A stretch of DNA of 64,000 nucleotides, from contig OX597822.1 of the NCBI GenBank assembly GCA_951406725.2, positions 72,602,001 through 72,666,000 of the forward strand. The letters are read 5' to 3'. The translations under genes and the position numbers were made by a program. Of the stretch, positions 1-64,000 are shown piece by piece; positions within the stretch are counted from its first letter, which is position 1, and every line of letters starts with the position of its first letter. The DNA comes from Octopus vulgaris (lineage: Eukaryota). Below the pieces are notes generated by a model that saw only the letters and a program-made list of their open reading frames with translations, did no database searches and was not told the origin of the DNA.

Positions 1-170
1 ATGTATATATGTATGCATGTCTTAAAATATATGTATGCATGTCTTGAAATATATGTATATACATATGCAGTCGCACACTTATATATACATACAAACATAT
101 ATAGTCATATATATATATATAGATAGACAGAGAGACAGATAGATAGATAGATGGACAGACCTATAGAGAA

Positions 171-216
<46 letters not shown>

Positions 217-847
217 TTGATAGACAGACAGATAGATATAATACATACATATATACATATATAGAGAGAGATATAGATATGATGACTAGAGAAGAACTAA
301 AAGAAAACAATAAAGGTTTCAGTCTTGCCAGTCACATGAATTTAAACAAAGAAGACTAAAATGTGTATTACATGCCATACATGATAAATGCTTATTTTAA
401 TGAAATTATAACCCTTGCATTAATAAATTGTAAATAGTTAACGTGAATAGAAGCTGAAGAGAATAATTAGTATAGGGTAGTAGTAGTAGTATGAATTTGG
501 TAAAGAAAAATGAATAAAAGAAATTAAATATCATGGGAGATTATTTCTTGTTCTGAATTCGTGAGAAAGTAAGCCAACACCTGGTGGCACTTTGTAGAAA
601 CTATTCCATGCGTGTGCGTGTGTGTGAGTGCGATCGTTTGTGTGTGTGCGTGTGTGCGATCGTTTGTGGGGGTGTGTGGGGGGTGTAATTCACTCAGGAT
701 TGGTATATGGAAACTATATTACATATATGTATATGTCTTTATAATATATGTATATGTATACATAAATCTAATATATAAATATACACGTATATATATATAT
801 ATATATATACATATGTATATATATATATGAAATTTATGTTTATGTAG

Positions 848-882
<35 letters not shown>

Positions 883-911
883 CATGCATGCATACATATA
901 TATATATATAT

Positions 912-1857
912 CTTGTTTGTATGTCCTGTACTCTACTTTTTCGTTGTTTAAAAAAATGTCCATTTTCTCGGTTTTGTGTTTATGTTTTCGTTTCTCATTG
1001 TGTTCGTCGTTTTTTTGGTGTCCTGTACCCATATATGCATGTATATATACATGTAGAGGTAGGTACGTACATATATGTATGTATAAATGCATGTTTTATT
1101 TATTTATTTATATATGACTGAACGCACGCATCCATTTCTAAGTAAGATTGTTCTTAATATTAATACTGATGCGCACTCTTAACCTTTCTCCCTCCCTCCC
1201 TTTCTCAGCCTTCATTCTTTTTCTTCTACCTTACTGTCTCTCCCTCTCTCTCTCTCATTCTTCATTCTTTTCTCTACCACCATCCCCGTTTTTTCTCTCC
1301 CTTTATCTTACTCCTCCTCCCCCCTCCCGTCGCGGTCACGTGATGAGATGCCTATTTCTGTCTTTTCTTCTCCAGCTTCCTCCAAGTAGGGACGGTAAAA
1401 TCTGTTGCTCTGCCGATCCCAAAGAATAGCGTTCGTAAAAAAAATTCTTATCTCGTTTGGCTTAATAGCCCTCCTTGTTTGTGTTACTGTTATTCTCCGT
1501 TGTCCTGTTTATATTTTGTACTGTCGTTACTGTCCTGTTTTTGTTACCAGTTCCCCCCCCCCGCAGAAAAATCTCAAATTTTATTTAATTTGATTTCCGC
1601 GGGAAGGAAAATTTCATTGAAGTCATGTATCGCCTGACCTTCGAAACGTGGAGTAGATGAAATTAAGGCGACTGAAGAAGGGGAATTTTCCTTGTTTTTA
1701 TGTCCTGTACTCTATTTTTTCGTTGTTTAAAAAATGTCCATTTCCTCGGTTTTGTGTTTATGTTTTCGTTTCTCATTGTGTTCGACGTTTTTTTGGTGTC
1801 CTGTACCCATATATGCATGCATGTATATATACATGTAGAGGTAGGTATGTACATATA
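912..1857 (+). mobile_element. Non-autonomous terminally redundant (Penelope/retrozyme-like) element, ~779-nt unit, in (TA)n
   Basis: ~165-bp direct repeat at 912-1075 and 1691-1857 (offset 779); non-coding pyrimidine-rich interior; hammerhead-core structure at 1549-1687; TA microsatellite on both sides. Confidence 0.75.
1549..1687 (+). ncRNA. Candidate permuted hammerhead ribozyme, copy A (predicted cleavage after GUA 1627-1629)
   Basis: GTA 1627-29, GAAA 1643-46, CTGAAGA 1672-78. Stem III catgt/acgtg, stem I tcgcct/aggcga, stem II gaagg/ccttc. Extra helices aatttcat/atgaaatt and agttcccc/ggggaatt; hairpin ccgc..gcgg (1561-1602). Confidence 0.7.
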
Positions 1858-1865
1858 TTATTATG

Positions 1866-1909
<44 letters not shown>

Positions 1910-2900
1910 ATTTCAGAGATGGAGAAATGAACACATATATATATATATATATGTATATATAACTTTATTTATTGGCCACACAGGGCTGAACACAGAGGGG
2001 ACAAATAGATTAGTATAATGGGCGAATATTAATATTTTAAATGATACATATCTGAATGCTATTCCATCGTGTCAGCTGGAATATCTATGTCAATGGAAGC
2101 TATCTTTCAAAGTTATTGTTATTTACATATGCGGCATGAACATGTAGTGGATACAATGTTTCTGACAATAGACATACACGCGGGCGTGTTAAATATGTTT
2201 GACTCACTTAACATAGCTTATAATTTCGTCATGAAATGCACATATCCTATGACCCCAAGAAATTTAAACCATGACCAGCCGGGCGCCTTTTTTCGATTGC
2301 TTACACGTGAACGAAAGGGTGTGCTGAAATGCTTCTGGCTTGGGGTAAAATATAATACAAGAGTTAGTTATGATTTTATTGAACTTATTGTCCTCTCGGA
2401 TTTATACTTTTATTGCATCGGTCCTTCGGGGTTTTCTAAGCCCTACAAAAGAACTTGGTAGATTGGGCCTCCAAGCAGGTCTTTCACGATACCCTTAAAG
2501 TCATGAACTTTTCAGCATCCTCTCGTAGCCAGTTCTTTAGACAACACGACACTGATGACGGAGGTAAGACTGATGACGTAGGTAAAAAAATATAGTTCGT
2601 AAGAACTGCTTGATATACTCAAGCCAGCTTACAAAGTGGCTTGTAGCTGAGATCAGTTAGAAAATATTAGGATTTGATTCTGCAAGAACACGCAGACATG
2701 CACATACACGTACACTCGTGCTCAGGCATACCAACACCCTCATATTCAATCACACGAAGGTACGCGTACGCACCTATCTAATAAAACTGATATAATATTT
2801 AAATCATGGAAGAAAAGGAAAACAGAATAACCTCCTCAACAGATAAAACAGCAAACCAGTAGCTGAACTTCATATTTACACGTTCCAACGAAAATATGTA

Positions 2901-3062
2901 GGCGTAGGAGTGGCTGTGTGGTAAGTAGATTGCTTACGAACCACATGGTTCCGGATTTAGTCCCATTACGTGGCACCTTGGGCAGGTGTCTTCTACTGTA
3001 GCCTCGGGCCGACCAAAGCCTTGTGAGTGGACTAGGTAGACGGAAACTGAAAGAAGCCCGTC

Positions 3063-3110
<48 letters not shown>

Positions 3111-3330
3111 ATGTGTATATATATGTTTGTGTGTCCGCGTTTGTTCCCCCAACATCACTTGACAACTGATGCTGGTGTGTTTATGTCCCCGTAACTTAGT
3201 GATTCGGCAAAAGAGACCGATAGAATAAGTACTAGGTATACAAACAATAAGTGCTGGGGTCGATTTGCTCGACTAAAGGCGGTGCTCCAGCATGGCCACA
3301 GTCAAATGACTGAAACAAGTAAAAGAGTAA
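2901..3330 (+). mobile_element. tRNA-derived SINE (family 1, internal TA/TG microsatellite), full length
   Basis: A-box-like tggctgtgtggt and B-box-like head; tail ggcggtgctccagcatggcc..gaaacaagtaaaagag; about 10 related copies in the window. Confidence 0.85.
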
Positions 3331-4011
3331 GTTGTAACCTTCGTGACTGAAGCTGCAACATCGAATCTATAATTCCGCGATTTTTGTCGCGATTTTTATT
3401 ATGCATTTGTTACAATTAGTCATCACACCTCCACATCGTATGGGATACGGAATAAAATTAGACGCAAAATAATTATTTGAAGGTGTTACAAATTTATATG
3501 TAATTTTCCTAATTCGTAGAAATAAATAAGGAAGCGTTACAAATAACAACATACAAACAGAAGTTAATGCATAGACAAATGATTTCCAAAACAAATTACT
3601 GAATGCAACATGATTTAATGGTTGTATAAATGCTATATTGAGCATTGGTGCTTTTATCGTTCAGAAAAAAAAATTGCGATGTGCATTTTTGACTAGTTGC
3701 ATAATGCGTGAACAATACGACATTCTTACCGTCAAAAATTCTCATGATCGATTCGTGTCTGTCTTGAAGTGTTAATTAATTTTGTAATTTATGCATTTAA
3801 GAATGCTGTGGTTTCAGTGTATTAAATTATACATGAGCATCAATAAAGAAATCAGCGTAATCAGCAAAATTCGTCGCAGTAATTTACTTATATATACACA
3901 CATATATCGTTATATAGATAGATCTATGTGTGTATATGTATGTGTATGCGCGAAAACGTATGTGTGTATATATATGTGTATGCGCGAAAGCGTATGTGTG
4001 CGTGAGTACAT

Positions 4012-4111
<100 letters not shown>

Positions 4112-4194
4112 TGGGGAAGAGAAAGAGGGAAAGTAATAGATATCTCCAGGTATCATGTACACACACACAAACAAATATATATATATATATATAT

Positions 4195-4238
<44 letters not shown>

Positions 4239-7065
4239 TTGATTTATTAAATTTATCTCCCTTTCTATAGGATGTCTTAAATGGCATTGAAGATCACCTC
4301 CTCTTCATAAAGGGAGATGATCTCAAGAATCAAGAATAGTCCGAAGTTGATATGCCATTACGAAAAGACGAAACTTATTTTCTGGACATAAAAAACAGTT
4401 GGGGACAAGTGATTCTGGCTCAATAACCGTGATCAACATATTTGACCAATCTCATGATAAATAACGTGTTTAGCAATCCGTTGGTTCGCTACCGTATAAA
4501 ATTGACTATTTATTGTAAATGCATAATCCACCTACAAAATACTTCTGCGTAAGTCACCCATGTGAAATAAAGGAAACCCGGAAACTCACTCGATACCTCA
4601 GTTCAGCCCTCTGTTTACAGATAATCTTTTTTTTATACCACCTAGTTTATTGTACGCTTTCGTATGACCAAATTTAGTTTTAAATTGGCGGCCGAATTAC
4701 GTGTCGGGAGGTGTTGTGACCATTCGATCCCTTCGTTTGATAATTTTATTTCCCTATCTTTTCACATTCATTCTATTTTTATTAACTGCAGCATGACGTT
4801 AAGTATTTTTTAAAACAGAGAATTACCTAGCCATAACGTGTAATTGAAGTTTTTGAGCAGACTATTTAAACATTTATTGGTTCGTTGTTCTTAAATGGAC
4901 AAGCTGGGAATTTCAAGATGTCCTATACCTCATATGAGTGTTGTGGCCTAACACTGAGATACCATTTGCTTTGGCGGGTATTATTTTTTTTATAATAAAC
5001 TATCCATTAAAAAAAATAATGCACCAATTTCTTTCTAATGTCTTATTTAAAATTTCAGTTACGTGGTTCTTCTAGATAATCATCAGATCGTGTTAATGAA
5101 TTTAAATTCACGTTCCTTTCATATGGCAGAGAATGAGGAAGGAAAAAAAGAAACTGATAAAACTTCAACGTGACTTTGTTTATTGACCAGACGGCTCAAA
5201 TTTTAATAACATCATTGGACAAGATGGTTGACTGCTCTGCTTACCAATTGGATTTTGACCCTATACAAGCTGAAATATATTTGCCACTGAGTTGGTTGAA
5301 TGTAGAATGAAATGCTTTGTCCATTGACACAATGTGCTGCTCATTCTGGTCAAGCTAATCTAGAATTGGTCGGTATTGTCCTACGATCATTACAAATCAG
5401 TATGTGGTATAGCATGCCGTACGGCTTATTTTCCGGAGGGGTGTGGAGGTAGAAAACATCAAAATATGAATATCTGATACCATAATATCTGGGGCCAAGA
5501 AAGGTAGCTGGGTCTAAGAGAGTGGTAGCGTTGATGATAAGAAAAGAAGCAGGAAAATGGAAACGGTGATTAGTATGTGTCAGTATAGTCATGTGTGAAT
5601 CTGTGTGTGTGTGTGTATGGGCCTATTTGAATAAATGAATAGATATGAATTGCACCTAAAGAAGATAAGGCACGTTATTGATAAAGTCGTAAATGGCGAC
5701 GAAACGACGCTAACAAACCTAGCTGATTGACTAATTAATTGACAGAATAAATGATCAATCAATAAGTTAATTCGTTAAATAGTTAACTAATTGACTAATA
5801 ATAATAAACGAAATGAAATAAAACCAGCGCGTGTATTTGATATTGGCATAATGACCCTTCCAGGGTGCTGCAAAATCTTGCTATTTTTTAAGGTGCTTTA
5901 AAACTATTTTGATTGTAGATGCTTCAAGTTCTTTTAACATTAATATCTCTCCTGCTCTATTTCACTGATGTGATTTCAAATGCCTCCACTTTAATTTAGA
6001 AACACGCAAAGCTTCTCTACCGAAATTCTTTTGTGAACAAATGCCAAGGTCAAATCAGAAAAAGACAGGAATTTTTGAGAAAGAAATTAACCAACTAACA
6101 GGCATAATAAATTACAATCTATAAGCGGAACTGTAACAATATACAAAATTTGTTTCAAGTCCATAATGCGAAATTGTTTTGTAATCTACATTCCTACACT
6201 GGAGATTTGTATCGAAGACATCACACGCAAATACACGAACGTGTTCAAACGCAGTTTCACATACAAACATACACATGGCGATATATATTTACAAGGCGTA
6301 TATACACTCTACAAACCTCTCCCATTTATTATGAACGCAATGTTTGATCTCTATACTCGGTGCGGCAAACAAACGTTTGTTTCAGTATTACATTTGCTTC
6401 AGTCGAGTAAGACTCTGCATGAAGTATAATGAAGATAGAGAAAAGAAGAATAGGTTAATGTGTACGTATAAATATGAAGTTGAGATGAGAGGCTTGTGTA
6501 ATCGTGGGAGGAAAGTAAAAAAAAAAAAGCACTCGTTGTAAAGTAAGTATTAATTAAGATCAGTTCATTTTGCGGAAGCCGGATTTCAAATATACGTTCA
6601 ATATTTAACTTTGAAATATCGTATTGTATTTGTTTCAATACACGCGACAATTCACTATGATGTTTACATACACTATTCTTTACCTTGATGCACATGATAA
6701 AGTAGAGTATTCCGAGTGGTTGCAAAGACAAAAGAGTAGCAGGGGAGGTAGGCAAAGCATTTCCGGTTAAATATTGTATTTAGAATACAATATTTATCTC
6801 ATGAAATCCACAGGCCTTACAAAGCAGAATTGCAATTGGTTTCCTTTTACAATCAACAAAGAGAACAATAACAATGGTCCTTTATTGTTGTTACAAAATA
6901 ATAGTTTTTAACAGTCTTTTTATAATGTTTCCTACACTTGCATCGTAATAATAAACCACAATTCATTAACATCTTAAGCAAAAAAAAAAAACTAAAAATT
7001 AAATAAAAATTAAATAAAACTGTCCTAACTACAAACGTTCAACACATGTTTAAAGTAATAATAAG

Positions 7066-7072
7066 AATAATG

Positions 7073-7132
<60 letters not shown>

Positions 7133-7215
7133 GTAACAGTATCAACAACTATAAGAACTAACATAACAACAACAATGATGATGATGGTGATCATGATCAT
7201 GATGACGATGATGAT
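7066..7215. repeat. (TAA)n / (GAT)n microsatellite
   Basis: Seen directly. Confidence 0.95.
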
Positions 7216-7776
7216 GAAGATATAAAAATCAGAAGGAAGCCAATAAAACAAAAGAATGCTGAACAATAACAAACATGGAAGAAATAAACGGTAAAAACCG
7301 TCTTGTTGGCTATAAAGAAAATTACCATATTGGTTGATTTCATTTCCAACTACATTCTTTTGAATTTCCCTTTAAATGAAATGGAAGACTAATTAAAGTT
7401 GATTTTATCGAGCGATATCCCGTATATTATAGAAACAATAAAAACATACATGTAGTTATCAACAACGTTCATACACAGCACGCCGTTACGTGAATAAACT
7501 TTTGCATATATTCAGCATAAAACTTACAACACGTTTATGAGATATCCGACATTGTGGAATATGCTGCAAACTTCTATGATATAAATAATATGAGCATACA
7601 GATATACAACACGAAGCAAAACAAACAGATGAACTGGCACAGACGCCAGATATATATAAACATTCAAAACAATACGGAAACATATATACTCGTATCTACA
7701 CAAACAGGTACATATGTAAATACATACATACACGGCCATTATATATATGTATGTATGTTTATATGTATCTATGTAA

Positions 7777-7815
<39 letters not shown>

Positions 7816-8289
7816 CATACATACATACACACACACATATATATGCATTTATTTATACACACACATATGCAATATTTATAATATATAACAATATTTTATA
7901 AACATTTTGAATGCATATATGTATATAATGTATATACATACATGCATACATAAATACATATATATTGCATACATACGTTGGTACGTACGTAAAGACGTAT
8001 ATAGGCGGGAACATACGTTTATACGTACATACATACGTACATACATACATACATGTATACATACATATATATATATATAGAGAGAGAGAGACAAAAAAAA
8101 CACTGTAGTGTTTATGAGTTTCTGTGTACTAAACGCATTGGATTTAAAGATACTCCAACTGGTTTATGATTTGGTGTGTTACAAAGAAAACCTAGTAAAC
8201 TATAGATCAATGGAACAGTACGACACTGCCATATAAATACAACAGGCTAATAAATATATATATATATAATACATACGTATATATATCAT

Positions 8290-8485
8290 ACATTCGCCAT
8301 GATAGATTGGTAGCCACTACACACATTTTTATTCTCTCTTTGATTCTTTCTGTGTTCCTTTCTGTGGAAGAGCGTAGGCTCGAAACGTTAAAGACTTTTT
8401 CAATTCCTGAGCGTTATACTAATACATCTGTTTGTTTTCTACACCACCTGTTTTCGTCTTTTTTTTTTCGTGAATTCTCCCACTA
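8290..8485 (+). mobile_element. Penelope-like terminal fragment with atypical minimal HHR-like motif (8358-8393)
   Basis: cttt-CTGTGGAA-gagc gtag gctc-GAAAC-GTT-aaag; homologous minus-strand copy at 37552-37587. Confidence 0.5.
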
Positions 8486-8527
8486 TACATACGTAGACTT
8501 ACACAAACGTATGCATAAATATAATAT

Positions 8528-8691
8528 AGGCGTTGGAGTGGATGTGTGGTAAGTAGCTTGCTTACCAGCCACATGGTTCCGGGTTCAGTGCCACTGTGTG
8601 GCACTTTGGGTAAGTGTCTTCTACTATAACCTCGGGCCGACCAAATCCTTGTGAGTGGATTTACTAGACGAAAATTAAAAGAAGCCCGTCG

Positions 8692-8724
<33 letters not shown>

Positions 8725-8935
8725 GTGTTTGTGTGTGTCTGTGTTTGTCCCCCCCAACATGTCAACCGAATCTGGTGTCTTTACGTCCCCGTAACTTAGC
8801 GGTTCGGCCTAAGAGTTCGATAGAATAAGTACTAGGCTTACAAAGAATAAGTCCTGGGGTCGATTTGCTCGACTAAAGGCGGTACTCCAGTATAGCCTTA
8901 GTCAAATGACTGAAACAAGCAAAAGTGTAAAAGAG
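8528..8935 (+). mobile_element. SINE family 1, full length
   Basis: Colinear with 2901-3330. Confidence 0.85.
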
Positions 8936-9409
8936 TATGTATACACACAGACACATGCACACACGCGTAATATATGCACATATACATATTTACGTATATA
9001 CAAATATGTTTTATGAAGGTTTCCTTTGTACCTTGAACCGAGCTATAGTTAAGGGGATTCACACCGCTACAACATTAAAAATTCTTTTATTTTGAGAAAA
9101 TAGGAGACGTATATCTACTACTCATATATCGAAGTATTCTAATACTTTTCAGCGAAGCAGCTTAATAAGAAATACATGCAGTTACATGTGTGAGTGTGTG
9201 ACCGTGTGTTCTCATTTTTGTGGGTGTTCGAACGCGTTTGTATCATGAATATAGCTACCTATAAATATATGCCTGTAGGTATAAAATAATCTCTCTGTTA
9301 GCCTCTCAATGTGTCTGGATATGTATCCATTTATATAGATGCATTTATCTATATATCTATATATTTGTTTTGCAAGATTTTTGATGGGAAATCGTGTGTT
9401 GAAACAGAC

Positions 9410-9607
9410 ATTGTTGAATTTAGGAATGGTCATTTTGCCAGTTTAGCCAATAAAAACACACGCACTATATATTTGGTGTTACTGGCCGAAATAAGATTAA
9501 GATTAATGTAAAAAATAAATAACACTGAAGCACAGTAACACCAAATATATAGTGCGTGTGTTTTTATTGGCTAAACTGGCAAAATGACCATTCCTAAATA
9601 CAACAAT
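9410..9607. repeat. Fold-back inverted repeat, 75-bp arms, 48-bp spacer
   Basis: 9410-9484 is the near-perfect reverse complement of 9533-9607. Confidence 0.9.
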
Positions 9608-9839
9608 ATCTATATATCTTCAAACTTATATTCCCCCTTCTCTCTCTTCCCGTTTCTCACTATATATATAAATGTAATACATTATAACATACGAATTGAG
9701 CTCTGTAATTTATCGCTTCTGGCAAATAAACATAGATTGATGTATATATGTATATATGTTTTTATGCCTGTATGTATATAGTTATGTTTGTTTATATGTA
9801 CACACATACACACTCGCACTCACACACACACATACATAT

Positions 9840-10600
9840 ACATACATGCATACGCACTAAAGCTACGCTATATTGTTCCTTCGGGCGAAACACCCGTGAG
9901 AGCAAACACCGCCATAGACTTTGGGGTAACTCTCAACAGAAGCTGGACTGCCTACAAAACAACAACGTTGAAATGGCAAGCTAAACGTGCCCCTGGATCG
10001 TAAAGTCTTTGCTGTATAGATATTCCCTGACCATTATTTTGCTCTTCACTATCACGCAATTTCCTCAATTTGAATATTGTTGTCAGCATTATTGTCTCCC
10101 TACATAAAACAAAATATAAAATTTGAAACCCGCCAGTGACCAATCAAACACTCGCGCAAATAGAGAACATGACAGGTCTTGATTACTTCAAGCCACACAG
10201 AGCACTATATCATTTGTACGATGTGGAGTATATTCCACCAAAATTGCCCAAAGTATGTTGGCATCAACTTTAAAAGTGACCTTATGCTTTTCCCGTGCCA
10301 AGCTCCTAAAATATTGCGCTCGATTCACATCATATCATTACGGTAGAACTATTTCTTTTCCACTGCTCTATTCTCTTTAACAACTTACAAGGACACACAA
10401 GGGGGAAAGATCTCACAACATTCAAAGGGTTTGGGGAGAAATTCCTCTAGCAAATTCCAGGCAAACCACCAACATCCAGATATATTTCTACAAACAAGAG
10501 CTGTTTACATGAATATGTTATGGTACCTAAATTATGACTGTAACATGGAACATTAAGTGTTTTCTCTAGGTGGTGCTTTCAAGTTAGACACGGCAGGGAT
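9840..10600 (+). mobile_element. Highly degenerate CR1/L2-like LINE 3' remnant
   Basis: Broken peptides resembling the ORF2 C-terminus (LFN..,KFL.QIPGKP) followed by a ggtggtgct tail like that of the 10760-11090 element; boundaries approximate. Confidence 0.4.
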
Positions 10601-10759
10601 CACATAAGCATCTATGTATAGCGAGATTTTAAGTATTTCCCCGTCTTACCAAGTATGTTTGCACGCATAGTATTTTTTCAGCTCTTACAAGGGTTAACAA
10701 TTCTTAAACACCAGTTTGCCATTCGCTGAATGTAGGAATTTGACTTATATCTTTATATC

Positions 10760-11090
10760 CTTAAAAATCCTTTAAAATGTTTTAGCCCGAAGGCCGCGGC
10801 CATGCTGGAGCACCACCGCTGAATGAGCTACACAAGTTTGTGAATCCACCTCTGATACGTGGCACTTGATCAACAAGGGAGTTCGATGCTGCTGCCCGCA
10901 TCCGTGTCTCCTGTCGTGAGGTAGGTTCATCTGGGACTCCCAACAAGAAGAGATCCAGTTTAGTTTTAAAGAAACCCACATCCACACCATGTAAGTCTCT
11001 CAGGCATTTAGGGAGGATGTTAAAGAGCTGTGGTCCTCTGAAACCCAAGCTGTTGCAGTATCTGGACCTGTATTGATACCTAATATTTAT
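10760..11090 (-). mobile_element. CR1/L2-like LINE 3' end (ORF2 C-terminus and 3' UTR), 5'-truncated
   Basis: Peptide NSLGFRGPQLFNILP..FKTKLDLFLLGVPDEP..AASNSLVDQV is typical of CR1-group ORF2 ends; 3' UTR stem-loop shared with SINE family 1. Confidence 0.75.
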
Positions 11091-11542
11091 TTCGGTAGGT
11101 AGACTGCCTGTGACTATGTAGACAGACACAACACAAGTCGCTTCGCGTTGTTGTAGTTTTCGAATTTTACTCGAAGGAATCGACTCCAATAGGCATTCTC
11201 ACGGACCGTTAATTTTTGAACGCCATGCGTTAGTGATGGGCAGTGGAGCGTGGATTCTAATAATAGCATTGTGCTGAAACATGAGAAAGTGGAGCCGTAC
11301 CGTCCACAAGGGCTCATTTATGACTGTAAAGATATTAAGCACCTATGACTGGCTGTTCTGAATGGCAAATCGATATATATTAACCATAACATATAACACA
11401 TGAATGGCTGTGAAGTGGCAGCATCGTAGCACACGTACTAACAATTCTACCACCTCATGGCCTTTCATGCGCTACTCGTTACGGTTCACATATATACGTG
11501 TATGTGTGCTTGTGTGTGTGGTGTGAGTGTGTGTGCGCGCGC

Positions 11543-11592
<50 letters not shown>

Positions 11593-13077
11593 ATGTATGT
11601 GTCGTGTGTGTGTGTGTATGTGGTGTGTGTGTGTGTGTATGTATATATATATACAATGCCCTGTTTTTGTGATAGAAACTTCAACAAAAAAGTACTCTAT
11701 TTGCTGAGAGATAAAAATTATTTATTTAAAGGACGAGTGTTTTAACGATATTTTTAATCATTTGCATATAAGTGATATACATAATCCTATGTAAAGCAAC
11801 ACACGCACACACGCAAGTACGCACGCATACACACACACGCGCGCGCATATATATGTATGTAAATTGGTTTATATGTCTGTGTACAGTTGTCTTTATCTAT
11901 ATGAGTTTGTACATAAAACAAAAAGAAAACATGTTCAAAATAATCATATGTTAGATGTAGATATATAAAAGGTGGTTTGCATAAACAAAAAGCTCGGGAA
12001 AATGACATAATGTAAAGTAAAAACAAAGGACAGAGCGAATAAGAAATGAACGAAAAGATTGTGCTAAGAGAAAAAAAATGAAAAGAAAAGATAATACAGT
12101 GAGAATAAATAGCCAGAGGGTGAAAAGATGGAAAAGAAATGGAAGTGAATCAGAATAATGAAGAGGAGTAAATGGAAGTGGAAATCAATGCTTGCAGAGA
12201 ATATCCCAAGTTTCAAAGACAAAAACTTTTCGCTAAATAGACTTGGCGCAGAGTAAGTCACGTGGTAGGTGTCTTATGTGATGTTGGTGCAGAGTTAGTT
12301 ACGCGTGCCAGTGTTTTCTATGAATTTTGGCGCATAGTAGGTCACGTGGTCTGAATTCTATAATGGAAGCCGTTTGTGAACTGAACATTTATAGTGTTTG
12401 TGAGCATTACGGAAAGTCACGAATATTCCCCGCCCTTTCAGCACATTTTTTAACTCTCCCAGACACTCATACACATTTACACGCAAATACCCACATATAC
12501 ACACATACAATTACAATTTCTCTCACTCGCATTCATTCAAACATAGAGAGGCTAGCGCACATAATGGCATTATAACAAAAATTGTTACAGCCATTTAAAG
12601 ACAATCATTGCTGCACATTCCCACCTCTACTTCCTTTCATGGAGACACATATATATTCACATCGAAAATGTGTAGATAAAAGCTGAAAACTGAATACTAT
12701 CATACAAATAGAAACATACAGAGAGTTACACACACTCACACACACACACTCGAGACATACACAGGGACACAAAGAAATGGTCATACATTTTAAAGGCAAC
12801 AAAAACACAAGTACAAAAACACAAGTACAAATATACCTATTTGAGAAACTCACGGTGTCTAAATTATGAGAAGTTTATAATATGTTCATACAACTCACAG
12901 TGCAAACTAAATAAGCGTCTCTCCGTGAAACCCCGTTTCCGACAACGATACAGGCATTGCAAGACTCAAAATATCACGGTCACTTCAAATCTGCGGGACC
13001 AAATCAATTTGTCAGGTTCTATTAACCTCAAACAACGCACCCCAAAGTAATATACATACATATATGTATGTATGTAC

Positions 13078-13138
<61 letters not shown>

Positions 13139-13292
13139 TATAAGAAAATAGTAAAGTGTGAAAAAACGACAGAAGGCTTAAATGTTAAAAAATATATATA
13201 TTTGTGTCAAAATGTCTGGAGAATATTGGAAAAATTTTTTTTTTTTTTTTTTTTTTTCCTTTCCTTAAAATGATATAATTTTAAAATTTTTA

Positions 13293-13332
13293 AAGAAATT
13301 ACCGGTTTCGCGTGTAGCTTTTCAAATTTCTT
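13293..13332 (-). ncRNA. Minimal type-I hammerhead ribozyme (U3-A8 variant), inverted copy
   Basis: Reverse complement of 18206-18245. Confidence 0.7.
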
Positions 13333-13470
13333 GTGACGTTATGTTTATATTGCATGGAATTATCGTTGTTTTTATTTCCAGGAGATTTCTAAATAAGGGG
13401 AGGTAGTGAGTGATTTTTTCCGGTGTAGGGGAGATAATCGCTTAAAAATTTTTTTTTTCCCATTTCCTTG

Positions 13471-14927
13471 TTAATTTCTCTGTGTCAGTATGTTCGGATG
13501 GTTGAGTCTGGGTTTGTACTTTTCAATGAAGAATGTTTCCTTGTTCAGTCTCATTTGTGTTGATGATCCGAAAGCACATTGGTAAAATGGGAAGATTAAA
13601 AATTGTGGCAGTAGTTGCTTTGCGCATTTCTCAATGTGCTCACTAAAAGGTATCATTCTATATTCTAGGAATGCAATCTGTTGTCGATGCAGTGTGCATC
13701 TGCGCCTGAGTGATAGTCCCGTGGAACCCACGTAGTCTTGGTGGCAGCCCGAGCATTTAATAACATAAATTATGTTTTCAGAGGCACAAGTAAAGTTAGA
13801 TTTGATCTTAAATTTCTGTCCCTCTTTAAAGAAGAATTCTGATCCTTCCAATAGGTTAGGACATGTTGCACAGTTCGATCTACCACATTTTTTTACTTTT
13901 GCATCCGTAATTTTAGAAGACAATTTTGCCTTTGTGAGAATCTTTTAAGTGATTTAGGCTGTTTGTAGCTTTTAATGATTTGGTGTATGTTTAGAATTTC
14001 CTTTAATTTTGGGTTTTTATGAAGTATTGGTAAATTCTGGGTGATGATGGTGAAGGCTTCTTTGTTTCTGGGGTTGTATGTAGATATGTAAGGTAGTATT
14101 TTCGGGGAAGGTGTGTTGTTGTGTTGAACTTTTCTTAAAGTTTCTATGTTGATTTCTGTTGCACGTCTGATCCCATCCTCTATGAGTTGAGCTGGGTAAT
14201 GTCTGTCAATTAGGGTGTTTTTGAGTTCTTGCAGTCTAAAGTTCCTGGTATTTTGTTCTGACACTATTGTGCATATCCTTCTTGCAAGGTTGAAGGGGAT
14301 GTTTGTTTTAGTGTGTCTTGGGTGGCATGAATTAAAAAGAAGGTATTGTTTGGCGTCTGTGGCTTTGTAAAAAATGTCTGTTTCTATTTTAAGGTTAAGT
14401 TTTTTAATTAGTATATCCAAGAACGGGAGCTCCTTTTGGTTGTATTCCATTGTGAACTGTATATTTGGGTTTATGCTGTTCAATAGGTTTTTAAATTTTA
14501 GGAGTTTATCTATGTTTTCATTCCAGAGAATGAAACAATCGTCTAGGAATCGTTTCCAATTCTCTTTTATGTATTGAGAGAGGGAGTTTCCAAAGATTGA
14601 TAGAGATTCCTGGTAAATGATTATTTCCATGTATCCCATTGTTAAGTTCGCAATGACTGGTGCTGCCCTTGTACCCATAGCAATTCCGGATTTTTGACGG
14701 TAAAATGTATTGTCAAACATGAAGTGGTTATTGTGTAGGATGAATTCAATTGATTTAGTAATGAATTCCTTACTGATCCTTTTTGGTATTTCTTCCGGAA
14801 ATTGGTCTAACCAGAATTGTATTGCCTCCAGTCCATAATTATGAGGTATACTGGTATACAAGTTGACTACATCAAATGAAACCAGGATTGTTTCTTCCTT
14901 GGTTTTTTTTGGAAGGTGGTTTAACAT
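13471..14927 (-). pseudogene. Frameshifted Penelope-like RT and GIY-YIG endonuclease
   Basis: Near-identical to the 16205-18070 protein; frameshift near 13940 and further indels upstream. Confidence 0.88.
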
Positions 14928-15520
14928 ATCTAAGTCATCTCTGATATGGCTATCGATATGTTTAAGGAAGGGTTTCTCAAGAGGATGTCCATAAGTAGAC
15001 TTAGTCTGTGTGTTTCACAGGTTGGGCCAGCTACAATGGGTCGTAGTTTTAGGTCCCCCGGATTAGGTGTGTGTATGTATGTCTTTGGTGATTTTTTTAA
15101 TGGTTTCATTTATAATTTGACTTTTATGAATTTTTGGCAGACCATAGAAAAGGCTAGGTTTGCATTTAAAGTTTGTTAGGAAATCAATCTCTTTGGTTGT
15201 CAGTTCCTTTTCATGGGTTTTAATTAGTGAAGATAGAGTTTTCATTATTTTTTGTGGGGTGTAGTTGGTAATTTTTTCATAATGTAGGTCTTCATCAAGC
15301 AAGGAAATTACTTTGCGTTTGTCTTGTGTTTAGTGGGGACCAGTAGTTTTGGTTCATGGGGTAGTAGTGATTTGTGTGTGGTGTATTTCTTATCCTAGTG
15401 TCGTATTGTGCTGTATGGTGGTTGGGTCTGGTATTAGGATGTTGTTGGTTTGTAGGATAAGAAATACACCACACACAAATCACTACTACCCCATGAACCA
15501 AAACTACTGGTCCCCACTAA

Positions 15521-18070
15521 ACACAAGACAAACGCAAAGAAACACTATGTCAAGCAACATCCCACATACAAGAAGTTCGAAACAAAAATATTCCCCATAC
15601 AGAAATTTTACACACACCACAAGCATTAACAACCATAGATTCACACACACAACGATCGGAGGCAACAATACCACCACTCCCCCGACCAAATACCACACAA
15701 CCTCACAGACAACTCATACAAACAAAATTACACCCAACATTTTTTAGCCAGGGACCAGAGACACCAGGACACAGGCTGGAACCTAGTAATAAGGAAAAAC
15801 CGAAGATAATCAATCTTTCAACCAAACCTCTTTCTAACATAAAAATTGACATCCTCGCAAAAGGGCTCAAATTTACACCAACTCCACGCAGAGCAAACCT
15901 AAATGAACTCAAGGATAATATAACAGAATTTTGCAGAAAATTAAGACTAGCAGAAGCATCAAACAGTTTCAATACTGAAGATGAATCACTTGTCAAGAAC
16001 GAAAGTGAACACATCCCACACAGAGGAAGAAATAAAGATCTTGACGAATTCTGTAACCACATTGAGAACTTCCCCTACCATACTATACATAAACAGAAAA
16101 CTAACCCAAATTTTAACAATACACAATGGAAAGAACTGATAGAACTCCAAAATGATGAAGATATAACCATTAAGGAAGCGGACAAGGGAAATGCAGTTGT
16201 AATAATGGATACATCATACTACAGAAATCTTGTAATTTCCTTGCTTGATGAAGACCTACATTATGAAAAAATTACCAACTACACCCCACAAAAAATAATG
16301 AAAACTCTATCTTCACTAATTAAAACCCATGAAAAGGAACTGACAACCAAAGAGATTGATTTCCTAACAAACTTTAAATGCAAACCTAGCCTTTTCTATG
16401 GTCTGCCAAAAATTCATAAAAGTCAAATTATAAATGAAACCATTAAAAAATCACCAAAGACATACATACACACACCTAATCCGGGGGACCTAAAACTACG
16501 ACCCATTGTAGCTGGCCCAACCTGTGAAACACACAGACTAAGTCTACTTATGGACATCCTCTTGAAACCCTTCCTTAAACATATCGATAGCCATATCAGA
16601 GATGACTTAGATATGTTAAACCACCTTCCAAAAAAAACCAAGGAAGAAACAATCCTGGTTTCATTTGATGTAGTCAACTTGTATACCAGTATACCTCATA
16701 ATTATGGACTGGAGGCAATACAATTCTGGTTAGACCAATTTCCGGAAGAAATACCAAAAAGGATCAGTAAGGAATTCATTACTAAATCAATTGAATTCAT
16801 CCTACACAATAACCACTTCATGTTTGACAATACATTTTACCGTCAAAAATCCGGAATTGCTATGGGTACAAGGGCAGCACCAGTCATTGCGAACTTAACA
16901 ATGGGATACATGGAAATAATCATTTACCAGGAATCTCTATCAATCTTTGGAAACTCCCTCTCTCAATACATAAAAGAGAATTGGAAACGATTCCTAGACG
17001 ATTGTTTCATTCTCTGGAATGAAAACATAGATAAACTCCTAAAATTTAAAAACCTATTGAACAGCATAAACCCAAATATACAGTTCACAATGGAATACAA
17101 CCAAAAGGAGCTCCCGTTCTTGGATATACTAATTAAAAAAATTAACCTTAAAATAGAAACAGACATTTTTTACAAAGCCACAGCCGCCAAACAATACCTT
17201 CTTTTTAATTCATGCCACCCAAGACACACTAAAACAAACATCCCCTTCAACCTTGCAAGAAGGATATGCACAATAGTGTCAGAACAAAATACCAGGAACT
17301 TTAGACTGCAAGAACTCAAAAACACCCTAATTGACAGACATTACCCAGCTCAACTCATAGAGGATGGGATCAGACGTGCAACAGAAATCAACATAGAAAC
17401 TTTAAGAAAAGTTCAACACAACAACACACCTTCCCCGAAAATACTACCTTACATATCTACATACAACCCCAGAAACAAAGAAGCCTTCACCATCATCACC
17501 CAGAATTTACCAATACTTCATAAAAACCCAAAATTAAAGGAAATTCTAAACATACACCAAATCATTAAAAGCTACAAACAGCCTAAATCACTTAAAAAGA
17601 TTCTCACAAAGGCAAAATTGTCTTCTAAAATTACGGATGCAAAAGTAAAAAAATGTGGTAGATCGAACTGTGCAACATGTCCTAACCTATTGGAAGGATC
17701 AGAATTCTTCTTTAAAGAGGGACAGAAATTTAAGATCAAATCTAACTTTACTTGTGCCTCTGAAAACATAATTTATGTTATTAAATGCTCAGGCTGCCAC
17801 CAAGACTACGTGGGTTCCACGGGACTATCACTCAGGCGCAGATGCACACTGCATCGACAACAGATTGCATTCCTAGAATATAGAATGATACCTTTTAGTG
17901 AGCACATTGAGAAATGCGCAAAGCAACTACTGCCACAATTTTTAATCTTCCCATTTTACCAATGTGCTTTCGGATCATCAACACAAATGAGACTGAACAA
18001 GGAAACATTCTTCATTGAAAAGTACAAACCCAGACTCAACCATCCGAACATACTGACACAGAGAAATTAA
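15521..18070 (+). CDS. Penelope-like reverse transcriptase / GIY-YIG endonuclease (first Met at 16205; frame open from 15521)
   Basis: Manual translation upstream of the Met gives IINLS..LAKGLKFTP and ADKGNAVVIMD. Downstream motifs: FYGLPKIHK, LRPIV, SFDVVNLYTSIP, GIAMGT, RFLDD, LPFLDI, CGRSNCATC linker, NIIYVIKC..C..DYVGST..R..LH (GIY-YIG). Confidence 0.93.
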   Translation, partial: TQDKRKETLCQATSHIQEVRNKNIPHTEILHTPQALTTIDSHTQRSEATIPPLPRPNTTQPHRQLIQTKLHPTFFSQGPETPGHRLEPSNKEKPKIINLSTKPLSNIKIDILAKGLKFTPTPRRANLNELKDNITEFCRKLRLAEASNSFNTEDESLVKNESEHIPHRGRNKDLDEFCNHIENFPYHTIHKQKTNPNFNNTQWKELIELQNDEDITIKEADKGNAVVIMDTSYYRNLVISLLDEDLHYEKITNYTPQKIMKTLSSLIKTHEKELTTKEIDFLTNFKCKPSLFYGLPKIHKSQIINETIKKSPKTYIHTPNPGDLKLRPIVAGPTCETHRLSLLMDILLKPFLKHIDSHIRDDLDMLNHLPKKTKEETILVSFDVVNLYTSIPHNYGLEAIQFWLDQFPEEIPKRISKEFITKSIEFILHNNHFMFDNTFYRQKSGIAMGTRAAPVIANLTMGYMEIIIYQESLSIFGNSLSQYIKENWKRFLDDCFILWNENIDKLLKFKNLLNSINPNIQFTMEYNQKELPFLDILIKKINLKIETDIFYKATAAKQYLLFNSCHPRHTKTNIPFNLARRICTIVSEQNTRNFRLQELKNTLIDRHYPAQLIEDGIRRATEINIETLRKVQHNNTPSPKILPYISTYNPRNKEAFTIITQNLPILHKNPKLKEILNIHQIIKSYKQPKSLKKILTKAKLSSKITDAKVKKCGRSNCATCPNLLEGSEFFFKEGQKFKIKSNFTCASENIIYVIKCSGCHQDYVGSTGLSLRRRCTLHRQQIAFLEYRMIPFSEHIEKCAKQLLPQFLIFPFYQCAFGSSTQMRLNKETFFIEKYKPRLNHPNILTQRN

Positions 18071-18205
18071 CAAGGAAATGGGAAAAAAAATTTTAAGCGA
18101 TTATCTCCCCTACACCGGAAAAAATCACTCACTACCTCCCCTTATTTAGAAATCTCCTGGAAATAAAAACAACGATAATTCCATGCAATATAAACATAAC
18201 GTCAC

Positions 18206-18245
18206 AAGAAATTTGAAAAGCTACACGCGAAACCGGTAATTTCTT
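18206..18245 (+). ncRNA. Minimal type-I hammerhead ribozyme with U3-A8 core variant
   Basis: aagaaat-TTGAAAA-gc tacac gc-GAAAC CG GTA-atttctt; 7-bp stem I and palindromic ACCGGT stem III. Confidence 0.72.
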
Positions 18246-18459
18246 TAAAAATTTTAAAATTATGTCATTTTAAGGAAAGGAAAAAAAAAAAAAAAAAAAA
18301 AAAATTTTTTTCCAATATTCTCCAGACATTTTGACACAAATATATATATTTTTTAACATTTAAGCCTTCTGTCGTTTTTTCACACTTTACTATTTTCTTA
18401 TATATTCACCCACGTGCTTTACCAAACAAACTTTCTTATCTATACATATATATATATAT

Positions 18460-18890
18460 ATATTAATTCATAATACAATATAAGCATAAAAATTACGTTA
18501 GATTTTTATCGGGTAGTCAGCATGCTATATATATAAATTGCCTATATATACATATATCATTCAATGTGCTATAATGAATCCACAAACACATATAGAACAT
18601 CCAAGGGTTTAGGTTTCGCCGTCTGAAGATATTATGCTCAGGTCATATAAATATAATATTTACTTAATATTTCCTGAGTATTAATTGAAACAACTGTAAG
18701 TGATAATGGTTATATTGCCGTTTATAATAAACATTTATAAACTTCCAAATCTCCATTTTCTTTTCCTTCTTTTATGCGAATAAAAGCTATATGTCTTTAT
18801 ATATTGACATAAATTCTTCAGGAAATAAATTTTTTCAAAATACTAGGCATTGAACCATTATTTCATGAGGTTCACATAACCTCTAACCGA
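18460..18890 (+). mobile_element. Old Penelope-like terminal fragment with degenerate type-I HHR (18623-18698)
   Basis: CTGAAGA..tgctcagg/cctgagta stem II..GAAACAACTGTA; stem I not recoverable; boundaries approximate. Confidence 0.4.
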
Positions 18891-18892
18891 AA

Positions 18893-19001
<109 letters not shown>

Positions 19002-19027
19002 TGTGTGTGTGCGTGTGTGTGTATGTG

Positions 19028-19058
<31 letters not shown>

Positions 19059-19139
19059 GCATGTAACTGTCTACCTGTCTACATATCTCTCTCTCCCTAT
19101 ATGTGTGAGTGTTTATGTATGGATGCATATATTTATGCG

Positions 19140-19355
19140 TGTGTGTCTGTGTTTGTCCTCCCGCCATAACTTGACAACCGATGCTGTTGAGTTTATATCC
19201 ACGTAACACAGCTGTTCGGCAAAAGAGACCGATAGAATAAGTACAAGGCTTACAAAGACCTGACTTCGCTTTCATCGACTAAAACTCTTTAAGACGGTGC
19301 TTCAGCATGGCCGCAGTCAAATGTCTGAAGCAGGTAAAAAAGTAAAATATAAAAG
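19140..19355 (+). mobile_element. SINE family 1, 3' half
   Basis: Matches the 3' half of 2901-3330. Confidence 0.8.
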
Positions 19356-19358
19356 AAT

Positions 19359-19389
<31 letters not shown>

Positions 19390-19573
19390 CTATTGTGGGA
19401 GATACGTTCCAAAACATCCCAAAGAACTAAATAAAATATAAAAGAAATTTGAATTACCTTCCACCCGCATAAACCCTTGATAAACTAAGGATTCTGCGAT
19501 AGAGATTTATATATATTAGCCAGAAAAATATGCGATATTCTTGGTGCACGATAGGTGAAACGTGATATATATA

Positions 19574-20531
19574 TTAGATTTCCCTTGGGGGCTGCCCAGG
19601 TCGGAGCAATCTCAAGATTAATCAGCCGAAATTGCGAAGATGATCCGGTTCTTGACTGATGACTGAGGGCTTCGAATGTCCCGTCCTGTGGTTCTTGTGT
19701 CGTCTTCTAGGTGTTTAACGTTCTTGTCCCAGTTTGTATATATTTTTTACTTTTTACATATATAATGGCGGCTTCGTATCCACACCTCTGTCCTTATACG
19801 TAAGTATATTTTCTCCAACATTGGTACGACTCTTGATCGGTCTTTTTCTCTCTCTTTCTCCTCCTTCCTTATTCCCCTTCTTTCTTTCTTTCTCTCTTCA
19901 TCCGTTCCCCCTCCTACGCTTCTCTACCTCTCATACCTCCACTCCCCTCGACCTGTCTCTTTCTTCTCCTCCCCTGTCCCCCTTCTCTCTCTCCTCATCT
20001 GTCCCCTTCTCCTGTCTTTTGTCCTCACGTGACCAGCTAGCCACTACTGGGCAGCCTTTTCGTATCCAGCAGTCGTTGAAGCAACACGTTTTTGTTTGTT
20101 TCCCGCGGCCATAAGGCACAACGCCATAAGCCAGCCCCAACTCAACTCGTCCTGTCGAAAGACCTTTGTCCTACGTCCTGGTTTTGTTTTTTATCCTTAC
20201 CTTTATTGTTTTTACGTTTTTGTATTCTTATTCGTGCTTTCCTTATTGTTTTCACGTATTTCTGCATTTTTATTCGTGTACATCGTTCGTTTTCCGTCCT
20301 TGTGTTGTATACATTCGAAGCTTTCTTCCAAGGGATCTAATGCGCTTGGCTTAGATTTCCCTTGGGGGCTGCCACGGTCGGAGCAATCTCAAGATTAATC
20401 AGCCGAAATTGCGAAGATGATCCGGTTCTTGACTGATGACTGAGGGCTTCGAATGTCCCGTCCTGTGGTTCTTGTGTCGTCTTCTAGGTGTTTCACGTTC
20501 TTGTCCCAGTTTGTATATATTTTTTACTTTT

Positions 20532-20539
<8 letters not shown>
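19574..20539 (+). mobile_element. Non-autonomous terminally redundant element, 777-nt unit with ~188-bp direct repeats
   Basis: 19574-19762 is nearly identical to 20351-20539; non-coding CT-rich interior; permuted hammerhead core in both repeats; TA flanks. Confidence 0.8.
20311..20456 (+). ncRNA. Candidate permuted hammerhead ribozyme, copy B (predicted cleavage after AUC 20386-20388; partial twin at 19581-19679)
   Basis: ATC 20386-88, GAAA 20405-08, CTGATGA 20433-39. Stem III gcaat/attgc, stem I tcaaga/tcttga, stem II ggctg/cagcc. Extra helices gtcgga/tccggt and acattcgaagc/gcttcgaatgt; hairpin ccaaggga..tcccttgg. Confidence 0.72.
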
Positions 20540-20581
<42 letters not shown>

Positions 20582-20846
20582 AATATTGACGGAGATAAAT
20601 TAATATTAATTTTAATATCAATTTAAAACCAGTAGTCCAGCATTCAACAAATCTGAGGAGTCTGAGAAAATTCAAATATATGTGTATATTGGCAGGGCTG
20701 GCCTGCTAGGTAGCCGGCCAGAATGCTAGAAGAAGATCATCAACGATCAAACTACAAGGGAAATTCTCTAGAGGAAGAATTCAGCGAACACCAGAACCAA
20801 CTTTGGCGGGTAGGACATATGAAAAATTAAATAAAAAACAGACTTA

Positions 20847-20923
20847 AATGTATACCTCGGTTTCGGTCTTAACAAAAAGAATTACTTGCATAATTCAAGT
20901 GTCCGTGACTTCATCAGTACATT
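20847..20923 (-). ncRNA. Type-I hammerhead ribozyme, inverted copy
   Basis: Reverse complement of 21459-21534. Confidence 0.65.
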
Positions 20924-21458
20924 CGGTCTTCGAGATGCAAACTGAAAGTCTAACCCCAGCTCTCTGTGTCAAGACAGACACGTGCTTAGTCTTACTGATT
21001 ACATCGGGAATAAAATTTCAAATATCTTGGCTCTGGCGCGCTAAGAGACTCCTGAAGCGAAGGGCTGCAGTGAATAATTCACTGCGGGTAGTGCTTACAA
21101 CAAGGGAACGTATTTATTTAAATATTTAGCAGGCCAGCCCTGCCAATATACACATATATTTGAATTTTCTCTGACTCCTCAGATTTTTTGAATGCTGGAC
21201 TACTGGTTTTAAATTGATATTAAAATTAATATTAATTTATCTCCCTCAATATTTAAATATTTAAATAAATACGTTCCCTAGTTGTAAGCACTACCCGCAG
21301 TGAATTATTCACTGCAGCCCTTCGCTTCAGGAGTCTCTTAGCGCGCCAGAGCCAAGACATTTGAAATTTTATTCCCGATGTAATCAGTAAGACTAAGCAC
21401 GTGTCTGTCTTGATACAGAGAGCTGGGGTTAGTCTTGCGGTTTGCATCTCGAGGACCG

Positions 21459-21534
21459 AATGTACTGATGAAGTCACGGACACTTGAATTATGCAAGTAA
21501 TTCTTTTGTTAAGACCGAAACCGAGGTATACATT
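21459..21534 (+). ncRNA. Type-I hammerhead ribozyme with extended stem II
   Basis: aatgta-CTGATGA-agtc..[gaatta/taattc hairpin]..gacc-GAAAC CGAG GTA-tacatt; perfect 6-bp stem I; first stem II pair mismatched. Confidence 0.65.
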
Positions 21535-21691
21535 TAAGTCTGTTTTTTATTTAATTTTTCATATGTCCTGCCCGCCAAAGTTGGTTCTGGTGTTCGCTGA
21601 ATTCTTCCTCTAGGGAATTTCCCTTGTAGTTTGATCGTTGATGATCTTCTTCTAGCATTCTGGCCGGCTACCTAGCAGGCCAGCCCTGCCA

Positions 21692-21758
<67 letters not shown>

Positions 21759-21947
21759 TAATTGGACTCAGTTCATCGCAGACTTTTCTGCCTAATATAT
21801 GTAAACTAAGTAAATTAATATCAGGGACTCCTCAGTTTATCGAGGGTTTATGCGAGCGGAAGGTATCTAAAATTTCTTTAGATTTTATTTAATTCTCTGG
21901 GAGGTTTTGGAACTTATAACCTACGATAGTTTAAGGATGACTATTTA

Positions 21948-22025
<78 letters not shown>

Positions 22026-22448
22026 TATATACACATATATACGTATACATATATATATGTATATATCTATGTATGTATGAATGTATAAATTCTATTTGCC
22101 ATCGAACGCAAAGTGGCAGTCCTACGTACGGCGATGTTACTACTTTTTAGTCCTGGGAAATACCTTTTCCAGCTTGCTCTCCACACGTGGTCTGTGTCTC
22201 TAAACTGCGTGCAAGGGAGTCTATTGTTCCCTTACTAGCTGTAGCGATACCTCTAGACCAATGGTGGCTGGGTAATTTCCCTTCGTCTGTAGAGAACAAC
22301 CACTGGCTAGAGATAGTAGCCACTCGTTCTTCGTCATAGTATATACATTTAAAGTGACACAAAGGTGCTGATCTCATAAAGAGGAAAATAACTGGTTTTA
22401 AATATCTGAGCGCGAAACATGTAGTATGTGTGTATGTGTATATATATA

Positions 22449-23097
<649 letters not shown>

Positions 23098-23233
23098 TTG
23101 TGTGTGAGTGCGTTTGCTTATGTATATGTATGTGCATGTATAAACCTTTTTGAGTGTTTTCTATTTATGCCATTTACGTCTTTTTCTCTCTCTCTCCCTG
23201 TTTATTCCTCCGTATACACATACATGCATACGC

Positions 23234-23273
<40 letters not shown>

Positions 23274-24795
23274 GAGATGATCTACCTATGAGTGTGCTTT
23301 CGTATTTATATCAGACATCTAAATGACAACGGTGTTGTATATTTTAATTAAAGAGCATTTAAACGCCACGTTATTTCAGGAATATGTGTGTTTAAATGCT
23401 TGAGCGTGCGAAGAATGCAGATGTGCGTGTGTCTGAGCACGCACATAAACACAATTTTCAATTCAAGTTGATAAATATTTGCAGTGACTTTTAAATTGAT
23501 GTTGATGCTGATGATAACACATCGTGATACTGTTTGCTCAAATAGAAAGAAGTTCATCTAAAACAACAAAGTGCTCTGTAGTCAGTATCTGGTTCTTGTA
23601 ACGTGAACTTAATTTCATTTCTGTATTCCGTACTATATACCTAATGGCTATATACATCGCCCTGATTGTAACCCAAATCACAAACTGCAATAAAACCACC
23701 CAACATCGCCGACACCGTATCGCTTACATTCGGACATTTTATTAATACAATTTTAGTTGCAACGTTCTGCCTGAAATACATGAATAGAGAGTTGAAATCT
23801 TTGCTGCTTCTAACTAAACCTAATAATTACAATGTAATGTATTTGCATCTACAATGTTCCTTTTCTTCTATTTATTTCAGTCGACACTCACATTTATTTC
23901 ATCAAGAGTTATAAATGAATGTTTTCATCGATCTCGTGTATTTCTTCCTCCACAGTTTTGTATAAGTTGCCAAACTATTCGCGCAGGAGAATTTTCTTAT
24001 TAAAAACATTCGAATAGCAAAGCGATGTCATCTCTTCTCTCTTTTATCACTGCTAAATAAATTTGTCCCAATTCTATTTAATATTCAGTAATCAAAATAA
24101 TTCAATCAGCAAGTAAATAGCAATCTAGTTTGGTCACACAAATAACTCCGGTTTTGGAACGTAATGACATAGTCAGTTATGTGCAACCTTTATATCGTAT
24201 CACACTAAAGATATTTGGGGTAATTTTCTACCAAACCAGTTTCTTTTACTCACTAATAGCCGTAGTCTCACACGCATGGGACCCTTTAATTCTTTCTGAA
24301 TACCAGAAGCATCTTATTGCTGAAAACGGTTTTAATAAAAAGTGTGTTCTATCTTGTTCGCTATGCTAATGCCTATCAATAATAACAACATACAAAAAGG
24401 CTTCAATAAGGTTCGTAGTTTCGATAGTAAACGATCTGACAAAAAACACGAAATTGAAGTAAATTACGACTTAAATATTTTAAACTAATGATTGAAACTT
24501 TATCGATTACCTAATTCTCCTTATATAAGAGAGAACATTTCTGTAGTTTACACAGAAATTAGTCCTTTAAATGGGAAATTTCGTGAGTTCGGGAGTAGTA
24601 GATTACATAAATATGTTTATTGAAATTACAGTAGATATAAAGAGATTTATAACAGAATAAACAAATTACTTTCGGATTATATCAACTTATTTACAGTTTA
24701 ATGTAGCAATACTTTATGCAATCCTCTTTCTCACCATCTCTCTCACTCAGTTTCTCTTTATCCATAAATACATACACACACACACACACACACAT

Positions 24796-24829
<34 letters not shown>

Positions 24830-25033
24830 ATATATATATATATATACGCATATATATATATGTATATATATATATATTATATTATATATTACATATATAT
24901 ACTATATTATATATAAATATTAAATATATATATATATATATGCATATGTATAAATATGTGTTCATGTATATTTACAAGTGTCTTTCTGTGCATACACACA
25001 CACATGTATATGTGTATATATATATGTGTGTGC

Positions 25034-25064
<31 letters not shown>

Positions 25065-25905
25065 TGTGTGTGTGTGTATACATACATATATATATATATA
25101 TATATATTAGTGTATATACTCAAGAACGCAGAACCATAGCATCCGTATTCACACACACACACACACACACACATGTATAAAAATATTAGTGTGTACATAA
25201 TTACACCTGTAAGTGAACGAGACTTTTTATAGAACGAGATCATTTTTTATAGAAAGGAATATCTCTTAAAATACCTACAGATATTATGACCAGATTTGTA
25301 GTGATCACTCTGGATATATACAACTGACCATGCATACCCATTCTATGTGTCCCACTTTTCTTTCTATGTTTACTTTCCCCGCGTTGAATTATTTCTTTCA
25401 TCTTGCTTTCTCAACATTATTTATAGTAAACTATGCATGAAGAGTATTTTCGCGTTCAATAGCTCTAATACGCTTGTAGTAACTACTTTGCTTTTGACGA
25501 TAATGTGGTGCAATATAAGATTTAGAATATGTGTGTGCATGTGTACATGGCTCCAAATTATACAAGAAACAGAAGACCACATACACTTGCTAGCTTCCGG
25601 TATACGGAGCTTTTAACTGGTAGCACTTGCATGTGCAAGTTGTTTGCAAGACATCTAACACTTTGTGGTAGGTAACCACTGACAAACCGGAAAGACGGTT
25701 AGGCATCTTGGAAAGACAAGAGGACTGCTCGGAAAGACCAGCGGATAATAAGAAAGACTATCGACACCAGGAAAGACTGGCGGAGGCTGCGGACTTACAA
25801 TCCTCGCCTCTGTAATATATTGTAACGGAAATAACTGGAAATGACAGCCCCACGATTGACCGAGAGGGCGGAGTCGAGAATCAATCAAACCCAGTCAGCA
25901 CGGGA

Positions 25906-26480
25906 ATGACCTTGGAAACGAATATGATTATTCATTCGAACAGCGAACGAAATGCAAACAACTTTGGATGCAAGCTGTGTTATAGAACCTTTGCAACTGT
26001 GAGAGGCTTGAAGATACATCAGGGAAAGACTTGTGAGAAGAGGACAGAGCAGTGTGGACAGATCGTAAAACACGTGGCAAATCATCCCCGGACTCAAACC
26101 CCAGCGGATCGATAAATGCTACAGCAGAGACCTCTTCACGTGATGAAACTACAAGTCTTGACACTGGTGCATCGGATAATACTCAGAGGAAACCGAGGGT
26201 TTTGTGGCCTGCTGCTACTGAGAAAGTGAAATATAAAGAGTTTGAAAACAAGGTTTGTCGGGCTCTTTATAAAATGACAGGCTCTACAGTGGAGAAACTG
26301 GGTAAATTATCAAACTCAATATACGATATAGGACACAGCGTGAGACGACTGTTTTTATCGATAGGCTTAACTCATCTTAAAGTCAATACCACCATGACTG
26401 ATATCCAATCTACAGTGGAGAAGGCTAGCCACTGGATTTGGTTAAAAAGAGACGATGAGCGATGGCTAGAAGTATATTGA
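25906..26480 (+). pseudogene. Remnant ORF of HERO/R2-like element (frameshift near 26055, large internal deletion)
   Basis: ORFs 25906-26115 and 26052-26480. Confidence 0.65.
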
Positions 26481-26503
26481 GTTCTTCATAACCAGCAGCT
26501 GAT

Positions 26504-26615
26504 CTAGCAAGCGGGGCCTCATATCAGTGAGGGGGGCCGGTGCGCATTGATGCCGTCGAGAGGTAGGCCCCGAAACGGCGCGCATTCTCTCCTGATGACC
26601 CCATACACTTGCTAG
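26504..26615 (+). ncRNA. Candidate permuted hammerhead ribozyme, copy C (predicted cleavage after GUC 26555-26557)
   Basis: GTC 26555-57, GAAA 26572-75, CTGATGA 26592-98. Stem III tgccgt/acggcg, stem I gagag/ctctc, stem II ggggcc/ggcccc. Extra helices gtgcg/cgcat and gggg/cccc plus ctagcaag/cttgctag; hairpin cctca/tgagg. Confidence 0.75.
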
Positions 26616-26676
26616 CTTCCGGTATACGGAGCTTTTAACTGGTAGCACTTGTATGTGCAAGTTGTTTGCAAGACAT

Positions 26677-26706
<30 letters not shown>

Positions 26707-26728
<22 letters not shown>

Positions 26729-26876
26729 CGACGGGCTTCTTTCAGTTTCCGTCTGCCAAATCCACTCACAAGGCTTTGGTCGGCCCGGGGCTATAGTAGA
26801 AGACACTTGCCCAAGGTGCCACGGAGTGGGACTGAACCCGGAACCATGTGGTTGGTAAACAAGCTACTTACCACAC
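26707..26876 (-). mobile_element. SINE family 1, 5' half
   Basis: Matches the tRNA-like head region. Confidence 0.8.
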
Positions 26877-29492
26877 AATATATATACAATATATATATAT
26901 ATATACACACACACATATATATACATATATAAAATGAGAAGTGTCTATTTAGTTTAGTGAGTGTGTGTGTATGTGTGTGTGGATACGTCGTACACTAGCC
27001 GTAAGAGTTTGATGATGTAAGGGGTGAATTGTCCTGATAAATTATGATAGCAATAATCCTGCAGCCGCTGTATGTTGCTAATGACGAAGATGATAGGAAA
27101 GAGGAGCAACAGAAAGACAAAGGGTGCTGATAGAAATATTGAACTGCAATTATAATTTCTTTTCCGTTTGCTTTCCATACAAGCCTGACAGTGCTGCTTG
27201 AAGACAAAACAATATATAGATCTATTTCGGTTTTATTGTGCCTTAAGATAATATGCCAATTACATTTCTTTTCAAATTAAAATTCCAATCAGCAGAGAAA
27301 ATAACTGGTGAGATTAAATCATCAAGTAATTAGTTTTATTTATCTTCCACCTGAGTTATCTTCGTTTTAATTATTTAACAAATAAAAAACTTTGTCAGAT
27401 ATAAATTAATTATTTACTTTGGCTTAAAGTATTATGATGAAATTTTTATTTAAATGACAGTGCACGAGCCATTTCATAAAATGTGTCATGCTGAAAACAC
27501 TATTTTAACTAACATTAATTAATTAATAACTTAGAAATCTTGGATAGGGTGTTTCATTGAATTGATCACCAGAATGTTTGCTCAAAGCGTTAAGTTGCTA
27601 ACAATCTAATTCTATGAGTATGAATTTAGTTGGTTAAATTACTGAATTCTCGTCGTCGACACCAACGGAGAATCCACAAAAGATTCTTCATCTTTGTACC
27701 TAGTAGAAGAAATGAATAAAAAATCAAACTGTGAGTCATTTATGCCTCGTTAATATCAAGATTAGAATTTTGAAATCTAAACGCACAATAGTTTTTTTTA
27801 AGATTATGAAGAGAATTAAATATAGGCAGTGTCTGCCATGTTATGGTGCTAATTCGTAACTTGATACGGTGAGATTGGTGAGTTAATTACCTTATCTGGG
27901 ATACAGATCTATGATCTTAGGCACTATGCTGTTGTGGTCTTTATTCATTAATTGCTTTATAAAGCCAAGGTTTCATTTGCTAATGTCATTAACGGTATTG
28001 CCGATAACCTGAGGTCATACACGGAATACATTTTGTTTCTCCTCAGCCGGCCATTACCCCGTTATTTTTGTTACATTTATAACAAAACATAATGATTAAT
28101 TATTTCTATAGTCATGTAAAAATATGGAAAATACACAATAGAGGAAAACAAAATTCAAATAGTGATGTTTGATTAATCAATTAATTATTTGATATAATTG
28201 ACAGGCTTAGGAAAATAAAATTAAAACAAATAAGAATTAAAATCTCTATAAATCTTAAGCATTAAACGAAAATCTGTCTTTTTCTGAAAAAAGTTGTTGG
28301 TGAAGAGGAAAATAAATCTGTCTAAAATTTATTTTTGAATTTCTCTTTGAATTTCTGTAAATAGCTAATGTGATTTTATGGAACGTGAAAAGGAAAACGC
28401 ATCAGTCTGGGGCAGTATAACATGCTATGTGAACCAATAATTTCCTGTTGCGTCACTACACTAGGTTTGAGAGTTAGAAACATAGAAGTGAATGATGCAG
28501 AAGGAAGACAAGCAAATAAGAATACTTACAATAGACATGCTCACGCAGACACACCGCTGACGCAAAGCACGCATATATTCCTACACAAAAGAAACGAAAG
28601 ACGCTCGTAACGTTATCAGGAGCAGCATTACTGTCGTATTTCCTGTTATATTTGGATTTTGGAAATAAACGTAGCTATGCCTATATACATTGTGCTTTAT
28701 TTTGTTGCCACCGCATAGTGATCCAAGATTAATTTATTTGAGGCCTGATGATTTAAATGTGTTAAGAAAATTTGATAAAAACCGGAAAGAAAATGAAAAT
28801 ATGAACCTAATACTTTGGGATATTGCTGTATAACTTTCTAAAATATTTGGCTCATTATATAAAGGATTCTCAATGTAAATACAATCTCCATATTTAAGTA
28901 CTCTATAGATTAAGTACAACAGCGGGTAGTATGGTTACTCTGATTAAGGGTGTTCTCAACTACCTCGTATTTGATTGCCTTTAATGGAGTCCACTCCGAT
29001 TCAACTGTTTTCGACAAAGTTATCGGCTTCTAAAGAAATCGACCGATCGACTCATGATTTCCGGCTGTATCAACCATCACAAACCATGTATAATGGTTTC
29101 TTGGTATCTTAATTTTTCGAATATTCACGAGGAAACGGACACGGTATTTGTATTGAAACTGAGTTAGAAATACGACACTGGATATGGTGAAAGATGCCCT
29201 TTAATGGCACTCAACCCCATTAACGGGAACCATGTAAAAGTATAAACGTCCTTTATGTGTTTATTGGTGATATATTTTCATATTTTGGACAAATGTTATC
29301 ATGTGTTGTCCTGATTCGTTATATCTTTGCTGTGGCAATGTCAAGAAGGGATGATGGGAAAAAATATTTTTATTAAACTTAAATCTAACACAGGGTCACA
29401 TATATGCCATTTATTAAATAATATAAGTAATCAGTTAGACGGAACCACGACGAATCCCGTTGAAGACATACATACATACATACATACATACA

Positions 29493-29524
<32 letters not shown>

Positions 29525-29825
29525 AATAAAATGTACTGTTCCGTGATAGAAAATTCAGCCAAAAAGTACTCCATGAGGTGAGAGATAAATATCATTTATC
29601 TAAAAGGCACATTACAAGTATCTAAGCGCTACTAATTATTTCATATATTGAGAAATTGTCAAACATATTATTCACGTGCAAACCACATAACATAATGAAC
29701 TAAGAAAAACTGAATCAAAATTGAACCTTGTCTCAGTATAATCTATGCTATTGTAGGCACATGTCTCCTCAAAACACCTCCGCAATAACAACAATTATGT
29801 ATATGATGTTTTATATACATACACG

Positions 29826-30128
29826 TGGAGGCGTAAGGGCCTAGTGGTTAGGGCAGCGGATTCGCGTTCGTAGGATCGCGGTTTCGATTCCCAGACCGGG
29901 CGTTGTGAGTGTTTATTGAACGAAAACACCTAAAGCTCCCGGCAGGGGTTGGTGGCGATCCCTGCTGTACTCTTTCGCTGCAACTTTCTGTCACTCTTTC
30001 TACTGTTGGCCTGCTCGCTTAGCCAGCGAGGTGGCGTCATTTGAAGGTTAAAACAATGCGAAGCGCATTGTGACCAGCAATGTGTAGCTTCGTCTGATAG
30101 CCTGGTCGGTCACAGTGATCACGGTGAT
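29826..30128 (+). mobile_element. tRNA-derived SINE family 2
   Basis: tggaggcg..ggcctagtggttagg (A box)..gtttcgattccc (B box); tail also seen at 63906-64000 (-). Confidence 0.75.
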
Positions 30129-31840
30129 ATACATACACATATATTATTGCTGGAAATGTTTCATTTTCTAAATAATGTGTAACATTTAAATCATTTTCTC
30201 TGTGTTCCTATAGAGTTTATTTTTAAAACAACCGAATATAAATAACACACCATTTATTTCATTAGGTCAAATTTTAAAGCAACCAAAGTTAGCTGAGGCG
30301 AATGTCGTCTAAATTTATCTGAACATTACCATTTGAATAATTAATAATAAAATGAACAAGAACGTTTGTCGTTATTGCTTATTCCAGTTTACTAAAGACG
30401 TCTAGCGATCGGCCTTCCTTGTACTCACATGTTAGTTTCAAAATAGCCATCTAAAATCAATAGCAGGGCGAATAGATTAAAAATACTTTCGCAGGTCTGA
30501 TTGATCACTTATCCTCTTTGATGTAGAGTATGTGAAATCTGAATGACTGTTTCTTCCCAGTTTCTATCAATATACTCTTTTGTTCAGACTGGGCTGCTCT
30601 GCGATTAGTTTCAATGAAAGTTAGAAAGTGTGTTTGGTGTCTTTGTAATTAACCTTACTGACTGTTGGTTAACTTATGTTGGATTGAGAGTTGAATGACG
30701 TGTAATAAACTCTATGTTGAAAAGGAGAGATAGAAATATACAGCTATATTAGATGATTGATAAACTGACACAACGATAAATTGATAGAGACAGTGAATAA
30801 ATAGTGTAAATAGCTACACATGTGTGTTATCGTAGAAGTGCTCTGCTGTCCATAAACCATTACGTTTGTCAGAAAATATTTCAAAATTTGCTTTCATCTT
30901 GTGGTTCTAAGACTGATCAGTTTGAGGGAGCTAATTTATCTTTCAGTTATCTTCACAGAAGCTATACTTCACACTCCAAGCACTGGATAGAAGTGCACAG
31001 CTTATATTTAAAGTGCGTACTGTTATCAAATTTTACAACAGAAACTCGTTTTAACCCGCGAAATCCATTAGCAGAGTGGAACATTGGAATGTATATTCAT
31101 ACAGACCTACTTTTATATCTATCTGTATTTACAATGAATGGTTCTCGTCTTTTGTCCTTTAGATAAGTATCACTTTTAAAAAATCAGGCAGTATATTGGA
31201 GTCTACTGAAAATTACTCTGATTAAAGTCAGATTTCGATTCTCTTTTGACGGCAGATAAATATACTTGAGTTACTAACCAACAATATTGGATTTATGCTT
31301 TCGCAGTCAGATGATCTGTAGTGAATAGTAGGTATATTCCCTTTGAAATTAGAAGCTATATACTAAAGAATTCCTTAGAAAATGCAAGTCGTCATATACA
31401 AAAATATTGCTGCATTGTCACTGAGTTTAGCTGTGACTGATAAGTTTTACCATAGGCTAAATTACAACAGGTAAGTGACGCCATTGAGAATGACTACGTT
31501 ATGTAAGGTGACTTTCTTGTGCTACAAGTTTATGATTAACGTCACTTAATTCTCTCCGTGCCTTCATTTAGGCTTCTTAAATGCGCGACATAGATATAAA
31601 TTTCTTTAAGAATTACAGAGTCAACGGTAGATATAAAATCATAACCAAGACAATATTAGTCTATCCTTTGTCTTACTCATCGATCCATTTGAATGCAACC
31701 CAGCGGTTTTGAAGCGATTAATACTTGTTTTTTCTAATACACTGTCATAATATTATCGCGTGTGTAAATCTTCGGTTTCCCCAGACGCTTCATACTTGTG
31801 TATTCAATCTAATTTCATACTTTTATTTTGTATTTATCTC

Positions 31841-31915
<75 letters not shown>

Positions 31916-33059
31916 GAATGTTTACAGCAATGCTACGTAACCAGCTTTCAGTAGAGTAGAAAACAAGGGTAAAACAAACATCCACTTAATTACTTTTTTC
32001 CATTCATTTCAGATAGCAGCCCTCTATCTAAATAAAAGAGGTTAAAAACCCGCTTTCTCATAGTTATTGGTCAGGGAAAACATAGACACATCAATAAATT
32101 AATGATCATTTATAGTCATTTTCTGTCTGTTAAAGTACAATATCTTCCTTTTAACCCTTTTTCGTGATGTATTATGTATTTCATCAAAAGCTTGATGTAT
32201 AGATTATCGAAAGAATTTCTAGACGAACCATTCCATTATTTCTTATTGTTATCACACTATAATAGTCATAGTAAAACTTCAACTCTCATAAAGAGAATAA
32301 AGTCACCAACGAAACTCTATTACAAACAGGTATTGTTTTTTTTACTTATTTATCAAGATATGATTTTCACCATAGGCTTACTTTTGTAGAAGAAGACTGA
32401 AATTAACGCCAACAAAACAAAAAATGAATAACATCGAAAACAAAAAGACACACACACCATCAGCTATAACAAAAATAAAAGAGAAAACACAAACAAAAAA
32501 TTAAGTAAAGTATACTATGATAAACTGCGTGTTATGTCATAAAGTGTAATAACAGAAATTATAGAAGAAAGGTGTTGATTATCTCTGTACTTGTCGGTGA
32601 TCAAAGATTGTAGCTTGTAATTTTTGTTTTTTACTGATAGAATTCAGCTAAAAGAAAACAAGAATGGTTTAAACAACTTCACGTATCTAATGTTCATAAC
32701 AGAACAAAGGATGAGTTTTACGTTGAACGATTCTTATCACTTTTGTGTCTGTTCAGTAAATCTGTTTATCTATTCATAAAATCTCCACTATAAAGCGGTC
32801 AACCAACACCAACCTAGTCCAACCCTTGTACCTGCATCCACGCCCTCACCTTCTCAGCTCACAATAATACCTATGTTCTTCGTTAAATCTGATGGCTTTT
32901 GGAAGCCTCACCCTGACAAAAGTTTGACCTGTAATCATCAATCTGAAAATACACAGGTTAAACATCAATGGCCTCGACATCATCAACGTTGGAAACTGAG
33001 AAGGCTTGCAAATTTCACTTTTGTTCCATCTAAATAAGTAAATAACATTTATGTTTTAT

Positions 33060-33445
33060 CTTTTACTTGCTTCGGTCATCAGAGTGCAGCTACCCTGGGT
33101 CACCGTCTTGAAGAATTTTAGTCGAATGAACCGACAGCAGTACTTGCTATTTTCATTTATTTTATTATTTTAGAGCCTGGTACACATGCTTTCGTTTCTG
33201 CTGCTGAACCGCAGGATTACATGAGTAAACAATCAAACACATGTTTCCAGCCAGAGGCGGGAGACAAACACATACAGACACACACAAACACGCACACATG
33301 CATGCATACATACATAATAGATACATACATACGTACGTACATACATACGACGAGATTCTTTCAAATCAAGTTACCAAATCTACTCAGAAGGCTTTGGTCG
33401 GACCGAAAAAACACTTAGCTAAGTTGTCAACCAATGGGACTGAAC
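33060..33445 (-). mobile_element. Degenerate SINE family 1
   Basis: Patchy similarity to the family. Confidence 0.6.
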
Positions 33446-33625
33446 GGACACACACACACACACACGCATACGTATATGTGTGCATGTATGTATATAAATA
33501 CACACATACACAAATATATATATATATATATATAATATTATTAGAGACAAAACCACTATTTTGCAAAACAAACAAGGAAAGACTTAATCAATACATAAAA
33601 TTTTAATAAAAAGTCAAAAAAACCG

Positions 33626-33668
33626 CCACTACAATTGTTTCTTGTCCTGATCGACAATCTTCAGGTGG
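33626..33668 (-). ncRNA. Minimal type-I hammerhead ribozyme, inverted copy
   Basis: Reverse complement of 33846-33888. Confidence 0.8.
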
Positions 33669-33845
33669 ACTTCCAATCTAAAATATCAATATTTTAAAAT
33701 ATAAAAATAATAATTTTAAAATAATTAAAGTATTAATGAAAAAATATAAATATATATTATATATTTATATTTTTTCATTAATACTTTAATTATTTTAAAA
33801 TTATTATTTTTATATTTTAAAATATTGATATTTTAGATTGGAAGT

Positions 33846-33888
33846 CCACCTGAAGATTGTCGATCAGGACAAGAAACAATTGTAGTGG
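33846..33888 (+). ncRNA. Minimal type-I hammerhead ribozyme
   Basis: ccac-CTGAAGA-ttgtc gatcag gacaa-GAAAC AATT GTA-gtgg; palindromic ACAATTGT stem III. Confidence 0.82.
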
Positions 33889-34151
33889 CGGTTTTTTTGA
33901 CTTTTTATTAAAATTTTATGTATTGATTAAGTCTTTCCTTGTTTGTTTTGCAAAATAGTGGTTTTGTCTCTAATAATATTATATAATATTTTACTATAAA
34001 ATTGGATTTAATCCTAACTCTGATTTTTTCCCTGTAAATTTGGATTTATTCCCTAATATTTATTATTATTATATATATATATATATATATCCATCTACCT
34101 ACCTACCTACATACCTACCTACCTACCTACCTACCTACCTACCTACCTACA

Positions 34152-34197
<46 letters not shown>

Positions 34198-34371
34198 GGT
34201 GCAGGAAGGGCAGTGTGGTAAGTAGCTTGCTTACTGCTACCAAGTTGTCGCGTTGTTTTCGTCGCGGCGGAAGTCACGACCACAGGTAAAGCATCTGTTT
34301 TGGGGAGCTTAGTGGGGTCAGTTGTTTGTATTTAAATGTTTTATTCGAACAGGGGTCTCCACTGGGTTCCA

Positions 34372-34433
<62 letters not shown>

Positions 34434-35394
34434 TTCGTGACAAATTGAGTATATACAGATTGAGTGAACACTGCTTGAAAGTTGATGTAAATTTTTCTTC
34501 ACACTTACTTATTAATTTAATAGAAATTAATTTAATTCACCGATACGAAATGTAGCTGATTAATAACTTACAAATGGCAGTCCGGTAAACATTACGAAAT
34601 AAGATGAAATAAAAATATTGCACATGCATAGAGTTAAAAACGACAGCAAAGATGTTTTACTGACTTAAAGCCTGTATTTTTTATAGTAAAAAGAAACGAC
34701 GGATACGGCCTTTAATCTCAACTTTTGTGCAAATAAATGCTGGAGAATGTAAAAAGACTACGTGTAGAGTAAACTCTATTAAATTTTACAATGGTTATTG
34801 TCTTATATCAAGTTTCTTTGTAGTTTATACAAAATGCTGAATTGAATACAAATTTTCAAATCAAAATGTTTATTATCTTAAAATAAAATTTAATAAAGCA
34901 GATTCTTCATTTACATATGTATAATGAATATATTTTTTCAAAATTTTATCAATATATCTCAACCACCTCAATTGGAAACCTATCTTTGCAAAATTTTATT
35001 TTTTTTAAAATTGTGTTTTTCAGAAAGTTATCATTGCCCCCCCCCCCCCCACATACACTCTATACTTCGATAACCACCCAATCTTTATTTCTTATGTTAA
35101 ATCTCTTTGTATCTCTCATTTCTTCATTTTTCGCTGTTTCTGTACGATTTTAAAGTGTGACTGGAGAATCTGCCAACAAAACATCCAAAATATTTGCCGG
35201 CTATTATTATACAGAGATAGATTAACATGTGTAGATACTTGCCCACGCTTACACTCATACACAGATGTGTATATATATTCCTCTCTCACTCTGTGTGTGT
35301 ATGTACATATATATATGTATGTATAAATAAACAAATAAATAAATATATATATATATGCATACAATATATATATGTATTGTGTGTCTATATATTT

Positions 35395-35515
35395 GTGTGT
35401 CTGTGTTTGTCCCCACAACATCGCTTGACAACCGATGCTGGTGTGTTTACATGCCCGTAACTTAGCGGTTCAGCAAAGGAGACTGATAGTATAAGTACTA
35501 GGCTTACAAAGAATA
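35395..35515 (+). mobile_element. SINE family 1 fragment
   Basis: Matches the 3' half. Confidence 0.7.
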
Positions 35516-35536
35516 ATATATATATATAGATATATT

Positions 35537-35613
<77 letters not shown>

Positions 35614-36239
35614 TAGATAGATATATACATAGGTATATGTATGTATATACTGTGTATTGATCTACAAGAATTGTACGGAGAAGCGAAGAGGTTCAAAACA
35701 TCTTGAGACAAGCCCATGGTTTCATTGTTTTTGAATTTACCACTAAAATGGAAGAAAAGTTATGAGAAACTCAAACAATATATAATCCTCCTGATTTGCA
35801 TTTCACCGCAAGCAACATAGGGAGAAGATAGAACGTTAAATCTATCTATATGATATTCGAAACTGCTTTGTAGCTTTTTGCTACATTTTGGAGAATAAAC
35901 TTATTAATACTTTAAAAAAAAAGCTCATTGCATTCAATTTTCTCTTTTACCCAGGAGTTAATCAATGTAAAAAAAAAAGGAGAAAGAGATGAAAGAAGCA
36001 CAAATCAAAAATAAAACGTTATGCAACATGGCGTAACACTTATAGATTAGAATTAGTAAATTTGATGAGAGGAAAAATCAATAAAATATTTATTGAACAT
36101 ATTGATTTATTCTTTTGTATGTTTGTCGGCTGGAAAAGGAATAAAGAAAAAAAAGAGATTGAATGCATAGGCAGAAAATAACATATCAGGGTGTTAAGCA
36201 GACGAGCGCACGCACATTGACACACATGCACACACATAG

Positions 36240-36290
<51 letters not shown>

Positions 36291-36354
36291 ATATATTATA
36301 TATATATATATATAAATGTATATACATATATGTATTAATACATAGATATGTGAT

Positions 36355-36461
<107 letters not shown>

Positions 36462-36777
36462 CTATGTATTTATATATGTATATATATACATATATGTGTG
36501 AAATTATTAATAACTGTTATATATATATGATCAAGGAATTTAATTCTTTTCTCATCCAAGGCACTACGTGTATTTGACTATAAAGTTTCTGTGGCGGACT
36601 ATAACAAATGGTATCGATTGTCAGCTGTAACACCCATTGAAATACTTCAAAATATAGGTTTCAAATTTAAAGAAGAAAGCCTCAAAACACTTAGGCATAC
36701 AGTACACATATGGATATTTATTCAGAAACCTGTGTGCCTCTGCGTGCGTCGGAGTTGTGTGTGTTTGCGTGTGCATC

Positions 36778-36840
<63 letters not shown>

Positions 36841-37489
36841 AGAACGATATGTTAGTAATTGTATGCACATGTGTATGTGTTTACATATATATATAATTTT
36901 ATATATGTACTCACATATAACAATAAATATATTCTTGTAGCGCATGCGTGCATGAGAGTGTATGTGTGACAAAAGGTACATCATATATCCGCTATAAAGC
37001 CGTAAACATTTAATTTATAACGATTGCATCTCCTGTTCTTCCACATATCATTAACATATGCAGATCTCCCGTATCTTTCCAAGTTATTTGACATTTCTTA
37101 TTATTGTTATTATTATCATTTTTGTTATTATTATTATTACTATTATTATTATCATTGTTAGGATCATGATCATTTTCATCATCATCATCAACATTTTTAT
37201 CATTTTTATTGTTTTTTTTGTGTTTATTATTGTAACTGTTACACATTTAATTCTATAATTTAAAATACGTTCTACATATCTTCTGTCTTAAATGCTTAAT
37301 TATATGTGAATTTTCAACAGACATATAAATTAATCATATTATTTCCAAATACAAAACACTCTATACATCTTTGTGTGTCTGTTTGTTTTTATACATACAT
37401 ACACACACATACATACATATATATATATAAATACGAGTGAGTGCGTATATACATACATATGTATATATATAAATATATATATTAAATGT

Positions 37490-37650
37490 ATAGGATAACA
37501 ACAACCAGGTGTATTAATTTGACGCTCGGAAAAGTGAAAAATGGAGAAGTATTATACGTTTCGAGCCTATGGTCTTCAACAGAAAGGAATAAGATAAACA
37601 AATCAGAGAGAATGAAAAAAAACTTGTAGATTTAGCAGGTCAAGCAATAT
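37490..37650 (-). mobile_element. Penelope-like terminal fragment (same family as 8290-8485)
   Basis: Reverse complement reads ctttctgttgaagaccataggctcgaaacgta. Confidence 0.5.
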
Positions 37651-37664
37651 ATATATACAAACAC

Positions 37665-37840
37665 GCATAGCTTAGTGGTTAGGTTGCTGCAGCCACGATC
37701 GCGAGAACGTGATTTCAAACACTAGATGTGTGGTACGTTGTATTCTTGACAGGAACGCCTCATCTCACGTGGCTCTGCGTTCATTTCGACACCTGAGGCG
37801 TGGTATACCGTGCACCTGTTCATCAGGCAAAGTCGATCTG
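37665..37840 (+). mobile_element. Degenerate tRNA-derived SINE
   Basis: tagcttagtggttagg A-box-like head. Confidence 0.5.
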
Positions 37841-37875
37841 AGAGAGAGAGAGAGACGGAGGGAGAAAGAAAGAAC

Positions 37876-37907
<32 letters not shown>

Positions 37908-37935
37908 AAGCTAATATATATATACATATAATATA

Positions 37936-38784
37936 TACGATGGTAATCCCCAAAGTATGGTCTCCAAATCGCTGGGTACACAGTTTAAACTGTGCGTGCT
38001 GCTATTGGCCACACTGTTGTGTTTGTTGTGCATGCGCCTGTCCCGCCGCGCGCCTCACTGCCACACTAGTCTTGGCTTGGCAGACGTATTTGCTGGAGCT
38101 CCCGATTGACGCTACTGCCAAGTGTGAAGTTCGCGAAGTTATTCAGTTTTTGAACGCAAATGCATTAAAGCGATTGAAATTTATCGCCAGTTGATGGACG
38201 TGTATGGCGACGTGTCATGCATGGATGTCAAAAATGTCCGCAAGTGGTGTAGAGAGTTTGCAACTGATCGTATTGAAAGTCATGACGAGGAAAGAAGCAG
38301 GCGGCTATCAATCTATGGCGAGTCAGTCGTAAAGGTTGAGCAAATCTTGCGTGAAAATCGGTGGATCACTCCAAATGATCTCTGCATTTTAGTTCCTGAT
38401 GTTTCCCGAAGCACCATCCATAGGGTTTTGAGTGAAAAGTTGCAATATCGGAAGGTGTGCGCAAGATGGGTCCCACGAATGCTCAGAGAAGACCACAAAC
38501 GGCAACCCAGCTTATAGTCCGGACGTGGCACCCAATGACTACCAACTGTTCCCTAAGGTGAAAGAACATTTGGCCGCTTTCTCAACGATATGATGGTGGG
38601 CTGATATGACATTGGCATACAAAAACTGCCCCAGCGCCTAGAAAAATGCATCGACCAAAATGGCGATTATGTAGAAAAATAGATGAATGTTGAAACTTTA
38701 GAATGATGTAAACATCATTGACAATAAACGTTTCTGTCGTTTCTAAATATTTTTGGAGAGCTTACATTTGGGACTACTCTCCTA
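37936..38784 (+). mobile_element. Internally deleted mariner (Tc1/mariner) transposon
   Basis: Imperfect ~30-bp TIRs with TA ends. HTH region EVREVIQFL..VRKWCREF..RKVCARWVPRML jumps to the YSPDVAPNDY motif and KCIDQNGDYVEK*; most of the catalytic domain is missing. Confidence 0.88.
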
Positions 38785-39139
38785 TGTACATATCTGTGTG
38801 TGTGAATCTGTGTATATACACAGTATATATGAATCTAATTATGTAAGCATGTATGTGTATTGAACTGTTCGACTGAGCTCCTCATTACCCACTACTTCGC
38901 GGGCGGATTATATACTGCGATGTATTTTTGATATTCAATGTATATAAGGTCCAACCTATGTCTCCATGCATGATTTGGCATTCATATATCTTATCAGTTA
39001 TATGGCTGCCAAGAGAGGAACTGATTTAAACAACATAGAATGCTTCTTATCTATAAACCTAAAGAAACTATATATAGGGACACAGTTTTCCTACATGCGG
39101 ATATATATCATAAGTGTTTGTTTGTTCTTTCTCAAAACT

Positions 39140-39421
39140 ATGCCTGGCTCATAAGGGCCGGTTTCCTGGTTTCCTTGGCGTATAGGTTCCCCACCTAGAC
39201 GGGACACAGGACCGTCGCAGGTAAGCTGCAAGATGCAGGAGGAAATAGTGAGAGAAGGTTGTGGCGAAAAAGTCAGCAGAAGTTCGCCATTACGTTTTGC
39301 AGGAGCCGCGTGGAGCTTAGGTGTTTCACTCATAAACACACACATCACCCCGTTTGAAATTCGAACCCGCGATCCCTCGAACGCGAGTCCGCTGCTCAAA
39401 CTACTAGGCAATGTGCCTCCA
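39140..39421 (-). mobile_element. tRNA-derived SINE (family 2 head, different tail)
   Basis: Reverse complement tggaggc..cctagtagt..gggttcgaatttc..gaaacacctaagctcc. Confidence 0.7.
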
Positions 39422-40521
39422 CTATCATAAGTGTACAATCCTCTTTAATTCATTGGATGCATATGCATTTTATTTAAAGTAAGTATTTATGCATCCAGGT
39501 ATTCATATACGTGTCCATACATACGTGTGTATATGTGCGCTGGTGTGTTTTTAAGCGGAAATTTTGTAATGTATTGGGAGGTACATATGGAAAAATTGAA
39601 GCCTGTCGATGTAATAAGCTTTCTGAATCCTGGGTGTTGAGAAAATAGTCATGTAGTAATTATTTATGTTATGAAATATCTTATTGATATGATTAAAAGT
39701 AATTTATAATTGTAAAGGTATGTTAAATAATTAAAGGATACATGGTATATGAGAAATGTTGGTAACAAACTGACATCTCTCACAGTTATAAATCTTTCAT
39801 AGGTTTAACATGAAGCGATATTTTATTTATAGCATGTTATAAATCTAAGTATTAATATTACTTCCATCAAATACTTGTTTTTCTTTTATATAGAAGAAAA
39901 CGGGGGATACAGGAAGAAACATTTAAATGAAAGCTTTTCAAATAGTCATTAGAATGCTCTTCATATTAGAAATGCGGTGATGTATGAGAAGATAAATGAG
40001 GAACTGATTGTAGAAAAATTTCGAATTCTTTAAAATACATTACAAAGTGTATTCATGTATATATAAAGCTTGTACTAATTAACACTGAAATAGCTTTTTT
40101 ATCCCTTGTAGAATAAAATGTGACTATAAATGAAAGTGTAATGATGGGTGCTTTACATGCGTCAGGTTTCGTGCATTTAATATGCCTTATTCAAAAGAAG
40201 AATTCCTCATTTCTTTTTACTTCGGTATTTATTTGCATTATTTATTAATTTTTGGCAGGACGTAATTATTCTGGCCTTGACATGAACTGTAAACTGTTTC
40301 ATTATAATATATAACATTAACAATATAAAGACGTAATCGATAAATTTTACAGGAATTCCTTAAACATTTGTCCATTGTTGTCCACTATAGTTTCTAAAAA
40401 GCTTTTGATGGTTGTAATTGATGTCATTGGACAATTCTCTGACAAGGCGGGAGTTTTAAATGACATTTTACGGTTAGTGATACTCTCTCTCTCACACACA
40501 CATACACATTGGGAGAGATGT

Positions 40522-40574
<53 letters not shown>

Positions 40575-42802
40575 GACAGACAGACAGATAAATAGATAGA
40601 AATAGAGACATATAAATTTTAGATATATTCCTTGTAGTATTACGGCGAAAGCGATGTAAGCATCCCCATTGGTAAAGCCTGCGGTGCCGTCAGTGTGGGA
40701 ATTTAGACTTTCATACAAGATAACAAAAGGCTCTTTCAAGCAACTACTACCTCTCTTCTATTGTATGTCGATTCTGCATGAAACCCTAGTTCAGAATTAG
40801 AGAGAAGGTTTGATGGAGCCTACATTTGTATGTAGAGATAGTCTGTCTAATGAACGATTGTAAGGGAACCTTCGTCCAGTATCAGATATTATCGAAGAGT
40901 CAAATTCGCAGAGCATTGCTGGAGTGCTAAAGACGAAAGTGTCAGTGAAATTCTTTCATGGGGACATATGACTAAAGAGCTAGCAGAAGACGATAAGCAG
41001 ATTTGTGATTATGTAAAATGCAATCAATCTGATATACCGATTATGATGAATAGTAGAACTGGATGGCGACAAAGGGGCAAAGGAATCCGCGCAAGTAGAG
41101 CAACCGGATGGCATGCACACATATGTACATTAATACATAGATGTACATAACATATGCATCTATACATACACATATTTACATATAAATTTCTCGTGTGATT
41201 TCATGATAAGCATTAAGTTTTGCGATCAGCAACATTACCTGTTAATTGGACTTACGTATAAGTGGTTGAGTATCCCACTGAGACATGTACACTTAGCATA
41301 ATTCTCTGGCAGAATCAACTCAATGTATGACAAGCTTGTCCGAACGTTGGATTAAGAGATATAATCCATCCGATGAGCTTCTGTACAGTTTCCATCTATG
41401 GAATTTCACTCCATGCTATGGGTAAAACATGGCTATAGAAAATTTCAGTTGCATAAGATGTCACACGGAATCTAACTCGGAATATCATAGTTGTAAGCAA
41501 AGTCCTTTACAATTCAGGCATTCATAAACAAAAACTCCAAATAAAGTAATGAACTCAAATCAATTTATTAAATTTAAAATGATAACTATTTTCTATAAGC
41601 ATAGTTAATGACAACGAGTGGATTACACATTTTAAAGAATAACGTGTTTTTTTCCCCCCAGATCGCTTCCTAGTATTATTTTGTTTCAGTGATATTGTTG
41701 ATATACGTATATTAAGCCCTATCATATCGATATATCGATGTCTTTCTACGCCTTCTCATAAGAGAAAAGAGGTAAGAGATGAGAAGAACCAACATGAAGT
41801 TGTTGCTTAAATCCAATCTTTCAAAAGTGATTATAGTATTGGGGAAAAAATAGAAACAAAATACATCTCTCTCTGCAACTTTATAATTGAATTGATAGGA
41901 AAACATCTAGTTCTAATGTTTACTCTTTATGCTTGCCACGAAACGATTTGACTTAAATTTAATCTAATTAATCTTATATGCATAATTCTTCCTAGATTCA
42001 TTATAAATAACCACGCCACTTTAACAATAGGAATCGCCATTTTGATATTATTTTTTGAATTTCTTAGAATAGGGGATAATGTTCTTTGAAACAGACCTTC
42101 ATTTGTTGTAATTCTCTAAATATTTGGATTTTATATTTGATTAGTTTTAAATCCCATTTCCAGTTTAAATATTCTGCTTTTGTTCACTGCTGTCAATCTT
42201 TCTATATTTCTAAGCCTGTTCTATGACTAAATCTTCAAGTTTTCTCTCTCATTCTACCCCGTTTCTTTTCAGTCTTTCATTTTAATATTCCATTCATTAA
42301 TTCTTCGCTTGTATATTTTCGTTGCTTGTTTCGTTCTTTACCATTTAATCCTCATCTTTTTGTTCTTTTCTGTCTGCCTTCCTTTCGTTATTTATCTGCT
42401 CCATACTCTCTTTCTGTTTCACTATCTCATATCTTTCAAACTCTAAATGCTTTTCTACTAAATAGAGGATTGCTTAAAATTTTAATTTAACATTTGTTTA
42501 ATCGCCATTATTTCTGAATGTCCGCACAACAAAACCACAAATGTATAGAAAAATACCTCTTTTTCTCTCAGTCATGCAGCCTCATTCCTCCTCTACGTCA
42601 CTTTACATCCTTCTATTCTTAGATAAACTATTACACATTCAAATTTGCGCTCCTGCTTGTAAATTTGTGCTTAAATATCTATAATTCTTGTGCAATTATT
42701 TTCACATATAGTTTCTTATATGTGAGAGGAAACACACATGGATACGTATTTGATTTAAATATTCAACCATATATTTGTGTGTTTGTGTGTATGTACATAC
42801 GC

Positions 42803-42852
<50 letters not shown>

Positions 42853-42873
42853 TTATATATATATACACATGCA

Positions 42874-42907
<34 letters not shown>

Positions 42908-45900
42908 TGTATATATGTATACATACACGCATTTACGTACACATACATACACACACAAACACACAAATATATAAATTGGGAGCGTTAAGCTGTGATGGCG
43001 GTAGATATAAATTTGCAGTTCACAGTTCAAATATTTTCAGGAATGTTTGCAACATTCAGAAGGCTCTTCACTGCAATCTGTAATGGAAATATTCTCACTG
43101 TATACAGGAATATATAAACACACCATTGCGAGTTTGAAGCGCTCTCTTCCGGGTTGATGTATGCATGCATTTCGAAGCAGTTAATGTTTCATCAGCGCCA
43201 GCTCATTACTTAGCGTCTCTGATTAGTATTTTGCTACAGGTGAGAAGACAGAAGGCGCCAGCATTCAAAATATTTTGATTGGTTTCTTATTCACTTCGGA
43301 GTTGTCTTTCTTTTTAGTATTTGAGTCGTCTCAAATTTTTGTATTTGAAACTCAACGTGCTTTCAAAGGAGAAGGAACATCAGGGATGTAGGTGACCTGA
43401 TTCCGTAAATTGCAGGATGCGTGTGTAATACACTCTCGGTGAGATCTTATATAACGTCTAATTTCCTAAGAAGAAAGAGTAAATACTGCAAGAAATACGT
43501 CGCTGTCTCGGGTATTTGTCAAGAAACAAAGGAAAGTCTCGAGATATGGGCTGATTGTAGGAAATCAGAATAAGTCCCGACTAATCTACGAGGATGCTGT
43601 ATAAGCAGAGAATGATATTCACAGTGGGACTACAGCAACGTAGGACGAAAACTCGTAGCGGAGATCTACTTACTCTGCCAATACAACTCATGCCTGCAAT
43701 TATGGATAGTCATCGTCTATTATCGACGGACTGCTGGAAATAATGATAATGATCTGTATATCCCTGTGTATGTTTGTATGCAAGAATAGTGTGCTTGTCT
43801 CTTTGATTGCATGCGTAATTGTGATAAGTACGTGCTGGTGGGCGAGATAGAGGGCGTATTAGTGAGCGAGTGTGCGTTTGTATCCGTGTTTTTGTGTCTG
43901 TATGTGTGTGTGCGCGCGCATGCTTCTGTATGCATCTATAAATATACTAAATTATACATATATTCATGTATGTATACATTCCTATATAATAGACTGTCAA
44001 ATACAAAACAAATTACACACTGGTCTAACGTATTTGTCCGTCTTTGCATAATATAAAACATGGAGATGCAAAGACCAATAGGCCTTGAAGAATAAATCAA
44101 ACCGTTATCTCACAAATCCAGATACCATATATCATATGCCATGTTAAATATGTCAAATTATCATATAACATCATATCACATTTTTCTTACAAGCCAGATT
44201 AGTTGCCAGCAGTTTCGAATATCATGAACACATATATATTAACTGACTCATAGAAAGGACTATTACACACACTCTTAGAATATTATCTGTGACTGATTTG
44301 CATAATTCTAAGAACATGCATTCCACTCTTTGTTATAGATATTGATATAATAAATACTGACTTCAATTTTGCCGCCGAACTAATTCCTTATATTTCAAAA
44401 ATAGCACTAGAGAAGAATGTGTCTTAGTAATTTCATGAAATATAACAGTACAATCGTATTAATTGGAAATTGAAACTTTGTTGCATTGTCTGCTTTGAGG
44501 GAATTGTAGCTCTACATTCTTTTTGTTGTTGTTGTTGTAGTTTTTGTCTGGGGTAACTAAAAGGTAAAAATAGTAGAAGAATATTTGGGAATATCAGAGA
44601 AATATTTCGTTAGTGTGCCAGTCCCATAAATCAGCAGTCTTCAAGTAGGTAATGAATAATAGGCTCAGGGCACGGCGGAAACCAGACATTCAGAAAGGAA
44701 GGAAGATGAGTCACAATTAATAAAATTATATTTCGTATTAACTTCATGCATTGCAATGGAAAATGTTTAAATATATTTAAATATCTACGATCTGTTAGAT
44801 CTCAGATCGAATTGTATTTCTGGATGTCCTCATAGTTTCGAAGTTGATTCAATCTAAATGCACTTAGAATTTGGGACTATCTTCGAAAGGAGGACTGAAA
44901 TATCTAAGACAATTACGGAGGAAACTTACAAAACCTAAGTAGGTACCTATGTAAAAATTGCTGAAAGCAAATCAGTATGCTCAATGCTGACATCAATTCA
45001 ATAAGGCGACATTTAAAAAAAAATAATCGAACCTTTAAATGTAGAAATAAATGTACACATGAGAGTAGTTTAGTGTATCAGAAGTTTATTAACTAATTTT
45101 TTTCAATTTTCTCTGGTCTAGCATCATAGCATATCATACGAGGACTACAAATCTTCTCCCGATTCCCATTGGCTATGTGGTGGAATTATTAGTAAGCCTC
45201 ACCACTATACATTTGTGGTTTTGTTGTGCGGACATTCAGAAATAATATTATACGGTACTCAGTTACACAGTTGCGATACATGGATATCATTATCTGGGTT
45301 GGGGTCTAGGCTGTTCCTCTTTATTCGTAAGGCAAATTTTGTCATCTATATATATATATCTATATATATATATATATATTGGAGAATGTGTGAGATCATT
45401 GGTACACTTGGGCATATTTGGAAAAACAAAACGAATGACTTTACTGGTAGTTCTAATCAGTTAAATTTATTATTTTTTTCATTTCTTAATAATATAAATT
45501 TTAGTTCATAGATGTAGTAAGTTCTTTGTTAACTAGGGTGTGGAGGATTAAAAAAAGAATGTACGTATGTATGTATATATATGTATGTGTGTGTATGTGT
45601 TTGTGTGAAGTTAAATAATTAGTTATTAATTCAAACAATTAATAGTATATAAGAATTAAATGAAGCTGACAATACATCGAGAATTTATAAGTATGCATTT
45701 AAAGTTTATTTCAATCAATATATGTATGTATGTTTGTATGTACGTATGTATGTTTGTATGTACGTATGTATGTTTGTATGTACGTATGTATGTATCTATT
45801 GATCAATAACCTAAATTTGTTTCAGGTTTGATTATCAAAAGTGTATGGTATTGACAGGGAGAGAGAGAAAGAGAGAGAGAGAGAGGGAGGGAGGGGAGAG

Positions 45901-45960
45901 AAAGAATTATTCAAAATTATTTTCCATTTTCGACGTCTTTTAAAGAAAACTTTCTTTCGT

Positions 45961-46006
<46 letters not shown>

Positions 46007-46759
46007 TGCGTCTATCCGTGTGTGTTCGTGCGTGTAAGTGTGTATGTGTCGTTGCGTGTGTTTCCATTGTTCTTCATGTATTCTTCCCATCTACCGTCAC
46101 ATATTCCTCTTACCATTTATTTTCAGCCATGAACAAATGTTAACTTACATGAAAATAGAATTGACTGGACTCACTATGATGACAGTATACAAAGTTAAAG
46201 AAAAAAACATTTCTATAGCAAGCATAGACCGTCTATTGAGATATTAAAAGAATGTATATGTGTCTTTTCGAACATCTATGTATACGAAGATCAGTATTCT
46301 ACATCGTACCTAGAACTGTTTATATAAGTTATTGAATGAAAACATTATATAACTTATCGGTATGACGGTTTTTAGCTCACAGTCATCCATAATTCGGTAG
46401 ACTTATGTTCAAAGACGATACGACTATGATCATGCAGTCCTTAAATGTATATATTGAGTTGTCAAGGAAAGAAAAAGGCCAATAAATACTTGCTATTACA
46501 TTTTTTATTAACCAAATATGAACCATTTTGTTGCACAATGTGTCTCCAGCTTTTCTTTAGCTTGAAAATACCCTCTTCTCAGAATTGAGGTGGTTTCATG
46601 GTAAAGAATTCATCAAGGTATCTTTTTATGTCATCCAAGGAATTGAAATTTTTAACATTAAGACTATTCTACTATGTTGTAGTTCTGAGGAGGTTAAATG
46701 TTATTTCTAACAGTCTACTGAGGCATATACTGGGTCCCTTTTATACACAAGCTCTCTTA

Positions 46760-47150
46760 TTCTTTTATCCTTTTTACTTATTTCAGTCATTTTCGACTGT
46801 TGCCTTGATGGAGCACGGCCCCCAAGAGTTTTAGTCGAACAAATCGCCCCTAGGACTTATTTTTATCGGGTCTCTTTTTGCTAAAGCGCCAGGTTGCGGG
46901 GGACGTAAACACCAACACCGGTTGTCAATCCCTCATTAGGACCACACATATACATACATACACACACACAGATGATATATATATATATGTATGTAAAGTA
47001 TACACGACGGGTTCTTTCAGTTTCGTCTGCCAGATCCACTCACAAGGCTTTGATCAGTACGAGGCTATAGGAGAAGACACCTGCCGAAGCGAAATAACCC
47101 GGATCCATGTGGTTGAGAAGCAAGTTTCTTACCACAGAGTCACGCCTGCA
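46760..47150 (-). mobile_element. Degenerate SINE family 1
   Basis: Colinear similarity. Confidence 0.7.
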
Positions 47151-47589
47151 TTAATACTTGACTTTCTTATGCAAAATGATATATAAGTCAAACCATGATT
47201 GTATTTGACATTCATTACATATAGCACTTAATACTGATGTGACGAAACAGTGAATTTCGTTTGAATTTCAGTTCGATTAAAAAGGGACAGGCTCATTAAG
47301 AGCCGGTATATAATTCTTTATATATTTGTAAATCTGTGTCAATCACACCCACACACACACACACACACACACACATGCACTCACAATATATACACATATA
47401 CACACATGCATTACCGATTCGGTAAGAGGTGCAAAAGTAGTATTAACGAGTTCTTCTAAGTGAATGATTTAATAAAGAAAACGAAAATAGGATATTAAAA
47501 TAATTGAGATATAAAACAACTATAAATACACTTAAATATAATTTTCTTACGCAAGTATTTATGCTCGAGTGACATATATATATATATTT

Positions 47590-47633
<44 letters not shown>

Positions 47634-48577
47634 TTATATATATACATGTACATTGTATATGTCTACATACATATATTATTGTAAATGTATGTATATATAT
47701 GTCTTTATATATATTTATACATGTGCATTATATATGTCTACATACATATATTATTGTAAATGTATAAGTATATATGTCTTTATATATATATATATATATA
47801 TATATACACGCATGTGTATAAATACACACGTGTATGTATGTATATATGCGTTGCTTGCAAAAGAATACATTTTGAAACAAAGTAGAATGCCTCGACCAGT
47901 AACGGCAATACAAGCAATATCTGTGTTTATGTCTTTGTGTATGTATGCATGTGTGTTTGTGGGGGGTGGCTGTCTGTTTAAGTCTATGCGCGTGTGTGTG
48001 TGTATTTATGTATGTATATATAGAACAAGTACAGGAACAAAAGTATATCAAGCAATACAACAGTATGTAATGAACCACGAAAAGAAAAATTGTTTTGTTT
48101 ATTGATCTAGTTCCTTTCTTCTTTTAAAGGTCCTTATTATGGGGGAAGAAACGGCTTTATCCTTACGGTCATCTAATTACAATGTAAGAAGACGAAAAGA
48201 AGTGGAAAGAAAAGAACCAATGAATACAAATGAAGAGAAATATAGAAACAAAAATTTTACACAGTGAAATATTTGTAGTGTAATAAACGAAATGCAAATG
48301 TTCTCCTTGAAGTACACATTCCCGAGTTGATAGTTCGTTTCCTTTTTGTTTTTATTTCAGTTTAGTATATATTTATGTGGCTGAGTGAAAGCGTACCAAT
48401 TCAGAAATATATAAATACCCAATCACATAATCACATAGAAGATTATATACATATATGCGTTGTGAGTGTGTGTGCACACATATACATGAAAATATATACG
48501 TATATATATACGTATACACATATACATGAAAGTGCCAGTAGCTGCATATATGTAAGTACATACATATATATATATAT

Positions 48578-48579
<2 letters not shown>

Positions 48580-48655
<76 letters not shown>

Positions 48656-48673
48656 TAATATATATATATATAT

Positions 48674-48717
<44 letters not shown>

Positions 48718-48793
48718 TAATATATATATATATATATATTATATATAATATATATATATATTACATATATATATATATATATATATATATTAC

Positions 48794-48831
<38 letters not shown>

Positions 48832-49090
48832 CATTATATATATATTATATATATATAACATATATATAACATATATATTATATATATATACATATTAATA
48901 TATATATATTACATATTATATATATGCGTATTATATATTATATATATACATATAATATATGTAATATATATATATTACATATATTATACATATATATGTA
49001 TCACATATATATATATATATTATATATATGTACATATAATATATGTAATATATATACATATGTATGATATATGTTATATATATATTATCC
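48580..49090. repeat. Degenerate (TA)n low-complexity tract
   Basis: Seen directly. Confidence 0.95.
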
Positions 49091-49436
49091 AAATAGTATA
49101 GTATTATACGTTCATAAGGGCTGATCTTGCCAATATATATACATATATATATATATAGGGATGCATGTGTTATATCTAGGTATGTATATTTATGAAAAAT
49201 CTGCGCTAGTAGCTAGTTTCCATTCGATTATATGCACATACCTTTATCGATGTGAATATCCGAGTATACATATTCATATATAATTATATATTGATACATA
49301 CACATAGACACACATATATATTTATACGTATGCATATAAGTTGTTTTCTCGTCTCTCTCATCTCAATGACGATAACCTTGTATTTGTACACAACACTGCT
49401 TAGCGCTGCCACCCTATAATACAGTATAGTGTTGAT

Positions 49437-49835
49437 ATGAGTAGCTGTGTGGTAAGTAGCTTGCTAACCAACCACATGGTTCCGGGTTCAGACCCACTGC
49501 GTGGCACCTTGGGCAACTGTCTTCTACTATAGCCTCGGGCCGACCAAAGCCGTGTGAGTGGACTTGGTAGAGGGAAACTGAAAGAAGCCCGACGTATATA
49601 TGTATATATATATGTATGTGTGTGTTTGTTAGTGTCTGTGTTTGTCCCCCTCAACATCGCTTGACAACCGATGCTGGTGTGTTTACATCCCCGTAGCATG
49701 ACGGTTAGGCAAAAGAGACCGATAGAATAAGTACTAGGCTTCCAAAGAATAAGTCCTGCAGTCGATTTGCTCCAATAAAGGTGGTGCTCCAGCATGGCCA
49801 CAGTCACATGACTGAAACAAGTAAAAAAATGAGTA
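49437..49835 (+). mobile_element. SINE family 1, full length
   Basis: Colinear with 2901-3330. Confidence 0.85.
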
Positions 49836-49914
49836 ATATACATATATGCATGTATACATATATGTGTATGCATACACACACACACACACACACACACACA
49901 TGTGTATACATGTA

Positions 49915-49989
<75 letters not shown>

Positions 49990-50298
49990 AGGTAGACAGA
50001 TAGACAGATAGATAAATATATATGTATATATACATAAATATATATATGTATGTAATTATATACACATATATATGTACATATTTACATATATATGTACATA
50101 TTTACATATATATGTGTGTATGTTGTGTGTTTGACTGTATGTGTGTATATGTGTGTGCGTGTGTGTGTGTGTGTGTTTATGTACGCAATGGTTAATAAAT
50201 TTGTTGTGGAATAATGAGATGAAGAATTAGAACACACTATGGATTTGTGATAAAAACAACATTCACTCTACTCTGAGAGGTAGATAATAGTTTCTTAC

Positions 50299-50442
50299 AA
50301 AAATTTGTTATGTGAAAGCTGCGTGGAAACTCGGCTGGTGCCACGTACTTGTAATACCATGGGCCAGTTTGCCACATACTCTGCGACAGTGAGTCTTTGG
50401 CTCTTACGTTCAATGTATAAGTATTTCGGAAGACGCAACCAG
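50299..50442 (-). CDS. Possible 144-nt internal exon of a host gene (weakly fibronectin-III-like peptide)
   Basis: tttctctccacatAG| acceptor and |GTAAGA donor; length divisible by 3; open frame GCVFRNTYTLNVRAKDSLSQSMWQTGPWYYKYVAPAEFPRSFHITNF. Confidence 0.3.
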
Positions 50443-50597
50443 CTATGTGGAGAGAAATGATCATCGTCAATACTGACAGCAGATCTATTTAGTTTATATC
50501 TGTATATATCCAGACATTCAATTAAACGAACTTGCATAAACGTATGAGATATTCAATCATTCACGTATCTATCAGTATATATATATATATACCTCAG

Positions 50598-50630
<33 letters not shown>

Positions 50631-51884
50631 ACACACACATATATACAGATATATATATATATGCATATATATACATGTATATATATATACATATATATAT
50701 GTATATACATGTATATGTATATATGTATATACATGTATATGTATATATGTATATACATGTATACATACATATATATATATATATGTATATACATGTATAT
50801 ATACATATATATATATGTATATACATGTATATATATACAAATATATATATATATATGTTTGTGAGTGTGTGTGTATGTGTGTGTGTTTGTGTGTGTGTGT
50901 GTGTATGCATACATATGTATGCCTGCATGTACAGATTTGCTTATGGGTGGTAAAGAAAGAAATCATATGTTCCGTCATATTTATTTCTTTTGTTTCAATG
51001 TCTGAACGGTCTGAATACATTGTTTTTGACCGTTCAAGTGTATGTTTCCGAAGCTTGGTATACGTTTCACTTTCGCTATCTGTAGGTTGGACTCAGACAT
51101 CAAAGAGAATACAATACCACAGTTATAATATCGTTTGACTAGGTAAGGCCGATATTGCTACAGAGAATTATATATTTAAGGCCTCTATACATTTTAATTA
51201 TATCTATTGAATTCGCTTGTGTTCTTCTATTGTGTTTCTTAAACTTTTGATATTGCTTTATATTCTTCCTCTACAGTATTCTACAATGGTCTTTATGCAT
51301 AGAAATTGTTCTCCTTGGAAGTGTTTCGCTTTTATTTTATTTCTCCATACGCTCGATGTTGTAGGTTTCCAAGTTTACGACCTGCGCGACATATGGCGGA
51401 TGTTGTAATTCTCATTTTTGTTATAGTGAAAGACAGGGGGGCAAAAGCTGAAATCGATGAGTATTGAGTTCGAATTGAATTTCTCTATATTAACGACGAA
51501 TGAGGAAACGTGAACGCTGTCAGTATGACAGACGGCTATAATAATCAGTCTAGAAAGAGCAGGTCATAGTAATTAGTGTGCGGCTGGAAAGGCGAGGTTG
51601 TGGGTGATGAAAACAGGATTGCTGTGCTGTGTATGCATTTAAACTCACACACACGTACACATGAACAAGTACTCAGATATATCTCCCAGGAACACGGTGT
51701 CTGATTTTTCAAAGATCAATAGGCTTCTTAACTGCAGGGAGATGTCTGATTAAATGGTTTGGTTATGTAATATTTTGTACACTATCGAACAAAAAATAAT
51801 CATTCTATGAACATTGTCTTAAAATGATGTAAATAATATATCTATTCTTACTCTTTTAATATTAATCATATATATATATATCTA

Positions 51885-51928
<44 letters not shown>

Positions 51929-51938
51929 TATATATATC

Positions 51939-52128
51939 CATAAATAATATTTTTATAAACAAACCCAAAAGGCTTTGCGAGTTACGGAGAGAAAGCTACT
52001 ATGGAAGGTTCATAGCATAATAACTGTATAATAAATGTACATAATATTATACTATGAGCCTTCCATAGTAGTTTTCTCCCCGTAACTCACAAAGCATTTC
52101 AGGTATGTTTATAAAGATATTATTTATG
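51939..52128. repeat. Diverged fold-back inverted repeat (~77-bp arms)
   Basis: 51939-52015 vs 52052-52128; adjacent to (TA)n. Confidence 0.8.
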
Positions 52129-52469
52129 TAGTTTTAAGACAGTTTAATTATATATTAACTAAATTTGACTGACATTGAATTGATGGGAGAGCGCTCGGCC
52201 AATCAGATTCGCAAGGAGCGATGAAAGCATCGATTTGTGAGTTCGATTCAGCCGCAGATTAGCTCAGCATTTTTCGGTCATATTAAAAATTGTAGCTTTA
52301 AAATCGGAGAAAAGATATCATTATTGTATATATATACAGACATAAATCTTTAGGTAAATATATTCAATAAGAATATTATATACTGAATTTATATTGAATG
52401 CTCCATTGTATAAAAATATTAATACTATTCTATAAATACTTTAATAGTATTAATATTTTTATATATAAA

Positions 52470-52506
<37 letters not shown>

Positions 52507-52512
52507 CAATAA

Positions 52513-52548
<36 letters not shown>

Positions 52549-52550
52549 AA

Positions 52551-52622
<72 letters not shown>

Positions 52623-53136
52623 TGTTAAGGTAGCTATTCGTAATTTACAACCGAAAGGCATTTGTCGCTACATGGTGTCGGAAGGGGCCATTGCTATAAA
52701 TAAAAGTCAAAGTAAGTGTTAGCCAAGTGAGGACACTTTTCAAACGACTGAAAAGGAGACATGGTACCTGCGGCAAGAGAGATGGAGTCATGTGTATTGT
52801 ATGTACGTATGTACAGACACAAACACACCCCCACACACATATATATATATTAATACTTACATACATACGTATGCATATATTCAATTTCCGCATCTCGATT
52901 TTATTCAGTTCATATCCAAAAAGTTCACATGTATTTGGATGTCAAACTTTTATGACAGCAACATTTGTAATGATGAACACTCATCCATCATCTACATCGA
53001 CATTTTATTAAGAAATACTGGTTTCTTTCCCATTGCCTTAATTTTCATCAATGCATAATTGTACACAGGCATATAAAGTTTTTAAATTTGCAGTCACACA
53101 CGCACAGACGCACACACACACATACACAACCCCCAT

Positions 53137-53180
<44 letters not shown>

Positions 53181-53563
53181 GCAGGCATGGTGGGAGCAAA
53201 TTTTAGTTGTTGTAGTCGTTAGCTGGCACCATTTGGAGTTAAATTTGTTCGAATCCTAGGTTTTCAAAACTAACCAAAATTTTATTGTTCACTGGAATTT
53301 TTTCGTGCCATGCTGTTATTTTGTATCTATTCCATAGCACAGAAGTATTTTTGACTTCTATTTTTAGCAATGTGGGTACTCATTTAGTACCCTTGTATGT
53401 ATATATAATGTGGGTACTCATTTAGTACCTTGTATGTATATATAAGCACACACGCACACACACATATATATGTATATATATGAATATTTTATGAATTTTC
53501 CTGTACGTCTGTTATTCGCTTGCCACTACTGATGGTATTTTGACATTATCATTCTTATATTTA

Positions 53564-53663
<100 letters not shown>

Positions 53664-53694
53664 CATATATATACATATATATATATACATATAC

Positions 53695-53757
<63 letters not shown>

Positions 53758-55036
53758 TACATATAGATAGATACACAAACATACATACACATACACTCAC
53801 ACACACACAAACACACACATATATGTATAAGTCAATGTTATTTATGAAGCAGTTTAGCATACTATACAGTATGGGAATACTGCGTTCCTTTCATAACGGC
53901 ACTGAATCTAAAGATAAACTCGGCTCATTGAAGGAAATTGATTTGCAAATTGTGTGAAATAATAAAACAGAAAAATAACGTAGTTTCATTAACATTTTAA
54001 ATAAGTTTTGTATTTCTTATCATTTAATGTAATATCCACGCACATACAGAAATACGCGTGGGCACAAAACATTATTTAAATTTTTGAATTCAAAAGTCAA
54101 GCAAAAGCAGTTTTTTAAAAGAAAATTACAAATATTAATCTCTTTTGTCTGTTGCAAAATACATTATATAGATGGCAAAATAATAAGAAACTTTCTACAT
54201 GGTAACAATTGAGATAACGGAAGTAGCGTGGCCGCCATTTCTGTAGTAACTGCATTTCATTATATCTTACTACAATCACTATTGATTCTAGACGAACTTT
54301 CGCTAAATTATAATCAACTGATTTTATTTATAATCAACTCAGTTTTGTTGTCTGAAGAAAAAGCTGTATAGCGTCTTATTTCCGTTAAAATAGCCGCTTA
54401 AATCCAATAAAATATCTTTCTCCATAGATTTATCCGATTTTTACATAATGAATGGATTTAATTTAATTATAATTTTTAATATATTAAGTCTTTATTTTAA
54501 TTTTATTTTTATATCTCAAGGGCGAATTTTGTATATGAAGAAAAAATATAAATTTTGCATGTGAAACGAAATGAAAATATTTAGATTTATTCCTTATTCC
54601 AGACAATATTCTTTCAAAAGGTGAACAATAATAAATTTCTATGCTTTAATTATGTAATTTTTCTATGAGACTACGATAATGCACATAATTAAAAATGTGA
54701 GGATTAGCACTTTTGACTCACTGTTGTTAGGTGCGAAGATTTTAAAAGCGTAAGGCGAAATATATCTGTGATGTGATATTATCTGCATATGCGTGAATAT
54801 GTATAGAAAAAAATGTGGCATTGCTACAGGTAAAAAAGAACAGATGTTTGAGGCAGATGATTGGCAAGTTGAACCGGCGGTCATAGAGTGAAGTTTGAAG
54901 TTTTCTTGAACACATGCTTTGAAGAACCATCAGGCAATAATATACAAGGCTATAACACCAATCAACACTGCAACCGGCTCTACTACTACTACTGCAACTA
55001 GTAGTAGTAGTAGCAATAGTAGTATCACTACTACAA

Positions 55037-55260
<224 letters not shown>

Positions 55261-55261
55261 T

Positions 55262-55760
55262 TTCAATGTTTATACTGATCGGCAAATACAGGGTAACTGA
55301 CCACATAGAGTGAAGAATCATGTTCAAGAGACGTGCTGAAGTGCCAGCTGACAAAACCATATCTCTGGAAACGTTTTTGATAAACCGAGTAAATATAAGG
55401 GCTTCGAAAATGAAGTCAGAAAAATGTGACATTTCAAAGCAACAGCAATGCCTAGTGTTATTAGGTCACTTGGAATGATGTCAAAATAATATCAAAATGT
55501 ATTTACCAAGTTCCTGGCATCTCCAAAATAAGTAAATTGCAAACGATTATATTTATGGCTATCTCTCATATTTAACGTAAATTCCATTCTATGTTTATGC
55601 AATTTAATTCATTCAGGGTTTCATTTATTCATTTACAAAGGCATCAGTCTTTTTTAACGATTCCACGGCAGCTCAATTGTTAGAATCTATGGATACAAAA
55701 TCTTAATGTCCCTTGACGTCGCTGGTTGAGACTTGGATGTAAGTTGTATATATTAAAGCA
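55262..55760 (+). mobile_element. Degenerate R4/Dong-like RLE retrotransposon 3' fragment
   Basis: SKYKGFENEVRKM*HFKATAMPSVIRSLGM resembles the RLE C-terminus; next to a (TAA)n tract, the known Dong-type target. Confidence 0.55.
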
Positions 55761-55774
55761 AAGCTAAAACATAA

Positions 55775-55990
55775 TATTACTTTCTAATTTGGGCACAATG
55801 CCAGCAATTCTAAAGAGAAGAGGAAGTCGATTACGTCGACACAAATACGAAGCAGGTACTTTGTTATATCGACTCCGAAAACATGAAAAGCAAAATTGAC
55901 GTTCGCTGGAATTTGAACTCGGAATGTAATGAGTCAGATGAAATGCCACTAAATATTTTGTGCGGCACCGTAACGAATCTGGCAGATCGC
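55775..55990 (-). mobile_element. SINE family 3, degenerate
   Basis: Similar to 56988-57200. Confidence 0.6.
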
Positions 55991-56499
55991 CACCTTATAA
56001 ACAGTATTAATATTCATAGCAAATACAGACTAAATGAAATATTTAAGAAGAAGTACCGTTCACCACGCCTTACTTTCGAGGTTTTAACATACGTATTGAA
56101 ACAAACTACGACTCAAATGGAAATGATATACGAGGCCAATTAATTATCTTTGTATAGTGATGGCCTCCAATTTACACTTACAAGGATGAAAGAGAAAGGC
56201 ATTGTTACACTTGTGCAATGATCTAATTGATGAGACTTTTGGAATAGAAAAATGTGCTTAGAACACCTTGAAAGGTAAGACAATTAATTAAAAATCTCTG
56301 TCATCTGAAATAAAGAAGCAAACCTTAGAAAGAGAATTTGGCCGACCACAGACTTAGAAATACTTAAGTATTTATGAAGTAGACAGAATAGAACGCAAAC
56401 AAAATGAAGGGAAAGATTGTGTATATTGTAAACGCATTGGATTAATATTTCACACAGTGTTGAATGCACAACAATCATTGTAAAAGACTGTAACAGTAT

Positions 56500-56980
56500 C
56501 ACAACATCACATCATCAACCGGACCATCCAATGTTGTTATACACCGCTCGTTGCAATACACTTCCGATTTTGTATTAATTGCGCCATTCTTTTGCATCTT
56601 AACCAAAATTGCTTAACTCGATCGTCTCTCCATCGTCGTATAGACCTTCTAAGTGGACTTTTACGATCCCTTTGTGATATCACTCGGTGACGTCATGGTA
56701 TCCATGTGTTGTCTGTGAATCTTACGACCCAGCGTCCGGCCCAGCGGAACTTGTGCATTCGGTGTTTTCAGATCACTGTAATTCGCCCTCGTATTATCTC
56801 ATTTCGAATATACTCTCGTAATGGTATTACTCGCACGGATCTTTCCATAGCCCTTTGTATCGCAGCCAATCGATGCTCTACCCTCTTCGTAGAAGCCTAT
56901 GTCTCAATTGTATATAAGAACGCAGGTAGAACTGTGCCAATAATCTCAGGTATCCTCAGACCTGCCGGGGTAACGGTATA
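56500..56980 (-). mobile_element. Degenerate RTE-clade LINE 3' fragment
   Basis: Minus-strand KFRWAGR..RFTDNTW..RRWRDD resembles the RTE ORF2 C-terminus. Confidence 0.65.
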
Positions 56981-56987
56981 GGTTTAA

Positions 56988-57200
56988 AATAATCCTTTCT
57001 ATTAAAGGCACAAGGCCTGAAACTTTGGGAGAGAAGACTAGTCGATTACCTCAATCCTAGTGCTCAGCTGGTACTTATTTTTATCGACTCCGAAAAGATG
57101 AAAGGCAAAATCTCACCTCAGCGGAATTTGAACTCACAGTGTAGCGACGGGTGAAATACCGCTGAGTATTTCGTCCAGCGTGTTAACGATTCTGCCAAGC
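56988..57200 (-). mobile_element. tRNA-derived SINE family 3
   Basis: Reverse complement tggcagaatcgtta (A box)..gagttcaaattcc (B box)..aaggattatt tail. Confidence 0.75.
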
Positions 57201-57319
57201 TAAAATAATGTGAACAGAATTCATACATGCTTACCAACAAACATTTAACTCCGTTGCTTCTAGTTCACTTATTTGAAATTATTTGTAGGTGAATTAGAAA
57301 GGTGTCTAGTGCATAATAA

Positions 57320-57530
57320 TTCTAATAAAGAATTTTTCTATTATATGCACAGGGCCGAACATTTTGGGAGAGTGGGGTTAATTGATTACAGAGACCCAGT
57401 AGTCAAACTGGAACTTTTTTTATTAGCTCGGAAACGACAAAAGGCACAGTCTATCTCGGCTGGATTTGAGCTCAGAACGAAATACCGTTTAAAAGTTTGG
57501 CCGGTGTAGTAAGGTTTCTGCCTTCTTGCC
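57320..57530 (-). mobile_element. SINE family 3, degenerate
   Basis: Patchy similarity. Confidence 0.55.
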
Positions 57531-57569
57531 ACCTTCTGTTTAGCAACTAGGATAAAGATCCACTTCGAG

Positions 57570-57800
57570 TCATATACACCCATAAGGTCGGTTTCGTGGT
57601 TTGTATGAAGCATATGCTCCACCATGGGCGGGACGCCGGTCCGTCGTATGATTACTCAATATTGTTAGCTGAGTGTACTGGAGCGACGTGAAACGAAGTG
57701 TTTTGCTCATGAACATAACGCGTCGCCCAGTCCAGGAATCAAAACCATGATCTTACCATAATCAATCCAACTTCCTAACCATTAAGAAACGTGCCTTCAC
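57570..57800 (-). mobile_element. tRNA-derived SINE related to 39140-39421
   Basis: Similar head and gaaaccg..cttatg tail. Confidence 0.55.
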
Positions 57801-58639
57801 ATTTAGACACTAATAACAGAAAACAAGTAAACAAAATGTGAAAAGAAATTTTCATGTCTTTAAGTAAGCCTCAAACTGCAACAAAGAAGAAACAGAGAAA
57901 TTGAGAGGGGAGGGGGAGTGAAAGAGAGAGAGGGGGAGGGAGGGGGAGTGAAGGAGAAAGAGAGAGAGAAATCAGAGAAGAGTGAGCCTTTAGGTTTATA
58001 GAAGAGTATGATGTTTTCGCATCATTTGACTTTTTTTTTTTTGCTGCGGAAGGTTTTTAAATTACTGTTATCTACATAATGCATGTCACAGGTATTCTGA
58101 ATTATGAAGGGTTCTATGTAAATAAGTGTTATCTACATTATACATGATTTAGGCTTTCTGAATCATGTTGCATTCTATGGAAATATACATTAACTTAATT
58201 CCTGGACGGCCAATGTGTTATATACCAGACAAATGGCTCTTAATGCTATATGCTGATAAGCTAGCTATTCCTATACTTATTGTCACATAGATTCGAAAAT
58301 TCTTTTATAGTGTAAGAATAGTCTTATGTATCTGATGCGGAACAAATATCACGAAACAGATTTGCAAGATGATTCGCCGCTGGTTTCTCTTTATGTTTAG
58401 AGTAAAAGGAGAAAAGGCTAAAATTTGCCTGTTTATAATTATATCATATGTTACATACATAATATACATTGGTATGATATGAAAACCTATAAATTCAATC
58501 AACCAAATAAAAACAAATTCGAATTCAGCCAACGACTCCCAAGCGGTGCGCTAGATTTTATTATTTAAGAATTAGGGATGATTGAACTGAGTGTTAGGTT
58601 TTCTACAATTCTTGGATCTATGGTTATTTTGCCATATTG

Positions 58640-59070
58640 TGCATATCAAGACGGTGAATGAAAATATCGTTAGCAAATTCTTCTGGTTGTTTACGCTTTC
58701 AGTTCCAATTTCGCCGAGATCGACATTGCATTTCACCTTGTCGCGTTCGATAAAAAAAAATAGTACAAGTGCCAGCGTCAATTTAATTGACTTCCATCTT
58801 CCTTAAAATGGCTTAGTCGTGTAACAAAATTAGAAAGAGTTATTATAGTTCATAAAGACAGTGAACTAGCAGAAACCTTAATACGTCGGACAACTGTTTA
58901 GCGACACATCTTCTGGATCTTTGATTCAAATCTCGCCGATGACTTCTTTACCTTAAATCTTTCCAGTCTCAATTGACTAAAGCACCAGTCAAGAATGGAG
59001 GTCCATGTAACTAACTGACCTCGTCGTCCAAAGTTTAGGACTTATTCCTATATGAGTAAAAACTACCATT
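58640..59070 (+). mobile_element. Two tandem degenerate SINE family 3 copies
   Basis: gttccaatttcgccgag.. and gattcaaatctcgccga.. B-box regions. Confidence 0.5.
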
Positions 59071-60206
59071 GTTCGTACATTTATTTGCTTGTACCGTTAA
59101 GACGATTGTTTTAAGACGAGGTTATTTTCATCGTTTTGAAGTTAAATTGTGTCATCATACCCGACCATATTGCATAATTCCGACCCCCAACCCCAAAGAT
59201 CTCAAAAAGTTAATCGCTATTCTGTGAAATTAAAGCCTTGTCTCTCCTACCACTTGCAGAAATAACACTACACCCACGTAATCACACACAGCTGTTTCCT
59301 TAATTGTCTTTTTGAAGATCTCCATGAATTCAAAGTACGAGATGAAGTTAAAAAAATAAACCGAAAGGCAAAATTCTAACGATTTACTAAACATAACAAA
59401 ACACTAAAACCGAATAATTTTATTTCGAGGTCTTTGAAGAAAATATATATTTATTCCTTTGAAGAAGATCGGAGATATTTCATTCACTTTCAAACTATGC
59501 TTAAATGCTGAATTATAATTAATAGGACGAAAAAATTTTTGATGTATTTTTACTGTGAATTTTCATGTGATGGTATAAGCGCGCGTGTGCGTGTGTATGA
59601 GTGTATGCGTGCGTTAATGTTATAAGTGTGTGCACACTTGTTTATTCACTAAATCTTTAACATTTCCTTGAACTCTTTATTGCTTGCACAAATTTTGCAT
59701 ATTCTCCCGACTCCTTGTTCTCGAGCCTCGCAATTGAACACAGCTCACCAATAATAATGATATATTCAAACGAAATACTTTCTGTTCTGGCGTAGTTACG
59801 TATATTTATGTATGCTGAGAGCGAGGATATGCAAGTGTATGATAAAATTGGCATTTTGATGTCTCTGAATACAAATTTCATATGAATAAGTTTGATCTTC
59901 GATCTGATTAACCAGGATTCATCTGAGTTTTCACACCATCAACAGCAGTAATAAAAATTTTCCTCTCTATCGCAGACACGTACACACGCATACATAAATG
60001 TGTATATACATATATAGATACATACACACACATATATAAGTGTGTATGTGTGTGGCAAGTGAAAGACGGAAGATGAAATATACGAGAATGTATTATTAAT
60101 CATCACAATTGTTTCGTCACAGCTATCATCGACTCCTCGAGGCTGGGACAATTAACAACTGGTTCTCAGGGGCCTCCGGTGTGTCTCGTTGGGTGATATA
60201 TATATA

Positions 60207-60269
<63 letters not shown>

Positions 60270-60808
60270 AGTAGTAACTATGGAGGATTGGTGGGATTAT
60301 TATTTGTATGGACTTCAAGCCTTACCATATTATTTAGTTATTGCAGTTTAATATTAATACCGATGCAATTGTTTTATATGTTTCTTTGTTGTAGTTTTAT
60401 TAATGTTCGTATTTAATCCTGGCTATAAACTGATTGAATGAATGTGGTTATCAAGCTTTCAATTTTATATTATACTATGCAAGACAGTAGGGATTATAAT
60501 CTTTGTATGACTTAATGGATTGGTCGCTGTTTAGTTACGTATTTAGGAGTTGGTTGTAATTTTCTTATTGAATTTATTTACCGATAAGGTTGTACACAAG
60601 GTAAATGTGTTTGAAAGTTGTGGCTTCTTTGGTATATTGATCCTAAACAACACTTATTTTAGGTGGTGACACCACCAGATTAAATGGGACTGCCCAGGTG
60701 TTGAAACCATAATGATATTTGTGGGGCAGCTGATGGTGGTGGAATGTTGGATTGTTAGTATTGTTATGGTTGTATACGTGGAATAGTATTATAACACATC
60801 CTTTTGAC

Positions 60809-60858
<50 letters not shown>

Positions 60859-60859
<1 letters not shown>

Positions 60860-61258
60860 CTAGCAGCTAAGCCCGGTTTCATCCGGTCGATTTGGATGAT
60901 GTGTCTGTAAAACCTCCTCTGTGAAAGCATTCGACTTGTTTGGGCACCCTTACGTTAAAAAGCAATTTTAGATTGACTTTTTCTGTTGAAATGCTAAAAA
61001 TAACTGACTAACAAAAAAAGAAACAACCAAGATTCAACCAAATTAAAAATAAACCCAAATACTAAGCAAACAAAGATGAACCATCCCACGTCCATTGCAC
61101 ACGCAAATACACAAACCAACACACACACATTCACGTACAAACACATATTCCCACAGAGTTGAAACGCTGTTTGATTTATTTTTCAGCGCACAATTTTAAT
61201 CATCCCACTAACAAGTATGACGTCACATTTTCGAGAAGACATAGGTTGGATTTATATA
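60859..61258 (-). mobile_element. Non-autonomous Helitron-like element
   Basis: Minus-strand 3' end has a ccgg-atgaaa-ccgg hairpin ~10 nt before CTAG (60860-60863); the 5' end emerges from (TA)n. Confidence 0.6.
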
Positions 61259-61690
61259 TATATATATATATATATAAAGCCAACCTGTGTATTCTCGAAA
61301 CGGCCATCAGACTTTTCACCTGCTGAAGATACCTTTTTTAAAATCATCTTATACCAACTTCCTCATCAATTTGGATTACCGCTATACATTTTCACCATCC
61401 GCATATTTTAATTATCCTCATTGATTTTAATACGGACGTACAACGTCGCAAGTACATTTATGTATGTTTATATATCTATATATACATAAATTTTCATATT
61501 ATATCTTGTGTATATATGAATGCACCGATGTATGCTGTAGAGTATTCCGACGTTTTGAAATATATTGAGTGGATATCAACACTGACCTTTGAAATTTGTT
61601 CTCTCTTTCATGGTTTGATATGCCTGAGGCTCTATTAGAGTCGTAATTAGTTGTGCTGTATAAGTGGCAGATTATCCCATTTATTTCTTC

Positions 61691-61757
<67 letters not shown>

Positions 61758-61843
61758 TTAGAGATAAAACCACTATTAGGCAAATCAAACAATGAAAAAC
61801 ATAAACCAAAACATGAAAATAAAATTAATTAATATTTACTCCC

Positions 61844-61925
<82 letters not shown>

Positions 61926-61926
<1 letters not shown>

Positions 61927-62337
61927 CTCTTTACTCTTTTACTTGTTTCAGTCATTTGACTGCGGCCATGCCGGAGCACCGCCTTTAGTCGAGCAAATCG
62001 AACCCGGAACTTATTCATTGCAAGCCCAGTACTTATTCTATCGGTCTCTTTTGCCGAACCGCTAATTGACGGGGACGTAAACACACCAGCATCGGTTGAC
62101 AAGCAATGCTAGGGGGACAAACACACACAAACACACACACATACACACCTATGCATATATATACATATATACGACAGGCTTCTTTCAGTTTCCGTCTACC
62201 AAATCCACTCACAAGGCATTGGTCGGCCCGGGGTTATAGCAGAAGACACTTGCCCAAGATGCCACGCAGTGGGACTGAACCCGGTATCCATGTGGTTGGT
62301 TAGCAAGCTACTTACCACACAGCTACTCCTGCGCCTA
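61926..62337 (-). mobile_element. SINE family 1, full length
   Basis: Colinear. Confidence 0.85.
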
Positions 62338-62366
62338 TATATATATATTAGCATGTATATATATTA

Positions 62367-62412
<46 letters not shown>

Positions 62413-62821
62413 TAATATAATGAACACATAATTGGGATAATTATCCCCCTATACAGTACAACCATATATATATATTGTTTCACTCTGAGGAGTGTTCTGC
62501 AGCTTCTTACTGAAGCACATACATATGTACTGTATTTATAGTGATGAAGCATTTGTTCTGGGTGTTATCTCCATTGCTACATCAAATCAATATTACTAAT
62601 GCAAGTGCACAACGTATCACACGACAATTTACAAAGTAATCGCAGCAACAAATGAAGCGTTTTGCTTAATGACACGACACACCGGAGTATGAATCAAAAA
62701 CCACGATCGTGTCAAGCCTGAGTGAAACACCGTGACCACTATAATATAGAATATATATATATGCAAAGCTACAATACACACAAACGCGCAAATACATAAG
62801 CCTGCACACGCACGCGCGCAC

Positions 62822-63026
62822 TTATTTCAGTCATTTGATTGCGGCCATGCTAGAGTACCGCCTTTAGTAGAACAAATTGCCCCCAGGACTTATTCTTAGT
62901 AAGCCTAGTACGTTTTCTATCGGTTACCTTTGCCGAACCGCTAGATTACGGGGACTTTAACTCACCAGCATCGGTTGTCACGCAATGATGGGGTGACGAA
63001 CAGACACACACGAACACACATATATA

Positions 63027-63062
<36 letters not shown>

Positions 63063-63065
63063 TAA

Positions 63066-63098
<33 letters not shown>

Positions 63099-63262
63099 TG
63101 ACGGGCTTCTTTCAGTTTCCGTCTACCTAATCCACTCACGAGGCTTTTGTAAGCCCGAGGCTATTGTAGAAGATACTTGCCCAAGGTGCCATGCAGTGGG
63201 ATTGAATCCAGAACCATGTGGTTGGTAAGCAATGTACTTACTACACAGCCACTCTTGCGCCT
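62822..63262 (-). mobile_element. SINE family 1, full length
   Basis: Colinear. Confidence 0.8.
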
Positions 63263-63367
63263 AAAACATATATATAGGTCTCGTTCTTTGTCTTTCACTT
63301 TCGATTACACATGCACACACATACACACACACCCGGAGGCATACATTCATACATACATACATGTATG

Positions 63368-63420
<53 letters not shown>

Positions 63421-63905
63421 ACATACATACATATATATGTCCTTGGTAGGGTATAAACGTAGAGTATTTTCAGAGAAGCACTCAACCCCACCTGTGGGCA
63501 ATCTACACGGTCGGGTTCCAGACTAATGCCAAAATATTTCAAGTAAACAAATTCCTGGTTTCACAACGGCAAAACCGTCATAAGAGAAAACCATAATGAG
63601 TGTATAAAGTCATTAGTGACAGAGAAATAGTTTAATGAAATTTTATTTAGCAATATGAAAATGCAAATATCCCGACAAAATTTCAAAATAATTCTTTCAC
63701 CTGAGGACGTAAATTCTGCATTATTCTGAAAGAACTTTTGTATTTTGCGGTAATGCGGACTCGTAAGTAATTTGTTTATTATTAAATATAATAATATAAA
63801 TTATTTACATGTTTTTAAGTTACGAAACAACTTGTGATATTTGAATTTTCTCATTGTTAAATGAAATTTCATAAAACTATTTGATATATGCACGCGCGCG
63901 CGTGT

Positions 63906-64000
63906 GTCACGTGATTAGGTGACAGACCAGGCTATCAGATGTTGTTAAACATCGCTGGTTACAATACGCTTCGCAGTGTTTCAGCCTTCAAATGATACCA
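63906..64000 (-). mobile_element. SINE family 2 3' tail (runs off the window)
   Basis: Reverse complement matches 30035-30128. Confidence 0.75.

Follow-up and report, generated by a model that had tools for sequence, protein, structure and literature searches.

The insertion at 19574..20541 of the 64,000-nt stretch of Octopus vulgaris DNA analyzed here (hereafter the window) is best explained, with a probability of about 0.7, as a partial-tandem copy of a non-coding repeat that targets (TA)n DNA, likely a non-autonomous Penelope-like element whose RNA would be cut by a predicted ribozyme with a displaced stem II. The sequences themselves show a hammerhead core with stems I–III and extra helices, and copies that share a fixed 3′ end, vary in their 5′ ends and occur as partial tandems and arrays. 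A more specific proposal, to which slightly better than even odds are given, is that this ribozyme represents a fourth wiring of the non-circular hammerhead, in which the core is opened between A9 and G10.1, rejoined through a helical junction and braced by a kink-turn; it would be the missing ribozyme of Naiad elements and of thousands of non-coding satellites in the octopus genome, which would cut their RNA in vivo and be copied either from the cut linear RNA, giving 150-nt copies, or from a circle, giving long copies and tandems. Judged from sequence, the element appears to be new in resembling a Penelope-derived retrozyme while its hammerhead is neither of type I nor a type-SGC form with an unbroken core.

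Non-circular hammerheads are known almost only from environmental RNA, and their block C has been assumed to be unbreakable. If the proposed reading is true, a split-core form present in thousands of animal copies widens hammerhead structure, explains why Naiads seemed to be devoid of a ribozyme and implies that a whole class of animal retrozymes escapes the descriptors in use. At the predicted cut, the step in 5′ ends would also serve as a genomic read-out of whether Penelope-like templates are cut, uncut or circular.

The insertion and its repeat unit

The insertion is 968 nt long and includes two direct repeats (19574–19764 and 20351–20541) of 191 nt each, which are 98% identical and spaced by 777 nt. 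This spacing upholds the two predicted cut sites 777 nt apart described in a sequence-only reading of the window. The limits given there (19574..20539) hold at the start, whereas the aligned 3′ end falls at 20541, inside the TA run. The parts of the insertion are:

19574..20541 (+), whole insertion: family A, a non-coding repeat with a 777-nt unit, present as about 1.25 units within a (TA)n tract
19574..19764 (+), 5′ repeat: 5′-truncated upstream unit (pseudo-LTR), carrying ribozyme copy 1
19765..20541 (+), full unit: the single complete 777-nt unit
20351..20541 (+), 3′ repeat: most of ribozyme copy 2 and the fixed 3′ end of family A
20533..20578 (no strand), (TA)n target tract: 3′ end of the insertion; a short TA run also lies at 19565–19573

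Several other loci, and a multimer array as well, have the same head-to-tail junction as 19764/19765. The start of the 5′ copy, at 19574/19575, is 37–38 nt upstream of the predicted cut (37 nt had been proposed), with an edge blurred by the TA flank; no target duplication is resolvable at the TA flanks of the insertion. No credible ORF occurs in the 777-nt unit, the longest (126 aa) being of low complexity. The retrozyme-like nature already suggested for the element is supported by its organization in non-coding head-to-tail units with one hammerhead-like motif each, as in non-LTR retrozymes. Family A also has the attributes of non-autonomous Penelope-like elements, namely a fixed 3′ end, 5′ truncation, partial tandems (pLTR) and microsatellite targets: its copies have one fixed terminus in (TA)n or similar microsatellites and scattered 5′ starts.

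When the repeat was used as a query against the host genome (2.8 Gb in 227 contigs), 2,465 candidates were obtained, a figure that is not a copy number. The best 40 were scored and showed 97–100% identity, which among best matches marks family A as young. In a set of 30 family-A copies chosen by the 3′ segment alone, the window copy is the only one with two cut sites; the double site is thus regarded as a partial tandem with a random 5′ end and no special design.

At about 5.69 Mb (locus L153, G000:C7), three or more family-A-like units are arrayed head to tail, flanked on the 5′ side by a family-B copy in inverted orientation; this array is a candidate source of multimeric RNA. Inverted copies of sister families often adjoin family-A copies. 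Directly after the insertion, the window contains a nested foldback element (20564–21705) with inverted arms of 145–254 nt and 96–99% complementarity. Contigs from 4 of 24 listed runs, which are only presumed to be RNA, cover the element and its sister families; ends, strand and level are unreadable from contigs.

Hammerhead core and displaced stem II

Both repeats hold an intact hammerhead core (CUGAnGA, GAAA and UH), which the search descriptor had required, in the order site, GAAA, CUGAUGA (non-circular S-G-C order, or SGC). The bases and order of the permuted core claimed for the two repeats were verified: ATC stands at 19609–19611 and 20386–20388, with CGAAA and CTGATGA downstream in each copy. 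The strands of each copy follow one another as GCAAUC, UCAAGA, CAGCC-GAAA-UUGC and UCUUGA-CUGAUGA, and a stem I of 6 bp and a stem III of 5 bp are formed across separate blocks. The features of the predicted ribozyme are:

19606..19617 (+), block S: stem III strand, AUC, predicted cut after C19611 (C20388 in copy 2), stem I strand
19623..19635 (+), block G: stem II strand CAGCC, GAAA, stem III strand (+777 in copy 2)
19650..19662 (+), block C: stem I strand and CUGAUGA core (+777 in copy 2), with no stem II strand after it
19590..19594 (+), displaced stem II strand GGCUG: 21 nt upstream of the cut, pairing with 19623–19627 (20367–20371 in copy 2)
19596..19648 (+), predicted helix P6: 19596–19602 with 19642–19648, joined to stem III via a kink-turn-like loop
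20312..20455 (+), outer helix P4 and hairpin P5: P4, 20312–20325 with 20442–20455; P5, 20328–20365
19582..19588 (+), substitute P4 strand: possible partner of 19663–19669 in the truncated 5′ copy

The circular order of the canonical types I, II and III (CUGA-GAAA-UH) is replaced here by UH-GAAA-CUGA. The block order S, G, C is that of type-SGC hammerheads, whereas the uninterrupted block C of that type, with a stem II strand straight after CUGAnGA, is absent, as is the type I hammerhead of non-LTR retrozymes. Rfam found no hammerhead and no match at gathering scores in the window; a snoRNA match at E 1.6 (Rfam, 19500–20600) was dismissed as chance, and readings of the same bases as type I and type II were rejected by eye, as stem I does not form. 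A descriptor of stems I and III in S-G-C order gave 154 matches in 539,327 bases (150 loci, mostly chosen for holding the repeat, plus the window), compared with 0 in the reversed control and 0–2 in ten local shuffles.

Three helices with covariation support surround the core, stem II using the upstream strand. The offset of this strand is −21 in 55 of 63 family-A motifs. An upstream stem II helix of at least 5 bp is present in 150 of 192 distinct motifs (shuffles: mean 20, maximum 32), and within family A a 5-bp upstream partner occurs in 52/63 and a downstream partner of at least 4 bp in 1/63. The upstream helix (−6.8 kcal/mol) covaries: three of its five pairs are changed on both sides between families A and D. 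Across families A–D double-sided changes affect 2 pairs of stem I, 3 of stem II and 3 of stem III, N7 being free to vary, and the pairing counts of stems I and III in this comparison are circular because the descriptor demanded those stems. Since stem II is made with an upstream strand and shows double-sided changes between families, the core would be split, with a predicted opening between A9 and G10.1. In family A, a C follows A9 and faces C11.1.

Additional helices are predicted around the split core. In the loop between P6 and stem III, GA (19604–19605) faces a 3-nt bulge plus GA (19636–19640), an arrangement that we take to match the kink-turn consensus; in family D, P6 pairs in a shifted register only (by eye). 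The strand after CUGAUGA pairs far upstream in P4, beside P5, and both are kept with changes in families B–D. P4 closes the 3′ copy with 14 bp in family A (−19.2 kcal/mol), and P4 and P5 are predicted to bridge A9 and G10.1 in copy 2. The 3′ ribozyme is complete except for a private two-base swap (a mismatch) in P6. The 5′ ribozyme keeps the displaced stem II strand and, as had been remarked, has no counterpart of the outer P4 strand (20312–20325); without the native P4/P5 arms it would need a substitute pairing, and the one put forward earlier, CCCTTGG (19582–19588) with CTGAGGG (19663–19669), can form 7 bp (−7.7 kcal/mol). Because the 5′ ribozyme is truncated and the 3′ one carries a private mismatch, release of a 777-nt RNA from the window locus is considered unlikely.

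The same strand order is found in sister families B, C and D (B and C being ~70–80% identical) and in the more distant families E, F and G. Genome-wide patterns for the sister families gave 35 matches against 0 in the reversed-pattern control and a loose pattern gave 2,688 against 12; related motifs in the genome would accordingly be counted in thousands. The loose pattern set no condition on stem I pairing. In 30 fetched loci, which are not independent because they comprise near-identical family members and overlapping loci, stem I was paired at 146/150 positions (partner shuffles: mean 122, maximum 136) and outer stem III at 76/90 (shuffles: mean 57, maximum 68). The ribozyme of the family is very probably active or recently active. 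Among its distant relatives, family E2 (L244–L273) has an 836-nt unit and is very young (97–99%) and often dimeric to tetrameric.

Copy ends, templates and competing explanations

In all of the 30 family-A copies the 3′ end lies 147–153 nt past the predicted cut, and the 5′ starts fall between −3 and +21 in 10/30 and 13–369 nt upstream of the cut site in 20/30. The latter group bears out the sequence-only reading in that copying proceeds past the cut; the longer copies need the circular or uncut template that it named, or a template jump.

Scorable 5′ ends at 0 to +24 amount to 10/29 in family B and 3/16 in family E, with 0 at −25 to −1 in both; these counts leave out an unscorable family-B locus (L283) and 14 of 30 family-E matches that are inner tandem units. 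When the three families are pooled (75 ends), the first 25 nt past the cut contain 22 ends and the 25 nt preceding it 4 (p = 0.0005), and 2 lie at +25 to +49. The corresponding figures after and before the cut are 9 and 4 for family A alone, 13 and 0 for families B and E alone (45 ends) and 19 and 4 once six inversion-junction ends are removed (69 ends). The excess persists with widths of 10–40 nt, in B and E alone and without inversion junctions (p 0.0002–0.04), the widths having been picked after family A had been seen and the copies being best-scoring matches, neither random nor a census. For this reason, and given the breadth of the peak (0 to +24), the pile-up is regarded as suggestive and indirect evidence of cutting in vivo.

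The mechanism proposed for these copies would begin with the folding of a tandem or read-through transcript, in which the upstream strand makes stem II and P4/P5 place A9 beside G10.1, so that the RNA is cut after AUC. A Penelope-type reverse transcriptase (RT)/endonuclease provided in trans would nick (TA)n DNA, and copying would begin inside the RNA at a short UA-rich patch ~150 nt 3′ of the cut. If the template were a cut linear RNA, the RT would run off near the cut, giving copies of ~150 nt; on a rejoined circle or an uncut tandem RNA it would pass the site and give longer copies, such as the 1.25 units seen here. Circle and uncut RNA look alike in DNA copies because a rejoined site equals the genomic sequence.

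The alternative that survives best accepts the ribozyme as real and assigns the copies to uncut tandem or read-through RNA, or to jumps of the RT between linear RNAs, with no circle and no accumulating 777-nt monomer; it is a possibility of appreciable weight that falls short of even odds. Tandem arrays exist that could supply multimers, and the 777-nt monomer has no special fold, being no better than shuffles (z 0.07). According to the account of the anole Penelope element (PMC11167929), uncut RNA is the main template in vitro, where cleavage is dispensable, 0 RNA-seq reads end at the cut, and internal initiation was shown at a site not homologous to the target. The monomer fold and the dispensable cleavage in the anole system also argue against a classic retrozyme circle. 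On the other hand, the excess of 5′ ends just past the cut in three families suggests that many templates start there, and precise head-to-tail junctions common to loci fit continuous copying better than template jumps.

It is improbable that the motif is a relic without activity, or that it serves to bind protein or to pause the RT, with 5′ ends piling up by stalling. In favor of this view, the position of stem II departs from that in all described hammerheads and Rfam recognizes no hammerhead; against it, the core is retained between families while the stems around it vary on both strands. Stalling fits less well because the strongest helices lie further 3′: the RT would meet P4 (+53 to +66) and stem I (+38 to +43) first, yet the interval from +25 to +49 is nearly free of ends.

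Least tenable, and very improbable, is an ordinary type-SGC fold in which the sequence downstream of CUGAUGA would make stem II (as CUGA with UCAG or as GGCU with AGCC): the window copy can form a 4-bp downstream pairing (−4.5 kcal/mol) and E-type families can pair both upstream and downstream (downstream in 29/32 of E1), but this fold needs core insertions of 2 or 5 nt, a 4-bp partner from 11.1 occurs in 0/39 (family B), 0/14 (C) and 0/24 (D), and the upstream helix is both stronger and covarying, so that a downstream stem II was rejected for families A–D on partner counts.

Relatives of the ribozyme and of the element

The closest known ribozymes are the type-SGC hammerheads (HRIMA-1 and a variant; Eckert et al., 2023; PMC10085705), which as described share with the octopus motif the order site-GAAA-CUGAnGA, an intact core, similar spacing and crossing stems I and III. 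They differ in that their stem II directly follows CUGAUGA(U)G, whereas in the octopus motif the strand for stem II precedes the cut by 21 nt and a different helix is formed by the strand after A9. In that account SGC hammerheads come from metatranscriptomes and none is given from genomes of known organisms, in contrast to the high-copy animal repeat described here. Block C was assumed there to be uninterruptible, and the published descriptors would miss the octopus motifs because they require CUGAUGAG or CUGAUGAUG followed by stem II.

A pseudoknot-containing hammerhead (Zhan et al., 2024; PMC11300833) offers a structural parallel: its crystal structure has a pseudoknot helix in place of helix II in an active hammerhead, indicating that catalysis tolerates the replacement of helix II by a helix made with another strand. 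The fold of that ribozyme is pistol-like, with pairing between a loop and a stem-loop added to helix I, and the account of it that we consulted mentions neither the site-GAAA-CUGA order nor a domain between A9 and G10.1. No description of a scrambled split-core fold in animals was found in the literature searched (subscription papers and bioRxiv supplements lying outside its scope).

Animal non-LTR retrozymes (Cervera and de la Pena, 2020, PMC7229834; Li et al., 2026, 10.64898/2026.07.22.740005), as presented in these sources, likewise consist of non-coding head-to-tail units with one hammerhead per unit, range from monomers to multimers and have a proposed Penelope origin; 777 nt is within the unit range of 51–972 bp given by Li et al. 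(2026). Their hammerheads are of type I, whereas the ribozyme of the octopus element is non-circularly permuted, and they form self-paired circles of 170–400 nt detected by Northern blot, whereas the octopus monomer is poorly folded and known from DNA.

Naiad elements (Craig et al., 2021; PMC8557442) are reported to have (TA)n targets, 5′ truncation, partial tandems and inverted neighbors, and the partial tandems, array and adjacent inverted copies seen here match Penelope-like insertions as described there. Naiads encode an endonuclease and an RT (3.4–4.4 kb), whereas family A encodes nothing. In the same report no Naiad yielded a canonical hammerhead, but partial cores were flagged, among them that of Naiad_Ovul ('HHR_half_core'). 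In its supplement, the 3′ ends of the octopus consensus sequences Naiad_Obim and Naiad_Ovul have by eye the ribozyme wiring of family A, with blocks in identical order, a stem II strand ahead of the cut and the GA/GA loop, the fold being in common and the stem sequences not; three further Naiad consensus passages have the same strand order. The octopus Naiad motif gave 494 matches genome-wide against 0 in the control; among 30 fetched loci, 22 satisfy the descriptor and 2 have Naiad RT fragments within 1.5 kb upstream. Naiads are called long inactive in cephalopods (Craig et al., 2021), and the Naiad copies found here look old while family A is young, which counts against the preferred reading of family A as a non-autonomous Penelope-like element.

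Candidate RT donors are found at L159 and L334–L339, where open frames of 753 aa (Neptune-like, TA-flanked) and ~900 aa (Hydra-like) belong to young autonomous Penelope-like elements that are abundant, the Neptune-like assignment of L159 being a reading of its C-terminal motifs. The scrambled motif occurs in 0/30 loci of young Neptune-like elements and near Hydra-like elements in 1/30, there in a neighboring family-B copy; by eye, no 3′-end sequence common to family A and the Neptune-like, Hydra-like or Naiad loci was found in the loci viewed. The RT beside a family-B copy (L116/L151) was considered as Naiad-like and rejected in favor of Hydra-like because of its C-terminal GIY-YIG and a motif that by eye resembles type I.

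The window contains two further motifs of this kind. At 1590–1700 (+; predicted cut after 1629) there is a decayed E-type copy, located where a similar non-coding repeat ends ahead of a TA run. The second, at 26480–26680 (+; predicted cut after 26557), has the same order and the upstream stem II strand and forms the 3′ tail of a decayed ORF, presumably that of a non-LTR element; this tail seems to be repeated upstream of the head of its element. Going by this motif, the scrambled fold may extend beyond Penelope-like elements.

Follow-up and report, generated by a model that had tools for sequence, protein, structure and literature searches.

The sequence analysed here, referred to as the window, is a stretch of 64,000 nucleotides from the Octopus vulgaris genome (contig OX597822.1). 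Its plus strand contains an internally deleted and frameshifted member of a young non-LTR retrotransposon family of the RLE type, which we provisionally call HERO-like. Using one natural copy of the family as a unit ruler (r1-3738), the window copy is composed of r3653-3738 joined to r1-678 and then, across a deletion with a 5-nt microhomology, to r3391-3738. The 5' end of the insertion (25572..25657) is an overrun, a partial upstream copy of the element's own 3' end (r3653-3738) identified by repeat comparison and alignment to the ruler. It is followed by a 5' UTR (25658..25815) whose hairpins have GAAAGA as their loop (at 25690, 25711 and 25771) and by an N-terminal piece of the open reading frame (25816..26115), which encodes a single C2H2-like zinc finger at approximately 25963-26022 (Pfam zf-C2H2_4, E 0.0011, below the curated cut-off). 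The frame is lost near 26060, where comparison with other copies by eye places a 4-nt loss. The remaining N-terminal region (26037..26333) runs up to the internal deletion, which spans r678 to r3391 (approximately 2.7 kb) and removes the reverse transcriptase (RT), the CCHC knuckle and most of the RLE. Downstream of it are the C-terminal tail of the RLE domain (EKASHWIWLKR) with the stop codon (26334..26480), a split hammerhead-like motif with S-G-C block order (26504..26615), and the 3' terminal segment with the fixed 3' end (26616..26679), after which a TA microsatellite begins without a target duplication. The predicted cleavage (and re-ligation) site of the motif lies after a GUC triplet (26557..26558), 122 nt upstream of the fixed 3' end, as judged by analogy with hammerheads and from family 5' ends at this point. 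The original prediction described a zinc-finger N-terminus fused to EKASHWIWLKR; the two are indeed joined on the DNA by the 2.7-kb deletion, with the 5-nt microhomology at 26329-26333 as the junction, but their frames differ, the tail lying in the ORF 26037-26480 and the finger in the ORF 25816-26115. Directly downstream of the TA run there is a common short interspersed repeat (26710-26877), of which the window holds several further copies.

A DNA search of the genome returned 2,591 first-look candidates for the family, 40 of which were scored, and a 22-nt core pattern gave 700 exact genome matches against 0 for the control. Open frames of 1,112-1,175 aa were found in 4 of the 20 loci fetched, the intact unit being 3,738 nt long. 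Within one ORF, the protein of the intact copies combines an N-terminal C2H2-like finger, an RT (RVT_1, E 7e-19), a CCHC knuckle and a PD-(D/E)xK stretch. R2 proteins are its best solved relatives and align across the RT, the knuckle and the nuclease, bearing out the RLE-type assignment that had been made from the peptides of the window. Among 8,000 scored candidates there were 749 homologues; the ten clusters that were looked up include named ones from Branchiostoma, Aplysia, Astyanax, Merluccius and Acipenser, and no relative was present among the viral contigs searched. The published HERO elements (PMC4640811, PMC9004415; here and below, papers are cited for the portions of their text that were available) likewise have a single ORF with zinc finger, RT, CCHC and RLE, are not rDNA-specific, lean towards microsatellites, and occur in lancelets and fishes. 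The octopus family and its relatives show the same non-specific or microsatellite-biased insertion and the same presence in lancelet and fishes. Considering that taxon range, dispersed insertion and microsatellite bias match published HERO, we take a HERO-like RLE non-LTR lineage as a lead; the label is set from descriptions rather than HERO reference sequences, and the tree (FastTree) holds relatives of the family only. The 28S rDNA target of the R2 clade is absent, as the flanks of the family copies are dispersed and unrelated, and the GIY-YIG nuclease and telomerase-like RT of Penelope-like elements (PLEs) are absent from the family protein.

Ten internally deleted copies (L001, L002, L007, L018, L022, L024, L025, L059, L185 and L186) join r680-1210 to r3110-3420 with breakpoints that differ among them, in a sample that is biased in that the search query was itself a deleted copy. 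This pattern, with its differing breakpoints, suggests repeated template switches.

To describe the ends of the insertions, copies were aligned to the ruler. In 30 of 30 copies, taken as the first pattern matches in genome order, the 3' end falls at r3727-3738, and most of them are plain 5'-truncated stubs, as is usual for RLE-type elements. Over 57 distinct 3' junctions (L004 among them, in fact an internal join), copies continue to follow the template for 6 bases beyond the anchor; the match stands at about 0.6 over 3 more and then reaches background. The long copies, defined as those reaching the first 700 nt and picked by similarity searches rather than as a random sample, number 53. In 23 of these the sequence runs seamlessly into the previous unit, with overruns of 9-1,977 nt, so the family departs from the absence of terminal repeats that is typical of RLE-type non-LTR elements. 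The 5' ends of the 53 copies are scattered, 17 of them lying beyond the predicted cut, with no pile-up at the unit border: none is within 5 nt of the border and none within 3 nt of the cut. Long overruns are seen in both subfamilies and in distant relatives, where the 3' UTR runs into the ORF start or recurs at the contig start (e.g. L119 and L122, whose 3' ends are followed by unique flank), although some of the permuted or redundant metagenome contigs may reflect repeats collapsed in assembly.

The repeat in the window is one of these overruns. Positions 25572-25657 and 26594-26679 match over 86 nt with 3 mismatches (96.5%) at an offset of 1022, and the inner 78 nt, from 25580, contain 1 mismatch. 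The 78-bp repeat and the 1022-nt unit of the original prediction are thus real as a repeat and as an offset, but the repeat length is not a fixed property, being set by the overrun into the previous unit. The view that the repeat is element sequence was correct, since the same sequence ends copies at unrelated loci in all 30 cases; a target-site duplication is ruled out, the repeat being the family's 3' end. Nor was a general target-site duplication found among 58 copies, 14 of which share at least 7 nt between their flanks compared with 5.7 in shuffled pairings; of these 14, nine are flanked by microsatellite at both ends, and in one the shared stretch is the overrun itself. A fixed-length LTR is ruled out by the range of the overruns. 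Independent insertion of one copy ahead of another is likewise ruled out, by the seamless joins, the lack of 5' ends at the border and the subfamily-diagnostic base, which is the same upstream and downstream in all 12 scorable copies of the 18 examined (nine of one type, three of the other). This agreement indicates that the upstream and downstream parts derive from one template lineage; ranking whole pieces by best match, the copy's own partner was uniquely best in only 2 of 18. Given that the overruns are variable and seamless, the repeat is a Penelope-style partial tandem and not a target-site duplication, and with its hammerhead the family has the make-up of a Penelope-type pseudo-LTR element. 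Inversions are rare, both strands being represented at 2 of 107 loci.

The hammerhead-like motif was modelled on the plus strand of the window. Its core bases are GUC (26555-57), GAAA (26572-75) and CUGAUGA (26592-98), so a hammerhead in permuted order in the 3' UTR, as originally proposed, is found with every core base in place and in an S-G-C order that is not a circular permutation. The model comprises an outer helix (26504-11/26608-15), a bridge P4 made of GGGG/CCCC (26513-16/26599-602), a hairpin P5 (26517-21/26528-32), stem II (26533-38/26566-71), P6 (26540-45/26580-85), stem III (26552-56/26575-79) and stem I (26558-63/26586-91). Stems I and III have 6 bp each, and no stem II adjoins A9 (hammerhead position numbering is used throughout, for A9, G10.1, C11.1 and the A15.1-U16.1 pair). 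The strand cttgctag within the repeat, previously read as the P4' strand of the ribozyme, extends the bridging helix on its outer side; the bridge itself consists of GGGG/CCCC. In the consensus the elements follow one another as P4, hairpin P5, stem II 5' strand, P6, stem III with UH, stem I, a short linker, stem II 3' strand, GAAA, stem III, P6', stem I', CUGAnGA and P4'. What is new in this layout is the detachment of the stem II 5' strand from CUGAnGA, the gap being bridged by an extra helix.

Taken alone, the window sequence is no proof of this fold, because neither single-sequence folding nor Rfam supports it. By minimum energy, the region prefers a different structure (-44.8 kcal/mol, compared with -25 to -33 for nested subsets of the model in which pseudoknots are unscored), and its stability does not exceed that of shuffled sequences (z -0.29). 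Rfam has no ribozyme match in the window region or in 16 relatives, which is expected for a permuted form. HDV-like and twister readings do not fit by eye and are without an Rfam match, and a scan of the whole window gave only microsatellite-type noise among the 150 of 271 matches listed. No minus-strand hammerhead was found in the window or on the reverse strands of the relatives.

The case for the fold comes from its conservation. Within the family the core is mostly intact, with GUH in 69, CGAAA in 68 and CUGAnGA in 63 of 70 contexts, some of which are double-counted from overlapping loci. From a scan of metagenome contigs, 80 loci were kept of 162 confirmed relatives that are 35-69% identical, and 33 of the 80 were scorable, having the C-terminus and a tail of at least 190 nt; the other 47, among them the motif carriers L091 and L169, are uncounted. 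A strict descriptor comprising the core, P4, stems I and III and the detached strand of stem II matched 25 of the 33 relatives, none of the 33 reverse strands and none of 660 shuffled 3' UTRs from the relatives. The helix order predicted from the window recurs, with compensatory changes, in the 3' UTRs of 25 of the 33 scorable relatives, and both autonomous copies and diverged relatives carry the fold. Four of the eight misses contain a near match by eye (L098, L106, L149, and L118 with a mutated core). The remaining four (L094, L134, L140 and L152) have no motif and sit in four separate branches of the tree among carriers, from which we conclude that the motif is dispensable or replaceable. 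By eye their 3' UTRs look structured, with no Rfam ribozyme match, and replacement ribozymes are possible there.

Allowing for near duplicates reduced 34 matching motifs to 25 that are less than 80% alike. The G10.1-C11.1 pair is present in all 25, even though the descriptor does not require it, and beyond the required minimum 19-25 of the 25 motifs pair at further positions (positions 3-5 of stem I, 5 of stem II, 4-5 of stem III and 5-9 of P4), with several pair types at these positions. The cleavage triplets are GUC (9), GUU (6), GUA (6), AUA (2), CUA (1) and AUC (1). In an alignment of 24 motifs made on sequence only, the invariant columns are those of CGAAA and CUGAnGA, which the descriptor partly asks for. 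RNAalifold without guidance recovered stem I and no other stem; stems I-III are 89% paired with a covariation score of 0.57, compared with 0.14 in shuffles and 0.07-0.14 in slid controls, a control biased in the fold's favour since the 24 motifs came through a pairing-based descriptor. The motif thus has the hammerhead core (CUGAnGA, GAAA, and UH with A15.1-U16.1) surrounded by stems I, II and III that covary, and it lacks the usual three-way junction, in which stem II directly follows A9. We consider it almost certain that the fold is real and under selection.

The closest described layout is the type-SGC hammerhead (HRIMA-1; Eckert et al., 2023, PMC10085705), of which the original paper was the only one in the literature searched. 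Both motifs have the S-G-C block order with all the core bases, a short linker between stem I and II strands, and an extra helix that joins the outer arms. In type-SGC, CUGAnGA runs straight into the stem II strand, whereas the octopus motif has that strand upstream of the cleavage block and bridges the distance with P4/P5; block C is thus not an unbroken series of stem I strand, CUGAnGA and stem II strand. In the available text, Eckert et al. (2023) took the A9-G10.1 link to be unbreakable and assumed the split layout away. In none of the 25 distinct motifs does the base after A9 pair with C11.1, P4 starting there instead, and with this link missing activity is not to be assumed.

LINE proteins bind their own RNA in the 3' UTR region. 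A fold that serves RT recognition, with cleavage lost and the tandems due to another cause, would agree with the position of the motif, with the break of the covalent A9-G10.1 link in 25 of 25 distinct motifs and with the failure of every Rfam hammerhead model to match. Such a protein-binding site is very unlikely, given that the invariant letters are exactly the catalytic core, accompanied by cleavable triplets, and that the same fold occurs in unrelated elements, including a Naiad PLE with another RT, where a portable enzyme fits better than a protein-specific site. By analogy with known hammerheads, the motif is probably self-cleaving.

Genomic 5' ends bear on cleavage as well. Among 70 copies, three have their first base precisely at the predicted cut, preceded by unrelated DNA, compared with 5 ends in total across the 40 upstream positions (Poisson p 0.0003-0.004 if the background is taken as 0.13-0.3). 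Genome-wide, 8 matches have three non-template bases before the cut compared with 2 at a control position two bases on (p=0.055), a comparison that rests on one control position and in which all 10 have T before the junction. Two of the 8 overlap the three starts already counted, and the other 6, like the 2 control matches, were seen for three flanking bases only. With a single control, a shared T and such short flanks, some of the 8 may be mutated uncut copies. The excess of 5' ends at the predicted cut is suggestive and no more.

The other 67 of the 70 copies are continuous across the predicted cut, and three accounts of the template meet here. One is linear read-through, in which RNA longer than a unit is made from a partial-tandem master with most of its motifs uncut, the ribozyme being slow or acting only in the trimming or turnover of transcripts. 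In agreement with this account, 67 copies are intact at the cut, masters with long overruns are present, the most stable structure differs from the active one, and PLE hammerheads are reported to cleave poorly in vitro (PMC4209133). In such a process, however, the overrun could only shrink from one generation to the next, yet overruns reach 1,977 nt, in both subfamilies and with counterparts in distant relatives, and the strict conservation of every catalytic base is left without a reason; we regard linear read-through as unlikely.

Template jumping is a property of R2 RT, and jumps usually leave untemplated bases. Since the closest solved relative is an R2-type RT, a linear unit RNA released by two cuts, left unsealed and primed internally, could imitate a circle if the RT jumped from the RNA 5' end to its 3' end at the cut, and the copies that start exactly at the cut are what a linear cleaved template predicts. 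A jump would be needed for every copy longer than 122 nt, though, and no bases are gained or lost at the cut junction in the continuous copies shown, making an unsealed template quite unlikely.

A circular template, by analogy with PLEs, is the account we slightly favour. A copy whose overrun extends past the ribozyme would carry two ribozymes, and its transcript would be cut at both. RtcB, or the ribozyme itself, would then seal the resulting unit-length RNA, with 5'-OH and 2',3'-cyclic phosphate ends, into a circle. After nicking AT-rich DNA, the RT-RLE protein would prime at a fixed position within this circle, 122 nt beyond the sealed junction, from which the RT would read back through the junction and round the circle and stop at random. 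Most products would be 5'-truncated stubs, and some would exceed one unit, renewing the two-ribozyme masters; copies that stop at the cut would come from unsealed template. The circle would account for template continuity at the cut and at the unit border, for renewed overruns and for the few stops at the cut site. Cervera and de la Pena proposed the same cycle for PLEs (PMC4209133) and showed that RtcB circularises animal retrozymes (PMC7229834). The window copy itself is a non-autonomous member of an RLE retrotransposon family; its 3' UTR would carry a ribozyme of a new layout, and its template would, on balance, be a circle.

The split motif is not confined to this family. The original prediction expected the fold to be shared with non-coding elements of the window, and it is present in two unrelated non-coding repeat families on the plus strand (19575-20540 and approximately 1050-1860), which form partial tandems of units of about 780 nt with the same split S-G-C motif and have predicted cuts at 19611, 20388 and 1629. 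Each has approximately 3,500 first-look candidates in the genome, some copies carrying inverted 5' pieces. An autonomous partner for the two was not found. Sampling of 30 loci from the PLE family of the window and 30 with GIY-YIG did not show a link to PLEs: it gave type I or other hammerhead candidates, and one neighbour on the opposite strand.

Eight Naiad PLEs carry the flag 'HHR_half_core' in Craig et al. (2021; PMC8557442), given because no descriptor fitted them; the text available gives these half cores no fold. In the 3' UTR of the Octopus consensus Naiad_Ovul from the supplement of that paper, we recognised the same split layout by eye. The derived motif has 267 exact matches in the same genome, where the genomic copies confirm the sequence; no Naiad ORF was found at five matching loci fetched with longer flank. 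At one locus two copies of the Naiad-type motif start at the cut after a TA run, and 0 of 40 others clearly do so. The observation concerns Naiad_Ovul and the supplement entry preceding it, together with loci L313-L317 and L358-L397. There is about an even chance that a whole RLE clade of LINEs (HERO-like; molluscs, lancelets and fishes) replicates via a ribozyme-made circle, with a portable split hammerhead that occurs also in Naiads and non-coding satellites and would explain the 'missing' hammerheads of at least some Naiads.

At least two further, older HERO-like families in the octopus genome retain the motif (L253-L282). The 3' UTR of one of them is, by eye, approximately 90% like a metagenome locus (L129), possibly through horizontal transfer.

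The family shares with R2 (PMC3774820) an RLE-type protein and a self-cleaving ribozyme at the element end, cleavage being predicted in the octopus case. R2 has an HDV-like fold at the 5' end that cuts the RNA from the 28S co-transcript, whereas the octopus family has a hammerhead core within its 3' UTR and no 28S target; the window region and 16 relatives gave no HDV-type Rfam match. With PLEs, including Naiads (PMC4209133, PMC8557442), it has in common a fixed 3' end, 5' truncation, partial tandems, a bias to TA microsatellites, a hammerhead near the 3' end and a proposed circular template; it differs from their telomerase-like RT with GIY-YIG, mostly type I hammerheads and frequent inverted 5' pieces. 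Non-LTR retrozymes (PMC7229834; bioRxiv 10.64898/2026.07.22.740005) are also tandem hammerhead units, processed to circles and mobilised in trans, and the two ~780-nt non-coding repeats of the window resemble them. Retrozymes are non-coding, 170-400 nt long, of type I and tied to PLEs, whereas the octopus family is an autonomous 3.7-kb RLE element with S-G-C order. In operation the family resembles a PLE pseudo-LTR system built on an R2-like protein; it is neither R2 nor a PLE nor a retrozyme.

In the literature searched, which included few subscription journals and no Repbase Reports, there is no description of a hammerhead, terminal redundancy or partial tandem in HERO elements, and the available portions of PMC7650587, PMC13580325 and PMC5678591 make no mention of ribozymes or tandems in HERO. 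Terminal repeats are said to be missing from LINEs, and PLEs, with their partial tandems, have been contrasted with them (PMC8557442). If our reading holds, the family would breach this textbook division, in which LINEs have a linear template, no terminal repeats and HDV-type 5' ribozymes, and PLEs have partial tandems and hammerheads. A natural hammerhead architecture invisible to present descriptors and Rfam models would be added, and non-circular permutations would move from metatranscriptomes to animal genomes, with hundreds of copies per family. With intact copies that are nearly identical, the long-standing rolling-circle model for partial tandems can be tested directly using an R2-like protein; this class is already used for gene insertion, and RT priming inside an RNA circle would be of practical interest.

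Several neighbouring features of the window deserve mention. A Penelope-type element (13230-18308) encodes RT and GIY-YIG in an 849-aa frame (15521-18067), has a long inverted 5' copy and belongs to a very young family, the best among the 150 matches listed being at 99-100% identity. An inverted-repeat element (20676-21705) carries in each arm a hammerhead-like core (approximately 21430-21530 on the plus strand, and its mirror) with a long stem II loop and a possibly classical block order. At 33529-33985 lies a perfect inverted repeat of 228 nt whose arms are 1 nt apart, which may be an assembly artefact or a fold-back insertion. Finally, the 5' UTR of the HERO-like element has a conserved array of hexaloop hairpins, GA(A/G)AG(A/G), at 25685-25780 of the window and in the leaders of relatives. 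In 31 relatives, 37 such hairpins were counted over 12,445 nt of sequence preceding the ORF, with one or more in 22 of the 31, compared with 4 in 46,245 nt of ORF body and 0 on the reverse strand of the leaders; possible roles are in protein binding, translation or as a promoter.
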